From Scenedesmus sp. PABB004 (lineage: Eukaryota): a DNA stretch of 64,000 nt. Shown piece after piece: positions 1 through 64,000 of the stretch. The stretch's first letter is position 1; the number at the start of each line of letters is the position of its first letter. The stretch covers positions 496,001 to 560,000 of the forward strand of contig JABVCE010000003.1 of the NCBI GenBank assembly GCA_014905635.1. Direction: 5' to 3'. The position numbers were made by a program, and so were the translations under genes. Below the pieces are notes generated by a model. That model was not told the DNA's origin. It was given only the letters and a program-made list of their open reading frames with translations, and searched no databases.

Positions 1-93
1 TGCAGGGAGGGCGGGGGAGGGCGGCGGCGGCGGCGCCGCGCGTCGAGCCAGCCGCGCACAGACGCAGCCTGCGTGCCCCTTGTCCACCCCCAG

Positions 94-6442
<6,349 letters not shown>

Positions 6443-6799
6443 GCCGCGCGGCTGCAAGGCGGCGGCGGCGGCGGCGGTGGCTAGATAGGGGGCGGGCCGG
6501 CGGCGAGGGAGGGAGGGGCGCGTGTACAGGGCGTGTGCGGCGGCCGCGCAGTGCGTGTCTGCACAGGAGTGCCTGCCCCGCGGCTTCACGGACCAGCACG
6601 CAGCACCAGGGGGGTGCGGCGGGGAGGGGCGGTGGGAGGGGCGGCGTCGGGAGGGGCGGTGGGAGGGGGCGGGCCGGCGTGGGGGCGTGCCGGCGTGGGT
6701 CGAGGCTGGACTCTTGCCGCCGCGGCTGTACAAACCGCCCGACACGCGGCGCTCGAGCGAGCGAGCGACGACCGAAGAGTTGCGGCTGGCCGGCCCAAG

Positions 6800-6804
6800 T
6801 GTAA
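6800..6804 (+). terminator. TGTAA polyadenylation signal (probably ISWI)
   Basis: TGTAA is the established chlorophyte poly(A) signal. This copy lies about 360 bp after the ISWI stop. Confidence 0.6.
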
Positions 6805-7089
6805 GCAGTTGCCAGGTCTGCTCGCGGCCGGCTGGCAGGCGGCGGCGGCCCGCAGCAGCGCGATGCTGCCAGCCAACCTGTGCGCCCGCCGCCGCTCCTG
6901 GGCGGGTGCGCCAGCCTGCGCCGGCCGGCTCGGCTAAGGGCCACGGTTACTTCACCTCGCCGCGCCGCGTCCCTGCCCGCTGCGCCCCGCGTCTGGCCGC
7001 ACACGGCGGCAGCGCGCGCAGCCGCCGGTGCCGAGCTCGCAGCCCCCGCGCGCGAGAGGCCGGCGACGTCCGCCTTGCGAGCCTCGTGC

Positions 7090-7210
7090 GCCTGGCGCGC
7101 CATGGACGGGGCCTTGGTCAGCAGACATGAACGTGGCCTTGGTCAACTGCTGAGAAAGGCAACGTTCATGGTCAGCAGACCAAGGCCACGTTCATGGGCG
7201 CGCCTGAGGC
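7090..7210. ncRNA. Long imperfect hairpin A, candidate miRNA precursor
   Basis: Stem traced by hand. 7094-7119 (GGCGCGCCATGGACGGGGCCTTGGTC) pairs with 7178-7204, 7126-7140 (CATGAACGTGGCCTT) pairs with 7156-7170, and the loop is 7146-7150. Intergenic and lower in GC than its flanks. Confidence 0.7.
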
Positions 7211-7225
7211 AGGCAGGACGCCCCT

Positions 7226-7412
7226 CGCGCCGGGGCCCTGGCAGGCGCGTGCACGACTGCAGAGGGGAGGGCCCGACCTCATCCCTAGGGCAGGCGCGTG
7301 ACTGCAGAGATGAGGAAGACCTCATATTTGCTGTCACGCGCCTGCCTGAAAGGATGAAGTCCCGACCCCATCTCTGCAATCACGCGGCGCGCCTGCCAGC
7401 GCGCCGGCGCGC
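7226..7412. ncRNA. Long imperfect hairpin B, candidate miRNA precursor
   Basis: 7288-7315 (GGGCAGGCGCGTGACTGCAGAGATGAGG) pairs with 7320-7347 around an AAGA loop. The stem extends via GACCTCATCC/GGATGAAGTC, TGCAGAG/CTCTGCA and CTGGCAGGCGCG/CGCGCCTGCCAG. Confidence 0.72.
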
Positions 7413-7868
7413 GGCTGTCGGATCCACCAACGCGCGCTCGCCGCCGGCGGCCCAGCGCACGTGGTCGCACGCCGCGACCACCGACGGGAGCGGCGCGTGA
7501 GGCGTGGCATGACGCTCCTGGGCGGGGCGGGGCGGGGCGGAGGGGGGAGGGCGCCACGCGCCCGCCGCTGGCCGCGCGCGGCGGCAGCGCGACGGCAGCG
7601 CTCGCGCGGCGGCCGCAGGGCGCGCAGGGCGTGCCGCGCCGCGCCGCGCCGCGCCGCCGTGCGACGCCGCTACCGAGCTGCTCCTGCCAGCGCCCGGCGC
7701 CGCCGCCGCAGCGCCTGCTGTTGCCGTGCGTCCTCCTCCCGCCATCACTTCAGCAGCACGGCACCGGCTCCCAGCTGGCCGCGAGCCCGCGTGCGCCGCG
7801 CCGCGGCGCGTGCCGTGCGGCGGGCCGCGGTCCTGCAAGGCTGGCGCACGCAGGGAGCGGCCCGCGCT

Positions 7869-7873
7869 TGTAA
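7869..7873 (+). terminator. TGTAA possible polyadenylation signal downstream of the hairpin pair
   Basis: TGTAA in intergenic DNA, with no convincing + strand CDS between it and the signal at 6800. Confidence 0.35.
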
Positions 7874-8042
7874 GCGGCATGGCAGGCTTCAGGGTCTGCC
7901 GCCGACGGCACCGCGGCCTGCGGCAGCACCGCCGACCCGCGCCGGGTCCGCCCACAGCTCCGCGCGCGAGGAGGAGGAGCGCCGCACGCCCCGCCCGCGC
8001 CGCGCCGCCGCCGGAGAGCGCGACCGCGCGGAGAGGAGCGCC

Positions 8043-11000
8043 ATGGCGTCCGGCAAGGTGGTGGCGCCCAAGAAGGTGCTGGAGATGATGAAGGAGGCCA
8101 CGGGCGCGACGGAGGAGGACATATGCGTGATGCTGCAGCTCTGCAACGGCGACGCCAACGAGGCGACAGAGAAACTGCTTGAGAGTAAGTGTCGGGCCCC
8201 CCCGCGCCGCCGCGCGCGCCATGGCCGCCCCGCGCCCGGCTCACACGTCGGCGGGCGCAGATCCCTTCGCGAGGGTGGAGTCCAAGAAGGACAAGCGCGC
8301 CAAGGTGGGGCGCACGGCGCGCGCATCAATCGCGCGCCGCGCGCCAAGCGCCCCTGGCGCGCGTAGGGCGCTCAGGCGCGCCCGCGCCGCCCGCAGTTTG
8401 AGGAGCAGCGCAAGAAGGACGCCGAGGTGCAGCGGCGCAGCGCAGACGTGCGGCGCGCGGCGCCGGGCTTCGCCCCAGGAGGCCGCGGCCGCGGCCGCGG
8501 CGAGGGCCGCGCGGGCCGAGGTGAGCGACGCGCCCCGGCGGCAGCGCCGCCCCGCGCGGCCTTCGCGCCCGCGTCCGGGCGTGGGGGGCCCCCACGCGCG
8601 CCGCCGCAGGCGCGGCCGCAACCGCCCATCACGCCCCCCGATCGCCGCGCCGCGCCCGCGCCGCCGCCCACGGCCGCCCGCCCCGCGACCGCAGGCGTCG
8701 GGCGCGGCTCGGGGCGCGGCGGCATGACCGGCGCGCCCAGCGGCAGTGCGCAGGCCGCCCCGGACGGGTGCGCGGCCGGCGCGGGCGCGCGGGGGGCGGG
8801 CGGCGGCGCCAGGGCGCGCCGCGCGGGCCCAGGGCGCGCCGGGAGCGGGCGGCCGGGCGCGGCGCCGCCGCCCCGCCGCGGGGCCCGCGCGCTCACGCCC
8901 GCCGCTGCCCGCGCGCGCCCGCGCCCGCAGCAACGGCTGGAGCGACCACACCGCCGCGCCGGCCGCGGAGGGCTGGGGCGCCGCGCCGGCCAGCGACGCG
9001 CCCGCCGCAGCTGCGGCGGCGCCCGCGGCCGAGGACGGCTGGGGCGCCGGCGCGGCCGCGCCCGCCGCGCCCGCCGCTGCCGCCGACGGCTGGGGCGCGC
9101 CGAGCCAGCCAGCAGCAGCAGCAGCAGCAGCAGCAGCCCCGCGCCCGCGCCGCGCCCGGCCAGCAGCGCCACCAAGCAGGGCGTGTCGTTCGCGAGCATC
9201 GCGCGGGTGCGCGCGCGGCGCGCCTCCCACCGGCGCGGCGCTGCGCGGCCGCGCAGCGCCGCGCTGGCCGCCGCGCTGGCGCCCGCGCTGGCGCGCCGCC
9301 GGACCGACCGCGCCGCGCCGACGACGCCCCGCCCTGTTCCGCCCCGCCCCGCCCCCAGGCGAAGGCCGCGCAGCAGGCGGCGGCCGCCGCCGCGCCCGCC
9401 GCGGCGCCGGCGGCGGAGAGCAGGCCCAAGGCGGGGGTGGCGGCAGCAGGCGCTGCCGCCGCGCCCGCCGCCGCGCCGGCGTGGGGCGCGCCTGCCGCGG
9501 CGGCGCCCGCCGCTGAGCCCGAAGCAGCTGCGCCCGCCGCCGGGCAGGGCCTGGGCCTGGCGGGCCTGGGCGGCACGGCCGTGAGCGCGCCTGCGGCCGC
9601 GGAGGCGCCCGCCGCGCAGGCGCAGCAGCAGCCGGCGGCGGCGGCGGCGGCGGCGCAGCAGCAGCAGCAGGCGCCGGCGGCGCAGCCGGGCCTGTACGGC
9701 CAGGGCGACGCCGGCGCCGGCGGCGCGGCGGCCAAGCCGTCGCCGCTGTACGCGGGCGCCGCGCCCGCGGCGTCGGCGGGCGGCGAGGTCGACGGCCTGC
9801 AGCTCACGTTTGGCAACTTCACGCTCAACAGCCCCGGCATGGCCGACTTTGGCGCGGGCTTTGGCGGCAGCAGCTTTGGCGGCGACGCGGCGGGCTCCGC
9901 GCCCGCGGCGGGCTCGGGCGACGTGTTTGGCGCCAAGCCCGCGGCGGCGCAGGCGCCGGCGGCGCCGGCGCCCGCGGCGCCCGCGGCCGCGGCGCCGCCC
10001 GCGCCCGCGGCGCCCGCGCCCGCGTCCGCGGCCGAGGCGGGCGGCTACAAGCCGCCCCCCGGCTACGGCGGCTACGGTGGCGCCGACAAGGCGCCCGCCG
10101 CGCCCGGCGCCGCGCCCGCGGGCGGCGCGCGCGGCGGCTATGGCGGGCTGCAGGGCTACGGCGGCCTGGAGAGCACCTTCGGCGGCGGCGCGGCGAGCGC
10201 GGCCGACGCGCCCGCGCCCGCGCCCGCGGCGGCCGCGTACGGCGACGCCTTCAGCGGCGCGGGGTACGGCGCGGACGCGCTCAAGCCGCCCGCCGCCGCG
10301 CCCGCGGCGGCCTACCAGGCCGCGGCCGGCGCGTACCGGGGCCAGCAGGGCGGCTACGGCGCGCCCGCGGCCGCGCACCCGCCCGCGCCCGAGGCGCCCG
10401 CGCCGCGGGCGGCGCGTCGGCCGCCGCGCCCGCGCCGGCGGCGAGCGCCGCGGGCGCCGGCGCGGCCGCGCCGCCGGCGATGCCGTACGGCAGCCAGGTC
10501 CCGCCCGGCGCGTACGGGGGCGGCGGGTACAACATGTACGGCGGCTACCCCAGCCAGATGTACGCGGGCATGTATGCCAACCCCTACGGCTACCCACCCG
10601 CGTACAACCCCTACGCGCCCAGCCAGGCGGGCTTCCCGCCGCAGCAGGCCGGCACGAGCAGCTACGGCGCGGCCGGCGGCGGCGCGAGCAGCTACGGCGC
10701 GCACGCGCACGTGCCGCGCTACAACCCCTACGGCCAGCAGGGCGGCGGCGCGGCGGCGCAGCCGGGCGGCGGCGGCGCCGCCGGCGGCGCGGGCGGCGCG
10801 GGCGGCTACGACGACGCGTCGGCCGCCGCCGCGGCGGCCGCGGCGGCGGGCAGCTACGGCGCGGCGTACGGCGCGGGCGGCTACGGCGGCGCCGCGGGCG
10901 CCAAGGACGACAAGAGCGGCGCCGCGCTGTACGGCGGCTACGGCCAGCAGGCGCAGCAGGGCAAGGCCGGCGGCGCGGGGCAGCAGGCCTACGACTACGG

Positions 11001-11076
11001 GCAGTACTACAGCCAGCAGCAGCAGTACGGCCAGCAGTATGGCGGCTACGGCGGCTACGGCCAGGGCCGGCAGTGA
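8043..11076 (+). CDS. UBA-like-domain, RGG and Tyr/Gly/Gln-rich low-complexity protein (GBF-interacting protein 1/DUF1296- or UBAP2L/Lingerer-like)
   Basis: N-terminus MASGKVVAPKKVLEMMKEATGATEEDICVMLQLCNGDANEATEKLLE..PFARVESKKDK fits a UBA-like domain followed by PF.xV.xKK. Then RGRGRG repeats, GWG motifs, LQLTFGNF and a long Y/G/Q-rich tail ending at TGA 11074-11076. Needs introns plus two 1-nt frame corrections (about 9140 and 10400). Confidence 0.72.
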
Positions 11077-12199
11077 GCGCGCCGCCGCCGCCGCCGCCGC
11101 CCGCGGCGGCCTCAGCGCCTCAGCAGAGGGGCGCGGGGCGGCGCGGCGCGGCGCGGCGGCCGCGGCCGCTGCGCGCGGCGGCGCTGCGCGGGCCCGTGCG
11201 CGCGCGCGCCCGCACGCGCGGCGGCCGGGGCGTGCGTGGGCGGGCGGCAGCGAGGCGGGCGGCAGCGCGGCTGCGCGGCCCGCACGCACGGGGGTGCGTG
11301 ATGCGGCGGTGCATCCGAGGGAGGGAGGCCTCCTTGCCCAGCAGGCCGGGGCGTTGCTGCGCGGCCGCCCCGCCGCGCACGCACGGCGGGCGCCGCCGCC
11401 CACGACGCCGGCCGGCGCGCGTCGGCGGCGGCGCCCCTCGCTCCCCGCCTGCATGTTCACGCTGCCTTCCTGCCTGCGGGCGCTCGTGTGTGAATCAGTT
11501 CCGGGCGGGCGGGGCGGACGGCAGGGCGGGGGCCTGGCGGGGGCCGGCGCCGGGGGCAGGCGGGCCGGGCGGACGCAGCCTGGGCGGGCGGGTGCATCGG
11601 GGCGGCGGGGCGCGAAAGGGGGGGCCCGTGTGTACATAGCGGATTGTGCTCACCACTGCCGCAGAAGCGCGGCGTCGTTTTTGAGCTCGGGCGCGTCGGC
11701 ATTCCGCGGAGGAAGCGAGCTGCGCTGGCGGCGGCTCGGCCGGGAGCTCTGCAACCCTTCGGTGGCCTCGCCCCTGCGCGTTGCGCGCCACGATCGCCGT
11801 CGGCCGCCCCCGCGCGGCCCGGATCGGCGGCGCGGACTATCGGTCATCGAGCGTCGGTTTGAGCCACGTGGTTTGCCGCCGCCACAGCGCAGCCCCCCCT
11901 CGCCAGGCCAGCTCGCGGGCCGCTCCCCCAGCTCAACTCCTCGCCCCAGACGCGACGGCAGACGCCACGGCGCACGCCAGGTGGGCCTGGGCGGGCCTGG
12001 CTGCCCAGCCTGGCTGGCGACGCGCGGCGAGCTGGCCCCTGGCCCAGGCGCCCGCGGCGCCTGCGTTCCTGGCCAGGATCGATCCAGCGAGACTGTCGCC
12101 CCAGCTTCCGGGGCTCGCGAGCCATCACAGCCGCCGCGCCGTGCCGCGCCGCGCCCAACCAACCACGCCGCCCAACCGCACCCGCAGCACACGCATACC

Positions 12200-12934
12200 A
12201 TGAGGCGCTGCTCCTTGCTGGCCCTGGCGGTGGTGGTGGCCCTGGTACTGCTGGCCGGTGAGGGGGACGGGCGCGGCGGCGTTGCGCTGCCGGCCCGCGC
12301 CACCGGGTGGGGGGCTGGCGGTCACGGCTGCCGATGCCCGCCCCGCAGCCGCGCCCGCGGCCGGCGCCGCGCCGGGCCGCAAGCTGCTCGGCGCACAGTC
12401 CAAGGCCACCTTTGGCGGCATCTGGGGCGGCTGGCTGGGGCTCGGCTCGAGCTACGGTGCGCGCCGCCGCGGCGGCGAGGGCAGCTCGCGGCGCGGCGCC
12501 GCCTGGCGCCGGCCGCGCCACCGCCGCCCGCGCGGCGCGGCTCCCCAGGGGGCGGCCCCGCAGCAAGGGCGCGCGGCGGACCGGCGCCCCGTTCCCGCGC
12601 GCCGCCCAGCTCCCCCGCCCCCGCGCGCGCGCGCGCGCAGGCTCCTACTCTCAGCCCTACTACGACCCGTACTATTCCTCGTACGGCGGCTACGGCGGCG
12701 GCTACAGCAGCTACTACCCGAGCTATGGTACGGCGCGCCGCAGCGCGCCCCCACGGGCGCGCGCCGCGCGGCCGCGCCGCCCATGCGCGCGCGCGCGCCC
12801 CGCACAGGCGGCTACGGCGGCTATGGTGGCTACGGCGGCTACGGGGGGTACGGCTACAGCCGCTACCCCGCTACAGCGGCTTCGGGGGGTACGGCGGCCG
12901 CGGCTACGGCCGCGGCGGCCGGTGGGGCCGCTAG
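12200..12934 (+). CDS. Small secreted Gly/Tyr-rich protein (4 exons)
   Basis: Signal peptide MRRCSLLALAVVVALVLLA. Introns 12258-12348, 12458-12640 and 12728-12808. GRKLL motif, then YYDPYYSSYGGY and (GGY)n, ending RGGRWGR-TAG if one C is added at 12866-12869. TGTAA at 13162. Confidence 0.75.
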   Translation: MRRCSLLALAVVVALVLLAGEGDGRGGVALPARATGWGAGGHGCRCPPRSRARGRRRAGPQAARRTVQGHLWRHLGRLAGARLELRCAPPRRRGQLAARRRLAPAAPPPPARRGSPGGGPAARARGGPAPRSRAPPSSPAPARARAQAPTLSPTTTRTIPRTAATAAATAATTRAMVRRAAARPHGRAPRGRAAHARARAPHRRLRRLWWLRRLRGVRLQPLPRYSGFGGYGGRGYGRGGRWGR

Positions 12935-13161
12935 CCGGCGACGGAGCACCTGCGCCTCCACCACCCCCAGAGCGCCCTGCCGCCTCAGACGACCGGGCGG
13001 CGGCGGCGGCGGCGGCTGAGCGCCCTCATTGATTGATCTAGAGTTGGCGGGTTGGCGGGGTTTTCGGGCGGGTCGGGGTCGGGGTTTTTGCCGGCGCCGG
13101 AGCTCGGCGGCAGGGCCCCGCCGGCAGCGGCTGGCTGCCGTCCGAGCGTTGGCCGCCTGCG

Positions 13162-13166
13162 TGTAA
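13162..13166 (+). terminator. TGTAA polyadenylation signal
   Basis: About 230 bp downstream of the stop at 12934. Confidence 0.55.
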
Positions 13167-13563
13167 TAGTAGCGACAGCGCTGCCCGACGGGCCCCCGGC
13201 TGACGCGAGCGCTGCTGCCGCCGCCGGCCCTCGCTGCTCGCGCCCACGCGCGTGCCCGGCCCAGAGCTCGCGTGGAGGCGCACACGAGCTCCCGACTCAC
13301 GCGCTGAATTTGCACGCGGCCGCCCGGAGCCACCAGGTGCGCGGCTTTTGCTGCTGCCGCCGCTGCCGCCGCTGCCCCGCTGTCCCAGCTGCCGCTGCAG
13401 CGCCCAGCGCACCTTCACCCCACGCTGGGCGGCCATGCATCCGGCGCATCGCGCGTTCCAGGACTGGGCGCGCCCGCAGCAGCCAGCGCCCGCCCACGGC
13501 GCGCCCGCGCCGCCCACGGCGCGCCCGCGCCGCCGCGCAGGCCGCGCCGCGCCGCCAGCGCCG

Positions 13564-14494
13564 ATGTCGGCCGACATGGATGAGCACCTCGCCTGCGGCG
13601 TGTGCTTCTCGCAGTTCAACACCGACGACCGCCGCCCGTTCGATCTGGGCTGTGGCCATTCGTACTGCGAACACTGCCTGCGCACGAGCCCGCGCAGCTT
13701 CCGGGCGTGCCCCGAGTGCCGCGCGCGCGCCAACAACCCGCACGTGAACATCGGCCTGATGCGCCTCCTGCCGGCGCGCCGAGGTCCGGCGGCTCGGCCC
13801 CGCGAGGCGAACGCGGCAGCGCGGCGGCGCGTGAGGGCGCCCCCAGCCCCTGCACGGCGCGGCGCCCCGCGCGCGCGGCGCGCCGCGCGGGCGCGTCGGC
13901 GCGCGCGCCCTCATCGCCCGTGCCGCCGCCCGCGCCGGCAGGCCTCGCAGGGCCGAGCCGCCGGACCTCGGCGCGCCGGCGCGGCGGCAGCCCCGCGCCC
14001 TCCGCGCCGCCCGCGCCGGCGGCGGCGGCAGAGGCGGAGGACATCACGCCGCTGGCCTGGCTGCGCGCGGCGGCCGGCGCGGCGGGCGCGCCCGCCGCCG
14101 CCGCCGGCGCCGCCGGCGCCGCCGGCGGCGCGCCGCCCGCGCCGGCGGCGCTCGCGGGGCTGGCCGCGGAGCACCAGGCCAAGCTCGCGGCGTGGCGCAC
14201 CTCGCTCTGGCTCTGGCTCACGCCCCTGCTGGGCGTGCTCTACCTGTTGAGCCCGCTGGACATCATCCCCGACTTCCTCCCACTCATCGGTGAGCCGGCG
14301 GCGCTGGTGCTGGGCTGGTGCTGGGCTGGTGCTGCGGCACGCGGCGCGCCCGGCGCCCCGTCCGCTGCGGCGCCGACCCGTGCGCGCGCCGCCGCCGGCC
14401 GGCGCCAGGGTATGTGGACGACCTGCTGGTGCTCGCGTACGTCGCGGTCAGCGTGCTGCGCATGCTGGGCCAGCGGCGCGGCGGGGGCGGCTGA
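13564..14494 (+). CDS. C3HC4 RING + C-terminal DUF1232-type membrane hairpin (RNF170-like E3 ligase)
   Basis: CGVC-x15-CGHSYCEHC-x10-CPEC RING. C-terminal LYLLSPLDIIPDFLPLIG|YVDDLLVLAYV (intron 14290-14408) is the DUF1232/YkvA signature. The first intron boundaries are uncertain. Confidence 0.85.
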
Positions 14495-14937
14495 CCGCGC
14501 CGGGGAACGTTGCCACGGCTCGGCGAGCGTGCCGCCGCGCGCCCCGCGCCGTCTGAGCAGCAAAACAACAGCAACAATTGTTGAGGGGGGCGAGCCGCCC
14601 TCGCTCCTGCGCTCCTGCGCAGCGCAGTGCGACTTCAAAAGCAATGGGCAGCAACCTGCCGCCGCCGCCAGCCGGCATGTGTCTGCGTTTAGCACCGGCG
14701 CACGGACGCGCACAGCATGCGTGAGGGTTGTGACCGGCACACCCAGTCGCCGGTTCAGAGTTTGCAGCTTGCAGTGCTGCCGAGCGTGCAGCTTGCAGTC
14801 TTGCCGCAAGTGACAGCCTGGTGCGGAGGGGTGGCCCCGCCCGCCCCCTCTCCCTCCCTCACGCCTTGCGCCCCCCGCGCCGCCTGCGACCCGCACGCGC
14901 CCCCTCGCCCCCTCGCCTCCCGCGCGCCCCCCCCCCC

Positions 14938-17900
14938 TCACCACGTGCCCGCCGCGCGCGCGGCGGCGGTGCCGGGCGGCGCGTGCCTGAACAGCAGGTG
15001 CGCCACGACGCGCCACGTCGCGCCCCAGTCGCCGCCGCTGTCCACGTACACCGCCGCCGCGAGCGCCTCCACCAGGTCGGCCAGGGCCTTTGGGTACCGC
15101 GCCGGCGCAGCGCCGGGGCTGGGGAGACCCCAAAGAACAGCGGCCCCACCACCACGCCCGCCGCGGGGTGCAGCGCGACCGGCCGCGCCGGCGCGGCCTC
15201 GGGCGGCGCCGCCGCCGCGAGCGCGGCCGCGCCGGCGGGGCCCAGGCCGCCGCCCGCCGCGGCGCCGGCGGCGCGCAGGACCGCGAGCTCGCGCTTGCTC
15301 AGCCACACGGCGCTCCAGATCGCCGCCTCCTCGTCGCGCGCGCCGCCGCCGCCCAGGCGGCTCGCGAGCTCAGCGACGCCGCAGGCGCCGCCCGCGACAC
15401 CGCCGGCCGCGCCGGGCTCGCCGCCGCCGGCCGCGGGCGCCGCGCCGGGCGCGTCTGCCTGCCCGCCGGCGCCGCGCATGACCGCCTCGATCTCGCCAGC
15501 AAACGCGCGCACCGCGTGCAGCAGGCGCCACGAGTTGGCGTGCAGCGCGCCGTGCAGGCCCGACAGCGCGGCCGCGGTCGCGAGCGTGGCGTTGGCCACC
15601 GCCCCCGCGCGCGTCTTGGTCAGCTCCTCGGGCCCCAGGTGCCGCCTGCGGCGCGCCGAGGCGGCGGCGCCCGCGGCGTCAGCGGGGCGGCCCGGCCGCG
15701 GCGGCGGCAGTGCCCGGGGGCCAAGTGCGCTCGCGCGCCGCCGCCGCGCGCGCGCCGCCGCTCACTCGCGGCCGCGGCCGCCCGCGAGCGTGGAGAGCGA
15801 GACCACGAGGTCGAGCAGCGAGTCGCCGAGGAACTCGAGGCGCTGGTAGCTCGGCGCGCCGAGCACGCTCACGTGCGTGAGCCCCTGCACGAGCCACGCC
15901 GGGTCGCGGAACACGTACGGCACCCCCAGGCCCGCCAGCCGCGCCGCGAGCCGCTCGCCCAGGCCCGACCGCGGCTGCGCGGCGGCGCCGTACTGCGCGT
16001 GCAGCAGCGCGAGCGGCGTCGCCGCGGGGTCGGCCGCGGCCGGCGGCGGCATGGGGCAGCCGTGCACGTGCTCCGCGGCCCCTGCGCGCGGCGGCAGCAC
16101 CGGCGGCGGCGGCGGCGGAAGCGGCGGCGGCGGCAGCGCGTGAGCGCGCGCGCGCCGGCGAGCGCCTGCGTGGGCCGCCGCCCCGCGCCGCCGCGCTCAC
16201 CCGCCGGCAGCACCTCCAGCGCCTCACACAGCGCGGCCGCTGCGACGAGGCCGGGCGTGGACACGCGGTTCCACACCCAGTCCGCCGCCGCCGCCCACGC
16301 GTCGCCGCCGGCGGCGTCGTCGCCGCCGACGCGCGCCGCGGCCTCCTGCGCCGCGCTGGTGAGGTAAAAGGCCCCCACCAGCGCCTCCACGCCGTCGGCG
16401 AGGCGCTTGCCGCGCAGCGCGTGCTGCGGGCCGCCAGCAAACAGCCCAAGCGGCGGCTCCGCGCCCGTGGGCGCCCAGCGGCTGCCGTCGCAGGGCTCCA
16501 GGCGCAGCTGGTACTGCAGGCGCAGCGGCGCCGCCGCGCCGAGCTGCGCGAGGCGCGTGTTGCGCAAGAGCCGCGTCTTGCACAGCGACAGCTCGCCCTC
16601 GTTCGCGTCGCCCGGCAGCACCTGCGCCGCACGGACGCCGCCGCGCCGCGGCGCGCGGGTCGAGGCCGGCGGCGGCGCGGCGCGGCCGGCGGCGGCGGCG
16701 CAGCGCGGCCGTGTCCCACGGCGCGCGTCACCCGCGGCGCGCGCGTCCCGCGCGAGCGCGCTGCTGCGCGGCGCGCACCCTGATCATGCAGAGGGCGGCG
16801 AGTACCTTGAGCACGACGTCGCCGAGGAACTCGAGGCGCTCGTAGTCGAACGCCTCGTGCGCGCCGCCGCCGGTCAGCGCCATGAGCAGCAGCGGCGCCG
16901 ACGGCACCGCCACGCCCGCCCAGCGGCGCCCGGGCGCGAAGCGGCCGCTGGCTGCGGAGGCGCCGCCGCCGCGCCGCGCCGCGCCCGCGCCGGCGGGCGC
17001 GCACGCGTCCGCCTCGCCAGCGGGCGCGGGCGCCGCGCGGGCGCGGCGGGCGCCGGCGCCTGCGCCGCCCGCCGCGCGGCTGCCGGGGCGCGCGCCGTCG
17101 TCGTCGTCGTCGTCGTCGGCGGCTGCGGCCTCGTACACGCTGCACACGTCCACACCCAGCCGCGCCGTGACGTCGGACAGCATCTCCCGCATGCCCTCGG
17201 CCGGCCGCCAGCCATCCGCGCCGGCCGCCGCGACGTCGGCCGCGCCCGGCAGCGCGGGCGCGTTGGCGACGGCACCGGCGGCGGCCGGGCCGCCGCCGTG
17301 CATGAGCTCGGACAGCTGCTCCCGCACGCTGCGCGCGAGGAGGAGGCTGTCAAGCCGGAACATGAGGTGCGGCAGCAGCTGCAGCTGGCCCCACTGCGCG
17401 CCGTTGAGGGGGAGCATCCACGCGAGCTCCAGCGGCAGGAACGCGACGCGGTGGGCGGCGAGCACGCGGCGCTGCGCGGAGCGACTAAGCCCCGCCAGCG
17501 CCGCCGCCTGCGCGCCGACCGCGGCCGCGAGGCCGGGCGCCGTCGGCGCGGCGCCGTCCGCCGCGCCGCCGCCGCAGCCGGCGCCCGCCGCGAGCGCCGC
17601 CGCGTGCTCCTGCTGGCGCTCGAACAGCGCGAGCCGGTCGACGCGCCCCGTCGCCGCGGCGTCGCCGCCCGGCGCGCCCGCGCGCTGGCGCTTGTCCGGC
17701 GTCCAGGCCGCCCCGCCGTCGCCGCGCTCGGGCGCGCCGCGCTTGCGCGCGCCGCCGCCCTGCCGCGCGGCCCTGGCCGTCGCGAGCTCGGCCGCGAGCT
17801 CCTCCGCCTCGGCGGCGCTCAGCACGGGCGCGCCGGGCGCGGCGCCGGCGCCGCCCGGCGCGGGCGGCAGCAGGCAGGGCGCGGTGACGCCGCGGCTGAG

Positions 17901-19492
17901 CTTGACCGCGAGCAGCGGCAGGTCGCGGCGCAGCCCCGTCACGCCGCAGCGCACGCGGTAGTACTCCTCGTGGCTGTCCGCGCTCTCCCACACCCGGGCG
18001 CCCTCCGCGTCGCTGCCCACGCGCCAGCCCAGCAGGGGCCGGCGCTCGGGGTCGGCCTCCAGCAGGCTGCTGCTCATCACCAGTGCCGCGGCCATCTCCG
18101 GGTCGGCGCTCGCAAGCAGCGGCGCGACGGCGCTGAAGCTGAACCCGCCGCCGCCGCTCCCGCCGGCGCTCCCGCCGGCGCTCCCGCCGGCGCCGCCGCC
18201 ACTCCCGCCGCTCCCGCCGCTGCCGCCGCCGCCGCCGCCGCCGCCGGCCAGCCCCATTGTGCGCAGCTCTGCCCCGAGCGCGCTGACGGTGGCCGCGATG
18301 CTGCTGGCGGGCGTGAGCCCCGCCGCGACGCCCACCGCGCGATACACGGTGCTGCTGTGCCCCGCCACCACGACGCGGCCGCGCAGCGCGCGCTCCAGGC
18401 CGCACACGTCGGCCGCGGTCACGGCCGCGTGCACCGGCGCCATGGCCGCCGCGCCGGCGAGCGGCGGCGGGCGCCCCGCCGCGGCGGCGGCCGCGTAGGC
18501 GTCATCGCCCAGCGGCGCCGGCGGCGCCGGCGGCGGCAGCACCATCGCCTGCGCGTCCTGCGCCGGCAGCGGCAGCACGCCCACCGCCTCGGCGACCAGG
18601 CTCGCCAGCGGCACGACGCCGGTGGCCATGTCAGCGACCTGCGCCCAGTCGACGCACAAGGGCGCGCCGGGGCTGGGCGGCCGTCGGCGCCCGCGCGGCA
18701 GCCCGCGCCGGCGCCGCCGGCGTCGCCCGGGCGGAGCGGGACGATGAGATAGCTGAGGCTCTCGGGCGGCGCCCCGGGCTGGTCCTGACCCTCCTCCTCC
18801 TGCTGCTGCTGCTGCTGCTGCCCCGGGACGCGACCCCAGCCGACGGCGCGCCTGAGGATGTCTGGCTTGAGCGGCAGCATCGGCAGCCGCACCGGCGGCG
18901 CGGCCTCGCCGGCGGGGCCACCCTCGTCAGCGGGGCCCGCCTCGCCAGTCTCCAGCAGGTCCTCGCCCCCCGCCTCCTGGAGCAGCTCGTCTGCGTCTGC
19001 CGCGCCCGCCGCCGCTGCAGCCGCGCCTGCCGCTCCGACCCCGCCCGACGCCGCCGGCGCCGCCGGCGCCTCCGCCTGCGGCTGACCGGCCGCGCCGTCG
19101 ACCTCCATGGCGCTGCCGCCGTCCAGCCCAGCCGCCGCCTCCTCACGCGCCTGCTGCTCGCGTGCCTGCTTGCGCCACTGCGGGCGCGGCGCGCAGCGGG
19201 CGTAGCGCCCCGCTGAGCGGGAGCAGAGCGGAGCGGAGCGGCGCCGCGTGCCGTGCCGCGTGCTGTGCGCCGCGCGGGCGCTGCGTGCTCGCCTGGGTGC
19301 GCGTCTTGTCCCAGTTGATGTGCGCGTGGACGGCGCCCGCGTACGCAAGGAGCTGCTCCAGCTCGGCCTCGCTCAGCATGACGGGGCCCTCGTACACGAC
19401 ATCCATCTGGCGCAGCGGCGCCGGGGCGCGGGTGTGTGTGTGGGGATTGGCTCAGGCCACGGGGCCGGCGAGGCCGGGCGGGCGCTCGCCCA

Positions 19493-19533
<41 letters not shown>

Positions 19534-22500
19534 ACCACAAACGGCTCGCGCTCGAGCCACACCGGCCACTGCATCAGCCCGCCCTCTGGCAGGCGCTCCC
19601 AGAGGAGCACGCCGTACGAGAGCCGCGCCAGCGCCGCGCCGGGGCGGAGCCCGTTCGTCCCGCCCGGCAGCGCGGCGAGCGCGGCGTCGCTGCCGACGAC
19701 CGCGTTGAGCAGCGCAGCCTCGGCGCCGCGCAGCGCCGCGCCGCCCGCGGACGTCGCGGGCCGCGCGTCGCCGCGCGGGCCGTAGACAAAGGAGTGGAGG
19801 TGCAGCGTGAGCGCGCGCGGCGTGGCGCCGCCGGCGGCGCCCGGCTTGGGCGCGAGCGCGGGCGCGATGGGCCGCGGGTGCAGCGGCGCGCGCAGCCGAA
19901 TGGCGGCCGTCAGGCTGGGCAGCTTCTCCGACTCTGCGCCGGCGCGCGCGCGCGGCGCTCAGGCGGGGCAGCGCACAGCGGCGGCGCAGCGCGGCGCGGC
20001 GCGGCGCGGCGCGGGCGCGCACCCGTGAGCAGGCCCTCGCGCGCGCGGGTCCACGTCGGGCGCAGGCTGTCGTCGAGCTTGCCGGCGGCGTAGAGGCGCT
20101 GCAGCACGGCGAGCGCGGCGAGCTGCTTGCTCGCGCGCACGGTCACGCCCGGCGGCGCGTCGGCGACGCGGCTGGGCACGCCGGCGTTGCTGGGGAGGTA
20201 GACGGTGCTGTGGTAGAGGCCGTTGGCCATGCGCGTGGCGTAGTAGGGCTGCAGCGGCACCGCGGGGGACGAGCCCGGCAGCTTGGTGCAGAACTCGGCG
20301 AGCATCTTTGCCGCGTGGCGCAGCGTCGCGACCGCGCCCGTGGGCGTGACGAGGCGCTCGCCGTGCCGCGGCGGCTCGAGCCCCAGGCCCGCGCCGGGGC
20401 CGGCGCCGGCGCCGGGCGGCGCGGCGGCGCGCGCGGCGAGCGTGGCGCGGTTGGCGTCGCTCATCGCGCGCGCCGCCGCCTCCAGCGCGTCCACCTTGCT
20501 GCGCGGCGCGGCGGGCCCGGGGCGTCGGGGCGCCGCGGCGGCGGGCGCGGCGCGCACAGCACGCGCAGCACGCGCAGCGCGGCGCGCACCGTATGAGCTC
20601 CACGATGCCCGCGACGCCGCCCTCCTGAGTGAGCAGGCAGTAGCGTGCGCCCGCGCGGCGCCCGCGGCCGCGGCACTGGATGTATGACGTCGCGTCAAAC
20701 GGCACGTCGCCGCCGACCACGAGCGCGCACTGCCGGAAGTCCATGCCCTCGCTGCCCACGCTGCGCGGCGGCGGCGCGGAGGGGGAAGGACCGGCGGGCG
20801 CGGGGCGGGCGGGGAGAGAGAGCCGTGTTGGAGCTGCGCGGGCGCGCGGCGCGCGGCGCGGCGGGGCACAGGGGGCCTGCGGTGCGGCGGCGCGCGCACT
20901 TGGTGCAGACGAGCACGTTGGTGGCGCCGGAGCGAAAGTCGGCCACCACCTGGGCTTGTTGCTGCGGCGGCGGCGGCGCCGCGGCAGCGGCGCGCAAGGG
21001 TGAGCCCCGCTCCCCTGCCCGGCGCGCCGGCCACCCCCGGTTTGTTTGTGGAGCCCATGCAGAGGTCCCCCTTGGTCCAAGGCGGCGGCGCCCACCTGGC
21101 TGCTCATCGTCAGCAGCCCCTTGCCCAGCGCATCGCCGCCGCCGGTGTCGCCCATGAGGCAGCCGGCGCGCAGCAGCGCGCGCCGCGAGGGCAGGCTCGC
21201 GAGCAGCTTGGAGAGCACCAGCGCCGCGAGCTTGGTCTGCACGAAGACCATCGCCGCCCACCAGTCGCCCGCGCCGGCGCCGGCGGCGGGCACAAAGCTG
21301 GTGCGGTCGGCTTCAAGCAGGCGCAGCAGCTTCACCACCTTGTCGGTCAGCAGCGCGGGGCCGTGCCACGGCGCGAGCCCGGGCCGCGCGTCCTCGGGCC
21401 ACACCTGGCGCGCACGCGACACGCGCCGCGGCGGCGGGCGCGGGCGGGCGCGGGCGCGGCGAGGGCAGGGGCGGCGTGGGCGGGGCCCTGGCGGCACGCC
21501 CCGGCGCGGCCCTCGGCGGCAGCAGCAGCAGCGTGCACACCTGTGCCTCGAGCACGCCAAACGGCACGCGCCGCAGCAGCAGCTCCGCGAAGCCCTGCAG
21601 CGCGCCGCTGCTGCGCTGCTCAAAGTGGGGCTGCCCGCCTGCGGCGGCGGCGCGCGGGCGCGCGGGTCGGCGGCGCGCGCCCGGGCTGCGCACCTTCACC
21701 CTCAGCGCACCCGCGGCGGCCATGAGCTGGGCCTTGAGCTGCTTGTCGTCCAGCAGCACGTCCGCCAGTACGTTCATCGTCACCATCAGCGCGGCCTTGC
21801 AGGACAGGCGCAGCAGCCCGCGCGCGCACCACTCCAGCTCGACGCCGCCCGGCGCGGGCGCCGCGGCGGGCGCCGCTGCGCGCGCGGCGGCGGCGGCGGC
21901 CGAGGCGGGCAGGTCCTGCGGGCGCGGCTGCATCGCCGCGTCGAGCTCGGCGGGCGTGACGATGGCGGCCAGCTCGGGCTGCTCCGCGTGCGTGCGCAGG
22001 TAGCCAACCATGCCAGACAGCAGCGACCTGCGAGCCCAGGTGGAGCGGCGTGGAGGTCGGTGGCGCCGAGCAGCAGGGCCGGCGCGGCCGAGCGACGCGC
22101 GGGGCGGTGGCGGCGCGCCGGCAGCGGCGCGCCGCGCACCGCAGCTCCTGGAGCAGCAGCTGGGGGCTGCCGCTGAGGTCCTCCTCAAAGATGCGCCCGT
22201 TGTCGCCGCAGGTCCAGCGCGGCAGGCCCTCTGCGGCGCGGCGCAGGGGCGGCGCGGCTCGGGGCGCGGCGGCCGGCGCGGGCCGGCCCCCGCGGCGCAC
22301 GCAGCCCGGCGCCCGCACGCACGATCGTTGTCGCGCTTGCTGTACAGCGTGTCCGGGTCGTCCGAGTCGCCCGCGTCGCCGCTCCCCGCGTCTTCGCTGC
22401 CGATGGGGCTGCGCTCGCGCGCGGCCGCGTCGCCGCCGCCCTCGGCCGCGCCCGGGGGCGCCAGCAGGTCCAGAAAGGCCGCCGCCGCGGCGCACCAGGG

Positions 22501-24665
22501 GCCCAGGTTCTCAAGGCAGTACAGCACGCCGCGGATCTGGCGGCCAGCGCGGCGCGGCGCGGGCGGGAGGTGATGAGCGCGGCCGCCGCGCTGCCGTGGC
22601 CGTGCGGCGTGCGCGCACGCAGGCAGGCGCCCTGCGACCGGGGCCCGCGCGGGCCGCCGCCGCACCGACTTGTCCAGCGCCTGCACGCGGCCGCCCTCGG
22701 CAAACCCCTCAAACGCGGCCGCGCCGCTGCTGGGGCCGGCTGCGCGGCGGCGGCGCGGGCGGCGGCCGGGCGGGCGTGGGGCGGGCGCGGGCCCCCGCGG
22801 GCGCTGTGCCGCCGCGCCCGCCTGCCTCCGCGCGCGCCCCAAGACCCCGCACCATCGATGAGGCCCTCCGAGGCGAGCAGGTCTTGGCGGCGGAGCATCT
22901 CGCAGATCAGCTCACACCTGCCGGCGCCGCGTGGAGGCGGCCGGCGAGGCGGCCGTGGTGCGCGCGTCGGCCGCGCCGGTGCGCGCTGCGGGCGCGGCTG
23001 TGCGGGCGCGGCGCTGGGTGCGGGCGGCGCGGCGCCCGCACCGCCGCGCGGGCTTGAGCAGCTTGTCCTTGGTCCAGTGCAGCCAGGTGAGGCTGTCCGC
23101 GACGACGCCGCGCGCGGGCAGGGCCTCGTAGGTGAGCGTGTAGCTGGTGGGCCGGGGCACCGACGACTCGAGCTCCGCCCTGGCGGGCGGGGGCCCCCAC
23201 CCGAGCGACGGCGGGGCGCGTCGGCGGGGCGCGGCGCGCCGGCCGGCCGGCCGCCGCGCCGCGGGGCGCCCACGATGCGCGCGCACCGCAGCGGGCCGTC
23301 GCTGGGCACGGTGACGAGCAGGGAGTCCATGAGGGCCTGCAGGCCGGGGTGGTCGCGGCCGTGCTTGCGGCCGCGCGCGGGGTGCATGCCCTCGGGGCTC
23401 GCGGTCAGGCCCAGCACCTGGCGGGGCCCCCAGGGGGAGCGGAGCGGGGCACGCGCGCGCGTACGTGAGGGCGCCTGAGAGGCCGCACAGGCGCGCGCGG
23501 CGACGCTGCGCGTCGCGCGCCTGCGGCCGCTCGTGGCGTGGCAGCGCCGCGTAGTGGTCCTGCATGATCTGCGCGTACGCCGAGTCGGCCTTGGCGTGGT
23601 GGACCTCGTCAAAGACCAGCAGCCCCACGTCGCGCAGCTGGGAGGGAGGGAGAGGAGGAGGAGGGGCCGCGCAGCGGGGCGGCGGCGGCGGCGGCGCTCA
23701 GCGCGCACAGCGTGCGCGCAGCGCGCGCGGGGGGAGGCGCCCCGACCACCAGCCCGCCCGCCCGCCCGCGCGCCCGCCCGCCCGCCCGCCCACGCACCGT
23801 GAGCGCGCCGTGTGAGAGCACTGCGAGCAGCACAAACGGCGTCATCACCAGCACCTCCGTCTCAGCCAGCACCGCCTCCCACCGCGACCGGCCCCAGCGG
23901 CTCACGCCCGCGGCGCGCTGCCCGAGGCCGTGGAACGCGCGCGCGGCAAAGCCGTGCCGCTTGACCATCGCCTCGTCGCATTGCTGCGCGCGCGGCGCGG
24001 CGCGGCCGCGTCAGTCGGGCGCGGCCGGGTCGGGCCGGGTCGGGTCGGGGCGGCGCGCTGCGCCTGCTGCTGCGCCCGGTGCGGCAGCACGCCTGCACGA
24101 CGAGTGGGTTGGTTGCCGCGAGGAACACGGCCACACGGCGCGCGGCCTTGAGGGCGGGCAGGTGCCGGCGGATGACCTCCGCGGCGATGAGCGTCTTGCC
24201 GGCGCCTGCGGGGGGTCGGCGGCGTCGGTGGGAGCGCGGGGGCGCGGCGCGCGTAGGCGCAGGCGCGGGACGGCACGGGGGCCGCCCGCCGCGCACCGGT
24301 TGCCAGGGAGATGATCACCTGTGCACGCGGCGGGCGGCGGGCGGCGGGGGGTCGATCAGCGCTCGCGAGCGGCGGCGCTGTGCGCGCTGCGGCGCCCGGC
24401 GAGGCGGCAGCTCGCCGGGCGTGCCGGGCGCGGCGGTGGCTGCCCTTAGCCGCCCCTAACGAGGCGTGGATCGGGTGCGCCCTGCTGGGGCGCGCTCGCG
24501 CTCGGCGGCGGCGCTGCTGCTGCAGCGGGCGCGCCGGCCGCCGGCGCTCACGTTGTTGTTGGCCGCCAGCTCGGCGAGTTCGGCTTGGTAGCCTCGAGGC
24601 TTCAGCCCCACACCCGGTCCGGCCGCAGGCGACTCCCGCGCCGCGCCCTGCTGCTGCTCGCCCAT
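14938..24665 (-). CDS. DCL: Dicer-like ribonuclease (DExH helicase, DUF283, PAZ-like, RNase IIIa, RNase IIIb)
   Basis: Helicase motifs: LKPRGYQ, SLATGAGKT, LLVFDEVHHA, VLGLTASP, MVFVQTK, FRSGATNVLVCTSVGSEGMD, YIQCRGR. DUF283: LAEFCTKLP...ALAVLQRLYAAGKLDDSLRP. Two RNase III signatures: YERLEFLGD / ADGVEALVGA and YQRLEFLGD / ADLVEALAAAVYVDSGG. Multi-exon; exact ends approximate. Confidence 0.95.
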
Positions 24666-25029
24666 CTCTCCGCCGCCGCTGCGCGGCGACGCCTGCGCGC
24701 GGGCTACGCGCTCGCGCACATGCAGGTGGTGGGCCCCCTGCCCATACCCAGGCAGCTGCGCGCTGCCCTGGAGCGCTGCCGGCCCCCGCGCAGCGCTGCC
24801 TGCCCCCGCGCAGCGCCGGCGCCGGCGCCGCTGCTGTCGCCGAGCCGTGCCCCTGCCTGCTGCGCCGCGATCCTGCTGCTGCCCTGCTGGTGTGAGACGC
24901 GGCCTGCGGCGCACGGAGCACCTGCATCGACGTGCCGTGTGCGACACCTGAACCGCGTTGCGGCAGCAGCGGCGGCGAGCGGTCGGCACGCCCCCGCACG
25001 CACGACGCGCGATTGCCTGCCAGATTGGG

Positions 25030-25034
25030 TTACA
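25030..25034 (-). terminator. TGTAA polyadenylation signal (FHA-RING gene)
   Basis: TTACA on the + strand, about 25 bp past the minus-strand stop at 25060. Confidence 0.55.
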
Positions 25035-25059
25035 GCACCCCCAGCGCCTCCATCAAGCA

Positions 25060-26845
25060 TCACAGCCGGCCGCCCAGCATCCAAGCCGCCAGGCCGCCGC
25101 CCGCGTGCTGCTGCCGCCCGCGCGCGCCGCCGCGCCCGCCGTGCCCGCCGCGCCCGCCGCGCCCGGCCCGCCGCTGGTGCCGCGCGGCGCGGGCGATGGC
25201 GCCGGCCACCGCCGCCGCCGCCGCGGGCGAGCTTCTCGCCCCCGGCGCGCGCGGCAGCAGCGGGATGACGCCAGCCGGCGCCCGCCACGGCTGCTGTGCC
25301 GCTGCTGCTGCGGCAGCGGCCGCCGGCGCCGCGCCGCCGCCGCCCCCTGCGCGCTGCAGCTGCGCGCCGCCGGCGTCCGTCCTGGGGCGCTTGGCCGCAC
25401 CGCGCGGCTCAAACATCCGCTGCCAGGCCGCAAGCGTGTCGGCCTTGACCGCGGCCCAGCGCGCCAGCTTTGCCGCGCGCTCCTGGCCCTCGCTGCCCTG
25501 GCTGGCGGCCGCCGCGCTCACGACGCCCTCGGCAAACGCCGAGTGCACCGGGGGGCCATCGAGCGGCCTGCGGCAGTTGGGACAGCTTGCGCGGGCGTCC
25601 TGCAGCCACCTGCGGCGCGGCGCGGGGCGCGGCGGGCCGCTCGCCTGGGCCGGGCGCGGCGTGGCTGCCCGGCGGCACGGGCGCGGCCCAGCGGGCAGCC
25701 AGGCGGCGGCGCGCTCACTGCGCGAGGCAGGGCCCGCAGAAGATGTGCGCGCAGCCCAGCGCGTGCGGCGCGACGAGCATGTCCTGCGGGCACCGCGGCG
25801 GCGCGTGCGGCGCGTTTGGGGCGGGGGGGGGGGGGGGGGGGGGCTGTCGCTGGCCGGCAAGCGATCGCGCAAGCTGCGCCCACAGCCCACGGGCGCAAGG
25901 CACCTTGCAGATGGAGCACTCCAGGTCCTCGACCCGCACGTGCCGCACGCGCCGCGCGCCGTCCGCGCCGTCCCGCGCCGCGCGCGGCTTGGCCTGCTCG
26001 CCGCTGCGCGCGGGGCTCGCTGCGCACGGCACGTTGGCGTCGCGCTCCGCGAGCACGCCGTGGCGCGGGCCGCGCTGCGGCTGCTCCGCTTGCTCCGCGC
26101 ACGACGCGCCCGCCACCGCCAGCACCTCGGCCAGCAGCTCGTCCGGCACGTCCGCCAGGCGCAGCAGGCTGACGCCGCCGGGCTGCGGCTCCGGCAGCGC
26201 CAACGTGCGCTCCGCCGTCGACGCGGTCGCCGTCTGCTGCGCCGGCTCCGGCGCCCGCTCCGCCTGCTGCTGCTCCTGTGCGCTCGCGGCGCCGCCCGGC
26301 GCCGCCGCGGGCGCCTGCGGCGGGTGCTGCGGCTGCGGAACCTGCTGCTCCGGCTCCGCGGCCCGCTGCTCCGGCTGCGCCAGCGCCTGCTGCTGCTGCG
26401 CGCGCTGCTGCTGCGCTGCCGCTGCCGGCGCCGCGGGTGCGCAGTACTCGTAGTCAAAGGGGTTGGCGATGATGCGCCCGGCGCGGTCGGCGACGCGCTC
26501 GACGCCAAAGCACACGCGCGCGCCGGGGCGCAGCACCACCGGCGCATGCGGCGCCGCGCGGCACAGGGCGGCGGCGCCGGGGGCGGCCCAGAAGGTGCCG
26601 TTGGCGGAGCCCAGGTCCGTGAGCAGCAGCGCGCCGCCGTTGCTCGCGGGCGCCGGCTCGAGCTCCAGCGCCGCATGCCGCCGCGAGAGAAGGTTGGGCA
26701 GCCGGGCGTCCGTCAGCCGGAGGTCGGCCGCGGGGTCACGGCCGACGATCAGGCGGCCGCCGGGCGCAGACGCGGCGCGCACGTCGAGCTCCGCGGCGCC
26801 GCCGCCGCCGTTGTGCGTGTCGGGGGGGCCACGGCGGCGCAGCAT
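25060..26845 (-). CDS. FHA + RING E3 ubiquitin ligase (CHFR/RNF8-like)
   Basis: FHA motifs LIVGR...LSRRHA...LTDLGSANGTF. RING assembled over two introns: LECSICK|DMLVAPHALGCAHIFCGPCLAQ|WLQDARASCPNCR. Start codon uncertain. Confidence 0.88.
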
Positions 26846-27459
26846 GGCGGATCGGTGAGCGTGGAGCGGTCGGGGGGTGGAGGGAGTGTGGGCGGCGGCC
26901 GCGGCCGCGCGACAGGCGCTTCGCGCGCGCTCCCGGAGCGCGCCGCTCCGCCCCGGCGGCGGTTACTGTGCGACGGCTCTCCGCCGGGCCTGCGCGCCGC
27001 GGACGGTCGTGGTGACACCACGCTTCACACCTCAGCGCAGCGCTTTGCCCGCAGTTTGGCCGTGGAGCAGCTCGCGTCGCGCCCGGGCCTCCCCGACGCC
27101 TCGCCTGCGGTCGTCGACACGCAGCTCGAGCCTGGGACGCCGGATCTGTGCGCCCACCGCGGCGGCGGGCCGGGCAGGCGCGGCGGGGCGGCCGGCAGCA
27201 GTCGGGGGCGGCCCACGCCCGCAGCGGCCGCCCTGGGCGGCGCTCGGGCGCGGGAGGCGGTGCTGCAAGGTGCGCCCCGAGCGCGGGGAGCGCGCCCGCG
27301 GCCGGCAGGCAGCAGCCCGGCGCCCGCGCCGCCCCGCCGCCGACGGCCCGCGCCCGCTGCTGCCGCCGTGCCGCCCAGGGGCGGGCGCCGCCGCCGGCCG
27401 GCCGGCGCACCGCGGCGCGTGCACCGCGCAGCCGCCGCCGCCGCCGCGGCCGCGCGCGG

Positions 27460-28954
27460 ATGTCGACCGCGACGGGCGAGCGGCTCGCGCGGCTGCACGC
27501 CGCGCGCGAGCTGCTGTACAGCCTGCCGGTCGACACGCTGCACGAGCTGCCGGGCCGGCCCAACGTGATCTACTGCATCAAGGACTACCGCGCCGACAAG
27601 GTCGCCGGCGCGGCCGAGGCGCGCAGCGACATGCCCTTCCTGTTCAAGGCCTTTGAGACGGGCCAGATCGGGCCGCGCCGCCTCTCGCGCCTCGCCGGCG
27701 ACAAGCCGCGCAACGCGACGATCCACGAGTACCTCGACTGGACCGTCACCGGCGTGGAGGCAAAGCACGAGGGGGAGTACGTGAGTAGCGCCCCCGCGCG
27801 GCGCCGCCGCCGCGGCGGCGCGGGCGCAGCGCGGGCGCGCGGCGCGCAGCGCGCGGCGCGCGCTCACGGGCCGCCGCGCCGCGCCGCGCCGCACTGCCGC
27901 CGCGGGCCAGGACTTTTCGGGCTTCCGCATCCTCGTGCTGCTGCCGCGCGACCGCATCATGTGGCCCGCGCCGGGGCAGTTTGACAAGTCGGAGCCGCGG
28001 CGGCACCCGCTGCTCGGCGCGCCGCGCGACCCGCTGCCGCGGCTGCAGGTCAAGGGCAAGCCGCTCTCCGCGGCGACCATCCGCACGGGGCCGGGGTACA
28101 TCGAGGTGCCGTTCGTCGCGACGCACGAGAACAAGCGGGGGCGGGGCTTCGGGCGGTGCGTGGTCGAGGCGGTGGAGGAGGTCGCGCGCGCGCTGGGCGT
28201 GGGCCGCCTGCTGCTCTGCTCCACGCGCGAGGAGAGCGTCTCCGCGACGTGGCGCCACCTCGGCTTCAAGGAGACGAGCGAGCAGCAGCTCGCGGTGTGG
28301 GACGTGGAGGACAGCGACCTGGTGCACATGCAGAACACGCTGCAGATGCACAAGTCGGTGCCGCCGCCGCGCGCGTGGCGGCCGCTCGTCATCCGGCACC
28401 AGGCGTTCGTCGCGCGCGTCTACATGCCCGCTGACCGCCAGGCGCTCTCGGGGCGCAGCCAGGCGCTGCGCCCGGGGCGGCACGACATGGGCGCGACGTC
28501 CATGGGCTGGCGCAGCAGCCGCGCGACGAGCGCCGTCACCGGCGGCAGCCTCAGCAACGCGAGCTACGGCGGCGACGACGACGACGAGCAGCAGGGCGGG
28601 CAGCAGCAGCAGCAGCAGCAGCAGCACGGCGCGCCGCCGGGCGGCGGCGCCGGCCGCGGCGGCCCGCTGCTGCTGGCCAACGGCGGCGCGGCGCCGCAGC
28701 CGGCGGCGCGGCCGGGTGCGGAGGTGCAGCAGCAGGCGGTGGAGCGGGTGGACGATGACGTGATGCTCATCGACCAGCGCGGGCCCAGCGACCAGCCGGA
28801 CTACCTGATGGGCGCCGGCGCGAGCCTGCTCGGCGGCGGCGGCGAGGCGGTGCTGCTGCCGCAGCTCGGCCCCGGCGGCGGCGGCGAGGCGGTGCTGCTG
28901 CCGCAGGCCGGCGGCGGCCTGCTCGGCGGCGGGATGCAGCCGGGCCTGGGCTGA
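27460..28954 (+). CDS. GNAT acetyltransferase-domain protein resembling the IDM1/ROS4 C-terminal domain
   Basis: EY|DFSGFRILVL (intron 27781-27910), PLSAATIR, IEVPFVATHENKRGRGFGRCVVEAVEEVARALGV (motif A, R-x-x-G-x-G) and TWRHLGF. Low-complexity Q/G tail. Upstream exons are possible. Confidence 0.75.
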
Positions 28955-29491
28955 GCGGCCGCGCGGCGCGGCGCGGCGCGGCGCGGCATGCCGCTAGGCA
29001 GGCAGGCAGGCCGGCAGCAGCTGGGCGGGGCCCTGGGCAGCGGCAGCCGCTGCGGCGTGTGTACATTGCCGGCACTTCATTGCTGACCCCGGACCCCGGA
29101 CTGCACAGCAGGTGTAGGCGGTCGGAGCGCGCTGCGGGCGGCGGCGCGTGCCTAGCACAGGCACCAGGACTAGGAAGCAGGGAGGGAGGGGGCAGGCAAT
29201 TGGCGCGGTGGGGCGCAGTGGGACGCGGTGGGGCGGCCGCGACGCTCCGCCGCGTGGCGGCTGGCTGCCGCTGGGGGCGCGCCCGCGCGCTCGGGCAAAC
29301 CCCTCTCGTTGCCTTGCCGCTCCACCGCCGCGCCCGCGCCCGCCGCCGGGGCCAGCTTATTCGCGCGCGTGCGCGCCCACGCATCTGAGTCGGGCCGAGG
29401 TCACGCGCCGCCGCGAACAGCCCGCGCGCTGGCAGCCACGCGCGCCGGCGCCGCGCAGCTCACGCTCGAGCTCTCCCGCGCAGCCGCGCGC

Positions 29492-31488
29492 TCAGGCGCT
29501 GCTCGCCTGCGCGCCGCCCTGGCCGGCGCTCGCGCCGCCGCCCAGCGCGGCGGCCAGGCCCTGGAGGCGCTGCGCGAGCCTCGGGTCCTTGCCGAGCAGC
29601 TCCAGGACGCTGCCGGGCTTGCCGCCGCCCGCCAGCAGGCCGGCGAGGCTGTCGCGCAGGCCGCCGGCCGCGCCGCTCAGCTGGTCCAGGCTGCCGTCCA
29701 GCTTGACCGCAACGGGCTGGCCCGCGCCCTGGCGCGCGCGCGCCAGCAGCGTGCGCAGCGGGCGCTCGGCGCTGAGCTCCTCGGCCGCGGCGGCCGCCGC
29801 GGCGGCGGCCTTGCCCTGGCCCACGTCGGCGCCGGCGCCGGCCGACATGAGCTTAGCGGCGGTCTTGGCGAAGATGCCGTCGAAGAGGGTCGTCATGTTC
29901 ACGCCCGCCGCCAGCGCCTGCTGCAAGTTGCCTGCGCGGCGCGGCGCGCGGCGCGCGCGGCCAGCGCGTGAGAGGGGCGCGCGGCGGCAGCGCTGTCAGC
30001 TGACTGCGGCCGCGGCAGCCGCCCGCGCCGTGCGCGCGCGCGCGCGCGCTTGCCCTTGAAGTCGAGGCCCTGCAGCGCCTCTGCGCGCTTCTCGGGGTCC
30101 AGCCAGTGCTCCGAGGCCGAGGTGTGCACGCGCAGCGCCTCGCGCTTGACCGCGAGGCTGGCCTCGAGGCCGCACGTGATGGCGTCGCTGGCCGCCTGCA
30201 GGCGCTCCGAGCTGCGCGCGCCGGCGCAGGGCGGGGCGCGCGGCGGGTGTCGGTCGCAGCCGGCCGCGTGGCGCGCGGGGAGCGGCGCGCGCATGGCGGC
30301 CCTCGCGCCCCTCTCCCTCGCGCGCGCGGCGCGCGCACATGCTGAACGGCTGGTACGTCAGGCTGCTCTCGACGGTGACCTGCTTCATCGCGTTGGCCAC
30401 CACCTCGGCCACGCCCGGCGGCACGAACGAGAGCCGCGCCGCCTTGCCGTGGGCGAGCGGGAAGAGCGCCTTGTACCACGCCGCGCCGCGCCCGGGGCCC
30501 GCGGCGCCGTTGTCGCCGCCGTCGCTCGCGTTGGCGGGCGCCGCGCCGGCGGCGTCGGCCGTCGCGGCGAAGAACGCGGCCGGGTCGAGCAGCGTGATGG
30601 TGGTCTTGGACTCCACGCCGTAGCGCCGCGTCACGCGGCACTCCTGCGCGCCGGGGCGGGCGGGGATGGCGTGGGGGCATGGTGGGCGCGAGCGCTGGCG
30701 CGGCGGCGCGGGCGCGGCGGCCCCGCGCCTCGGTCGTCGCCGCCGCCGCGGACACGAAGCGGCTGCGGTAGCGCGGCGCGGTGGTGGCCACGGTCAGCGC
30801 AGGCCGCGTGCAGGTCAGGTTGTACGCCAGCGTGAGCGGCGACGCGGCGCGAATGAGGGTGCAGCCGCCGGCGGTGTAAGAGATGGACCCGCCGGCGCCT
30901 GCGCGCACCGGGCCGGCGCGCGCAGTCAGCTTACGCGGTGCGGCGCGGCGGCGTCGGCCCCCCCGCCAGGCCTCGCCGCGCACCTGCGATGCTGGCGGGC
31001 TTTGCGGTCGGCGGCTTGAAGCTCGCGGGCTCGCACTCGGCGCCCCGCAGCGCGCGCAGCGCCGCGATCGCGCCGTTGCCGTCCTCCAGGGCCTTGCGCA
31101 GCTCCTTGGTGTTGTCCAGCAGCAGGCCGTAGAAGGCGGTCAGCGTCTTCTCGCTCGCGCCGCGCACGGCGTCGATGCCGGCCAGCAGGTTGCTCGCGCT
31201 CGCGCTCGCGTGCAGCGGGCTGGCGAGGCTCTCGTACGCCTCGGGCGTCACGCCGGCCTTCTTCAGCAGCGCGCCCATGCGCTCGTGCACGCCCTCCAGG
31301 CGGGCGTCGAGCTTGGCGCGCAGTGCCTCGGCGCCGCCCGTGGCCGCCTTGGCCGCCGCCGCGCGGAGCGGCGACGCAGCGGCGGTGGCGCCGCTGGTGG
31401 CGGTGACATCTTGCGCGCGCGTGGAGCAGGCGAGGAGCAAGAGCAGCGCTGTGGCCAGGGCGAGGCGCGGGGGGTGGGAGCGCGCCAT
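29492..31488 (-). CDS. Secreted protein of unknown function (multi-exon)
   Basis: Signal peptide MARSHPPRLALATALLLLLACSTRAQ, a helical region, a Cys-containing beta-rich segment (ECEPASFKPP, SISYTAGGCTL, YNLTCTRP) and coding-like downstream exons. Exon structure approximate. Confidence 0.65.
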
Positions 31489-31923
31489 CTCTGCTGCGAG
31501 AGCCGGGCTGGCGGGCGCGCGGTGGGCCGGCAGCGCGGGAGCGAGTGCCGGGGGAGCGATGCACGGCCGGGGGAGGTCTCGGGCAAGCGCAGCGCGGGTT
31601 TTCCTTGGCACACGCGGTCGTCGAGCGCCCGAGGCTGGCCGACCCTCTATACTAGGGCCGTCGCGACCGGGAAGGCGTTTAATCGCAGACTCAGAAGCCC
31701 GTGAGCTCGCTGTCGGGCCGCGGGGCGCTGGCAGGGCGCGGCGGCGGCGCGGCGGCGGCGCGAGCGGCTCCGTCCAGCGGCGCCGCTTGCAGGCGTTGCC
31801 CGGTCCCCAGGCCCCCCGAGCCGGGTTCGCCCGCCCCCGTACGTCATCCCCCCGACGCCATGGTCACGCGGCCGGCACGAATGCGTGCGGCCGGCTGTCA
31901 GCAACGGCCCGCGCCGGCGTCTC

Positions 31924-33544
31924 TCAGCCGAGCACGCGCGCGCCGAGCGCGACCAGCGCGTAGATCAGGCCGGCGAGCAGGATGACGTCGATGATGAGGA
32001 TGGGCGTCGCGAGCGGCGCGCGCCACGCGGGGACCATGCCCTTGGCCAGCATGTCGGCGGCCATGTCGAGCACGCTGCGCTCGAGCGGGATGTAGCTGGT
32101 CAGCCCCAGCTCGGCCGCGGCCTTGTCGGTGCAGATGAGCGGCTTCTTGCGGAACGTCGCGCGGCTGATGTTGCGCGGCAGGCCGAGCATGGGCCCAAAC
32201 ACGAGCAGCGGCACCAGCGGCGGCTTGAGCGGCGGCAGCCAGCGCCGCGGGTAGGCCTTGGCCAGGATGCGCGCCGCCGCGGGCATGACGTAGGTGGACT
32301 CGGCGTTGAGCAGATACCGCCCGCCCGCGCGCGGCAGCACCGCGGCGAGGCAGTGCGCGGCCGCGACGTCGCGCACGTCGACGACGCCGACGCCGAGCGG
32401 CGGCGCCCACGGCCAGAGCGCGCCGGAGAGGAGGTCGATCATCTGGCCCACGCTCTCGCCGTCGGTGCGGCTGCCCGTGGGCGGGCCCCAGATCGCGCCG
32501 GGGTTAATCGACGCGAGGCTCCACCGCCCGCCCGCCTCGGCGTGCATCGCGTACGCGCGCTGCTCCGCGCGCGTCTTGGCGTAAAAGTAGGGGTACGCCG
32601 TCGGCGTCGCGGTCGCGTTCCAGTCGTCCTCGCTGAACACGTGCCCCCGCCCGCGCTCGTGCGGGTCGCCCCAGACCGACACGGTCGACGCGGTCAGCAC
32701 GACGCGGCTGACGCGCGGCGCCGCGTTGACCGCGTTGAGCACGTTCTCAGTGCCAAAGATGGCCGGCCGGATCATCAGCGCCTCCTCCTTGCCTGCGGGG
32801 CAGGGCCGGGGCGGGGCGGGGCGGGGCGGGCGGGGCGGCGGCCCCTCGGCGGCGCGCGCCGGCGGGCGGCGGGCGGCCAGGCCCGCGCGGCGGCCGCGCG
32901 CGGCCCCGCCGCCGCCGCGGCGCACCCGCGGGCACGTCGAGCGCGTAGGGCGAGGCGGTGTGGATGACGACGTCGCAGCCGGCGACGGCCTCGTCAAAGG
33001 CGCCGGGCGTGAGGAGGTCGGCCTGGAACAGCTTGAGCCGCTCGGCCGCGCCCGGCATCGCGCGCAGGTGCGCCGTGCCCGCCGAGCTGCCGGGGTGCCG
33101 CGCTGTGCCGTGCACCGTGTGCCCCGCCGCGAGGAGGCGCTTGATGATGTGCCTGGGCCAGCGGCGAGCGTGGCGGCTGCGTGTCAGCGGCAGCCCAGCC
33201 GCCGCCCGCCGCGGGCAGCGCCAACCGCCCAACCGCTGCGGCTTTGGCGCCGCACGCCGCGCACGGGCCCTGCGCAGCGCCGGGAGCTGCCGGGGGATCG
33301 CGCTGACGCTGCGGCGCCGGGCAGCCAGGCCGGGCACCGCGCGGCCGGGCCGCGGCGGGCGCTGGCAGCGGCGCCCGCCGCTGCCGCGGGCCGCTCCGGC
33401 GCCGCCGGGCGGCCGGCGCCCGGCGCGGCGCGGCCAAGCGCGACTGCACACTCACCCGGCGAGGTACCCCGTCGCGCCGGTCACGCAGACGACCAGGGGC
33501 GACGCCTTCTGCTCCGCCGCGTAGAGCGGCGGGACGAGCTCCAT
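31924..33544 (-). CDS. Extended SDR, NAD(P)-dependent epimerase/dehydratase (dihydroflavonol/cinnamoyl-CoA reductase-like) with hydrophobic C-terminus
   Basis: VCVTGATGYLA|GHIIKRLL, LKLFQADLL, VIHTASP, RVVLTAS, catalytic YFYAK, INPGAIWGP, VDVRDVAAAH. Tail ILIIDVILLAGLIYALVALG. Confidence 0.92.
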
Positions 33545-33979
33545 GGCCGCGACGCGCCGCCCGGGCGCTTGCGTGTGGGTTGCTTAGAGGCTAGCACAGC
33601 GACGTGGCGGTCGCGGGGATCGTTTCCGGCGCCCCAGCGGGCGCACGGGCCGGCGCGGCTGGACTCGGTCGCGCGCGCGGCGCGGGCGTGCTCAGGTCAA
33701 CGCGCGTGCGGTGCAGTTGTCTGTGTGCGTGAACAGCAGCAACGCGATGGACGGCGCGCGACGGGCGGGCCCGAGCGAGCTCTGCGGGTGCGCGGCCTGG
33801 GGCTCAGGCCTGGAGGCCTTTACGCGCCTGGGCGTGTGCTTTCAGCGCGTCCACGTCGACTACAGCATCGCCCGGGCGTCGCGTGCGGGCGTCGCTGTGC
33901 AGCAGGGCCGGCCCGCCACAGCACATCGCCGCGCGGCGCCCACCACCCGCCGCATGCACGCCGCCTGATCGACGACGCC

Positions 33980-36978
33980 ATGGGCCTGCCGCCGGGGAGC
34001 TCCTCCCAGGAGGGCCTGGCCTGGCTGGCCAGCGGCGCGGGCGAGGGCGCCGACCGGGCGCAGCAGCAGGCGGGCCTCCTGGCGCACGTCTTCGCGCTGG
34101 AGCCCGCCTGCGTGCCCCACGCGGACGACGGCCTCGACCTCCCCGCCCTGAGCGCCGCCGTGGCCGCCGCGGCGGAGCGCGCGCGCGCGGGCGCCGCATC
34201 AACCCCCGCCGCCGCCGCTGCTGCGCCCGCCGCGGGCGCGGGCGCGGGCGCGGGCAGCAGCGCCGCGGCGGCGGGCGGCGGCGCCGCGCCGGACCCGGCG
34301 GCGCCTCCCGCGGCGCCGCCCGGGCGCGTCGGCCCGCGCGACGTGACCATCGACCCGGGCAGCGTGTGCGGCAGCTTTGCGTACGGCGGCGCCGACGGGC
34401 TGCAGCTGGAGAGCCTGGGCAACTTCAGCTCCTGCCGCGCCAACACCGCCGTGTACGCGGGCAAGTGGATGTACGAGGCCACCGTGCTCACGCCGGGCAT
34501 CCAGCAGGCGCGGCCGGGGGCCTGCTGCGTTCGGGCGCGGCGCGCGCGCATTGCGCCCCGCGACGCGGCGGCCCGCCGTGGCGGCTGCGCGCAGATCGGC
34601 TGGGCCACGCTGCACTGCCCCTTCACCGCCGAGGAGGGCGTCGGCGACGCGCCGGACAGCTACGCGGTGGACGGCAAGCGCCAGCGGTGCGCGCGGCGCG
34701 GCCGGGCCCCGGCCGCCGGCCTCCGCGCCGCCGCCGCCGACCGGCTCCGCCACCAATTCCGCCGCCGCCGACTGACTCCGCCGCCGCGGTGGCGGGCGCA
34801 GGAAGTGGAGCGTGAAGCCGCAGCCCTACGGCGAGCCCTGGGTGCAGGGCGACGTCATGGGTGTCGCGCTCGACCTCGACGCGGGGAGCCTCACCTTTTA
34901 CCGCAACGGCGCCTCGCTCGGCCTCGCCTACGACGCCGTGCGCACGCTGCAGCCCAGCCTCGCCTACTTCCCCGCCGTCAGCCTCAGCCACACGGAGCGC
35001 TGCGCGCTCAACTTTGGCGGCCGGCCGTTCGTGTATCCGGTGCCGGGGTACGCGCCGCTGCAGGCGCCGCCGCCGGCCGGCGACGCGGCGGCGGCAGAGT
35101 ACTACGCGTCCTGCCTCGCGCGCCTCGCGGCCGCTGCGGCGGCGCGGCGCGAGGCGCCCGCGGGCGACGCCGGCGCCGGCGGCGGCGGCGCGCGCGCCGG
35201 CAAGCTGGGCGAGGAGGAGCTGCTGCCGCCGGGCCTCGCCGCGGCGGCGGGCTCGCCGTCGTCGGCCGCGGCCGCGGCCGCTGCGGCGGCGGGGCGCCTG
35301 GGCGGGCTGGGCTTCTCGCCCCGCACGTCGGGCAGCGGCTGGGCGCCGCCGGTCGCGGCGCTGTCGAGCGGCGACGTCGTGCTGCTCGCGGCGCTCGTGG
35401 CGGAGCCGCTCGAGCCGCTGCTCGCGCGCCAGCCGTACCTCGTGGCGTCGGCGCTGCTGCCGGCGCTGGCGGAGCTGCAGGCCGAGTCGGAGGGCGAGCC
35501 CGGCGGCGCGCCGCGCGCGCTGCACCTCGCGCTCACGCTGCTGCGCCTGGTCTGGCCGGAGGCGAGCTTCGCGCGCGTGATGCTGGCGCTGCTGGAGTAC
35601 CTGGCGTTCCGGTGCCAGGTCTCGCCGCTGCTGGCGGCCGAGTTCCCCAACACCGCCGGCTACCCGCACCTCTCGCTCGCCGTGGGCCTGCTCGGGCACG
35701 CGCCCGTGCGGCGGCTGTTTGTGGCGCACCCTGACTGGGCCGCCGTGCTCGAGGGCCTGCTCGCGCGCAAGTCGCCGAGCCCCAAGGACCTGCAGGCGCT
35801 GCTGCCGCACGTCTGGTGGCGCGGCTGCCGCGACGAGACAGCGAGCGAGGAGCGGCTGCGCGCGAGCGTGAGCGTCATCACAGCCACGCTCACAAAGGTG
35901 ACCCGCGCACGCACGCACGGCGGGGGCCGTGCCCGCGCTGCTGCTGCTGCTGCTGCGGCGGCGGCGGCGGCGCGCGCGCGCTGCGCTCACGCTCCGCCGC
36001 GCCGCGCCCCGCGCCCCGGCCCCAGGTGGAGCAGCGGCAGTATGAGCTGCTCGAGCTGCTGCTCGGCACGGCCTGGGGCGGCGCCGGCGGCGACGCCGGC
36101 GGCGCGCCGGCGTGCGGCAGCGGCGACGACTGCGCGCTGCTGGTCTTCCTGCGCGGCCTGCTGCAGAAGAACCGCGGCGCGCTGCGCGACGTGCCGCCGC
36201 CGGGGCTGAGCGAGCCGACGGTGCTGATGAGCACCTTCTTCGGCCTGCTGCGCCTGCTGCAGCCGGCGCTCGCGGCCGCGGCGGCGGGGCGCGGCCCGCT
36301 GTCGGCGTTCCCCGCGGCCGAGGTCTTTGCGGGCAGCGGCCCCGCTGCGGAGGGGCTGCCCGTGTTTGACGCGCCCCGCCTCGGCGGCGTCGTGAGCCAC
36401 CTGGCGCGCGAGCACCCGGTCGGGCCGCGCGAGCAGCGCCCCGTGCCCGTGGCGCCGCAGGACGGCGGCGGCGGCGGCGGCGGCCAGGCGGCGCAGGCGG
36501 CGGCGCCGGCGGCGGCGCGCGCGCTGCGCGACGCGTGGGTGCCCGAGCTGCTCAACACCTGCCTGCTGCTCTACTGCTGGCGCGTGGGGTTCAGCTACAA
36601 GATGATCCACAGCCTCAGCAGCAGCGTCGCGAGCAGCGGCGCGACGCTCGCCGAGCTCGACCGCATGGTCGCCGCGCAGGCCGACGGCGGCGGCGAGCCG
36701 CCGGGCGCGGCGTCGTGGCTCGCCGGCACGCGGCGCGTCTACCAGGATGAGCTCTCGCGCGACGTGCGCCTGCTCACGCTGCTGCGCGCCGCGTTCTTCA
36801 GCCCCGGCAAGCAGGCGCGCCTCGGCGCGCTCGCGAGCTACCTCGCCGCGCTACTCGGCGCGGTCGCGGCGCTGCCGCCGCCAGAGGCGCCGCTGGAGCA
36901 GCAGCGGCCGGCGCAGCAGCTGGAGCTGCAGCAACCGCAGCAGGAGCCGCAGCAGCAGGGGCAGCCGGCGCCAGCGCC

Positions 36979-37046
<68 letters not shown>

Positions 37047-39273
37047 CGCAGGCGCAGGCGCAGGCGCAGCGGGCGCCCGCGGCGCGGGAGGCGCCCGAGC
37101 ACCCAGAGCTGAGCAACCTGCTGCGCTACGTCCCCGTCGTGTACGTCGACCTGCCGCTCGACTTCCTCACCGCGCTGCGCCGCACAGACGACGCGCCGCC
37201 GGGCGACGACGGCGACGCGGTGCGGCCGCGCGGCGCCGCGGGCGCGGCCCCGGCGCACGTGCGCGCGCGCCGGCGGCGGCGCGCGCGCCCCAGCCCGACG
37301 CCTCTCGCGCCGCCGCCGCCGCCGCCGCCGCCGTCGCCGCCGCCAGCCCGCGAGCGCGGCGTGCTTTGTGTCGTGGCTGTGCGGCAGCCTGAACGACCCG
37401 CGCATCGCCAACCCAGACGTGCAGGAGAGCGTGCTGCAGGTCCGGCGTCGGCCCGGGCAGCAGCAGCGGCCGCGCCGGCGAGGCCGCCGGGGCGCGCGCG
37501 GCGCAGGCGCTGCTGCCCGCGCGTCACCGCGCCTGCGCCCGCCGTGGCCGCGCCGCGCAGGTCGTCGGCCTGCTGCTGGACAGCGCTGGCTGGCGGCGCG
37601 TCGTGGAGGCGCGCCCCGCGCGCGCGGCGCAGCTGGTGGCATCGCTGCTGGCCGTGTTTGACAGCCGCCTGTGGCACCCCGCGACCGGCGTGCTGCTCAA
37701 GTGCGCGCCAGCTTTGGGACGGGCCGCGCGCGCGCGCGCGCGCTCCGGCCCGCCGCTCACGCACCACCGCCGCCGCCGCCGCTGCCGCCGCTGCTCGCGC
37801 GCCGCCGCCGCTCGCCAGGGTGATCAAGGACAGCGGCTTCGGCCACGCGCCGCCGCCCGCGCCGCTGCCGCCGGGCAGCCTGCAGTGCGTGCTGCTCGGC
37901 GCCCTCGACGGCCCGCCCGCGCCCGCCGCGGCGGCCAGCGGGCCCGGCGGCGGCGCCGCCGCGCGCGCGCGGGGCTTCCTGAACCGCCTGTTCAACACGG
38001 TCAACTGGACGCTAACCGAGTTCACCGTCGCGGTGGGCGACCTGCACGGCCTACGCGGGCGGCGCAGCATCCTGGAGGCGCAGAACCAGTTCCGCCGCAC
38101 CGGGCTCATGTACGAGCTCAGCGTCAACTTCATGCGCCTCATGGAGTTTGTGGTGGTGCGGCCCGGGCGGGCAGCGGCGCCGGCGGCCGCGCGGCGCCGT
38201 CGCCGCGGCGGAGGAGGCGCTCACCCCGCCGCCGCCACGCCGCCGCCGCCGCCGCCGCGCAGCCGACGCGCGCGTTCCTGGGCAGCGCCGTCAACCGGTC
38301 GCGCCTGCGCGAGCTGCTGGCGTTTGTGCTGTCGCACTTCACCAACGGCCCCGACGCGCGCCGCCTCAACGACCTGCTGCAGGCCAGCACGCCGCCGGGC
38401 GGCGCCGGCGCCGGCACCAGCGTCGGCGCGGCCGCGGGGCCGGGCGGGCCCGACGGCCGGCCCGGCCTCGCGGCGGCCGTGCCCGCGTACGCGAGCTCGG
38501 CGATGGCGTTTGAGAGCAACAGCCTGAGCGAGCGCGTGCAGAAGCCCGCGCTGCTGGCGCCGCTGATGGGCATCCTGCTCGCGCTGTGGGACGTGCACAC
38601 CGCCGCCGAGGCGGCGGGCGACCCCGGCGCCGGCGCGAGCCTGCCGCCGCGCGGCGCGCTGCTCGGAGAGCTCGCCGACATGGCCGGCGACGGCCTGCTC
38701 GCGTCGCTGCGCTTCCTGCGCGACCTCGACTGGAGCGCCGCGTTCCCCGGCACGCCGCTGTCGGGCCGCCTGCGCGCGTTTGGGCAGCTGCTCGACGCCG
38801 TCGCGGCCGCGCGCGCCGCGCGCGACGCCGGCGGCGCGGGCGCGCTGCCGGACGACGTGCCCGACGAGTTCAGCGACCCCATCACCGCGGAGCTCATGCG
38901 CGACCCCGTGGTGCTGCCAGACTCGCAGATCACGGTCGACAGGTGAGGAGGGGTGGTGCGGGGAGGGGTGAGGGGCGGAGCGGCAGAGCGCGCGGTCGGC
39001 GCCAGGGCGCCGGCGGCGGGCAGCGGCCGGGCCGGTGTTGGCCGCCGACCAGCCGCCGACCCGCCGCCGCGGCTGCGCCCCCGCCCGCGGCGCAGGAGCA
39101 CGATCGAGCGGCACCTGCTGTCGTCCGAGACCGACCCGTTCAGCCGCGCGCCGCTCACGGCGGAGCAGCTCGTGCCGGACGCCGCGCTCGCGGCGCGCAT
39201 CGAGGCGTGGCTCGCGCAGGCGCAGGCGCAGGCGCAGCAGGCGGCGGGGCGGGCGGGCGAGCCGAGCTCATGA
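33980..39273 (+). CDS. SPRY-domain E3/E4 ubiquitin ligase (RKP/KPC1/RNF123-like) ending in a U-box
   Basis: SPRY: FSSCRANTAVYAGKWMYE, GIQQ|IGWAT, GVGDAPDSYAVDG, PWVQGDVMGVALDLDAG, YFPAVSL, NFGGRPFVYP. Central FLNRLFNTVNWTLTEF. U-box: VPDEFSDPITAELMRDPVVLP..TVDR|STIERHLLSSETDPFSRAPL. Confidence 0.9.
36983..37044 (+). repeat. (CAG)n coding microsatellite, polyglutamine
   Basis: Uninterrupted CAG run in frame within the SPRY/U-box gene. Confidence 0.9.
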
Positions 39274-39300
39274 GGGAGCGCGTGCGAGCCGGGCTCGAGG

Positions 39301-39305
39301 TTACA
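39301..39305 (-). terminator. TGTAA polyadenylation signal (probably the DUF627/629-like gene)
   Basis: TTACA on the + strand, about 530 bp past the minus-strand stop at 39835. Confidence 0.45.
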
Positions 39306-39834
39306 CCGCCGCCGGCCGGCCCTGTCAAATTGGTTGGACCTCGCGCGCCGCCGCGCCAGCAACAACATCAAGATGTGGGGGTGTGCGTGATGGCCGCTCC
39401 CCCCCCCCCCCCCCCGCCGCACGGCCGCAGCGACAGCCCAACGCACCACCACATACAGATCACGATCGTCAGCTGCCCGCAGTCGCTGAAAAGCACAGCA
39501 TGGGGCAGGCGCGCACTCTCAGTCTAGCTACAACCAACTCGGCAGCGTGCAGGGACCTGCACAGCTGCCTCACAGATCCGCTGCGCGGCCGCCGCCCCGC
39601 AGCACGCGCGGCGCGCGCCGTGTGCGCTGCGGGGCGGCCAGCCTTAGCGGCGCCGCCCCCCGCGCAGGCGCGAAAAAGAACTGTGCGGCGCCGTGGCGCG
39701 GAGCGCGCTCGCAAGTGCGCACCCGCCGCCGCCGGCCGCCGCGCGTGTCCCAGCCCAACAACAACGGCCCTGCCGCGCCCACGTCTTCAAAAGCCACGGT
39801 GCCCCCGCCCCGCATGCCTGCGCGCTCGCACGCA

Positions 39835-40549
39835 TCACCTGCCCAGCTGGTTGCGCATGTGCTGCTGCTGCGCCGCCGCCGCCGCCGCAGCTGCCGCCTG
39901 CGGCGGCATCGCCTGCCACAGGCCCGGCAGGCCGGCAGCGCCGGCGCGCGCCGCCAGCGCCTGCTGCTGCTGCTGCTGCTGCTGCATCGCCGCCGCCATC
40001 GCGGCCGCGGCGGCAGCGTGCTGGTGTGCCATGCCCTGCTGCTGCTGCTGCTGCTGCAGTGCCCAGAGCTGCCCCTGCACGCCGGCCAAGCCCGCCAGGC
40101 CCCCCGCCAGCTGCCCCAGGCCGCCCGGCGCCATGCCGGCGAGGCCCTGCAGCCCGCCCACGCCGCCGCCGGCGAGCAGGCCGCGCCCCCCAAACGCGTG
40201 CACCTGGCCCAGCGCGGCGGCCATGAGCTGGTCCTGCTGCTGCGCGGCGGCAACCGCCGCCGCCGCGTGGTGCGCGACCGCCTGCTGCCGCGCCTTGCTG
40301 ACGGCCGCGGTCGCCGCCGCCGCGGCCGCGGCCGCGAGGTTGGCGGCATGCATGTGCTGCGGGGGAAGGCGCCCCCCGCGCCGCCCCCGGCAGGGCTGAA
40401 CGGCGAGGCGGCGGGCGAGGGCGCCGCGACGCCGCGGCGCCCGCCCGCCGGCAGCGCAGCGGTGCCGGCAGAGACGGGCGCGCCGGCCCACGCGCCGGCG
40501 CCGTCGCCGCCGGGGAGGCCGCCCCACGTGCCGGCGAGCGCAGCAGCAA

Positions 40550-40619
<70 letters not shown>

Positions 40620-40940
40620 GTGCTGGTGCTGCTGCTGCTGGTGGAGCCATGCCTGCGCGCCCTGAGCCCGCGGCAGGCTGTCGGCCGTGCTGTTGCTGTT
40701 GGCGCTGCTGGGGCGTGGCGGGGCGAGGGCCGCGAGCGAGCCGCCGCCCTGCAGCAGGCCCTCCGCGCCGCCGCTGCGCCCGCCCACCCGGCCGTCCAGC
40801 TGGCGCGGACGCGCGCCCCCGCCGCCGTCGCTGCCCGCGGTGTCGGGGCGGCTGGCCGCGCCCGAGTCGCCGTCCAGCAGCGACATTATGCTCAGCAGGT
40901 GCGGCGCGCCTCCCGGGGAGCCGCCCAGCGGCGAGCCCGG

Positions 40941-41003
<63 letters not shown>

Positions 41004-44000
41004 CGGCAGGCTGCTGCAGGCCGTTGACGGCCGTGGCGGCAGCGCCTGACGGCCGGCGCCGGCGCCGCCCGGCAGCTCCAGTGAGGGCCGGCCGCCGCCG
41101 CCGCCGGCGCCCAGCGAGGCGGCGTGGCCGAGCGAGGCCAGGCCCAGCGGCGCGCTGCCCGCGCTCTGCAGCTGCAGCGAGCCCGCCGGGCGCTGCGGGT
41201 CGCCAAACGCGGAGCCGCCGCCAAACGGCTCGAACGCGCTGGCGGCGCTGCTGCTGGGCGGCAGCTGCATGGCCGCGCTCGCGCGCGCCGCGCGCAGCGC
41301 CGCCAGGCCGCTCACGGCGCCGCCGGCGCCCGCGCCGGCGCCGCCGTCGATGGCCGCGCCGTCGCCGTGCGCCGTCGCGCGCTGGAACAGGCGGTGGCCG
41401 CCGGGGCCGGCCGCGCCCGAGGGCATGTGCACCACCTCGTCCCGCGCCGACAGCCCTGCGCTGGGGCCGCGAGCGGCGCGGGCGACGCCGCGGGCGACGC
41501 CGCGCCGCGCGCCGCCGGCGGCACCGGCGAGGCCGGCGGCAGTGGGGCCGAGACGCGCGGGGCGGCGGGCTCGGGGCTTGAGCCCGCCGCGCCCCCTGCC
41601 GCCGCGGCCGCTGCCGCTGCCGCCGCCGCCGCCGCTGCCGCTGCGGCCTCCTCCTTGGCGGCCTGCGCGGCGGCGTAAGCCTCCGCCGGCGTGGGCCCGA
41701 AGTCCAGCAGGGAGGGCGCCGACTGCGGCGGCGCGGCGGGCGTCGCCGACTGCGCCGCGGCCGCGGCCGCCGCGGCCGCCTTGGCGGCTGCCTTGGCCGC
41801 CTTCTTGCTGAGGCCCGCGGGCTGCGGCGCCGGCGGCGGCTGGGCGGCCTTCTTGGCGCCGGGCGCGCCGCCGCCCGCGGCGGGCGCGGCGGGCTTGGCC
41901 TTGCCGCCCGCCGCGCCGGCGGCAGGCTGCACGGGGGCCGCGCCGGCCTTGGCCGCCTTGGCCGCCTTGCCGGCGGCCGCCGGCGCCGCTGCCGGCTGCG
42001 CCGCCGCGCCGGCCTTGGCCTTGGCGGTCACGCCGTTGGGCGCGGTGGCGGCCGCCGCCGCCGGCGCGGCCGGCCCAGCCGGCGCGGCCGGGGCGGCCGC
42101 GGCCGCCGTCTGTGCGGCGGCCGCCCGTGCCGCCTTGCCCGCCGCCTTGCTGGGCTTGGCGCCGCTGCTGAGGAGGCTGCGGTCGCCCGAGCCCGCCGCC
42201 GCCGCGAGCACCGCCGCGGCGTCCGCGAGCGCCTGCTGCTCGCGCAGGAGCGCCCCGGCCTGGCTCGCCTCGGCGCCGCGCTTCGCCGGCTGCTGCTCGC
42301 GCACGCTGGCCGCCTCTGCCTGCAGGACCAGCGCGGCCTCGTGCGCCGCCGCCTGCTGCTCCAGCTCGCGGCGGCGCTGCGCCAGCTCCGCCTCGATCGC
42401 CGCCTCGCGCGCCGCGCGCGCCGCCTCGCGCTCAAACGCGCGCGTCGCCGCCTCGGCCGCGAGCGCCACCGCCGCGCCGTCGTCGGCCGCCTCGGGCGGC
42501 TGCTGCGGCTGCGGCCGCGCCTCCTGCCGCGCCTTGCCCTTTTTCGCCTTGGCCGGCGCCTTGGCCGCGCCGCCGCCCGCGCCGCCGCCGGGCGCGCCGC
42601 CGCCGCCGCCGCCCGCGTCGGCGGCGGCCGCCTGCGCGCGGCTCGCGTCCTCCTCTGCAGCGAGCTCCTGCAGCAGCGCCTGGCTGCGCCGCTCCTGCGC
42701 GGTCGCGGCCGCGGTCTCGATCGCGCGCCGCACGTGGCGCAGCGCGGCGTCGTGGATGTCAAACGTCAGGTCGACGCTGGGGCGTTGGTTCAGGACAGCG
42801 GGGGAGGGGGGGCAGCACGGTGTGGGGCGGCGGCGGACGGCGTCGGCGGCGGCCACCGAGCAGCAGCCGCTGCACAGCGGCATGCGCGCGCGCGCGCGCG
42901 CGGCGCCGCACCACGCGAGCTGCTGCACGCGGTTGCGCAGGCCGCTGAGGTCGTCGGCGGCCGCGCTGAAGCTCGCGTCGTGCTCGTCGCAGCGCTCCTT
43001 GGCCCACTTGCTCGCGCGCACGAGGAGGTCGTACTGCCGCGCCCCGCCGCGGGGCTCGTACTGCCCAGCGTACAGCTTGACCGCCTCGGCCACCCACAGC
43101 ACGCGGTACATCAGGCACTCCAGGCGCTGCGCGAGCCACGCGCCCGCCGCGGGCGCGGCCGCGGGCGCGGGCGCGCCGGCGGCCGCGGCGCCGCCGCCGC
43201 CCGGCGCGTAGCAGGCGCAGCCCGGCGCGCCGTCGTCGCCGGGCGGCGCCGCGGCGGCGGCGAGCGACGCCGCGGTCAGCGGCGGCGCCGGCGCCGCGAG
43301 CTGGGCGTCGAGCTCGGCCAGGTTCTTGCGCCGCACGCCGATCTGGCGCGCCTGCTCGCGCACGCGCGCGAGGTCGGCGCCCGCGTCGGCCGCCGCGAGC
43401 TCGGCCGCCGCGGCGGTGGCCTCGTCGCTGGTGATCGCGGCGCGCGCGGCGTCGATGCTCGCGCGCAGGTCGGCCAGCTTGCCGCGGTGCTCCGCCTCCT
43501 TGGTCGCCTTGTCGAGCAGGTCCTTCTTGCGGTGGCTGCCGGGGCCCTCGGCCGTGAGCCGCGCGACGTCGGCCTCCGCCGCCGCGAGCTCGGCGCGGCG
43601 CGCGAGCAGGCGGTCGCCCGCCGCGGCCGCGCGGCCGCGCGCGCCCGCGGCCTCGTCCTCCAGCATCGCCTCAACCAGGGACAGCACCGACAGCTCGCGC
43701 TCGAGCAGCGCGCGCGCGTAGCGCGTGCTCGCCTCGCGCGCGAGCGCCGGCGCGGCGCGCAGCACGTCCACCGCAGCGCCGCACAGGTACAGCGGCGCGA
43801 CCGCGCCCAGCCGCGCGGCGAGCTGCGACGCCGCGGAGCCGCCGCCGGCGGCCGGGCCGCCCGGCGGCGGCGGCGGCAGCGCCGCCAGGCCCGTCGCGCC
43901 GCGCGGCGCGTCGCCGCCGCCGTCCGCGCCCGGCGCCAGGCCCGGCGGCTCCGGGGCGGACGCGCCGGGCGCGGGCAGGGCGGGCGCCGGCGACGCGCCG

Positions 44001-47000
44001 GCGCCGGCGCCGTCGCCACCCGCGCCGCTTGCGCCGCTGGTGCAGAGGCTGGTCAGCAGGGCCTCCAGGAAGGCCGCCGCCTGCTGGCCGCTGCAGTGCT
44101 CGCCCGCGTCCTCCTGCGCGCGCACGACGGCAAACTGGTTCTGCGGGGCGGCGAGCGCTTGCCGGCGTCAGTAGGCGTCTGGCCGGCGGCGTCAGCAGGC
44201 GGGCCCGCGGCGCGGCGCGGCGCGGCGCGGCGCGGCGCGGCGCAGGCTGCCCCTGCGTGCCGCGGGCGCGGCGCCCGCCGCGCGGTGCGCGCCTTGATGT
44301 TCTGCCGCAGCGCCTCCAGCACGCGCCGCTTGTCCGCGGCGCGCTGCATGCGCCGCCACGCGCCGGCCATGCCGCCGTAGAGCTCCAGCAGCGCCGCGCC
44401 GCGCTCCATGCCGCAGCGCAGCGCCGCCTGGTTGGCCGCAAACTCCTCCGCCTGGCTGCTCGCGATGTTGCCGTAGACCCAGCGCAGCACGCGCGTCGCG
44501 CCCGCGTCGGCGGCGGCGCCGCCCGCGCCCTGCAGGTGCTGCAGCCACCACGTCGCCGGCAGCAGCACCGGCTGCGGCGCCGCGTCGGCGGCGGCGCCCG
44601 CGGGCTCGGCCGCACAGGCGCCCGTGGCGCCGGCGGCCGCCTTGGCCGCGCCCTTGCCGCGCGCGCCGCCGCGCTTGCCGCCGCCGGCCCTGCCGCCGCC
44701 GGGCGGCGGCGCCGGCGCCGGCGCCGGCGTGGCTGCGCCGGGCGCCGCCTCGCCGGCGTCGCGCGGCCAGAGGCGCGCCACGAGCGCCTCAAAGGTGAGC
44801 TCGTCGAGGTTGTGGAGCGTGAACAGCGGGCTGCACCCCGCGTCCTCGTCCTCCCCCAGCGCGCTGCCGCTCGCCGAGTCGTCGCTGTCGCTGCGCCCCG
44901 GCGGCAGCGTCGCGTCGTCGTGCTGGCGCACCAGGTAGGCCAGCGCCATGCGCAGGTCCCCCGGCGCGAGGCAGCGCAGCGCCGCGCGGACCATCGGCGG
45001 CGACAGGTACGACGCCTCGGGCGCGGCCACAAACTGCGCCACGAGCGCGCGCTCGGACGGCGCCAGCCCCGCCGCGGCCGCCGCCGCCGCGGCGGCCGCC
45101 TGCGCGGCCGCGGCGTCGCCGTCGCCGCCGCCGTCGCCGCCGCCGTCGCCGCCGTCGCTGCCGCCGGCGGGGGCGCTCAGCGGCGCGAGCTTGCGGCGCA
45201 CAAAGTCCACGAGGCAGCCGAGGGCCTCGTCCGCGGCGTCCTTGTCCGCCGCGTAGACCTGGGCCGTGCAGCGGATGATCTCATCCACCAGCAGGGCCTC
45301 ATCCATGGCCACGACGCCGCCGACCGGCGCGGCGCGCGCGCGCGGCGGCGCCGGCAGCGCCAGCGCGCGCGCGTCGCCGGCCGGCGGCGCGTCGGGCTCC
45401 AGCGCGCCCGCGGCGCCGTCCGCGCCGTCGGGCGCCTGCCGGCTGTCCTTGGCCGCCGGCGTGCGCGGCGAGCAGGGCGCGCTGCTGCTGGCGCCGCCGG
45501 GCGCCGCGCCGCCGCTGGGCGCGGACGCGCCGCGCGCGCCCAAGGGCGGCTGCGGCGCGTGCGCCATCGCGCTGCTGTCGCTGAAGCGCCGCGCCACGCC
45601 GTGCGCCTGGTTGCCCTGGTCGGGCGCCGCGGCGCCGTCGCTCGCCGCGCCGTCGTGGCCCTCCTCGCCCTCGCTCCACTGCAGCAGCTTCTTAGGCAGC
45701 CAGTCCCGCCAGGTGCGGCCGGACGCGGTGGGCGTGCCCGCGTCGCCGCCGCTCGAGCAGCTGCCGCCGCTGTCGGGCGCACGCGCCGTGCCCAGCGGCG
45801 GCAGGTCCGGCAGCCCCGCCGCCGGCGGGGCTGCCGCGGCGGCGCCGCGATCGCTGCCGGCGCCACCCAGCGCCTGCTGCGCCTGCTGCGCCTGCTGCTG
45901 GTGCTGGTGCTGCTGGTGCTGGTGCTGGTGCTGCTGCCGGTGCCGCTGAAGGAGCGCCAGCGCCGCGCCCGCGGCGGCCGCCGCCGGCTCGCCCTGCTGC
46001 AGGCCCTTGCGCGCGGCGTGCACCGCCTCCAGCTCCGCGACGAGCTCGCCCGACAGCGCGTCGCCGCCGCTGCCGGGTGGCGCGGCGGCGCCAAACACAA
46101 ACATTCCCGGCGCACCTGCAGCCACGGGGCCCGGCGCCTGCTCCTGCGACGCGGCGCCGCCGCCGTCGTGCACCGCGGCGGACAGCCAGGCGAGCTGGCG
46201 CTGCTGCTGCGCCGAGAGCTCGCCCTTGACCGGCGGCGCGCCGCGCTCCGGCTCGCCGTCGTCGTCCTCGCCGTCGCAGGTGCTGAAGCTGTCGCGCGTG
46301 CTTATGAAGTCGCTCCCGCTCTCGCTCCAGCCGCAGCCCAGGCCGTGCGGCGCGACGCGGGTGTACGCCGCCTCGGCCGCCCCCGCGCCGGCGCTCGCGG
46401 CGACGCCGCGGAAGCACTGCAGGCACAGCGTGTGCCCCGCCGCCGCCGCCGCGCCCGCCGCCGCGGCCGCCTGGCCCTGCTGCTGGCCCTGCTGGCCCGC
46501 CGCCGACGCTGCTGCGTAGTACATGCCCACCACCTCGGCCGCGCACTTGCTGCACGTGACGTACGACAGCGCCGTCGCGCCGACGGCTGCGCCCGCGACG
46601 CTGCTGCCCGCCGCGAGCAGCTGCGCGGCCGCCGCGTCGACCGCGGGCGGCACGAGCCCGCGGCTGAGCGGCCCGCCGCCGAGCGGCGTAGGCGCCTTGA
46701 CGCGCACGAGCTGCTCGTGGCAGGCCTCCACGTGCGCGCCAAACTCGGACGCGGTCTGGAACTTGCGGTCGCACGCGGCGCACAGCCAGTAGCGCGCGCT
46801 CACGTTGGCCTGCTCCCGCAGCAGCACCAGGCCCTCCAGCAGCCCCTCCGCCGCCTCGACGCCGCGCTCCGCCTTGACGCCTGGCGGCGGGCGGCGCGCG
46901 GGCGCGCGGGCGTGCGGTCAGCGCCCGCCGCCGCGACTGCGCGCCGCGGGCCGCCCCCAGCGCCGCGCCCGCGCCTGCGCTGCGCGCGCGCTCACCCTCC

Positions 47001-47115
47001 AGCAGGGACGGCAGCGGCACCTGCAGCAGCGCCGCGCGCTGCTCGGGGCTGCAGCTGCGCCAGAACGCCTCGACGTCCGCGAAGCGCTCGCGCCGGCTGC
47101 GCTCGCCGCGCTTGC

Positions 47116-47147
<32 letters not shown>

Positions 47148-47937
47148 GGCCGGGCGCGACCGCCGCGGCCCTTGCCGCGCGCGCCCGCACCGGCGGCGGC
47201 CGCCTTGGGCGCCGCCGCGGCCGCCGCCGGCGCCAGCGCGTGCCAGGGCCGCTCGACGCTCAGCGGCAGCGGGCCGAGCTCGTCGGCGCCGACGGCGCTG
47301 AGCGGCGCGGGCGCCTCGCACGCCCCGGCCGCGGGCAGCGCGCCGGCCGGGCGCAGCAGGCGCAGCAGCTCGCCAATCGCCGCGTGGTGCAGCTGCGCGG
47401 TCGGCAGCTGCAGCGCGCCGCCGCCGCCGCCGCCGGGCGTGGCGCCGTTGACGCGGCTGCTGGCCAGCATCTGGTGCTCGGCGCCGTAGGGGCGCAGGAT
47501 GTGCTGGAGCAGCGTGATGACGCTGTTGACGGGCACCTGCGTGCTGTCCAGCAGCGCGTGGCAGCTCGAGAGCACCTGCTGGATGCTGCCGAGCACGCTG
47601 CGCTTCTCCGCCAGGATCTCGCGCCACCGCCCCGCCGCGGCCCACTCCAGCACCTTGTCCTGCAGCTGCGGCGCGGCGCGGCGCGGGGCGGGGCGGGGAC
47701 CGTGTCGGCGCGCCTGCCCGCGCGCGCGCGCGCGAGCGCGCGGGGGCGGCGCCGGCGCGACCGCGGCGCGGCGCCGGCGGCCGCACCAGGCTGCAGGGGT
47801 CGCAGGTCGTGTGGCTCGCCGTGGCCAGGGAGATGACGGGCTCCTCGAGCGCCGGCCGCGGGTGCTCCAGCGCGGCGCGGCAAGCCTCGATGCTGCCCCG
47901 GAAGCGCTCGCGCAGCTCCGAGCACTTGCGGTCGAGC

Positions 47938-47968
<31 letters not shown>

Positions 47969-48591
47969 GCGGCGCGGCGCCGCGCGCGCCCGGCGCGCCG
48001 CCCGCCGGGCTCAGCAGCGCGCTCTCCTCGACCAGCAGGTTGATGGCCAGCGTCGCGCGCAGCGCCGCGCAGCTGAGGCTGTTGGGCGAGAGCGCCGCGG
48101 CGCGCACCGCCGCGTCGTAGGCCTCGCGCAGCAGCGCGATGCGCCGCGCGCTCGCGCCGCCGCCGGCCGCGCCGTTGATTGAGCCGGCGGCCTCGTGGTA
48201 GATCAGGCGCGCCTGCGGGCGGAGGGCGGGGCGCCGTCGGCGGGCTGGCGCTGCGGGCGCGTGGCCGCCGGCGGCGCGTGGCCGCCGGCGGCGCGCGGCC
48301 GCCGCGCGCACCAGGTAGCGCAGGGGCAGCGCCGCGCCGCTGGACTCCGCCAGCGCTGCCAACTCCGCCTTGGCATCGGGCCTGGCGGGCGGACGGGCGG
48401 ATCCGGCGTCGCGCGCGCGCGCAGTGCGCGGCTGCTGCTGCTGCCCGGGCGCGCGTGCCGCCCCACCTCGCGCCGCGCTCGTAGTCGCTCAGGATGGCCT
48501 GGCACGCCACGGCCAGGGCGTCGCTGCCGGCGGGCGGCGCCATGGCGCCGGCCGGCGGCCCTTTGTCGGGCGGACCCTCAGTTCGGGCCAT
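39835..48591 (-). CDS. Large DUF627/DUF629-like protein with C2H2-type and degenerate ZZ-like zinc fingers, coiled coils and an A/Q/G-rich tail
   Basis: [77 protein letters not shown] and VLRWVY resemble plant UCH-related DUF627/DUF629 proteins. Needs introns plus frame corrections near 41465 and 40363. The 3' end is uncertain. Confidence 0.68.
40550..40641 (-). repeat. (CAG)n/(CAGCAC)n coding repeat, polyQ/QH tract
   Basis: Long CTG run on the + strand. Confidence 0.9.
40944..41003 (-). repeat. (GGC)n coding repeat, polyglycine
   Basis: Long GCC run on the + strand. Confidence 0.9.
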
Positions 48592-48854
48592 CGTTGCGGC
48601 CCGCACGCAGCGCCATGGATGGCCGGCTGCTGTGGGGTGTCTGTGGCCGTTCGTGGCGGCGCGCAGCGCGCTGGCTGGGTGGGTCGCTGTTTTTAACAAC
48701 ATCGAGCGCCCGCTCCGACGAGCGCCCGCTTTGGACGCCCATTGGCGCCCCCAGACGCCCGCCCACGCCAGGCACGCACGTCCCGTCACTCGCTGCACGT
48801 CCGCACGCACGCCGCACCGCGACGCGCCGCCGCCGCCGCTGCTGCCGCGCCGCC

Positions 48855-50141
48855 ATGGCGCTCCTGCGGCAGCGCCAGCCGTGCTCGCGGCGCGCCGCCG
48901 TGTCCTGCTCGGCGCAGGCGGTGCGCTTCCGGCCCTGCATCGACATCCACCAGGCGCGCGGCGCGGCGGTCGCCGCGGTGCGGGGCAGCGGTGCCGCCCG
49001 CCGCCGGCCGCCGCCCAGCGCGCGCCGCGCCGCTGCAGGGAAAGGTCAAGCAGATCGTGGGCTCGACGCTCAAGGACCTGCCGAGCAGCAGCAGCAGCGG
49101 CAGCAGCAGCGGGTGCGGCGGTCGGTCGCGCGGCGGCCGCGTCGGCGGCGCTTTTTGCTGCCGCCGCCGCCGGGGCCGCCCGCTCACGCCGCGCGGCGGC
49201 GGCGCAGGGGCGACCCCGCGGAGCTGCGCACCAACTTTGTGTCGGACAAGCCGTCGTCCTGGTTTGCCGAGCTCTACCGCCGCGACGCGCTGCCGGGCGG
49301 GCACGTGATCATGCTCGGCGCCGACGACGCGAGCCGGTGCGGCGCGGCGGCGCTGCAGCGCTGCCGCCTTTCCTTTGCAAGCCCCGCCCGCGCGCGCGCG
49401 GCGCCCGCCCGCCCACGCGGCGGCCGCCGCCGCCGGCGCCGCCGCGTGGCCCAGGCAAACGGCGCTCGAGGCGCTGCGCGCGTGGCCGGGCGGGCTGCAG
49501 CTCGGCGGCGGCGTGAGCACGAGCAACGCGGGCGACTACCTCGACGCGGGGGCGAGCCACGTCATCGTCACGTCGTTCGTCTTCCGGGAGGGCCGCTTCG
49601 ACGAGGAGCGGCTGGACGCGCTCGTCAAGCAGGTGGGCAAGGCGCGGCTCGTGCTCGACCTGAGCTGCCGGCGGCGCGGCGACGGGGGCTACTATGTGGT
49701 GACCGACCGCTGGCAGCGCTTCAGCAGCCTGCGCGTCGACGCGGCCACGCTCGAGGCGCTCGCGTCGCGGTGCGACGAGTTCCTGGTGCACGGCGTCGAC
49801 GTGGAGGGCATGCAGCTCGGCATCGACGACGACCTCGTGTCGCTGCTCGGCGAGGCGTCGCCCATCCCCGTGACCTACGCCGGCGGCGCGCGCACGCTGG
49901 TGCGGCGGCGGCGCGGGGGGGGGGGGGCCGCCGCGCGCGGGCGGCCCGCCCGCCCCCGTGCCGACGGCTGTGCCGCTCGCCCGCCCGCGCGCAGGAGGAC
50001 CTGGACCGCGTTGCCGCGGCGGGGCGGGGGCGCGTGGACATCACCGTGGGCAGCGCGCTGGACGTGTTTGGCGGGAAGCTGCCGTACGCCGACGTCGTGG
50101 CGTGGCACAAGGCCCAGGCGGCGCGCGCGGTCGCGGCGTGA
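48855..50141 (+). CDS. HISN3: ProFAR isomerase (His6/HisA eukaryote type), probably plastid-targeted
   Basis: Transit-peptide-like N-terminus, then [90 protein letters not shown]. Confidence 0.96.
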
Positions 50142-50432
50142 GCCCTCGGCAGCCGAGCGGGCGCGCGGCGGCGGCGCGTGCAAGAAAACCCCGCCGGGTC
50201 ACTGTGACCGAGGCCGTTCCTGCGGCGGTCCCCAGTCGCGCCGCCGATCAGCCGCCGCCACCGCCCGCGCCGCCGCTGCCGCCGCCGCCGCCCAGCAGAG
50301 CCAAGCGCTGCACGCCGCCGCGGCTCGGCCGGTCTGCGCCAGTCCGGCGGGCTCGCCTCCGCGGCACGGAGGCGCCGTGCCTGCGCCTTCTCGCAGCCAG
50401 CCGGGCCGCCAGCGGCGCCTGAGAACGCAGCA

Positions 50433-51096
50433 ATGGTGTTCATGGGCATCCACGGCGGGCCCTCGCGGTGAGGGCCGCTCGCGGCGCAGGGACGCGCTGT
50501 CAGGCGTGAAGGCGGTCTGCCTGGAGCCTCCGCCGCGCCGGCAGGGGCGGCGTGGGGCGCCGGGCGGCGGCAGAGATCGAGCGCGCATCGCGCGCCCCCC
50601 TCCCGCCGCGCCGCAGGTGCTACAACTTCTGGATGGACTTCCAGGAGGTGAGACAGCCGCTAGCGCCGCCCTGGGCGCGGGCCGCTGCCGCCGCGGCGGC
50701 GACGCGGGCCGGCATTTGCCCCGCGGCGCCGCCGCTGCTCGCTGCTGCCGCTCCCGCCGCCGCCGACCGCGCCGACCGCGCCTGCTGCTCGCCGCAGTGC
50801 ATGCACGAGAGCGCCACGGAGCCGCTCAAGTGCAAGGCGCTGGCCGACGACTACCTCGAGTGCCTGCACCACCGCAAATACGTGAGCAGCAGCGCTGCTG
50901 GGGAGCGCCCGCGCCCGCGCGCTCCCCAGGGGGACGCGGCCGCGGCGGCGGCAGCCGGCGGCGGCACTAGCGCGGCCACCGCAGCCGCTGACCGCGCCGC
51001 CGCCGCCGCGCGCAGTACGAGCGCCAGCTGACCATCGAGCGCGAGCGGAGGCGGCAAGAGGCCGAGGCAGCGGCGGGCGGCAAGGCCCACCACTGA
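50433..51096 (+). CDS. NDUFS5: Mitochondrial complex I 15-kDa subunit (twin CX9C)
   Basis: Four exons (introns 50468-50616, 50648-50797, 50882-51015) give [54 protein letters not shown]..., with two CX9C motifs and the typical DYLECLHH. Confidence 0.9.
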
Positions 51097-51294
51097 GCAG
51101 CAGCTGCGGGGCGGGGTGGGAATGGGGGAGATGGGGGGGGGCAGCAGCGGCGGCTGCGTGGGCGCCCTGGCCGGGCGCGCGCGGCGCTGCGGCGACCGCG
51201 GCGCGGCAGCCGGCCAGCGAGGCGGTGCGCCGCCGGCTGGCGGCGGAGCGCGTAGTAGGCGCGCGCGGCGCGGTGGCAGGAATTGCATTGAGCA

Positions 51295-51299
51295 TGTAA
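51295..51299 (+). terminator. TGTAA polyadenylation signal (NDUFS5)
   Basis: About 200 bp after the NDUFS5 stop. Confidence 0.6.
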
Positions 51300-51305
51300 G
51301 GCGCC

Positions 51306-52789
51306 TCAGCTGGCCGCCCCGGGCGCGCCCCTGCCTACCGCGCTGCCCGCGCCCGCCTGGTCGCCGCCGCCGCCCGCCGCTCGCCCGGCGGCAGCGTCTG
51401 GTCGCCCGCCGGCGGCTTGCGCCATCTCGCGGATGCGCAGCGAAGCCAGGTGGTATTTGAGCTTCAGCGTCTCCAGCGCCGCGTCGCGTGCCGCGTGCGC
51501 CGCCTGCTGCTCCAGCAGCGCGGCGCGCTCGGCCGCGAGCGCGCGCTCCTTGTCCCGCAGGCGCACCTCGGTGGCGTGCCGCTGCCGCCGGTCGCGCGCG
51601 CCGACCGCGCGCAGCGCCTCGCTCGTCGACAGCAGCGCCTCGCGCAGCTCGTGCGAGCGGTGGGAGAGCGCGTGCCGGGCGCGCGCGTCCTGCTCGGTCG
51701 CGGCCGCCACGGCCGACGCCAGCTCCGCCGCGTCGGCCGTGGCCGCGGCGGCCGCGCCCTCAGCGTACAGCAGCGACTCGCGCATGGCCGCGTGCTCCGC
51801 CTGGCGCAGGCGGCGGCGGCATGCGCAGCGGCCGGGGCGCGAGGTCGGCTGACCGGCGGCGGCGGCAGCGTCACGGCGCGCGCCCGCACCGCCGCCGGCG
51901 TGCCTGCGCCGTTTGCAGCGCGTGTGAGGTGTTGTGCAGCTCCACCGCGAGCTCCTCCGCCTGCGACTGCAGCGCCGCAACGCGTGCCTGCTCCGCCGCG
52001 AGCGCGGCCACGGCGCTGGCCTGCAGGTCCGCCAGCTCCCGCTTGAGCGCCGCCTGCGCGCGCCGCGGCGGGCAGCGGCGCGTGAGCCTGCGGCCGCTGG
52101 CACCGCCGGTGGCGCCGCTGACCGAGCGGCGGCCAGCCAGCGCCGCCGGCGGCGGCTCACGCTCTCCGCCACGATCCCCGCCGTGTCGGCGCGGTGCTCC
52201 TCGTCCACGCGCACCACGAGGTCCACGATCCACTTGGTTTTCTGGCCCTCCTTCTGCGCGGCGCGGCAGCTGGCTCGGCTGCAGCAGCACGCTGCACGCG
52301 CCTGGCTGGCCAGCCAGGTGCCGGTCCTTGCCATGGCAGGCACCGGCGGCCGGGCTGGCCCTGCCGCGCGCGCACCGCGTTGGCGCCGGCGTGCTTCTGG
52401 ATGAGCGAGATGGCGCGCACGCGCTGCCTGCGGCGCCGCGGGCGGCGGCGCGGGGCGTCGGCCGCACCGCAAGCAGAGAGCACCCGCCCCGGCGCGACGG
52501 CGACGCACTTGGCTTTCTCCTTGCCCAGGCTGGGTCTGCCCTTGGGCCGACCGGGCTGCGGCGGCGCCGCTGCAGCGGCCTGCGGCGCGCGGCAGCGCTC
52601 GGGCCCGCCGCTGCGGCTGGGCCGCGCGGCACAGAGCGCGAGGAGGCGCGGCTGCTGGCTGACGGAGCGCACCTGGGGCACAGGGATGACCTCCGGCTGC
52701 TCCTGGGCGGCCTCTGGCGCCTGCTCCTGCTGCGCGCTCGCCGGCGCGCCCTGCTCCGCAGCCGCGGCGCCGGGCGCCGCGTCGCTCAT
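51306..52789 (-). CDS. Coiled-coil protein of unknown function with AT-hook-like GRPKGRP
   Basis: Multi-exon: MSDAAPG..., GRPKGRPSLGKEK, RVRAISLIQKH, KTKWIVDLVVRVDEEH, ALKRELADLQ...LETLKLKYHLASLRIREM heptads. Confidence 0.62.
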
Positions 52790-52928
52790 GGCTGCGCTCT
52801 GGCGGGCGCGGGACGGCTGCAGCACGCCGGCTGGACGTTTCTCGTGAGCGTGGAAGCTGCGGGCGCGTTTTGGATCGAGTCGCGTGCGGAATCGTTCGTT
52901 TGACCGGTCAACGCTCTCGTCGGCCGCC

Positions 52929-55900
52929 TCACTGCTGCTCTGACACGCGCGCGCGCCGCGCGCCGCCTCCCCCGCTCGACGATGGGCGGCCCGCCGGCGA
53001 CGCGCCGGCCTCGCCCCGCCCGGCGGCGCCGGCGCGCCGCTGCCCTGCCGCGACAGCGCGCCAGCCGTCGCGACCTGCTCACCGCCGCGTTGCAGCGCTG
53101 CCTGCGCCGCTGCGACCTGCAGCTGGCCAAGCACGTCGCCCCGCACCGCGCCGGGAGCGCCGCCGGCCCCCAGCCACCCACGCCGCCGCCCGCGCCCAGG
53201 CTGCGCCGCAGCGGGCTGGCGCTGCCGCTGCTGCCGCCCGCGGCGGCGCTGCCGTGCAGGAGCGGCGCGGCATCGTCGCCGCCGGCGCCGGCGCCGCTGC
53301 TGCCGCTGGCGGTCGCCGGCCGCCGGCCGAGCGGCGTGAGGCTCGCGAGCGAGCCGCGCAGCGGCGAGGCGGCGCCCGAGGGCGCGGCGCTGCCGCCGCC
53401 GCCCAGCGAGCCCAGGCGCGGGCTGTAAGGCAGGCCGCCGCCGCGCACCAGCGTGCGCGGCACCATGCTGCGCTTGGCGAGCGTGCTGGCCAGCGTGGGC
53501 TGCTCCGCACCGTCGCTGCTGCCAGTGGCGTGCTGCAGCCGCCCCACGCGCGCAACGCTCAGCAGCGCCTTGCCGCTGCCCGCGGAGCCGTCCTTGTTGG
53601 TGACCTGGCAGTGGTAGCTGCCCGCGTCGGCGGGCGCCACCTCCACCAGGACCAGCAGCGGCGAGGTCGAGGTGGCCACGGTGAGGCGTTTGCCGTCCTT
53701 GAACCACTGGTACCGCAGCGGGCCCAGGCCCTGCGCCGGCGGCGACGCGGGCGTGGGCGTGCGCACGCGCGGCGTGGCGCGGCGCGGCGTGCACCCCTGC
53801 GACCGCCCTCGCGCGCCGCACCGTGGCGGTGACGCTGAGCTGCGCGTTGGCGCCCTCGTCCACCGCGACGTCCGCCGGCTGCACCGTGACCAGCGGCCGC
53901 TGCGAGACCACGCCCTCGCGCACCGCCACCTCGCCGCCGCGCGCCTCCTGCGAGGCCGCCGCCGTGAGCACGGCCCGGCGGCGGCCCGGGCGGCGGCGCG
54001 CGCGCCGCGCCCGCAGCGTGCGCGCACCTGCAGGCGCGAGCGCGCGCGCTCCAGCACCACCGCCAGGCTGAGCTCTCGGTGCTGACGGGGCGCCGCGGCC
54101 GCGCGCCGGCCGGGCGCGGCCCGCCGCGGCGCCTCACCGCCGGGCGCGCCCGTCTGCAGCACGCTGTGCACGCGCACCTGCGGCGCGCGTGCGCGCGTGT
54201 GCGCGCGTGAGCCCCCGTCAGCGGAGCCCGTGGGCCCTGGAACCAGCGGGCACCGCTGCGACGCGCCGCCTCGGCGCGCGCCTTGACGCTGCCGCTGGTC
54301 TGGGTCTTGAAGCCGTACTTGTTGAGCGGCCCGCCCGCGTGCCCCGGCGGCACACCGACGTACGCCATGTCCGCGAGCTCCTCGCTGCCGCCGATGAAAA
54401 ACGCGGCCTGCTGGTCGCGCCGCGTGCCTGCGCCGGGCGCCAGCGCGGAGGGAGTCGGCCGTGCCGCGCGCCGAGCGCGCGCCCCGCAGCGCGCGCGCTG
54501 CGCGCGCGCGCCCGCGGCGCCGCACCCAGGGGCTTCCAGGTGTCCACGTAGTGCGTGCCGCTGCCGGGGCAGCGCCCGTCGAGCGACAGCCAGCCGTAGC
54601 CCTCGGTCGTGGCGCGGTCCCAGCCGTCGTAGGTGCAGACCTGCAGCAGCAACCGCGGCCACGCGCCCGGGCGCGGCGGCGCGCGCGCGACCCACTCCGC
54701 CTCGACCGGGTGCGCAAAGTGCGCCACCCAGAGCGCTGGCGTGTCGGAGGCGGGGTCCGGCGGGTAGCACGTCATCTGGCTCACGTGGCTCACGCCCTGC
54801 CCGGGCGGCGTAGGGTTTGGCCGGTTTAGTGGGGCGCGCGCGGGCGCGTGAGCGCGCGGCGCGCGGGCCGCGGCGACGGTGACGGCCCTGATCAGCCCCG
54901 GCGGCGCGGCCGCGCCTGGATGAGCCCCGGGCGGACCACCTCCTGCTCGCTGTGCTGCAGCGCCCAGGCGTCGGGGTCGTAGTGCAGCTGCCACTCCAGG
55001 AAGAGCCGGTCGCGCGTGAAGCCCGCCGCCGCGACGAGCTCGGCCATCAGCACCAGCCGCACCGCGCTGCCGTCGGGACCTGCCGCGGCGGGTCGACGCG
55101 GTGGGCCGCTGGCCGTCCCGCCGGCGCGCACAGCGCGGCGTGGCTGGCAGTGCGGCGCGCACCCGGCGGCGGCATGTGCTCCATGGCGCCGCCCGCGCGG
55201 CGCAGCTCCGCGGCCTGCGCCGCGACCGCGCCCGCGAGCTTGGCGGCGCGGCGCTCGAGGCAGGGCGCCGCGGCGCGCGACGCCAGCTCCACGGTGTACT
55301 CGTAGATGCCGCCTGCGCCCCGAGCGGGCCGCCCGCGCGGCGGGCGGCTCAGCCGGCGCCGCCAGCCGGCCCGGCCCGGCCGGCGGCCAGCCCGCGGAGA
55401 GGGCGCGCCGCGCACCGTGGTCGTCCTCGAAGCGGTGGCGCTGCCCCGGGGCGCTCAGGCCGGGCGTCATGTCAAACGTGCCGTCCTGGTGCGCGCGCAG
55501 CACGCACAGCACCTTTTCGCGGCTGCCCGCGACCGTCGTCTCGTCGCCGAGGTCGGCCATGAGGAACATGGCGTGGAAGTTGAGCATCTGCGGCGGGCGA
55601 CGCACACCGCGCGTCAGGCGGTCAGGCAGGCAGGCAGGCAGGCGGGCGGCGGGCGATCGGCGGCGGCCGGCGGCTCTGCTGCCGCGCCCGACCGCTGCCA
55701 GCGCAGCGGCGGGCGCGCGTCGCGCCGCGCCGCGCCTTCTGGCGGTTGCGGGGGTCGCGCAGGAGCTTGCGCGTGAGGTGGTTGCGCGCCTCGCCGTCGC
55801 TGCTGGTCGTGACACGGCGCTGCGTCTCGTAGCGCTCGCAGAACGCGTCCGTCTGCACATAGCTGAATAGCACCGAGTCCGACGGCGCCGACTGGCAGCC

Positions 55901-56625
55901 GCGGGCGGCGCGCGTGGGAGTGAGGGGCGGCCCGCGGCTGCAGCAGCCGCGCGCGCGCGTGCCCCGCGCCCCGGCGCACGAGCAGGCGGTCGGGGCCGAT
56001 GTGGGACTGCGAGCCAAAGTGCGCCGTGCGCTTGGGCGAGCTGCACTGGCTGCCGCGCGCCCGGCCGGCGCAGATCTGGGCCTGCGGGCGGCGGCGGCGA
56101 GGGTTGGCGGACGCGTCCCCGCGCGGCCGGCCGCCGCTGCGCGCCGCTGCCGCTGCCGTGCGCGCCGCGCGGACCTGCGCCGCCACCAGCTCCGCCTTGC
56201 TGTACACCTTTTCCTGCCACGCAAAGGTTTTGACCACCCTGAGCTGCTCCGGCCGCGCCTGCGGCCCGGCCGCGTCGCCACCGGCGCTGCCGGACGCGGG
56301 CGCGGCGTCCGCACGGCTGCTCGCTCCCGCATCGCTCGCCGGCGCCTGGGGCGTCTGTGAGACGCCGCACGGCGCCGCCAGGGCGGGCGCGGCGGTGCGG
56401 GGGCGCGGCGGCGAGCGGTCAACGCGGCGCTGCTGGCGTTGCCGCACCGCCGCCCCCCGCGCCGCGGCGCTGCGCCCGCCGCACGCCCGCCGCGCGCGCC
56501 ACCTGCTCCCGCGTCACCCCGGGCCGCGGCCTGGGCGCGCTGAGGCGCGTGAGCGTGACGCGGAGCTTGAGGTTGGCGAGCGGGTCCTGCGCCGCGACGT
56601 AGTGGACGGTGCGCAGCTCCTCCAT
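52929..56625 (-). CDS. MKS1: MKS1 (B9-C2 transition-zone protein) with an appended immunoglobulin-like domain
   Basis: QDPLANLKLRVTL, FAWQEK, FSYVQTD, MFLMADLG, AHFAHPVE, WPRLLLQVCTYDGWDRATTEGYG, TWKP, FFIGGSEEL, NKYGFKTQTSGSVKVR, VLERARSRLQEAR, followed by an Ig-like domain. The stop at 52929 assumes two 1-nt corrections (about 53170 and 53015). Confidence 0.9.
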
Positions 56626-56969
56626 GGCGCGCGGTGGCCCGACGACCTCCTTCGCAGCCAGGCCCCTCACATCGCTGAGCAAGCACGGCGGCGCAGCCGC
56701 GGCGCTGGGCGGCGCCGCGGCGGCGGGAGCGGCGGCGTGGGCGGCAGGCGCTGTCGGAGTGGCTGGATTCCAGCGTTTCCGGCTGCACGATTGCCGCGGG
56801 ACGATCGGCGCCGGCAGGCTGCGCGCGTGCGGCGGCGGGGCTCAAGCGGGGGTCGCGCGACAGGTCGCTCGCGCCGCCGGCTGCACCCGCCCACATCCCC
56901 CTCGCGGTGGCTGGCAGGCCAGGAGGCCCCGCGACACCGGCGCCGAAAGCTGCGCGACAGCCAGCCAGC

Positions 56970-58728
56970 ATGCGCCGCCGCGGCCTCCCGCCGCTGCTGC
57001 TGCTGGCGCTGCTCGCTGCTGCCGCGCACCGAGGGGCCGGGGGCGACCGCGAGGCGGACGCCCAGGACGAAGACTTCGTGGGCTGGCGGGGCGAGAGGTG
57101 GGCGCGCGCGATTCGGGGCGCCGCGGCCGGGAGCAGCAGCCGCTCAGCCCGCGCCGCCGCTCTCCCGGTCCGCGCCGCAGCTTCGAGCCGGCCGACACCT
57201 TTGCCGCGGACCCCAAGTCGCAGGAGAGCTGGGTGGAGCTCCTTTCTTGGGAGCCGCGCGCCTATTTGTGAGCGATCCGGGGGCCGCGCCGACCGACCGA
57301 GAGAGCGCAGCGGCGTGCAGCAACGTGCGGGCGCCGCCCCCTGCCTGACCCGACCTGGACCGCCGCGCCGCCGCCGCAGGTACCACGGCTTCGCCGCGCA
57401 CTGGGAGGCGGACCACCTGATCGAGCTGGTGCGCGCCGCGCCGCGCCGCGGCGCGCCGGCGGTTGCGACGGTTGGCAGCGGCGCCGCGCGGCGCACCCCG
57501 CGCGCACGCCCGCCCGCCCGCCCGCCCGCGCAGGCGCGGCCGCACGTCAAGAAGAGCGAGGTGGTGGACAGCGACACCGGGGAGTTCATGCTGAGCAAGG
57601 AGCGCACCAGCTCGGGCGCCTTCCTGCGCCGGGGGCAGACCGACGTCGTGGCGAGCCTCGAGCGCCGCCTCGCGGAGTGGACCATGCTGCCCGTGGAGAA
57701 CGGCGAGCCCTTCCACGTGAGCGCGCGGCGCCGAGCCCCGCTCCGCCCCGCGCCGCGCGCCAACCCGACCCGCCTCCGCCGTCTGCGCGCGCGCACGCAG
57801 ATCCTGCACTATCAGGAGGGCGAGGAGTACACGGTGTGTGCGCGGCGCCGCGCGCCCGCGGCAGCCCCGCGCGTGGCCGCCGGCGGCGCTGCCGGCGGCG
57901 GCGGCGCGCGCGCGTGGCGCGCCCAGCCGCCCGGCCCCCGCTCCCGTGCCTCCGTGCCTCGCAGCCGCACTTTGACTACTTTTTCGAGAGCAAGAACACG
58001 GAGAACGGCGGCCAGCGCATCGCGACCGCGCTGCTCTACCTGTCTGACGTCGACGAGGGTGCGCAGCGACCGACGCGCACTCGGCGCGCGGCGCGGCGCG
58101 CCCCGGCCCGGCCCGCGCGCGCGCGCGCCGCCCACGCGCTGCGCCGGCGGCCTGGCCCAGGCGGTGAGACGGTCTTTCCCGACAGCAAGAAGCGGCCCAC
58201 GGAGGAGGAGAAGGCCGGCTTCAGCGGTGCGCCGCACGACCGTCCCGCCGCCGCCGTTGGTTGCGGCCGCACGCTGCTCGTGCTGACGCCCCCGCCCCGT
58301 CGCCGCCGTCGCCGCCCCGGTTCCCCGCCTGCAGTGTGCGGGCAGGCGGGCCTGGCGGTCAAGCCGCGCAAGGGCGACTGCTTGCTCTTCTGGTCGCTGC
58401 GCCCCGACGGCGTGACCAAGGACACCTTCTCCCTGCACGCCGGCTGCCCCGTCTGCCCCAGCGGGCAGGAGGCGGGCAAAAAGTGCAACAAGTGGTCGGC
58501 GACCAAGGTGCGGCTGCCCCGCCGGCCCGCACCGCCGCCGCGCCCGCGCAGCGCCTGCCGTGCCCGCCCCGGCCCGGCGCCGCCGCTGCGGCCGCCCGCG
58601 CGCCCGCGCGCGGCGCCGCGCCTCGGAGCTCACGCCGCCCGCACGCCCGCCCGCTCGCTGCCGGCGCCTCGGCGGCCCAGTGGATCCGCGTCGGCGAGCA
58701 CAAGGACTGGGGCGGGCCCGACGCGTGA
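56970..58728 (+). CDS. P4H: Prolyl 4-hydroxylase (2OG-Fe(II) dioxygenase), secretory pathway
   Basis: Signal/anchor sequence, VELLSWEPRAYLYHGF, ERTSSGAFL, ENGEPFH|ILHY, PHFDYF (HxD), GGQRIATALLYLSDVDE|GGETVFP, LAVKPRKGDCLLFWS, SLHAGCPV, KWSATK|WI. Confidence 0.96.
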
Positions 58729-58782
58729 CGGCGCCGCACGTAACACCCCCGGCTCCCCAACTCGCACGCCGCGGCGCGCCGC

Positions 58783-60446
58783 TCACGCGAGCCCCGCCTC
58801 CTGCGACAGCAGCAGCCGCCGCGCGCGCATGAACGCGTCGAGGCTGCAGCGCGGCCCGCCCTCCCCCGCCGGCGCGCCGTCGAGCCGCGCCGCGAGCTCG
58901 AGCGCCGCCTGCAGCTCGCCGTCGCGCAGGCACACGCCCGCGCTCTCCAGCAGCGCGGCCAGCTCCGCGGCGCCCCGCGGCGTGAGCAGGTGCTCGGCCT
59001 TGACGCCGAGGTCGACGCACGGCGGCGGCGCCAGCAGCTGCGCGGCGCACGGCTCGCCGCCATAGTTCTGCGTGTTGGCGACCGACGGCCGCGCCGGCAT
59101 GGGCCGGTCGACGCGCACGCTGGGCACGCCCAGCGCCTGCGCGCGCCCGGCCGAGGCGCCGGCAGCGGGCGGGCGGGCGGGTGAGTGGCGTCAGCTTCGA
59201 GCCCCGGCCGCCGCGGCGCATGCCGCCGGGCTCCAAGTCCCACCCGCGCGGCCGGCTCCGTGTTGCGCCAGCCCTCGCGCAGGCTCTTGCCCAGGTCCGG
59301 GTCTGGCGCCTGCGCTTCTGCGCTGTACCACCCGCGCAGCAGCTCCCCGACGGTCGGCTCCGCCTCGCGCGCCGGCGGGCGGCCAAAGACCGCGCCCGGC
59401 GGCGCGGCGCCGCGCGCGCCGAGCGGGCGCGGGCGCGCGAGCTCGTCGCCCAGCGTCGCCTTGTGCGCCTCGTAGAGCGCCGAGACCACCGGCGAGGGCT
59501 GCTCGCTCAGCTCGGGCTGCAGGATCTGTGTGTGTGCGGGTCGGGCGGAGCTGAGCTCTGGCGCTGGGCGGGGCCGGCAGCCGCGGGGCGCCCCCGGGCC
59601 GCCGCGCCGCGCGCCTGCTTCATGCTGGCCTGGCCCCCGGCCTGGCGGTCGACGAGGCCAAAGCGGTGGCGCGCGGGGTCGATGCGCGCCGCGGCCCAGT
59701 CGTAGTCGCGCGAGCGCTGCTCGCCGGGCGCGAACGAGCCGTGGCTGGCGACGTACATGCGGTGCTGCGGCCCCGCCGCGTCGTCGCCGCCGGGCGGCGG
59801 GTCGGGGAAGATGATGCTGCGCGTGCTGTTGCGCGCCTCCTGCTCCTGCGCACGGCGCGCGGGGCGCGTGCGGCGCGCCTCGGACTCGCGGCCGCGCGCG
59901 CGCCCCGCGCTGCTGCGTGCTGTGCGCGGCGCGGCGCGCTGGCTGCGGCGCGCGCGCGCGGGCACTTGCCACGACGTGCAGCGGGCGCCCGAACGCGACG
60001 TGCGTGCCCAGGCCCTGGGGAAGCACGTGCCCGCGGCTGAGGCCGCGGCCGAGCGGCTCCTGCCTGTTGCTCGCGTACACGGCCTCCCGCTGCTCAAGGC
60101 TCCAGCGCTGCGTGTCGCTCGCCGGCGCGGCGCCCATGCAGTCGCCCACGCCCTCGCCGACCGCGCCCTTGACGCCAAACGGCCCGTGCGGCACCGCGTC
60201 GCGCGCGGCGCCGGGGTGGCGCGTGATGGTGCCCGGCGGCGCCCGCGCGTAGTGCTGGAAGGGCTTGATGACCTCCGGCGTGACCGGGCGGGGCCCCCAC
60301 GCGAGCGCCGCCGCGGCGGTGTCCTCGCCGCCGCCGCCGCGCGCGCCCGCGGCCGGGAGCTGCGCCAGCGCCTCAGTCGTCGCGTAGCCGGCGGCGGGGC
60401 GGCCGCCGGGGGCGCCGGAGCGCGCCAGGCTCGCCGCGAACGCCAT
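58783..60446 (-). CDS. EFHB: EFHB/CFAP21 (FAP21)-like ciliary microtubule inner protein
   Basis: RPVTPEVIKPF, EAVYASNRQEPLGRG..RGHVLP, MYVASHGSFAPGEQRSRDYDW, DPDLGKSLREGWRN, GVPSVRVDRP.P..PSVANTQNYGGE. Confidence 0.82.
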
Positions 60447-60902
60447 AGAGCCTCCGCGGCCAGCGGTCAGCGCAGCGCGCGTGGCCTCGCGCCGGGCCGC
60501 TCGGCGGTCAGCGCAGCGCGCGCGAGCTGTCGCGCAGGTGCCGGCGGCGCGCTGCGCGTGTGCTGGTGCAGGGCAACAAAAGTCTGGGGCCGGCGGGGGG
60601 CTGGTGCTCATCAAGTGCCTCGGGGAGCGGGAGGGCCGGTCTTGCCCGCCGCAGGCCTGAAGCGGCCGCGGCCCCCGGCGCTCGCCCACGACACCGCCAC
60701 GGCAAGAGCGCTTCTCGGAGGCACAGCAGCCTGCCCGCCCGGCGCCGCATGCGCCAGGCCCACGCCGCCCAGCGCGCGCCGCGCGCCCTGCGCAACGTGC
60801 GGGCCGCCTGCGACGCTGGGGCGCGTTGATCATCGATCGGTGCACTACCTGAGGCGCAGGCGCTGAACGGCGTCGCGGCGCGGCGAGCAGCAGCAGCGCG
60901 AG

Positions 60903-63900
60903 ATGGAGGGCCAGCCTCCCGGCGCGCCCGGCGCCCCCCAGGGCGCGCCGCTCTGGGCGCCGCCTGACGCGGGCACGGTGCCCCTTCCGGGCCCGCCGCC
61001 GGCGGGCAACGGCTTTGCGCCGGCGCCGCTGGGCGCCGAGTTTGCGGGCGCGCAGCTCGGGGGCGTGCCCCCGGGCCTGAAGCTCGAGGACGGCCCGCCC
61101 GGCCCGCCGGGCCTGCCGGGCCCGCCGGGCGCGCCGCCGGCCGGCGGCGTCGCGGCGGCGATGCTCGCGGCGGCAGCAGCGGCGGCGCCGGGCGCGGCGC
61201 TCGTGCCGGGCGGCGGCGGCGGCGGCGCCGACGCCGGCGGCCTGGTGCTGCCGCCGCACCCGCTGCAGCAGGGCTTCGTTCTGCCGCCGCACCCGCTCAT
61301 GCAGAAGGGCTTCGTGCTGCCGCCGCACCCGCTCATGCTCCCGCCGCCGGGCGCGCCGGGCGCGCCGGCGCCCGAGCCGGCGGCGCCGCCGGCGCCCGCG
61401 GAGCCGCGCAAGCGGCGCCACAAGTGGGGCCCGCCCGCGGCTGGCGACTGGGGCGACGACGAGGGCAAGCCCAAGAAGCGGCGCAGCCGCTGGGAGTCGA
61501 ACGACACGCAGATCGTGCCCATGTCCAACTCGGGCGCGATCATCATCCCCGGCCAGCTGCCCAAGGAGGTCACCGTCTGCGGCGGCCTCAAGGTGCGGCG
61601 CGGTCGTGGCGGCGGCGCCGGCCGCGGTCGCGCAGGCCTGCCCGCGCGCCCGCAGCCCCCAGCGCCGCGCCGCGCCCCCGCCGGCGGCCGCGCCTCACGC
61701 CCCCCCCCCCCCCCCCCCCCGCGCCCGCCCCAGATCGTGCTGGCCAACCCCGGGTCGGTGTGCGCGTCGAACGACCCCAAGGTGCTCGCGATGCACGAGC
61801 AGCTGAACGAGATCCACCGCAAGATCCTCAGCGGCCAGCTCGACATCCCGCCCGAGCACGAGCGCAGCCCCAGCCCGCCGCCGACGTACGACGCGCACGG
61901 CAACCGCACCAACACGCGCGAGATTCGGTGCGGCGCGCGCGCGCGGCGGCGGGCTGCTGCGCAGCGGCGGCGGCGGCAGGCGCGCGCGGCACGCCCCGCG
62001 CTGCGCGCGCCCCGGCTGCTCACCGCCCCGCCTGTGCGCGCGGCCCACCGCGCGCAGCACGCGCGAGAAGCTCATGGAGCGGCGCAACCGGCTGATCGAG
62101 GACATCCTGAAGCACGACCCCACCTACCACCCGCCCTCGGACTACAAGCCGCGCAAGCTCGTCAACAAGGCGCGTGCCCGCGGCACGCGCGCCGCCGCGC
62201 CGCGCCTTGCCACGCACGCTCTGATGTGCCTTGCCTGATCTCCATCCCATCTGATCTAGCCTCATCTCATCTGATCTAGCCTCATCTAATCTCTCTGTCT
62301 GTCACCGCCGGGCGCAGGTGTACATCCCGCTAAACGAGTACCCGGGCTACAACTTCATCGGCCTCATCATCGGCCCTCGCGGCAACACGCAGAAGCGCAT
62401 GCAGCGCGAGACCAACTGCAAGATCGCGATCCGCGGCAAGGGCAGCGTCAAGGAGGGCGCGGGGCGCGACATGAAGTACGACTACGGCGAGGACGACGAG
62501 CTGCACGTGCTCATCACCGCAGAGTGCCAGGAGGACGTGAGCGCGCCGCGCGCGGGCGGGAAGGGGCGGGGGCGGGCCGGGGCGGCTGCAGGCGGGCAGG
62601 GCGCAGCTGCTGGCAGCGCGCGCCGCCGCGCGGGGGCCCGCCGCCGCGCCCCGCATCACCCGCCCCCGCCCTGCGTCGTCTCACCCGCGCCCGCGCGCCC
62701 CCGCGCCCCCGCCCGCGCGCCGCGCCGGCGCAGCTGGACCGCGCGACGGCGATGATTGAGAAGCTCTGCACGCCCGAGGACGACGAGCACAACATGCACA
62801 AGCAGCTGCAGCTCCGCGAGCTCGCCGCGCTCAACGGCACGCTCAAGGACATCTCCGCCTGCTACATCTGCGGCGAGCCCGGCCACGAGGCGGAGCACTG
62901 CCCCAAGAAGGCGCGCGCCCGCGCCCGCCGCCGCCGCCGCGCCGCCGCGCCGCGCGCGCGCCCGCCACCTTGCGCCCGCGCCCGCCACCTCGCGCCCGCG
63001 CCACCTCGCGCCCGCGCCGCCGCGCCCGCGCCGCCGCGCCCACCACCTCGCACCCACCCCGTGTCGCACCGACCGCGCGTCGCGCCCGCTGCCGCTGCGT
63101 CGCGTCGCGCGCAGGCGGCGGACGTGTACAAGCTCCCCGAGCAGATGCTGACCAAGGTTCAGGAGCAGTACGAGCGCGACGTCGCGCGCGTGCACGGCGG
63201 CCCCGTCGTGAGCATGGACGCCGAGTACAAGTCCTTCCTCGCGGAGCTCGGCGGCGGCCCGCCCCCGGAGCTCATGGGCCTCGACCCGCTCACCGGTGCG
63301 CGCGCGTGTGGGGTGGGGGCGTGGGTGGGGGGTATGGGTGAGGAGGGCCAGGGCTTGGGCGCGGCGCTTGGGCCGACGCGGCCGCGTGCGCGGCGCGCCG
63401 CCGGCCCCGCCGCCGACCCCGCTGCCGCGCGCCCCGCCGCCGCGCGCCCCGCCGCCGCCGCAGGGCTGCCGCCCAAGACGGCGGGCGACCTGCCGGACGA
63501 GTGCAAGCTCTTTGTGAGCAACCTGCCGCCCGCGTACAACAGCGACATGCTGCGCCAGCTCTTTGAGCCCCACGCGCCCGTCGTGCACGCCGCGGTCATC
63601 ACCGAGCCCGGCAGCGGCGTGAGCCGGGGCTACGGCTTCATCCACATACCAGACGCGACCACGGTGCGGGCCCGCGCGCACGCGCAGGGCCCTGGCCGCC
63701 CCGCGCCGCGCGCCGCGCCGCGCCGCGCCGCGCCGCCCGCCGCGCCGCGCGCCGCGCCGCCCTCCGCGCGCCGCGCGGCCCGGCCTCGCCCGTGCGCCCG
63801 CCGACCCGCGCGCCGACCCGCCGACCCGCCCGCCCGCCCGCCTGCCCGGCTGCCGCCCCCGCGCTGCAGGCGCGCGCGACGCGGCAGCTGATGGACGGCA

Positions 63901-64000
63901 AGCTCATCGACGGCCGGCCGCTGGTGGTGCGGCTCAAGACCGAGCGCGGCATGCCCGGCGGCGGCGGCGGCCCGGGGCTCGGCCTCGGCCCGCCCGGCTT
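60903..64000 (+). CDS. SF1: Splicing factor 1 / branch-point-binding protein (plant type with RRM), 3' end outside window
   Basis: [32 protein letters not shown]2 ([52 protein letters not shown]), zinc knuckle [27 protein letters not shown] (KLFVSNL, RGYGFI). Confidence 0.97.
62221..62290 (+). repeat. AT-richer pentamer array (CTGAT/CTCAT/CTAAT/CTAGC) in an SF1 intron
   Basis: In-register pentamers at 62241-62290: TCCAT CCCAT CTGAT CTAGC CTCAT CTCAT CTGAT CTAGC CTCAT CTAAT, plus CTGAT at 62221 and 62235. Confidence 0.85.

Follow-up and report, generated by a model that had tools for sequence, protein, structure and literature searches.

Two long, imperfect fold-backs stand in tandem between an ISWI-like gene and a gene with a UBA-like GIP1_N domain, and the question that they raise is whether such a pair is a source of small RNAs or DNA that folds for some other reason. 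A sequence-only reading of the region had proposed a pri-miRNA cluster, which is plausible. Here we describe the fold, the internal architecture and the genomic setting of the pair within the window (the whole stretch of DNA that was analysed, 64 kb), and we weigh the small-RNA reading against a mobile-element relic or inert palindrome, an RNase III-dependent terminator, a cis-regulatory module and an assembly artefact.

Two strong fold-backs lie in tandem

Hairpin 1 (7090–7209) is a fold-back of 120 nt with a 5-nt terminal loop, and hairpin 2 (7217–7418) is a fold-back of 202 nt with a 4-nt terminal loop; both are provisionally assigned to the plus strand. Hairpin 2 measures 187 nt when taken as 7226–7412 and 202 nt when its GC-rich base is included (7217–7418), and the spacing between the two hairpins is 7–16 nt, in line with the gap of about 15 nt that had been claimed. 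On the plus strand hairpin 1 formed 49 pairs (31 GC, 17 AU and 1 GU); hairpin 2 formed 77 pairs on the plus strand (4 GU) and 80 pairs on the minus strand (7 GU). We compared the folds with dinucleotide-shuffled controls, using 200 shuffles for hairpin 1 on the plus strand and 100 shuffles per strand for the region 7050–7450. Hairpin 1 (folded as 7085–7215) reached a minimum free energy (MFE) of −85.7 kcal/mol on the plus strand, compared to a shuffle mean of −50.5 (z = −9.94; none of the 200 shuffles folded as well), and it folded nearly as well on the minus strand (−81.1; z = −9.60). For hairpin 2 (folded as 7215–7420) the corresponding values were −146.4 on the plus strand (z = −11.09) and −155.7 on the minus strand (z = −12.04). 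Folding of the entire region 7050–7450 yielded z-scores of −12.32 (plus) and −14.50 (minus), and on neither strand did any of the 100 shuffles fold as well. With individual z-scores ranging from −9.6 to −12.0 over both strands, two long fold-backs are indeed present at the place given by the sequence-only reading and, as it had also stated, they are unrelated, with no core sequence common to both.

Both stems persisted when they were folded in a context of 1066 nt (6825–7890), with a mean pair probability of 0.94–0.97 on either strand. In this context, hairpin 1 was slightly more stable on the plus strand (−79.6 vs. −75.4 on the minus strand; 1 vs. 0 GU pairs) and hairpin 2 was more stable on the minus strand (−152.8 vs. 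−143.0 on the plus strand; 7 vs. 4 GU pairs). The G-U counts favour the plus strand for hairpin 1 and the minus strand for hairpin 2, and the strand signals of the two folds thus disagree.

To place the pair among all folds of the window, we conducted two fold censuses of the whole 64 kb in which the MFE was regressed on GC content; BLAST-based censuses of inverted repeats were dominated by low-complexity matches of high GC content and failed to detect hairpin 2, and the fold censuses were used instead. With segments of 130 nt at steps of 25 nt (2555 per strand), the two hairpins lay at −4.3 and −4.0 SD on the plus strand and at −4.2 and −3.9 SD on the minus strand, while the best segment outside the pair reached only −2.9 SD. 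With segments of 230 nt at steps of 40 nt (1595, plus strand only), the hairpin region lay at −4.2 SD, followed by 13761–13990 at −3.1 SD. Since the hairpins are the top outliers in censuses that were regressed on GC content, the fold-backs are genuine and do not simply reflect GC richness: the pair constitutes the strongest fold-backs of the 64-kb window.

Four copies of a unit make up each hairpin

A detail that goes beyond the first description of the locus is that each hairpin consists of four copies of a unit of its own, arranged in the order direct, direct, inverted, inverted. In hairpin 1 the units are 25 nt long (7101–7125 and 7126–7150 on the plus strand; 7146–7170 and 7172–7196 on the minus strand) with a mean column identity of 89% and 16 invariant columns. 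The units of hairpin 2 are 27–55 nt long (7237–7288 and 7286–7325 on the plus strand; 7313–7349 and 7347–7401 on the minus strand) and have a mean column identity of 70%. Units 2 and 4 of hairpin 1 are identical over 19 nt, although the MFE fold does not pair them with each other. Among the paralogous helices of hairpin 1 (internal units compared), no compensatory double change was found, since each difference is confined to one copy, as a one-sided singleton; inspection of the hairpin 2 units by eye likewise revealed one-sided differences and no compensatory changes. Selection on the RNA is therefore not apparent from the internal units. The simplest origin of each hairpin is a tandem duplication combined with an inverted duplication of a short unit.

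The pair occupies non-coding DNA of low GC content

The gene to the left of the pair encodes an ISWI-like protein, pieces of which (SNF2-rel_dom, Helicase_C, HAND and SLIDE) run on the plus strand from the left end of the window to about 6100. When the SLIDE exon was used as a query, five proteins were matched, of which the best named one was from Tetradesmus obliquus, and a tblastn of these proteins onto the window recovered about 19 exon pieces, the last of them at 6239–6439. This exon reaches the C-terminus of the Tetradesmus obliquus protein P0002 (70% identity over 63 aligned positions), and its identity to the C-terminus of a second protein, P0003, is 66%. Based on this homology to chlorophyte ISWI C-termini, the last coding exon is 6239–6442 on the plus strand and ends with a TGA stop at 6440–6442. 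A stop formed by the TAA inside the TGTAA at 6800 was also considered and was rejected, as the C-terminal alignments place the stop at the TGA. To the right of the pair and on the same strand, the first coding exon of the gene with the GIP1_N (UBA-like) domain spans 8043–8185, with an ATG at 8043, 24 nt ahead of the start of the domain match, and a GT donor at 8186. The hairpin pair is located 648 nt after the ISWI stop and 620 nt before this ATG.

Across the interval between the two genes (6443–8042) the range of GC among codon phases was at most 0.20, compared to 0.42–0.58 in the flanking exons, and no Pfam match was obtained; the claim that the hairpins lie in non-coding DNA between ISWI and the UBA-like gene is therefore upheld. 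A coding reading of the hairpin region itself was rejected on the same grounds (no periodicity, and no Pfam match on the frames across it). The hairpins are also poorer in GC than their surroundings, as had been noticed: the cores have 56% and 58% GC and are among the lowest 100-nt segments of the 64 kb, where the mean is 79.7%, the first percentile 62% and the median of non-coding DNA 80%.

With respect to composition in general, non-coding DNA in this window is richer in GC than coding DNA (median 80% in 100-nt segments), and most of the segments with the lowest GC are exons with a strong third-position GC of 0.9–1.0. The GC minimum of the window (51%) falls in a short intron-like segment at 62205–62310, which carries a tandem repeat of about 20 nt and is situated between two coding stretches.

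TGTAA signals flank the pair

The word TGTAA is the polyadenylation signal of chlorophytes, and the sequence-only reading had placed the hairpins between two such words, at 6800 and 7869; both are present on the plus strand. Since the ISWI stop is fixed at 6440–6442, the TGTAA at 6800–6804 is 358 nt past the stop, a normal length for a 3′ UTR, and is likely the ISWI poly(A) signal, while the TGTAA at 7869–7873 has no coding gene of its own. The pair begins 290 nt past the former and ends 450 nt before the latter. The orphan TGTAA, which is 174 nt ahead of the next ATG and has ISWI as its only upstream coding gene, is a candidate for the signal at which a hairpin-carrying transcript would end. 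Its position may fit the end of a plus-strand RNA of this kind, be it an extended ISWI isoform or an independent non-coding transcript; as the hairpins lie beyond the first TGTAA, they would be within ISWI mRNA only if the signal at 6800 is bypassed. The placement of the two words is also the sole hint, and a slight one, as to the strand of the hairpins.

Quantification of TGTAA in the window revealed 8 occurrences where 3.0 were expected, a number reached in 1 of 100 shuffles, and we calculate that a plus-strand TGTAA would occur in the 1.2-kb spacer by chance with a probability of about 3–11%, depending on the density assumed. No minus-strand TGTAA was found in the spacer between ISWI and the GIP1-like gene. 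Elsewhere in the window, a TGTAA at 13162 is positioned between the long GIP1-like ORF and a RING-finger gene, and a minus-strand TGTAA at 25030 between an FHA gene and a Dicer-like gene. Downstream of the Dicer-like gene, none was found on its own strand (13000–15765, minus), indicating that not every gene here uses TGTAA.

Possible cutting by a Dicer-like enzyme

The Dicer-like gene, which serves as context only, is represented by minus-strand ORF pieces with profile matches at 15765–24314. A Ribonuclease_3 match at 15872–16783 scored 30.2 bits (cut-off 27) and a Dicer_dimer match on the same strand 49.9 bits; a Ribonucleas_3_3 match at 15765–16196 (20.1 bits) and the Helicase_C and ResIII pieces, which extend up to 24314 on the minus strand, were below their cut-offs. 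The RNase III-type and Dicer_dimer pieces indicate that the organism encodes a Dicer-like enzyme. The presence of such a gene nearby, as claimed in the sequence-only reading, is thus borne out, and the distance of 7.5 kb given there has to be corrected to 8.3 kb, measured from hairpin 2 to the nearest RNase III piece at 15765.

Our tentative reading, to which we give somewhat less than an even chance, is that the pair would be transcribed as a plus-strand hairpin RNA and cut by a Dicer-like enzyme, and that it resembles a young hairpin-siRNA or proto-miRNA locus; such a locus is more likely than a canonical miRNA cluster. In the sequence of events that we propose, a short unit would have undergone local tandem and inverted duplication to yield each fold-back, and the hairpins would be transcribed, on the plus strand, downstream of the ISWI poly(A) signal. 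The carrier could be ISWI mRNA, as a read-through product or as an isoform with a long 3′ UTR, or else an independent non-coding transcript whose 3′ end follows the TGTAA at 7869. A Dicer-like enzyme would then cut the stems of 49 and 77 bp into RNAs of about 21 nt, in a manner that we model on DCL3 of Chlamydomonas, an enzyme that cleaves hairpins located in introns, UTRs and non-coding transcripts. Loci that are young in evolutionary terms and yield heterogeneous small RNAs typically have long, near-perfect fold-backs, and plant and algal MIRNA genes can be born by inverted duplication. Stems that are this long and nearly perfect, and that are made of repeated units, point to a heterogeneous population of hairpin-siRNAs or proto-miRNAs rather than one precise miRNA/miRNA* pair. 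Those features of the sequence that could be checked agree with a hairpin small-RNA unit, namely the stability and rank of the folds, the non-coding setting, the low GC of the cores, a downstream TGTAA on the plus strand only, the presence of a Dicer-like gene and the lack of a further copy in the 64 kb; the indirect comparisons at the RNA level (covariation, G-U counts and target sites in the window) were neutral.

A precursor of a plant or algal miRNA is expected to be a single fold-back of up to about 300 nt that holds a duplex of 20–24 nt with few mismatches. Both hairpins (120 and 202 nt) have the size and the duplexes of such a precursor, which speaks for compatibility only. When 21-nt segments were scored for their ability to form a duplex (17 or more of 21 nt paired, and no more than 4 unpaired per side), 68 of the 100 segments of hairpin 1 and 77 of the 182 segments of hairpin 2 passed on the plus strand, and 67 of 100 and 125 of 182, respectively, on the minus strand. 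We searched the rest of the 64-kb window for sites near-complementary to the 21-mers of the hairpin cores and, allowing up to 3 mismatches, found none, whether in the ISWI, GIP1-like and Dicer-like genes or elsewhere; in the Dicer-like gene, the core 21-mers had no match of any kind within 3 mismatches. The GC-rich base of hairpin 2 (about 7216–7240 and about 7380–7420) did contain 21-mers with sites elsewhere in the window at 2–3 mismatches. A search of the window against Rfam gave no match at gathering scores, and with permissive E-values it gave generic hairpin matches only (21–31 bits, where the gathering scores are 63–100), the best of which was mir-3158 (30.7 bits; gathering score 97).

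The system that the pair most invites comparison with is the set of DCL3-dependent hairpins of Chlamydomonas reinhardtii (PMC4817775). Most miRNAs of that alga are encoded within the introns and UTRs of coding RNAs, and others derive from non-coding RNAs; miRNAs were located in the UTRs of 13 mRNAs and siRNA precursors in the UTRs of 26 (PMC4817775). Another 9 mRNAs have hairpins that yield no small RNAs, and these transcripts rise in dcl3 mutants; Valli et al. (2016) propose in the same text that DCL3 cleaves such hairpin mRNAs directly (PMC4817775). As in Chlamydomonas, the stem-loops described here are long and are situated in non-coding parts of, or beside, protein-coding units, and they occur in a chlorophycean with Dicer-like genes as lineage-specific hairpins that match no curated miRNA family (PMC4817775). 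In contrast to the Chlamydomonas DCL3 hairpins, the present ones are known from sequence alone, are placed past the first TGTAA that follows ISWI, and form a tandem of two unrelated hairpins with four units each. The pair shares its near-perfect and long stems with miRNA loci that arose by inverted duplication or from MITEs, and differs from them in that no similarity to a founder gene or element family was found in the window or the scanned collections. In the Mychonastes homosphaera genome paper the entry is ‘miRNA number 0’, for a genome of 72.4% GC, and a limited literature search surfaced no small-RNA studies of Sphaeropleales.

If transcribed and diced, the pair would represent a small-RNA locus specific to its lineage, in a chlorophycean group to which neither Chlamydomonas nor Volvox belongs, and its four-unit architecture would then be a snapshot of how a hairpin gene is built. 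At present it is a well-documented candidate, and its value is that of a precise target for small-RNA-seq.

Alternative explanations for the pair

The hairpins may instead be inert DNA palindromes without a function at the RNA level, either fold-back or MITE-like relics with sub-repeated arms or products of template switching during replication, the main rival explanation, which we regard as rather unlikely and which has several observations on its side. Fold-back elements have arms made of sub-repeats that run direct and are then mirrored, and the direct-direct-inverted-inverted layout of both hairpins matches this, as do their small size and their non-host composition: a GC content far under that of the surrounding non-coding DNA is expected of a recent insertion. 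The low GC and the unit layout fit a fold-back mobile element equally well as a small-RNA locus. Moreover, the structure is strand-symmetric, and every difference between the arms affects one side only, which is the pattern of neutral decay. Copy number speaks the other way, as the pair, unlike fold-back transposons and MITEs, is single within the window and the scanned collections, with no second copy of either core in the 64 kb. A 19-mer of hairpin 1 did find 20 loci on metagenome contigs, each with a single match; the similarity extended over only 20–37 nt in BLASTN and the contigs had 49–75% GC, so that we regard these as chance matches. Viral contigs, scanned with one word per hairpin, gave 0 matches for either, and in a search for ORFs on other copies, with residues 90–210 of the open frame at 6805–7500 as the query, none of 2407 candidates scored. 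Nor was a convincing target-site duplication found. The core of hairpin 1 (7101–7196) is bordered on both sides by the 7-mer GGCGCGC, as an insertion might be, but this is among the commonest words in the 64 kb (221 on the plus and 258 on the minus strand, 479 together), it is near-palindromic, and the stem of hairpin 1 continues past it; hairpin 2 has no flanking repeat beyond 4 GC-only bases. Insertion would further require the coincidence of two unrelated elements 7–16 nt apart. A mobile origin and a small-RNA function can also go together, for hairpins derived from MITEs are known to give rise to miRNA-like loci in plants (PMC9641971). That both palindromes are artefacts of the assembly, stemming from a chimeric fold-back read, is scarcely credible. 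Long-read libraries can create palindromes, and artefacts of this type are long, perfect inverted duplications; the arms of the present pair are imperfect, with substitutions and indels (identity of the hairpin 1 arms about 81%; 85–92% in blocks), and the palindromes are short (100–200 nt), nested in unique sequence and different from each other. The imperfection of the arms and the occurrence of two different palindromes make an artefact unlikely.

Two further explanations keep a function for the pair and would move it from the small RNAs to the neighbouring genes. RNase III can serve in fail-safe termination: in yeasts, Rnt1 cleavage sites downstream of poly(A) sites act as fail-safe terminators and boost nearby weak poly(A) signals (PMC2779338), and cleavage of a stem-loop by Pac1 triggers termination (PMC8421224). 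The pair is similar to these Rnt1 and Pac1 stem-loops in being strong and in its place between the next gene and a poly(A) signal a short way upstream (PMC2779338, PMC8421224). Applied to the present locus, read-through RNA would be cut at the hairpins and 5′–3′ degradation would stop the polymerase before the next promoter, which would make the pair a fail-safe terminator or insulator, with small RNAs as by-products of cutting by a Dicer-like or another RNase III; we deem this improbable. Consistent with it are the location between the probable poly(A) signal of ISWI, 290 nt upstream, and the next same-strand ATG, 620 nt downstream, the two independent strong stems in series, the RNase III-domain gene in the window and the orphan TGTAA at 7869, which could be a back-up signal. 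That the pair is specifically a Dicer-like or RNase III-dependent terminator that shields the next same-strand gene, with the TGTAA at 7869 as the back-up poly(A) signal, is a distinctly improbable proposal. Against termination, neither census showed a comparable hairpin behind any other TGTAA in the window. The Rnt1 substrates of budding yeast have an AGNN tetraloop and a short stem, whereas the plus-strand terminal loops here (5 nt in hairpin 1 and AAGA in hairpin 2) are not of the AGNN type, the stems are far longer and the host is an alga; we know of no RNase III termination pathway in green algae. If the terminator reading were true, the unit structure would record growth of the hairpins by repeated local duplication, and RNase III termination would be extended from yeasts to green algae and linked to the birth of small-RNA genes. 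Alternatively, the units may be protein-binding sites in both orientations that form a cis-regulatory DNA module of the GIP1-like gene, the fold being incidental, which we hold to be very improbable. Such an array is possible because the unit sequence is kept, not only the pairing: the 25-nt unit occurs four times with 16 invariant columns, and copies 2 and 4 agree over 19 nt though they do not pair with each other. The unit contains an ACGTGGC-like core, which presumably resembles the ACGT-type elements of plants, and the repeats are 0.6–0.95 kb upstream of the GIP1-like ATG. Binding sites, however, do not need a perfect mirror symmetry of long units, and a plus-strand TGTAA separates the repeats from the gene.

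Other hairpins and observations in the window

A third long hairpin was observed at 13766–13985, whose outer stem of about 39 bp is nearly perfect and which has an MFE of −203.9 on the plus strand (z = −7.9) and −218.7 on the minus strand (z = −10.3). As it has no codon periodicity and is located between the RING- and DUF1232-coding parts of a plus-strand gene, it is probably intronic, and as a candidate substrate of Dicer it is on a par with the tandem hairpins. In addition, the ISWI intron at 4189–4476, between the exon pieces 4021–4188 and 4477–4656, folds into a long hairpin (MFE −210.9; z = −4.9; 0 of 200 shuffles as good).

The palindromic 8-mer GGCGCGCC recurs at the base of the stem, or close to it, in each of the three long hairpins, approximately at 7094–7101, 7198–7205, 7391–7398, 13776–13783 and 13970–13977; the word is common (79 per strand in the 64 kb), and its placement at the stem bases may be due to chance.

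Lastly, a search among sequencing runs listed no RNA run with the locus and two freshwater metagenome DNA runs, each of which contained 9% of the words of the window. At 85% likeness the matches were mostly GC-rich noise from other organisms and gave no usable coverage of the hairpins. Among them, however, run X1 contained two pieces of 151 nt each (7804–7954 and 8066–8216) with 0 differences, and run X2 a piece of 357 nt (8036–8388) with 3 differences and 1 gap. These identical or nearly identical pieces indicate that the alga, or a very close relative, is present there at low depth.

What the first reader, a model, noticed from the sequence alone, without database searches (positions are those of the whole stretch)
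53555..54075. MKS1 fused to a C-terminal immunoglobulin (I-set/Ig_3-like) domain
Seen: directly after the canonical MKS1 end (VLERARSRLQ|EAR) the frame continues into RPLVTVQPADVAVDEGANAQLSVTAT|GLGPLRYQWFKDGKRL...LVLVEVAPADAGSYHCQVTNKDGSAGSGKALLSV, with the YQW-x-KDG and D-x-G-x-Y-x-C Ig hallmarks. The B-strand Cys is missing, as in many bacterial Ig-like repeats, and the domain contains an intron (about 53733-53820). The MKS1 proteins I know consist only of C2/B9 regions. Inference: a lineage-specific fusion, possibly of a horizontally acquired domain, adding an interaction module at the transition zone.
Basis: partly seen in the sequence, partly recalled or inferred. Interest (0 to 1): 0.74.

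Follow-up and report, generated by a model that had tools for sequence, protein, structure and literature searches.

The report
Green-algal MKS1 carries an immunoglobulin domain
The ciliary gate protein MKS1 of this green alga really does carry an immunoglobulin-type domain, but this is the usual green-algal form, Chlamydomonas included, and the remnant of an older tail of several such domains plus calcium-binding EF-hands.

Summary
MKS1 (minus strand, start 56625) continues past its conserved end helix into one I-set Ig domain split by a 91-nt intron. It is not species-specific. The fusion is in 16 of 20 green-side MKS1 rows and 0 of 4 outgroup rows, and in 13 of 13 core-chlorophyte rows, including Chlamydomonas reinhardtii CHLRE_12g495350. 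Transcript-derived proteins of Tetraselmis and Nephroselmis carry core and Ig together. Mesostigma, Nephroselmis and [Myrmecia] bisecta have 2, 4 and 7 Ig repeats followed by a homologous EF-hand block, so the tail predates the chlorophyte/streptophyte split; this genome keeps only the first Ig. That Ig is about as conserved as B9 (49% vs 53%; tail 25%) and has a lineage-specific Lys-Asp hairpin, which suggests a binding site. Its closest sequences are bacterial repeat proteins, but no donor can be assigned and animal MALT1 Ig2 fits the fold as well. Ten literature searches found no description; one paper says B9 proteins as a rule carry no other domains. Verdict: an ancient, apparently undescribed variant, testable in Chlamydomonas.

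The parts
52929..56625 (-). MKS1 gene, from the annotated ATG to the inferred stop
   Evidence: P0001 residue 1 maps to 56625. The frame ending at TGA 52931-52929 matches the C-termini of the Tetradesmus and Hariotina orthologues. The splice into that last frame is inferred, not shown.
54526..54796 (-). Central exon of the B9-C2 domain
   Evidence: Pfam PF07162, E 9e-12
54282..54425 (-). Last B9-C2 exon
   Evidence: PF07162 positions 122-160, E 0.0017
54028..54069 (-). Conserved MKS1 end helix, 5' part (it finishes in the next exon)
   Evidence: 70% mean pairwise identity in 9 orthologues; helix in the model; aligns with insect MKS1 ends
53948..54027 (-). Phase-0 intron, 80 nt, GT-AG
53903..53938 (-). 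Conserved 12-residue linker ahead of the Ig, with an invariant Arg
   Evidence: also recognisable in Tetraselmis and Nephroselmis
53822..53896 (-). Ig domain, first exon (strands A, A', B; Val at the usual B-strand Cys position)
53731..53821 (-). Phase-0 intron inside the Ig, 91 nt, GT-AG
   Evidence: An older Chlamydomonas model (P0170) and an Enallax transcript (P0167) break at the same residue, which suggests a shared intron position (inference).
53554..53730 (-). Ig domain, second exon (strands C to G, with the Trp, Tyr-x-Cys and Asn-Lys-Asp-Gly hairpin)
   Evidence: Pfam Ig_2, Ig_3 and I-set; pLDDT 92-96 in an orthologue model
53590..53595 (-). Lys564-Asp565 of the F-G hairpin, candidate binding determinant
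   Evidence: 9 of 9 single-Ig orthologues, against 1% and 3% of 2859 non-MKS1 repeats and 5% and 16% of 19 other green repeats
52929..53553 (-). Gly/Ala/Ser-rich tail, predicted disordered, in place of the ancestral further Ig repeats and EF-hands
   Evidence: 25% mean pairwise identity; pLDDT under 50 in orthologue models

Best explanation
This is the organism's ordinary, vertically inherited MKS1 in its green-plant form. In the green-plant ancestor MKS1 gained a tail of tandem I-set Ig repeats ending in EF-hands. Ulvophyceae and Chlorophyceae, as sampled, kept only the first Ig, followed by a disordered tail. Shown: the fusion, its distribution, its fold and its conservation. From established knowledge: the B9 core sits with B9D1 and B9D2 between the ciliary membrane and the doublets. 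Inferred: the Ig is cytosolic, without the canonical disulfide, hangs from the end helix on a flexible joint, and binds a chlorophyte transition-zone partner through its F-G hairpin. It would act as a docking site rather than a spacer. The partner is unknown.
For: Distribution. Core and Ig lie in one transcript-derived ORF in Tetraselmis and Nephroselmis. The Ig-plus-EF-hand tail is homologous between Mesostigma and Nephroselmis (36% over 406 columns, E 6e-62). The core tree follows expected algal groups, with this gene beside Tetradesmus, Hariotina and Enallax (SH-aLRT 99). Ig identity is 49% against B9 53% and tail 25%. Lys564 and Asp565 are specific to the retained repeat. I-set fold: Z 14.2, rmsd 1.6 A over 84 residues. 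Volvox and Chlamydomonas have insertions between helix and linker, which suggests a flexible joint. B9D1- and B9D2-like genes are present in G000. MKS1 is in Chlamydomonas transition-zone remnants (PMC4888484, passages).
Against: No partner, localisation or mutant data exist for the domain. Most invariant Ig residues are structural and shared with bacterial repeats, so folding alone explains much of the conservation. Four of 20 green-side rows lack any Ig, including a complete Pyramimonas transcript, so the domain is dispensable in some flagellated green algae. That the hairpin is surface-exposed is inferred from the I-set fold, not measured on the model.
Confidence: 0.55

Rival explanations
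1. The single Ig is a remnant of the ancestral array, kept as a folded spacer or cap for the end helix with no specific partner.
For: Most invariant positions are fold positions. The rest of the array and the EF-hands are gone here, and the Ig is absent in 4 of 20 green-side rows.
Against: It is always the first repeat that is kept, in 13 of 13 core-chlorophyte rows, at near-B9 conservation, with a fixed Lys-Asp pair that other repeats lack.
Confidence: 0.3
2. The Ig and EF-hand tail builds the stellate structure inside the green-plant transition zone.
For: Both are green-plant features, and the stellate fibre contains the EF-hand protein centrin (PMC4888484, passages).
Against: Mosses and ferns keep the stellate pattern but lack all known transition-zone complex proteins (PMC4092220, passages). 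MKS-module proteins lie outside the doublets in other organisms (PMC5424270, passages).
Confidence: 0.05
3. Origin rival: the repeats come from an old eukaryotic short-loop Ig of the MALT1 kind rather than from bacteria.
For: The top structural matches are MALT1 Ig chains (Z 14.2 and 14.1), tied with titin domains and a phage chain. The F-strand Cys is in 9 of 9 single-Ig and 84% of 19 other green repeats but 22% of 2859 non-MKS1 repeats. The green repeats do not nest in any bacterial group.
Against: The best per-domain sequence score is 53 bits to a bacterial-type repeat against 28.7 bits to titin. That comparison is biased, because the bacterial set was picked by similarity. The named sources of such repeats were bacteria plus one archaeon. 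Loop spacing is 24 in 1403 of 1805 repeats and in most green array repeats.
Confidence: 0.4
4. Gene-model artefact, or a recent species-specific transfer or contamination.
For: The public model P0001 probably does read through into the next gene further downstream.
Against: The same junction is present across several green classes and in transcript-derived proteins. The Ig has host codon bias and an intron.
Confidence: 0.02

Closest known systems
MKS1 of animals and a stramenopile (B9D1-B9D2-MKS1 complex)
   Same: B9-C2 domain, N-terminal motifs and end helix; separate B9D1- and B9D2-like genes in G000
   Different: Human MKS1 is listed as B9-C2 only, and B9 proteins are said to have, as a rule, no other domains (PMC3495828, passages). 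The insect and MAST-4 rows have no Ig.
Chlamydomonas reinhardtii CHLRE_12g495350 (P0041)
   Same: Same B9 + linker + single Ig + low-complexity tail; Ig 45% identical. UniRef auto-names it 'Ig-like domain-containing protein'.
   Different: Longer N-terminal insert and an insertion between helix and linker. The gene id was not found in the searched literature.
MKS1 of Mesostigma, Nephroselmis and [Myrmecia] bisecta
   Same: MKS1 core followed by the same kind of Ig repeat
   Different: They carry 2, 4 and 7 repeats plus an EF-hand block. Tetraselmis and Cymbomonas have 3 repeats and no EF-hands. This genome has one repeat.
Bacterial tandem Ig_3/I-set repeat proteins (Verrucomicrobiota, Bacteroidota) and phage Ig-like tail or capsid proteins
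   Same: Closest sequences found, 31-43% identity, same short loop
   Different: Long arrays, at least one with a secretion-system sorting domain, mostly without the F-strand Cys and without the Lys-Asp hairpin
Intracellular animal Ig domains (MALT1 Ig2, titin, MLCK)
   Same: Same fold, Z 13-14, rmsd 1.5-2 A for the top rows; their scaffold or spacer role is recalled
   Different: 18-30% identity among the top rows; no ciliary context
NPHP4 and NPHP1 accessory domains
   Same: Transition-zone C2 proteins that gain Ig or EF-hand domains in particular lineages (PMC3495828, passages), a parallel case
   Different: Different proteins; that paper excludes B9 proteins from such accretion

Membership tests
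MKS1 orthologues | B9-C2 domain | tested here: met
   PF07162, E 1e-27, residues 252-430
MKS1 orthologues | Long N-terminal region and end helix, unlike the short B9D1 and B9D2; separate paralogues present | tested here: met
   Aligns with insect proteins named MKS1 (E 1e-11 for the Tetradesmus orthologue). Three other B9 loci exist in G000; their B9D1/B9D2 labels were assigned by eye from recalled motifs.
MKS1 orthologues | Transition-zone localisation in a complex with B9D1 and B9D2 | not testable with these tools
   Reported for MKS1 in Chlamydomonas remnants (PMC4888484) and for the mammalian complex (PMC12807484); not shown for this species
I-set immunoglobulin domain | Profile match above the curated cut-off | tested here: met
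   I-set 39.8 bits against 23.7; Ig_3 42.6 against 30
I-set immunoglobulin domain | Ig beta-sandwich fold | tested here: met
   Orthologue P0008 model, pLDDT 92-96; Z 14.2, rmsd 1.6 A, 84 aligned
I-set immunoglobulin domain | Canonical B-F disulfide | tested here: not met
   One Cys only in this domain. By eye, [Myrmecia] repeat 1 keeps a B-strand Cys. Many intracellular I-set domains also lack it (recalled), so this does not exclude the fold family.
Bacteria-to-eukaryote transferred domain | Nesting within a bacterial clade with support | tested here: inconclusive
   87 columns, 47 of 74 inner branches unresolved; 26 of 28 green repeats lie apart from all 50 other repeats. One green clade is not rejected, p-AU 0.98. 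No animal or protist Ig was in the tree.
Bacteria-to-eukaryote transferred domain | Absence from other eukaryote lineages | not tested
   Only 4 outgroup MKS1 rows were seen; glaucophytes, cryptophytes, haptophytes and Prasinodermophyta were not sampled

The most novel reading that the evidence does not exclude
The green-plant ancestor built a calcium-responsive, titin-like strut onto MKS1 from bacterial surface-protein Ig repeats. Up to seven repeats reach from the membrane-side MKS module toward the doublets and end in EF-hands, coupling the ciliary gate to calcium signals such as those that trigger deflagellation. The single Ig of Chlamydomonas and this alga is the surviving anchor and binds a green-specific transition-zone protein that has not been identified.
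Probability: 0.18. Interest if true: 0.75.

Novelty: new variant of a known kind. Interest (0 to 1): 0.48.

Why it matters
Chlamydomonas is the main model for transition-zone structure, and its MKS1 differs from the human protein by a folded, conserved domain that the searched literature does not mention. It is an exception to the printed generalisation that B9 proteins carry no other domains. I-set domains are rare in plants: a 446-genome survey lists 2 I-set combinations in algae, none in land plants, and a loss at an early streptophyte node (PMC13069868, Tables S3 and S4). Only one I-set match was found in G000. The ancestral Ig-array-plus-EF-hand form offers a candidate link between the gate and calcium, and a candidate density for tomograms of algal transition zones. 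For this genome alone the feature is ordinary inheritance.

Tried and rejected
RNA evidence for this species: no RNA holder was listed, so no reads were laid. Complex prediction of the Ig against the MKS1 core (P0008 residues 308-410 vs 40-307): no verdict, score 0.32 against a mark of 0.34. The first fold (7 sequences, pLDDT 39) and its Foldseek search were uninformative. Viral-contig scan with the half Ig: 135 pattern matches, none confirmed. The ancestral EF-hand block was not found in G000 with this query, 0 of 3 candidates. ESM Atlas hits were all under 0.9 and are leads only. In the Ig tree I labelled 5 rows 'animtype' from their two Cys and longer loop; one is from a Bacteroides contig and the others look alike, so the label was wrong and the tree holds no known animal sequence. 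The careful tree did not finish; quick trees were used. The stellate-structure idea was rejected on PMC4092220. Literature searches found no description of the fusion. Subscription journals are not covered, Zhang and Aravind 2010 (Gene) was not available, and one supplement of PMC9271036 was unreadable; either could mention it. Earlier scan findings were not available.

Full report
Observation. The window is about 80% GC and holds an intron-rich gene on the minus strand from 56625. Its exons hit Pfam B9-C2. After the conserved end helix, an 80-nt intron (54027-53948), a 126-nt exon, a 91-nt intron (53821-53731) and an exon from 53730 give an open frame identical to residues 427-628 of the public gene model P0001. 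That model has B9-C2 at 252-430 (E 1e-27) and Ig_3/I-set at 494-568 (E 9e-11 and 5e-10). The second Ig exon scores alone (E about 1e-5). The Ig exons have the host's codon bias (third-position GC 1.00 and 0.97, against 0.98 in a B9 exon). The Ig is followed by a low-complexity tail. A frame ending at TGA 52931-52929 matches the C-termini of two orthologues, so P0001 probably reads through into the next gene. No transcript of this species was seen.

Identity. G000 has four B9-C2 loci. Three are short B9D1- or B9D2-like genes, labelled by eye. This one has the long N-terminal region and end helix of MKS1. Searches for I-set and Ig_3 in G000 each found 1 candidate, this locus; those counts are lower bounds.

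Distribution. Pfam scans show B9 plus Ig in Tetradesmus, Hariotina (first Ig part missing from the model), Volvox africanus, Chlamydomonas reinhardtii, Chlamydomonas sp. UWO 241, Haematococcus, Sanguina, Bryopsis, Tetraselmis, [Myrmecia] bisecta, Cymbomonas, Nephroselmis and Mesostigma. I built a core-only tree of 24 rows, one per taxon, leaving out duplicates, alternative models and fragments. In it 16 of 20 rows on the green side carry an Ig, counting the partial Ig of Hariotina and Enallax, and 0 of 4 outgroup rows do (two insects, MAST-4, one unnamed). All 13 core-chlorophyte rows carry it. The 4 green-side rows without it are Pyramimonas obovata (complete transcript), its unnamed sister P0194, and unnamed P0181 and P0182; P0182 keeps EF-hands and has PHD fingers. 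The window's gene groups with Tetradesmus, Hariotina and Enallax (SH-aLRT 99). Core and Ig lie in one transcript-derived ORF in Tetraselmis and Nephroselmis, and partly in Enallax.

Ancestral form. Mesostigma has 2 repeats, Nephroselmis 4 and [Myrmecia] 7, each followed by EF-hands; Tetraselmis and Cymbomonas have 3 repeats without them. The last repeats and EF block align between Mesostigma and Nephroselmis at 36% over 406 columns (E 6e-62). By eye against the recalled loop pattern, 4 of 4, 3 of 4 and 2 of 4 EF loops look able to bind calcium in Nephroselmis, Mesostigma and [Myrmecia]. The simplest reading is one gain before the chlorophyte/streptophyte split, followed by losses and by reduction to the first repeat in Ulvophyceae and Chlorophyceae. 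The tree needs three changes and cannot itself tell gain from loss. A plant domain survey fits this: it lists I-set as lost at node N9, an early streptophyte node, with 2 combinations in algae and 0 in land plants, and never mentions it in the text (PMC13069868; passages, supplement search and part 1 of Table S4).

Constraint and fold. Among 9 single-Ig orthologues, mean pairwise identity is 53% for B9, 70% for the end helix, 49% for the Ig and 25% for the tail. Most invariant Ig residues are shared with bacterial repeats. Lys564 and Asp565 in the F-G hairpin are not: 9 of 9 here, 1% and 3% of 2859 non-MKS1 repeats, 5% and 16% of 19 other green repeats. An AlphaFold2 model of orthologue P0008 (20 sequences) folds the Ig at pLDDT 92-96. 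It matches MALT1 Ig2 (Z 14.2, rmsd 1.6 A, 84 residues), tied with titin domains and a phage chain. Insertions in Volvox and Chlamydomonas fall between helix and linker, which suggests a flexible joint.

Origin. The top hits among 1.84 billion representatives are mostly long multi-Ig proteins. Those with named sources, and loci found with one of them, are bacterial, mainly Verrucomicrobiota and Bacteroidota, plus one archaeon. The best per-domain score for the Bryopsis Ig is 53 bits in that set against 28.7 for titin; the comparison favours the bacterial set, which was chosen by similarity. Phage tail proteins match the half domain at 44-49%. Against a firm transfer claim: green repeats keep an F-strand Cys found in only 22% of the other repeats; they do not nest in any bacterial group (26 of 28 apart, most branches unresolved); one green clade is not rejected (p-AU 0.98); MALT1 shows that animals have a domain of similar size and fold; and no eukaryotic Ig was in my tree. 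I put an ancient bacterial origin at about 60%.

Mechanism. Established: B9D1, B9D2 and MKS1 form a non-membrane subcomplex between axoneme and membrane that anchors TMEM67 (PMC12807484 and PMC5424270, passages), and MKS1 is in Chlamydomonas transition-zone remnants (PMC4888484, passages). Inferred: the Ig is cytosolic and presents its hairpin to a chlorophyte-specific partner (0.55). The main rival is a spacer or remnant (0.3). A role in the stellate structure is unlikely, since mosses and ferns keep that structure without these complexes (PMC4092220, passages). The array with EF-hands could act as a calcium-tipped strut; seven repeats would span about 30 nm, using a recalled 4-4.5 nm per domain. 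That is speculative.

Novelty. Zhang and Aravind state that B9-C2 proteins as a rule have no other domains, while noting Ig and EF-hand gains in NPHP4 and NPHP1 (PMC3495828, passages). Ten library searches found no account of the fusion; of PMC3179463 I saw only the listing, and of PMC9271036 only a supplement search. Databases do auto-label the Chlamydomonas and Tetradesmus proteins as Ig-like. Verdict: a real, ancient, green-plant variant of a known protein, not special to this genome, apparently undescribed and directly testable. Interest 0.48.

Noticed in passing
window 52929-53180 and 52789, minus strand: The true MKS1 stop is probably TGA 52931-52929. Public model P0001 instead splices into the next, coiled-coil gene (ATG near 52789). 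Two Tetradesmus models (P0002, P0004) make the same join, which suggests conserved gene order and a shared annotation read-through.
   Followed up: partly
L082 (G000:C76:1442058-1442551): A fourth B9-C2 gene, B9D2-like by eye, besides MKS1, B9D1 and B9D2; three is the usual number.
   Followed up: partly
window 54281, 54914, 55735, minus strand: Three MKS1 introns appear to use GC donors. P0001 lacks short conserved stretches next to these sites and omits a conserved exon near 55890-55736.
   Followed up: no
P0182 (unnamed ENA/JGI protein): A green-side MKS1 with PHD fingers and the EF-hand block but no Ig repeats.
   Followed up: partly
P0023 and P0192 C-termini: A short conserved basic motif follows the EF-hands in [Myrmecia] and Nephroselmis MKS1; function unexplored.
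   Followed up: no
window 56970-58730, plus strand: A divergently transcribed gene that looks like a secreted prolyl 4-hydroxylase (by eye, recalled motifs) starts about 350 bases from the MKS1 start.
   Followed up: no
window 49300-50250 minus, 50500-50890 plus, 60870-62280 plus: By eye from the ORF list: a HisA/His6-like isomerase, a small twin-Cys mitochondrial protein and a splicing-factor-1-like gene.
   Followed up: no
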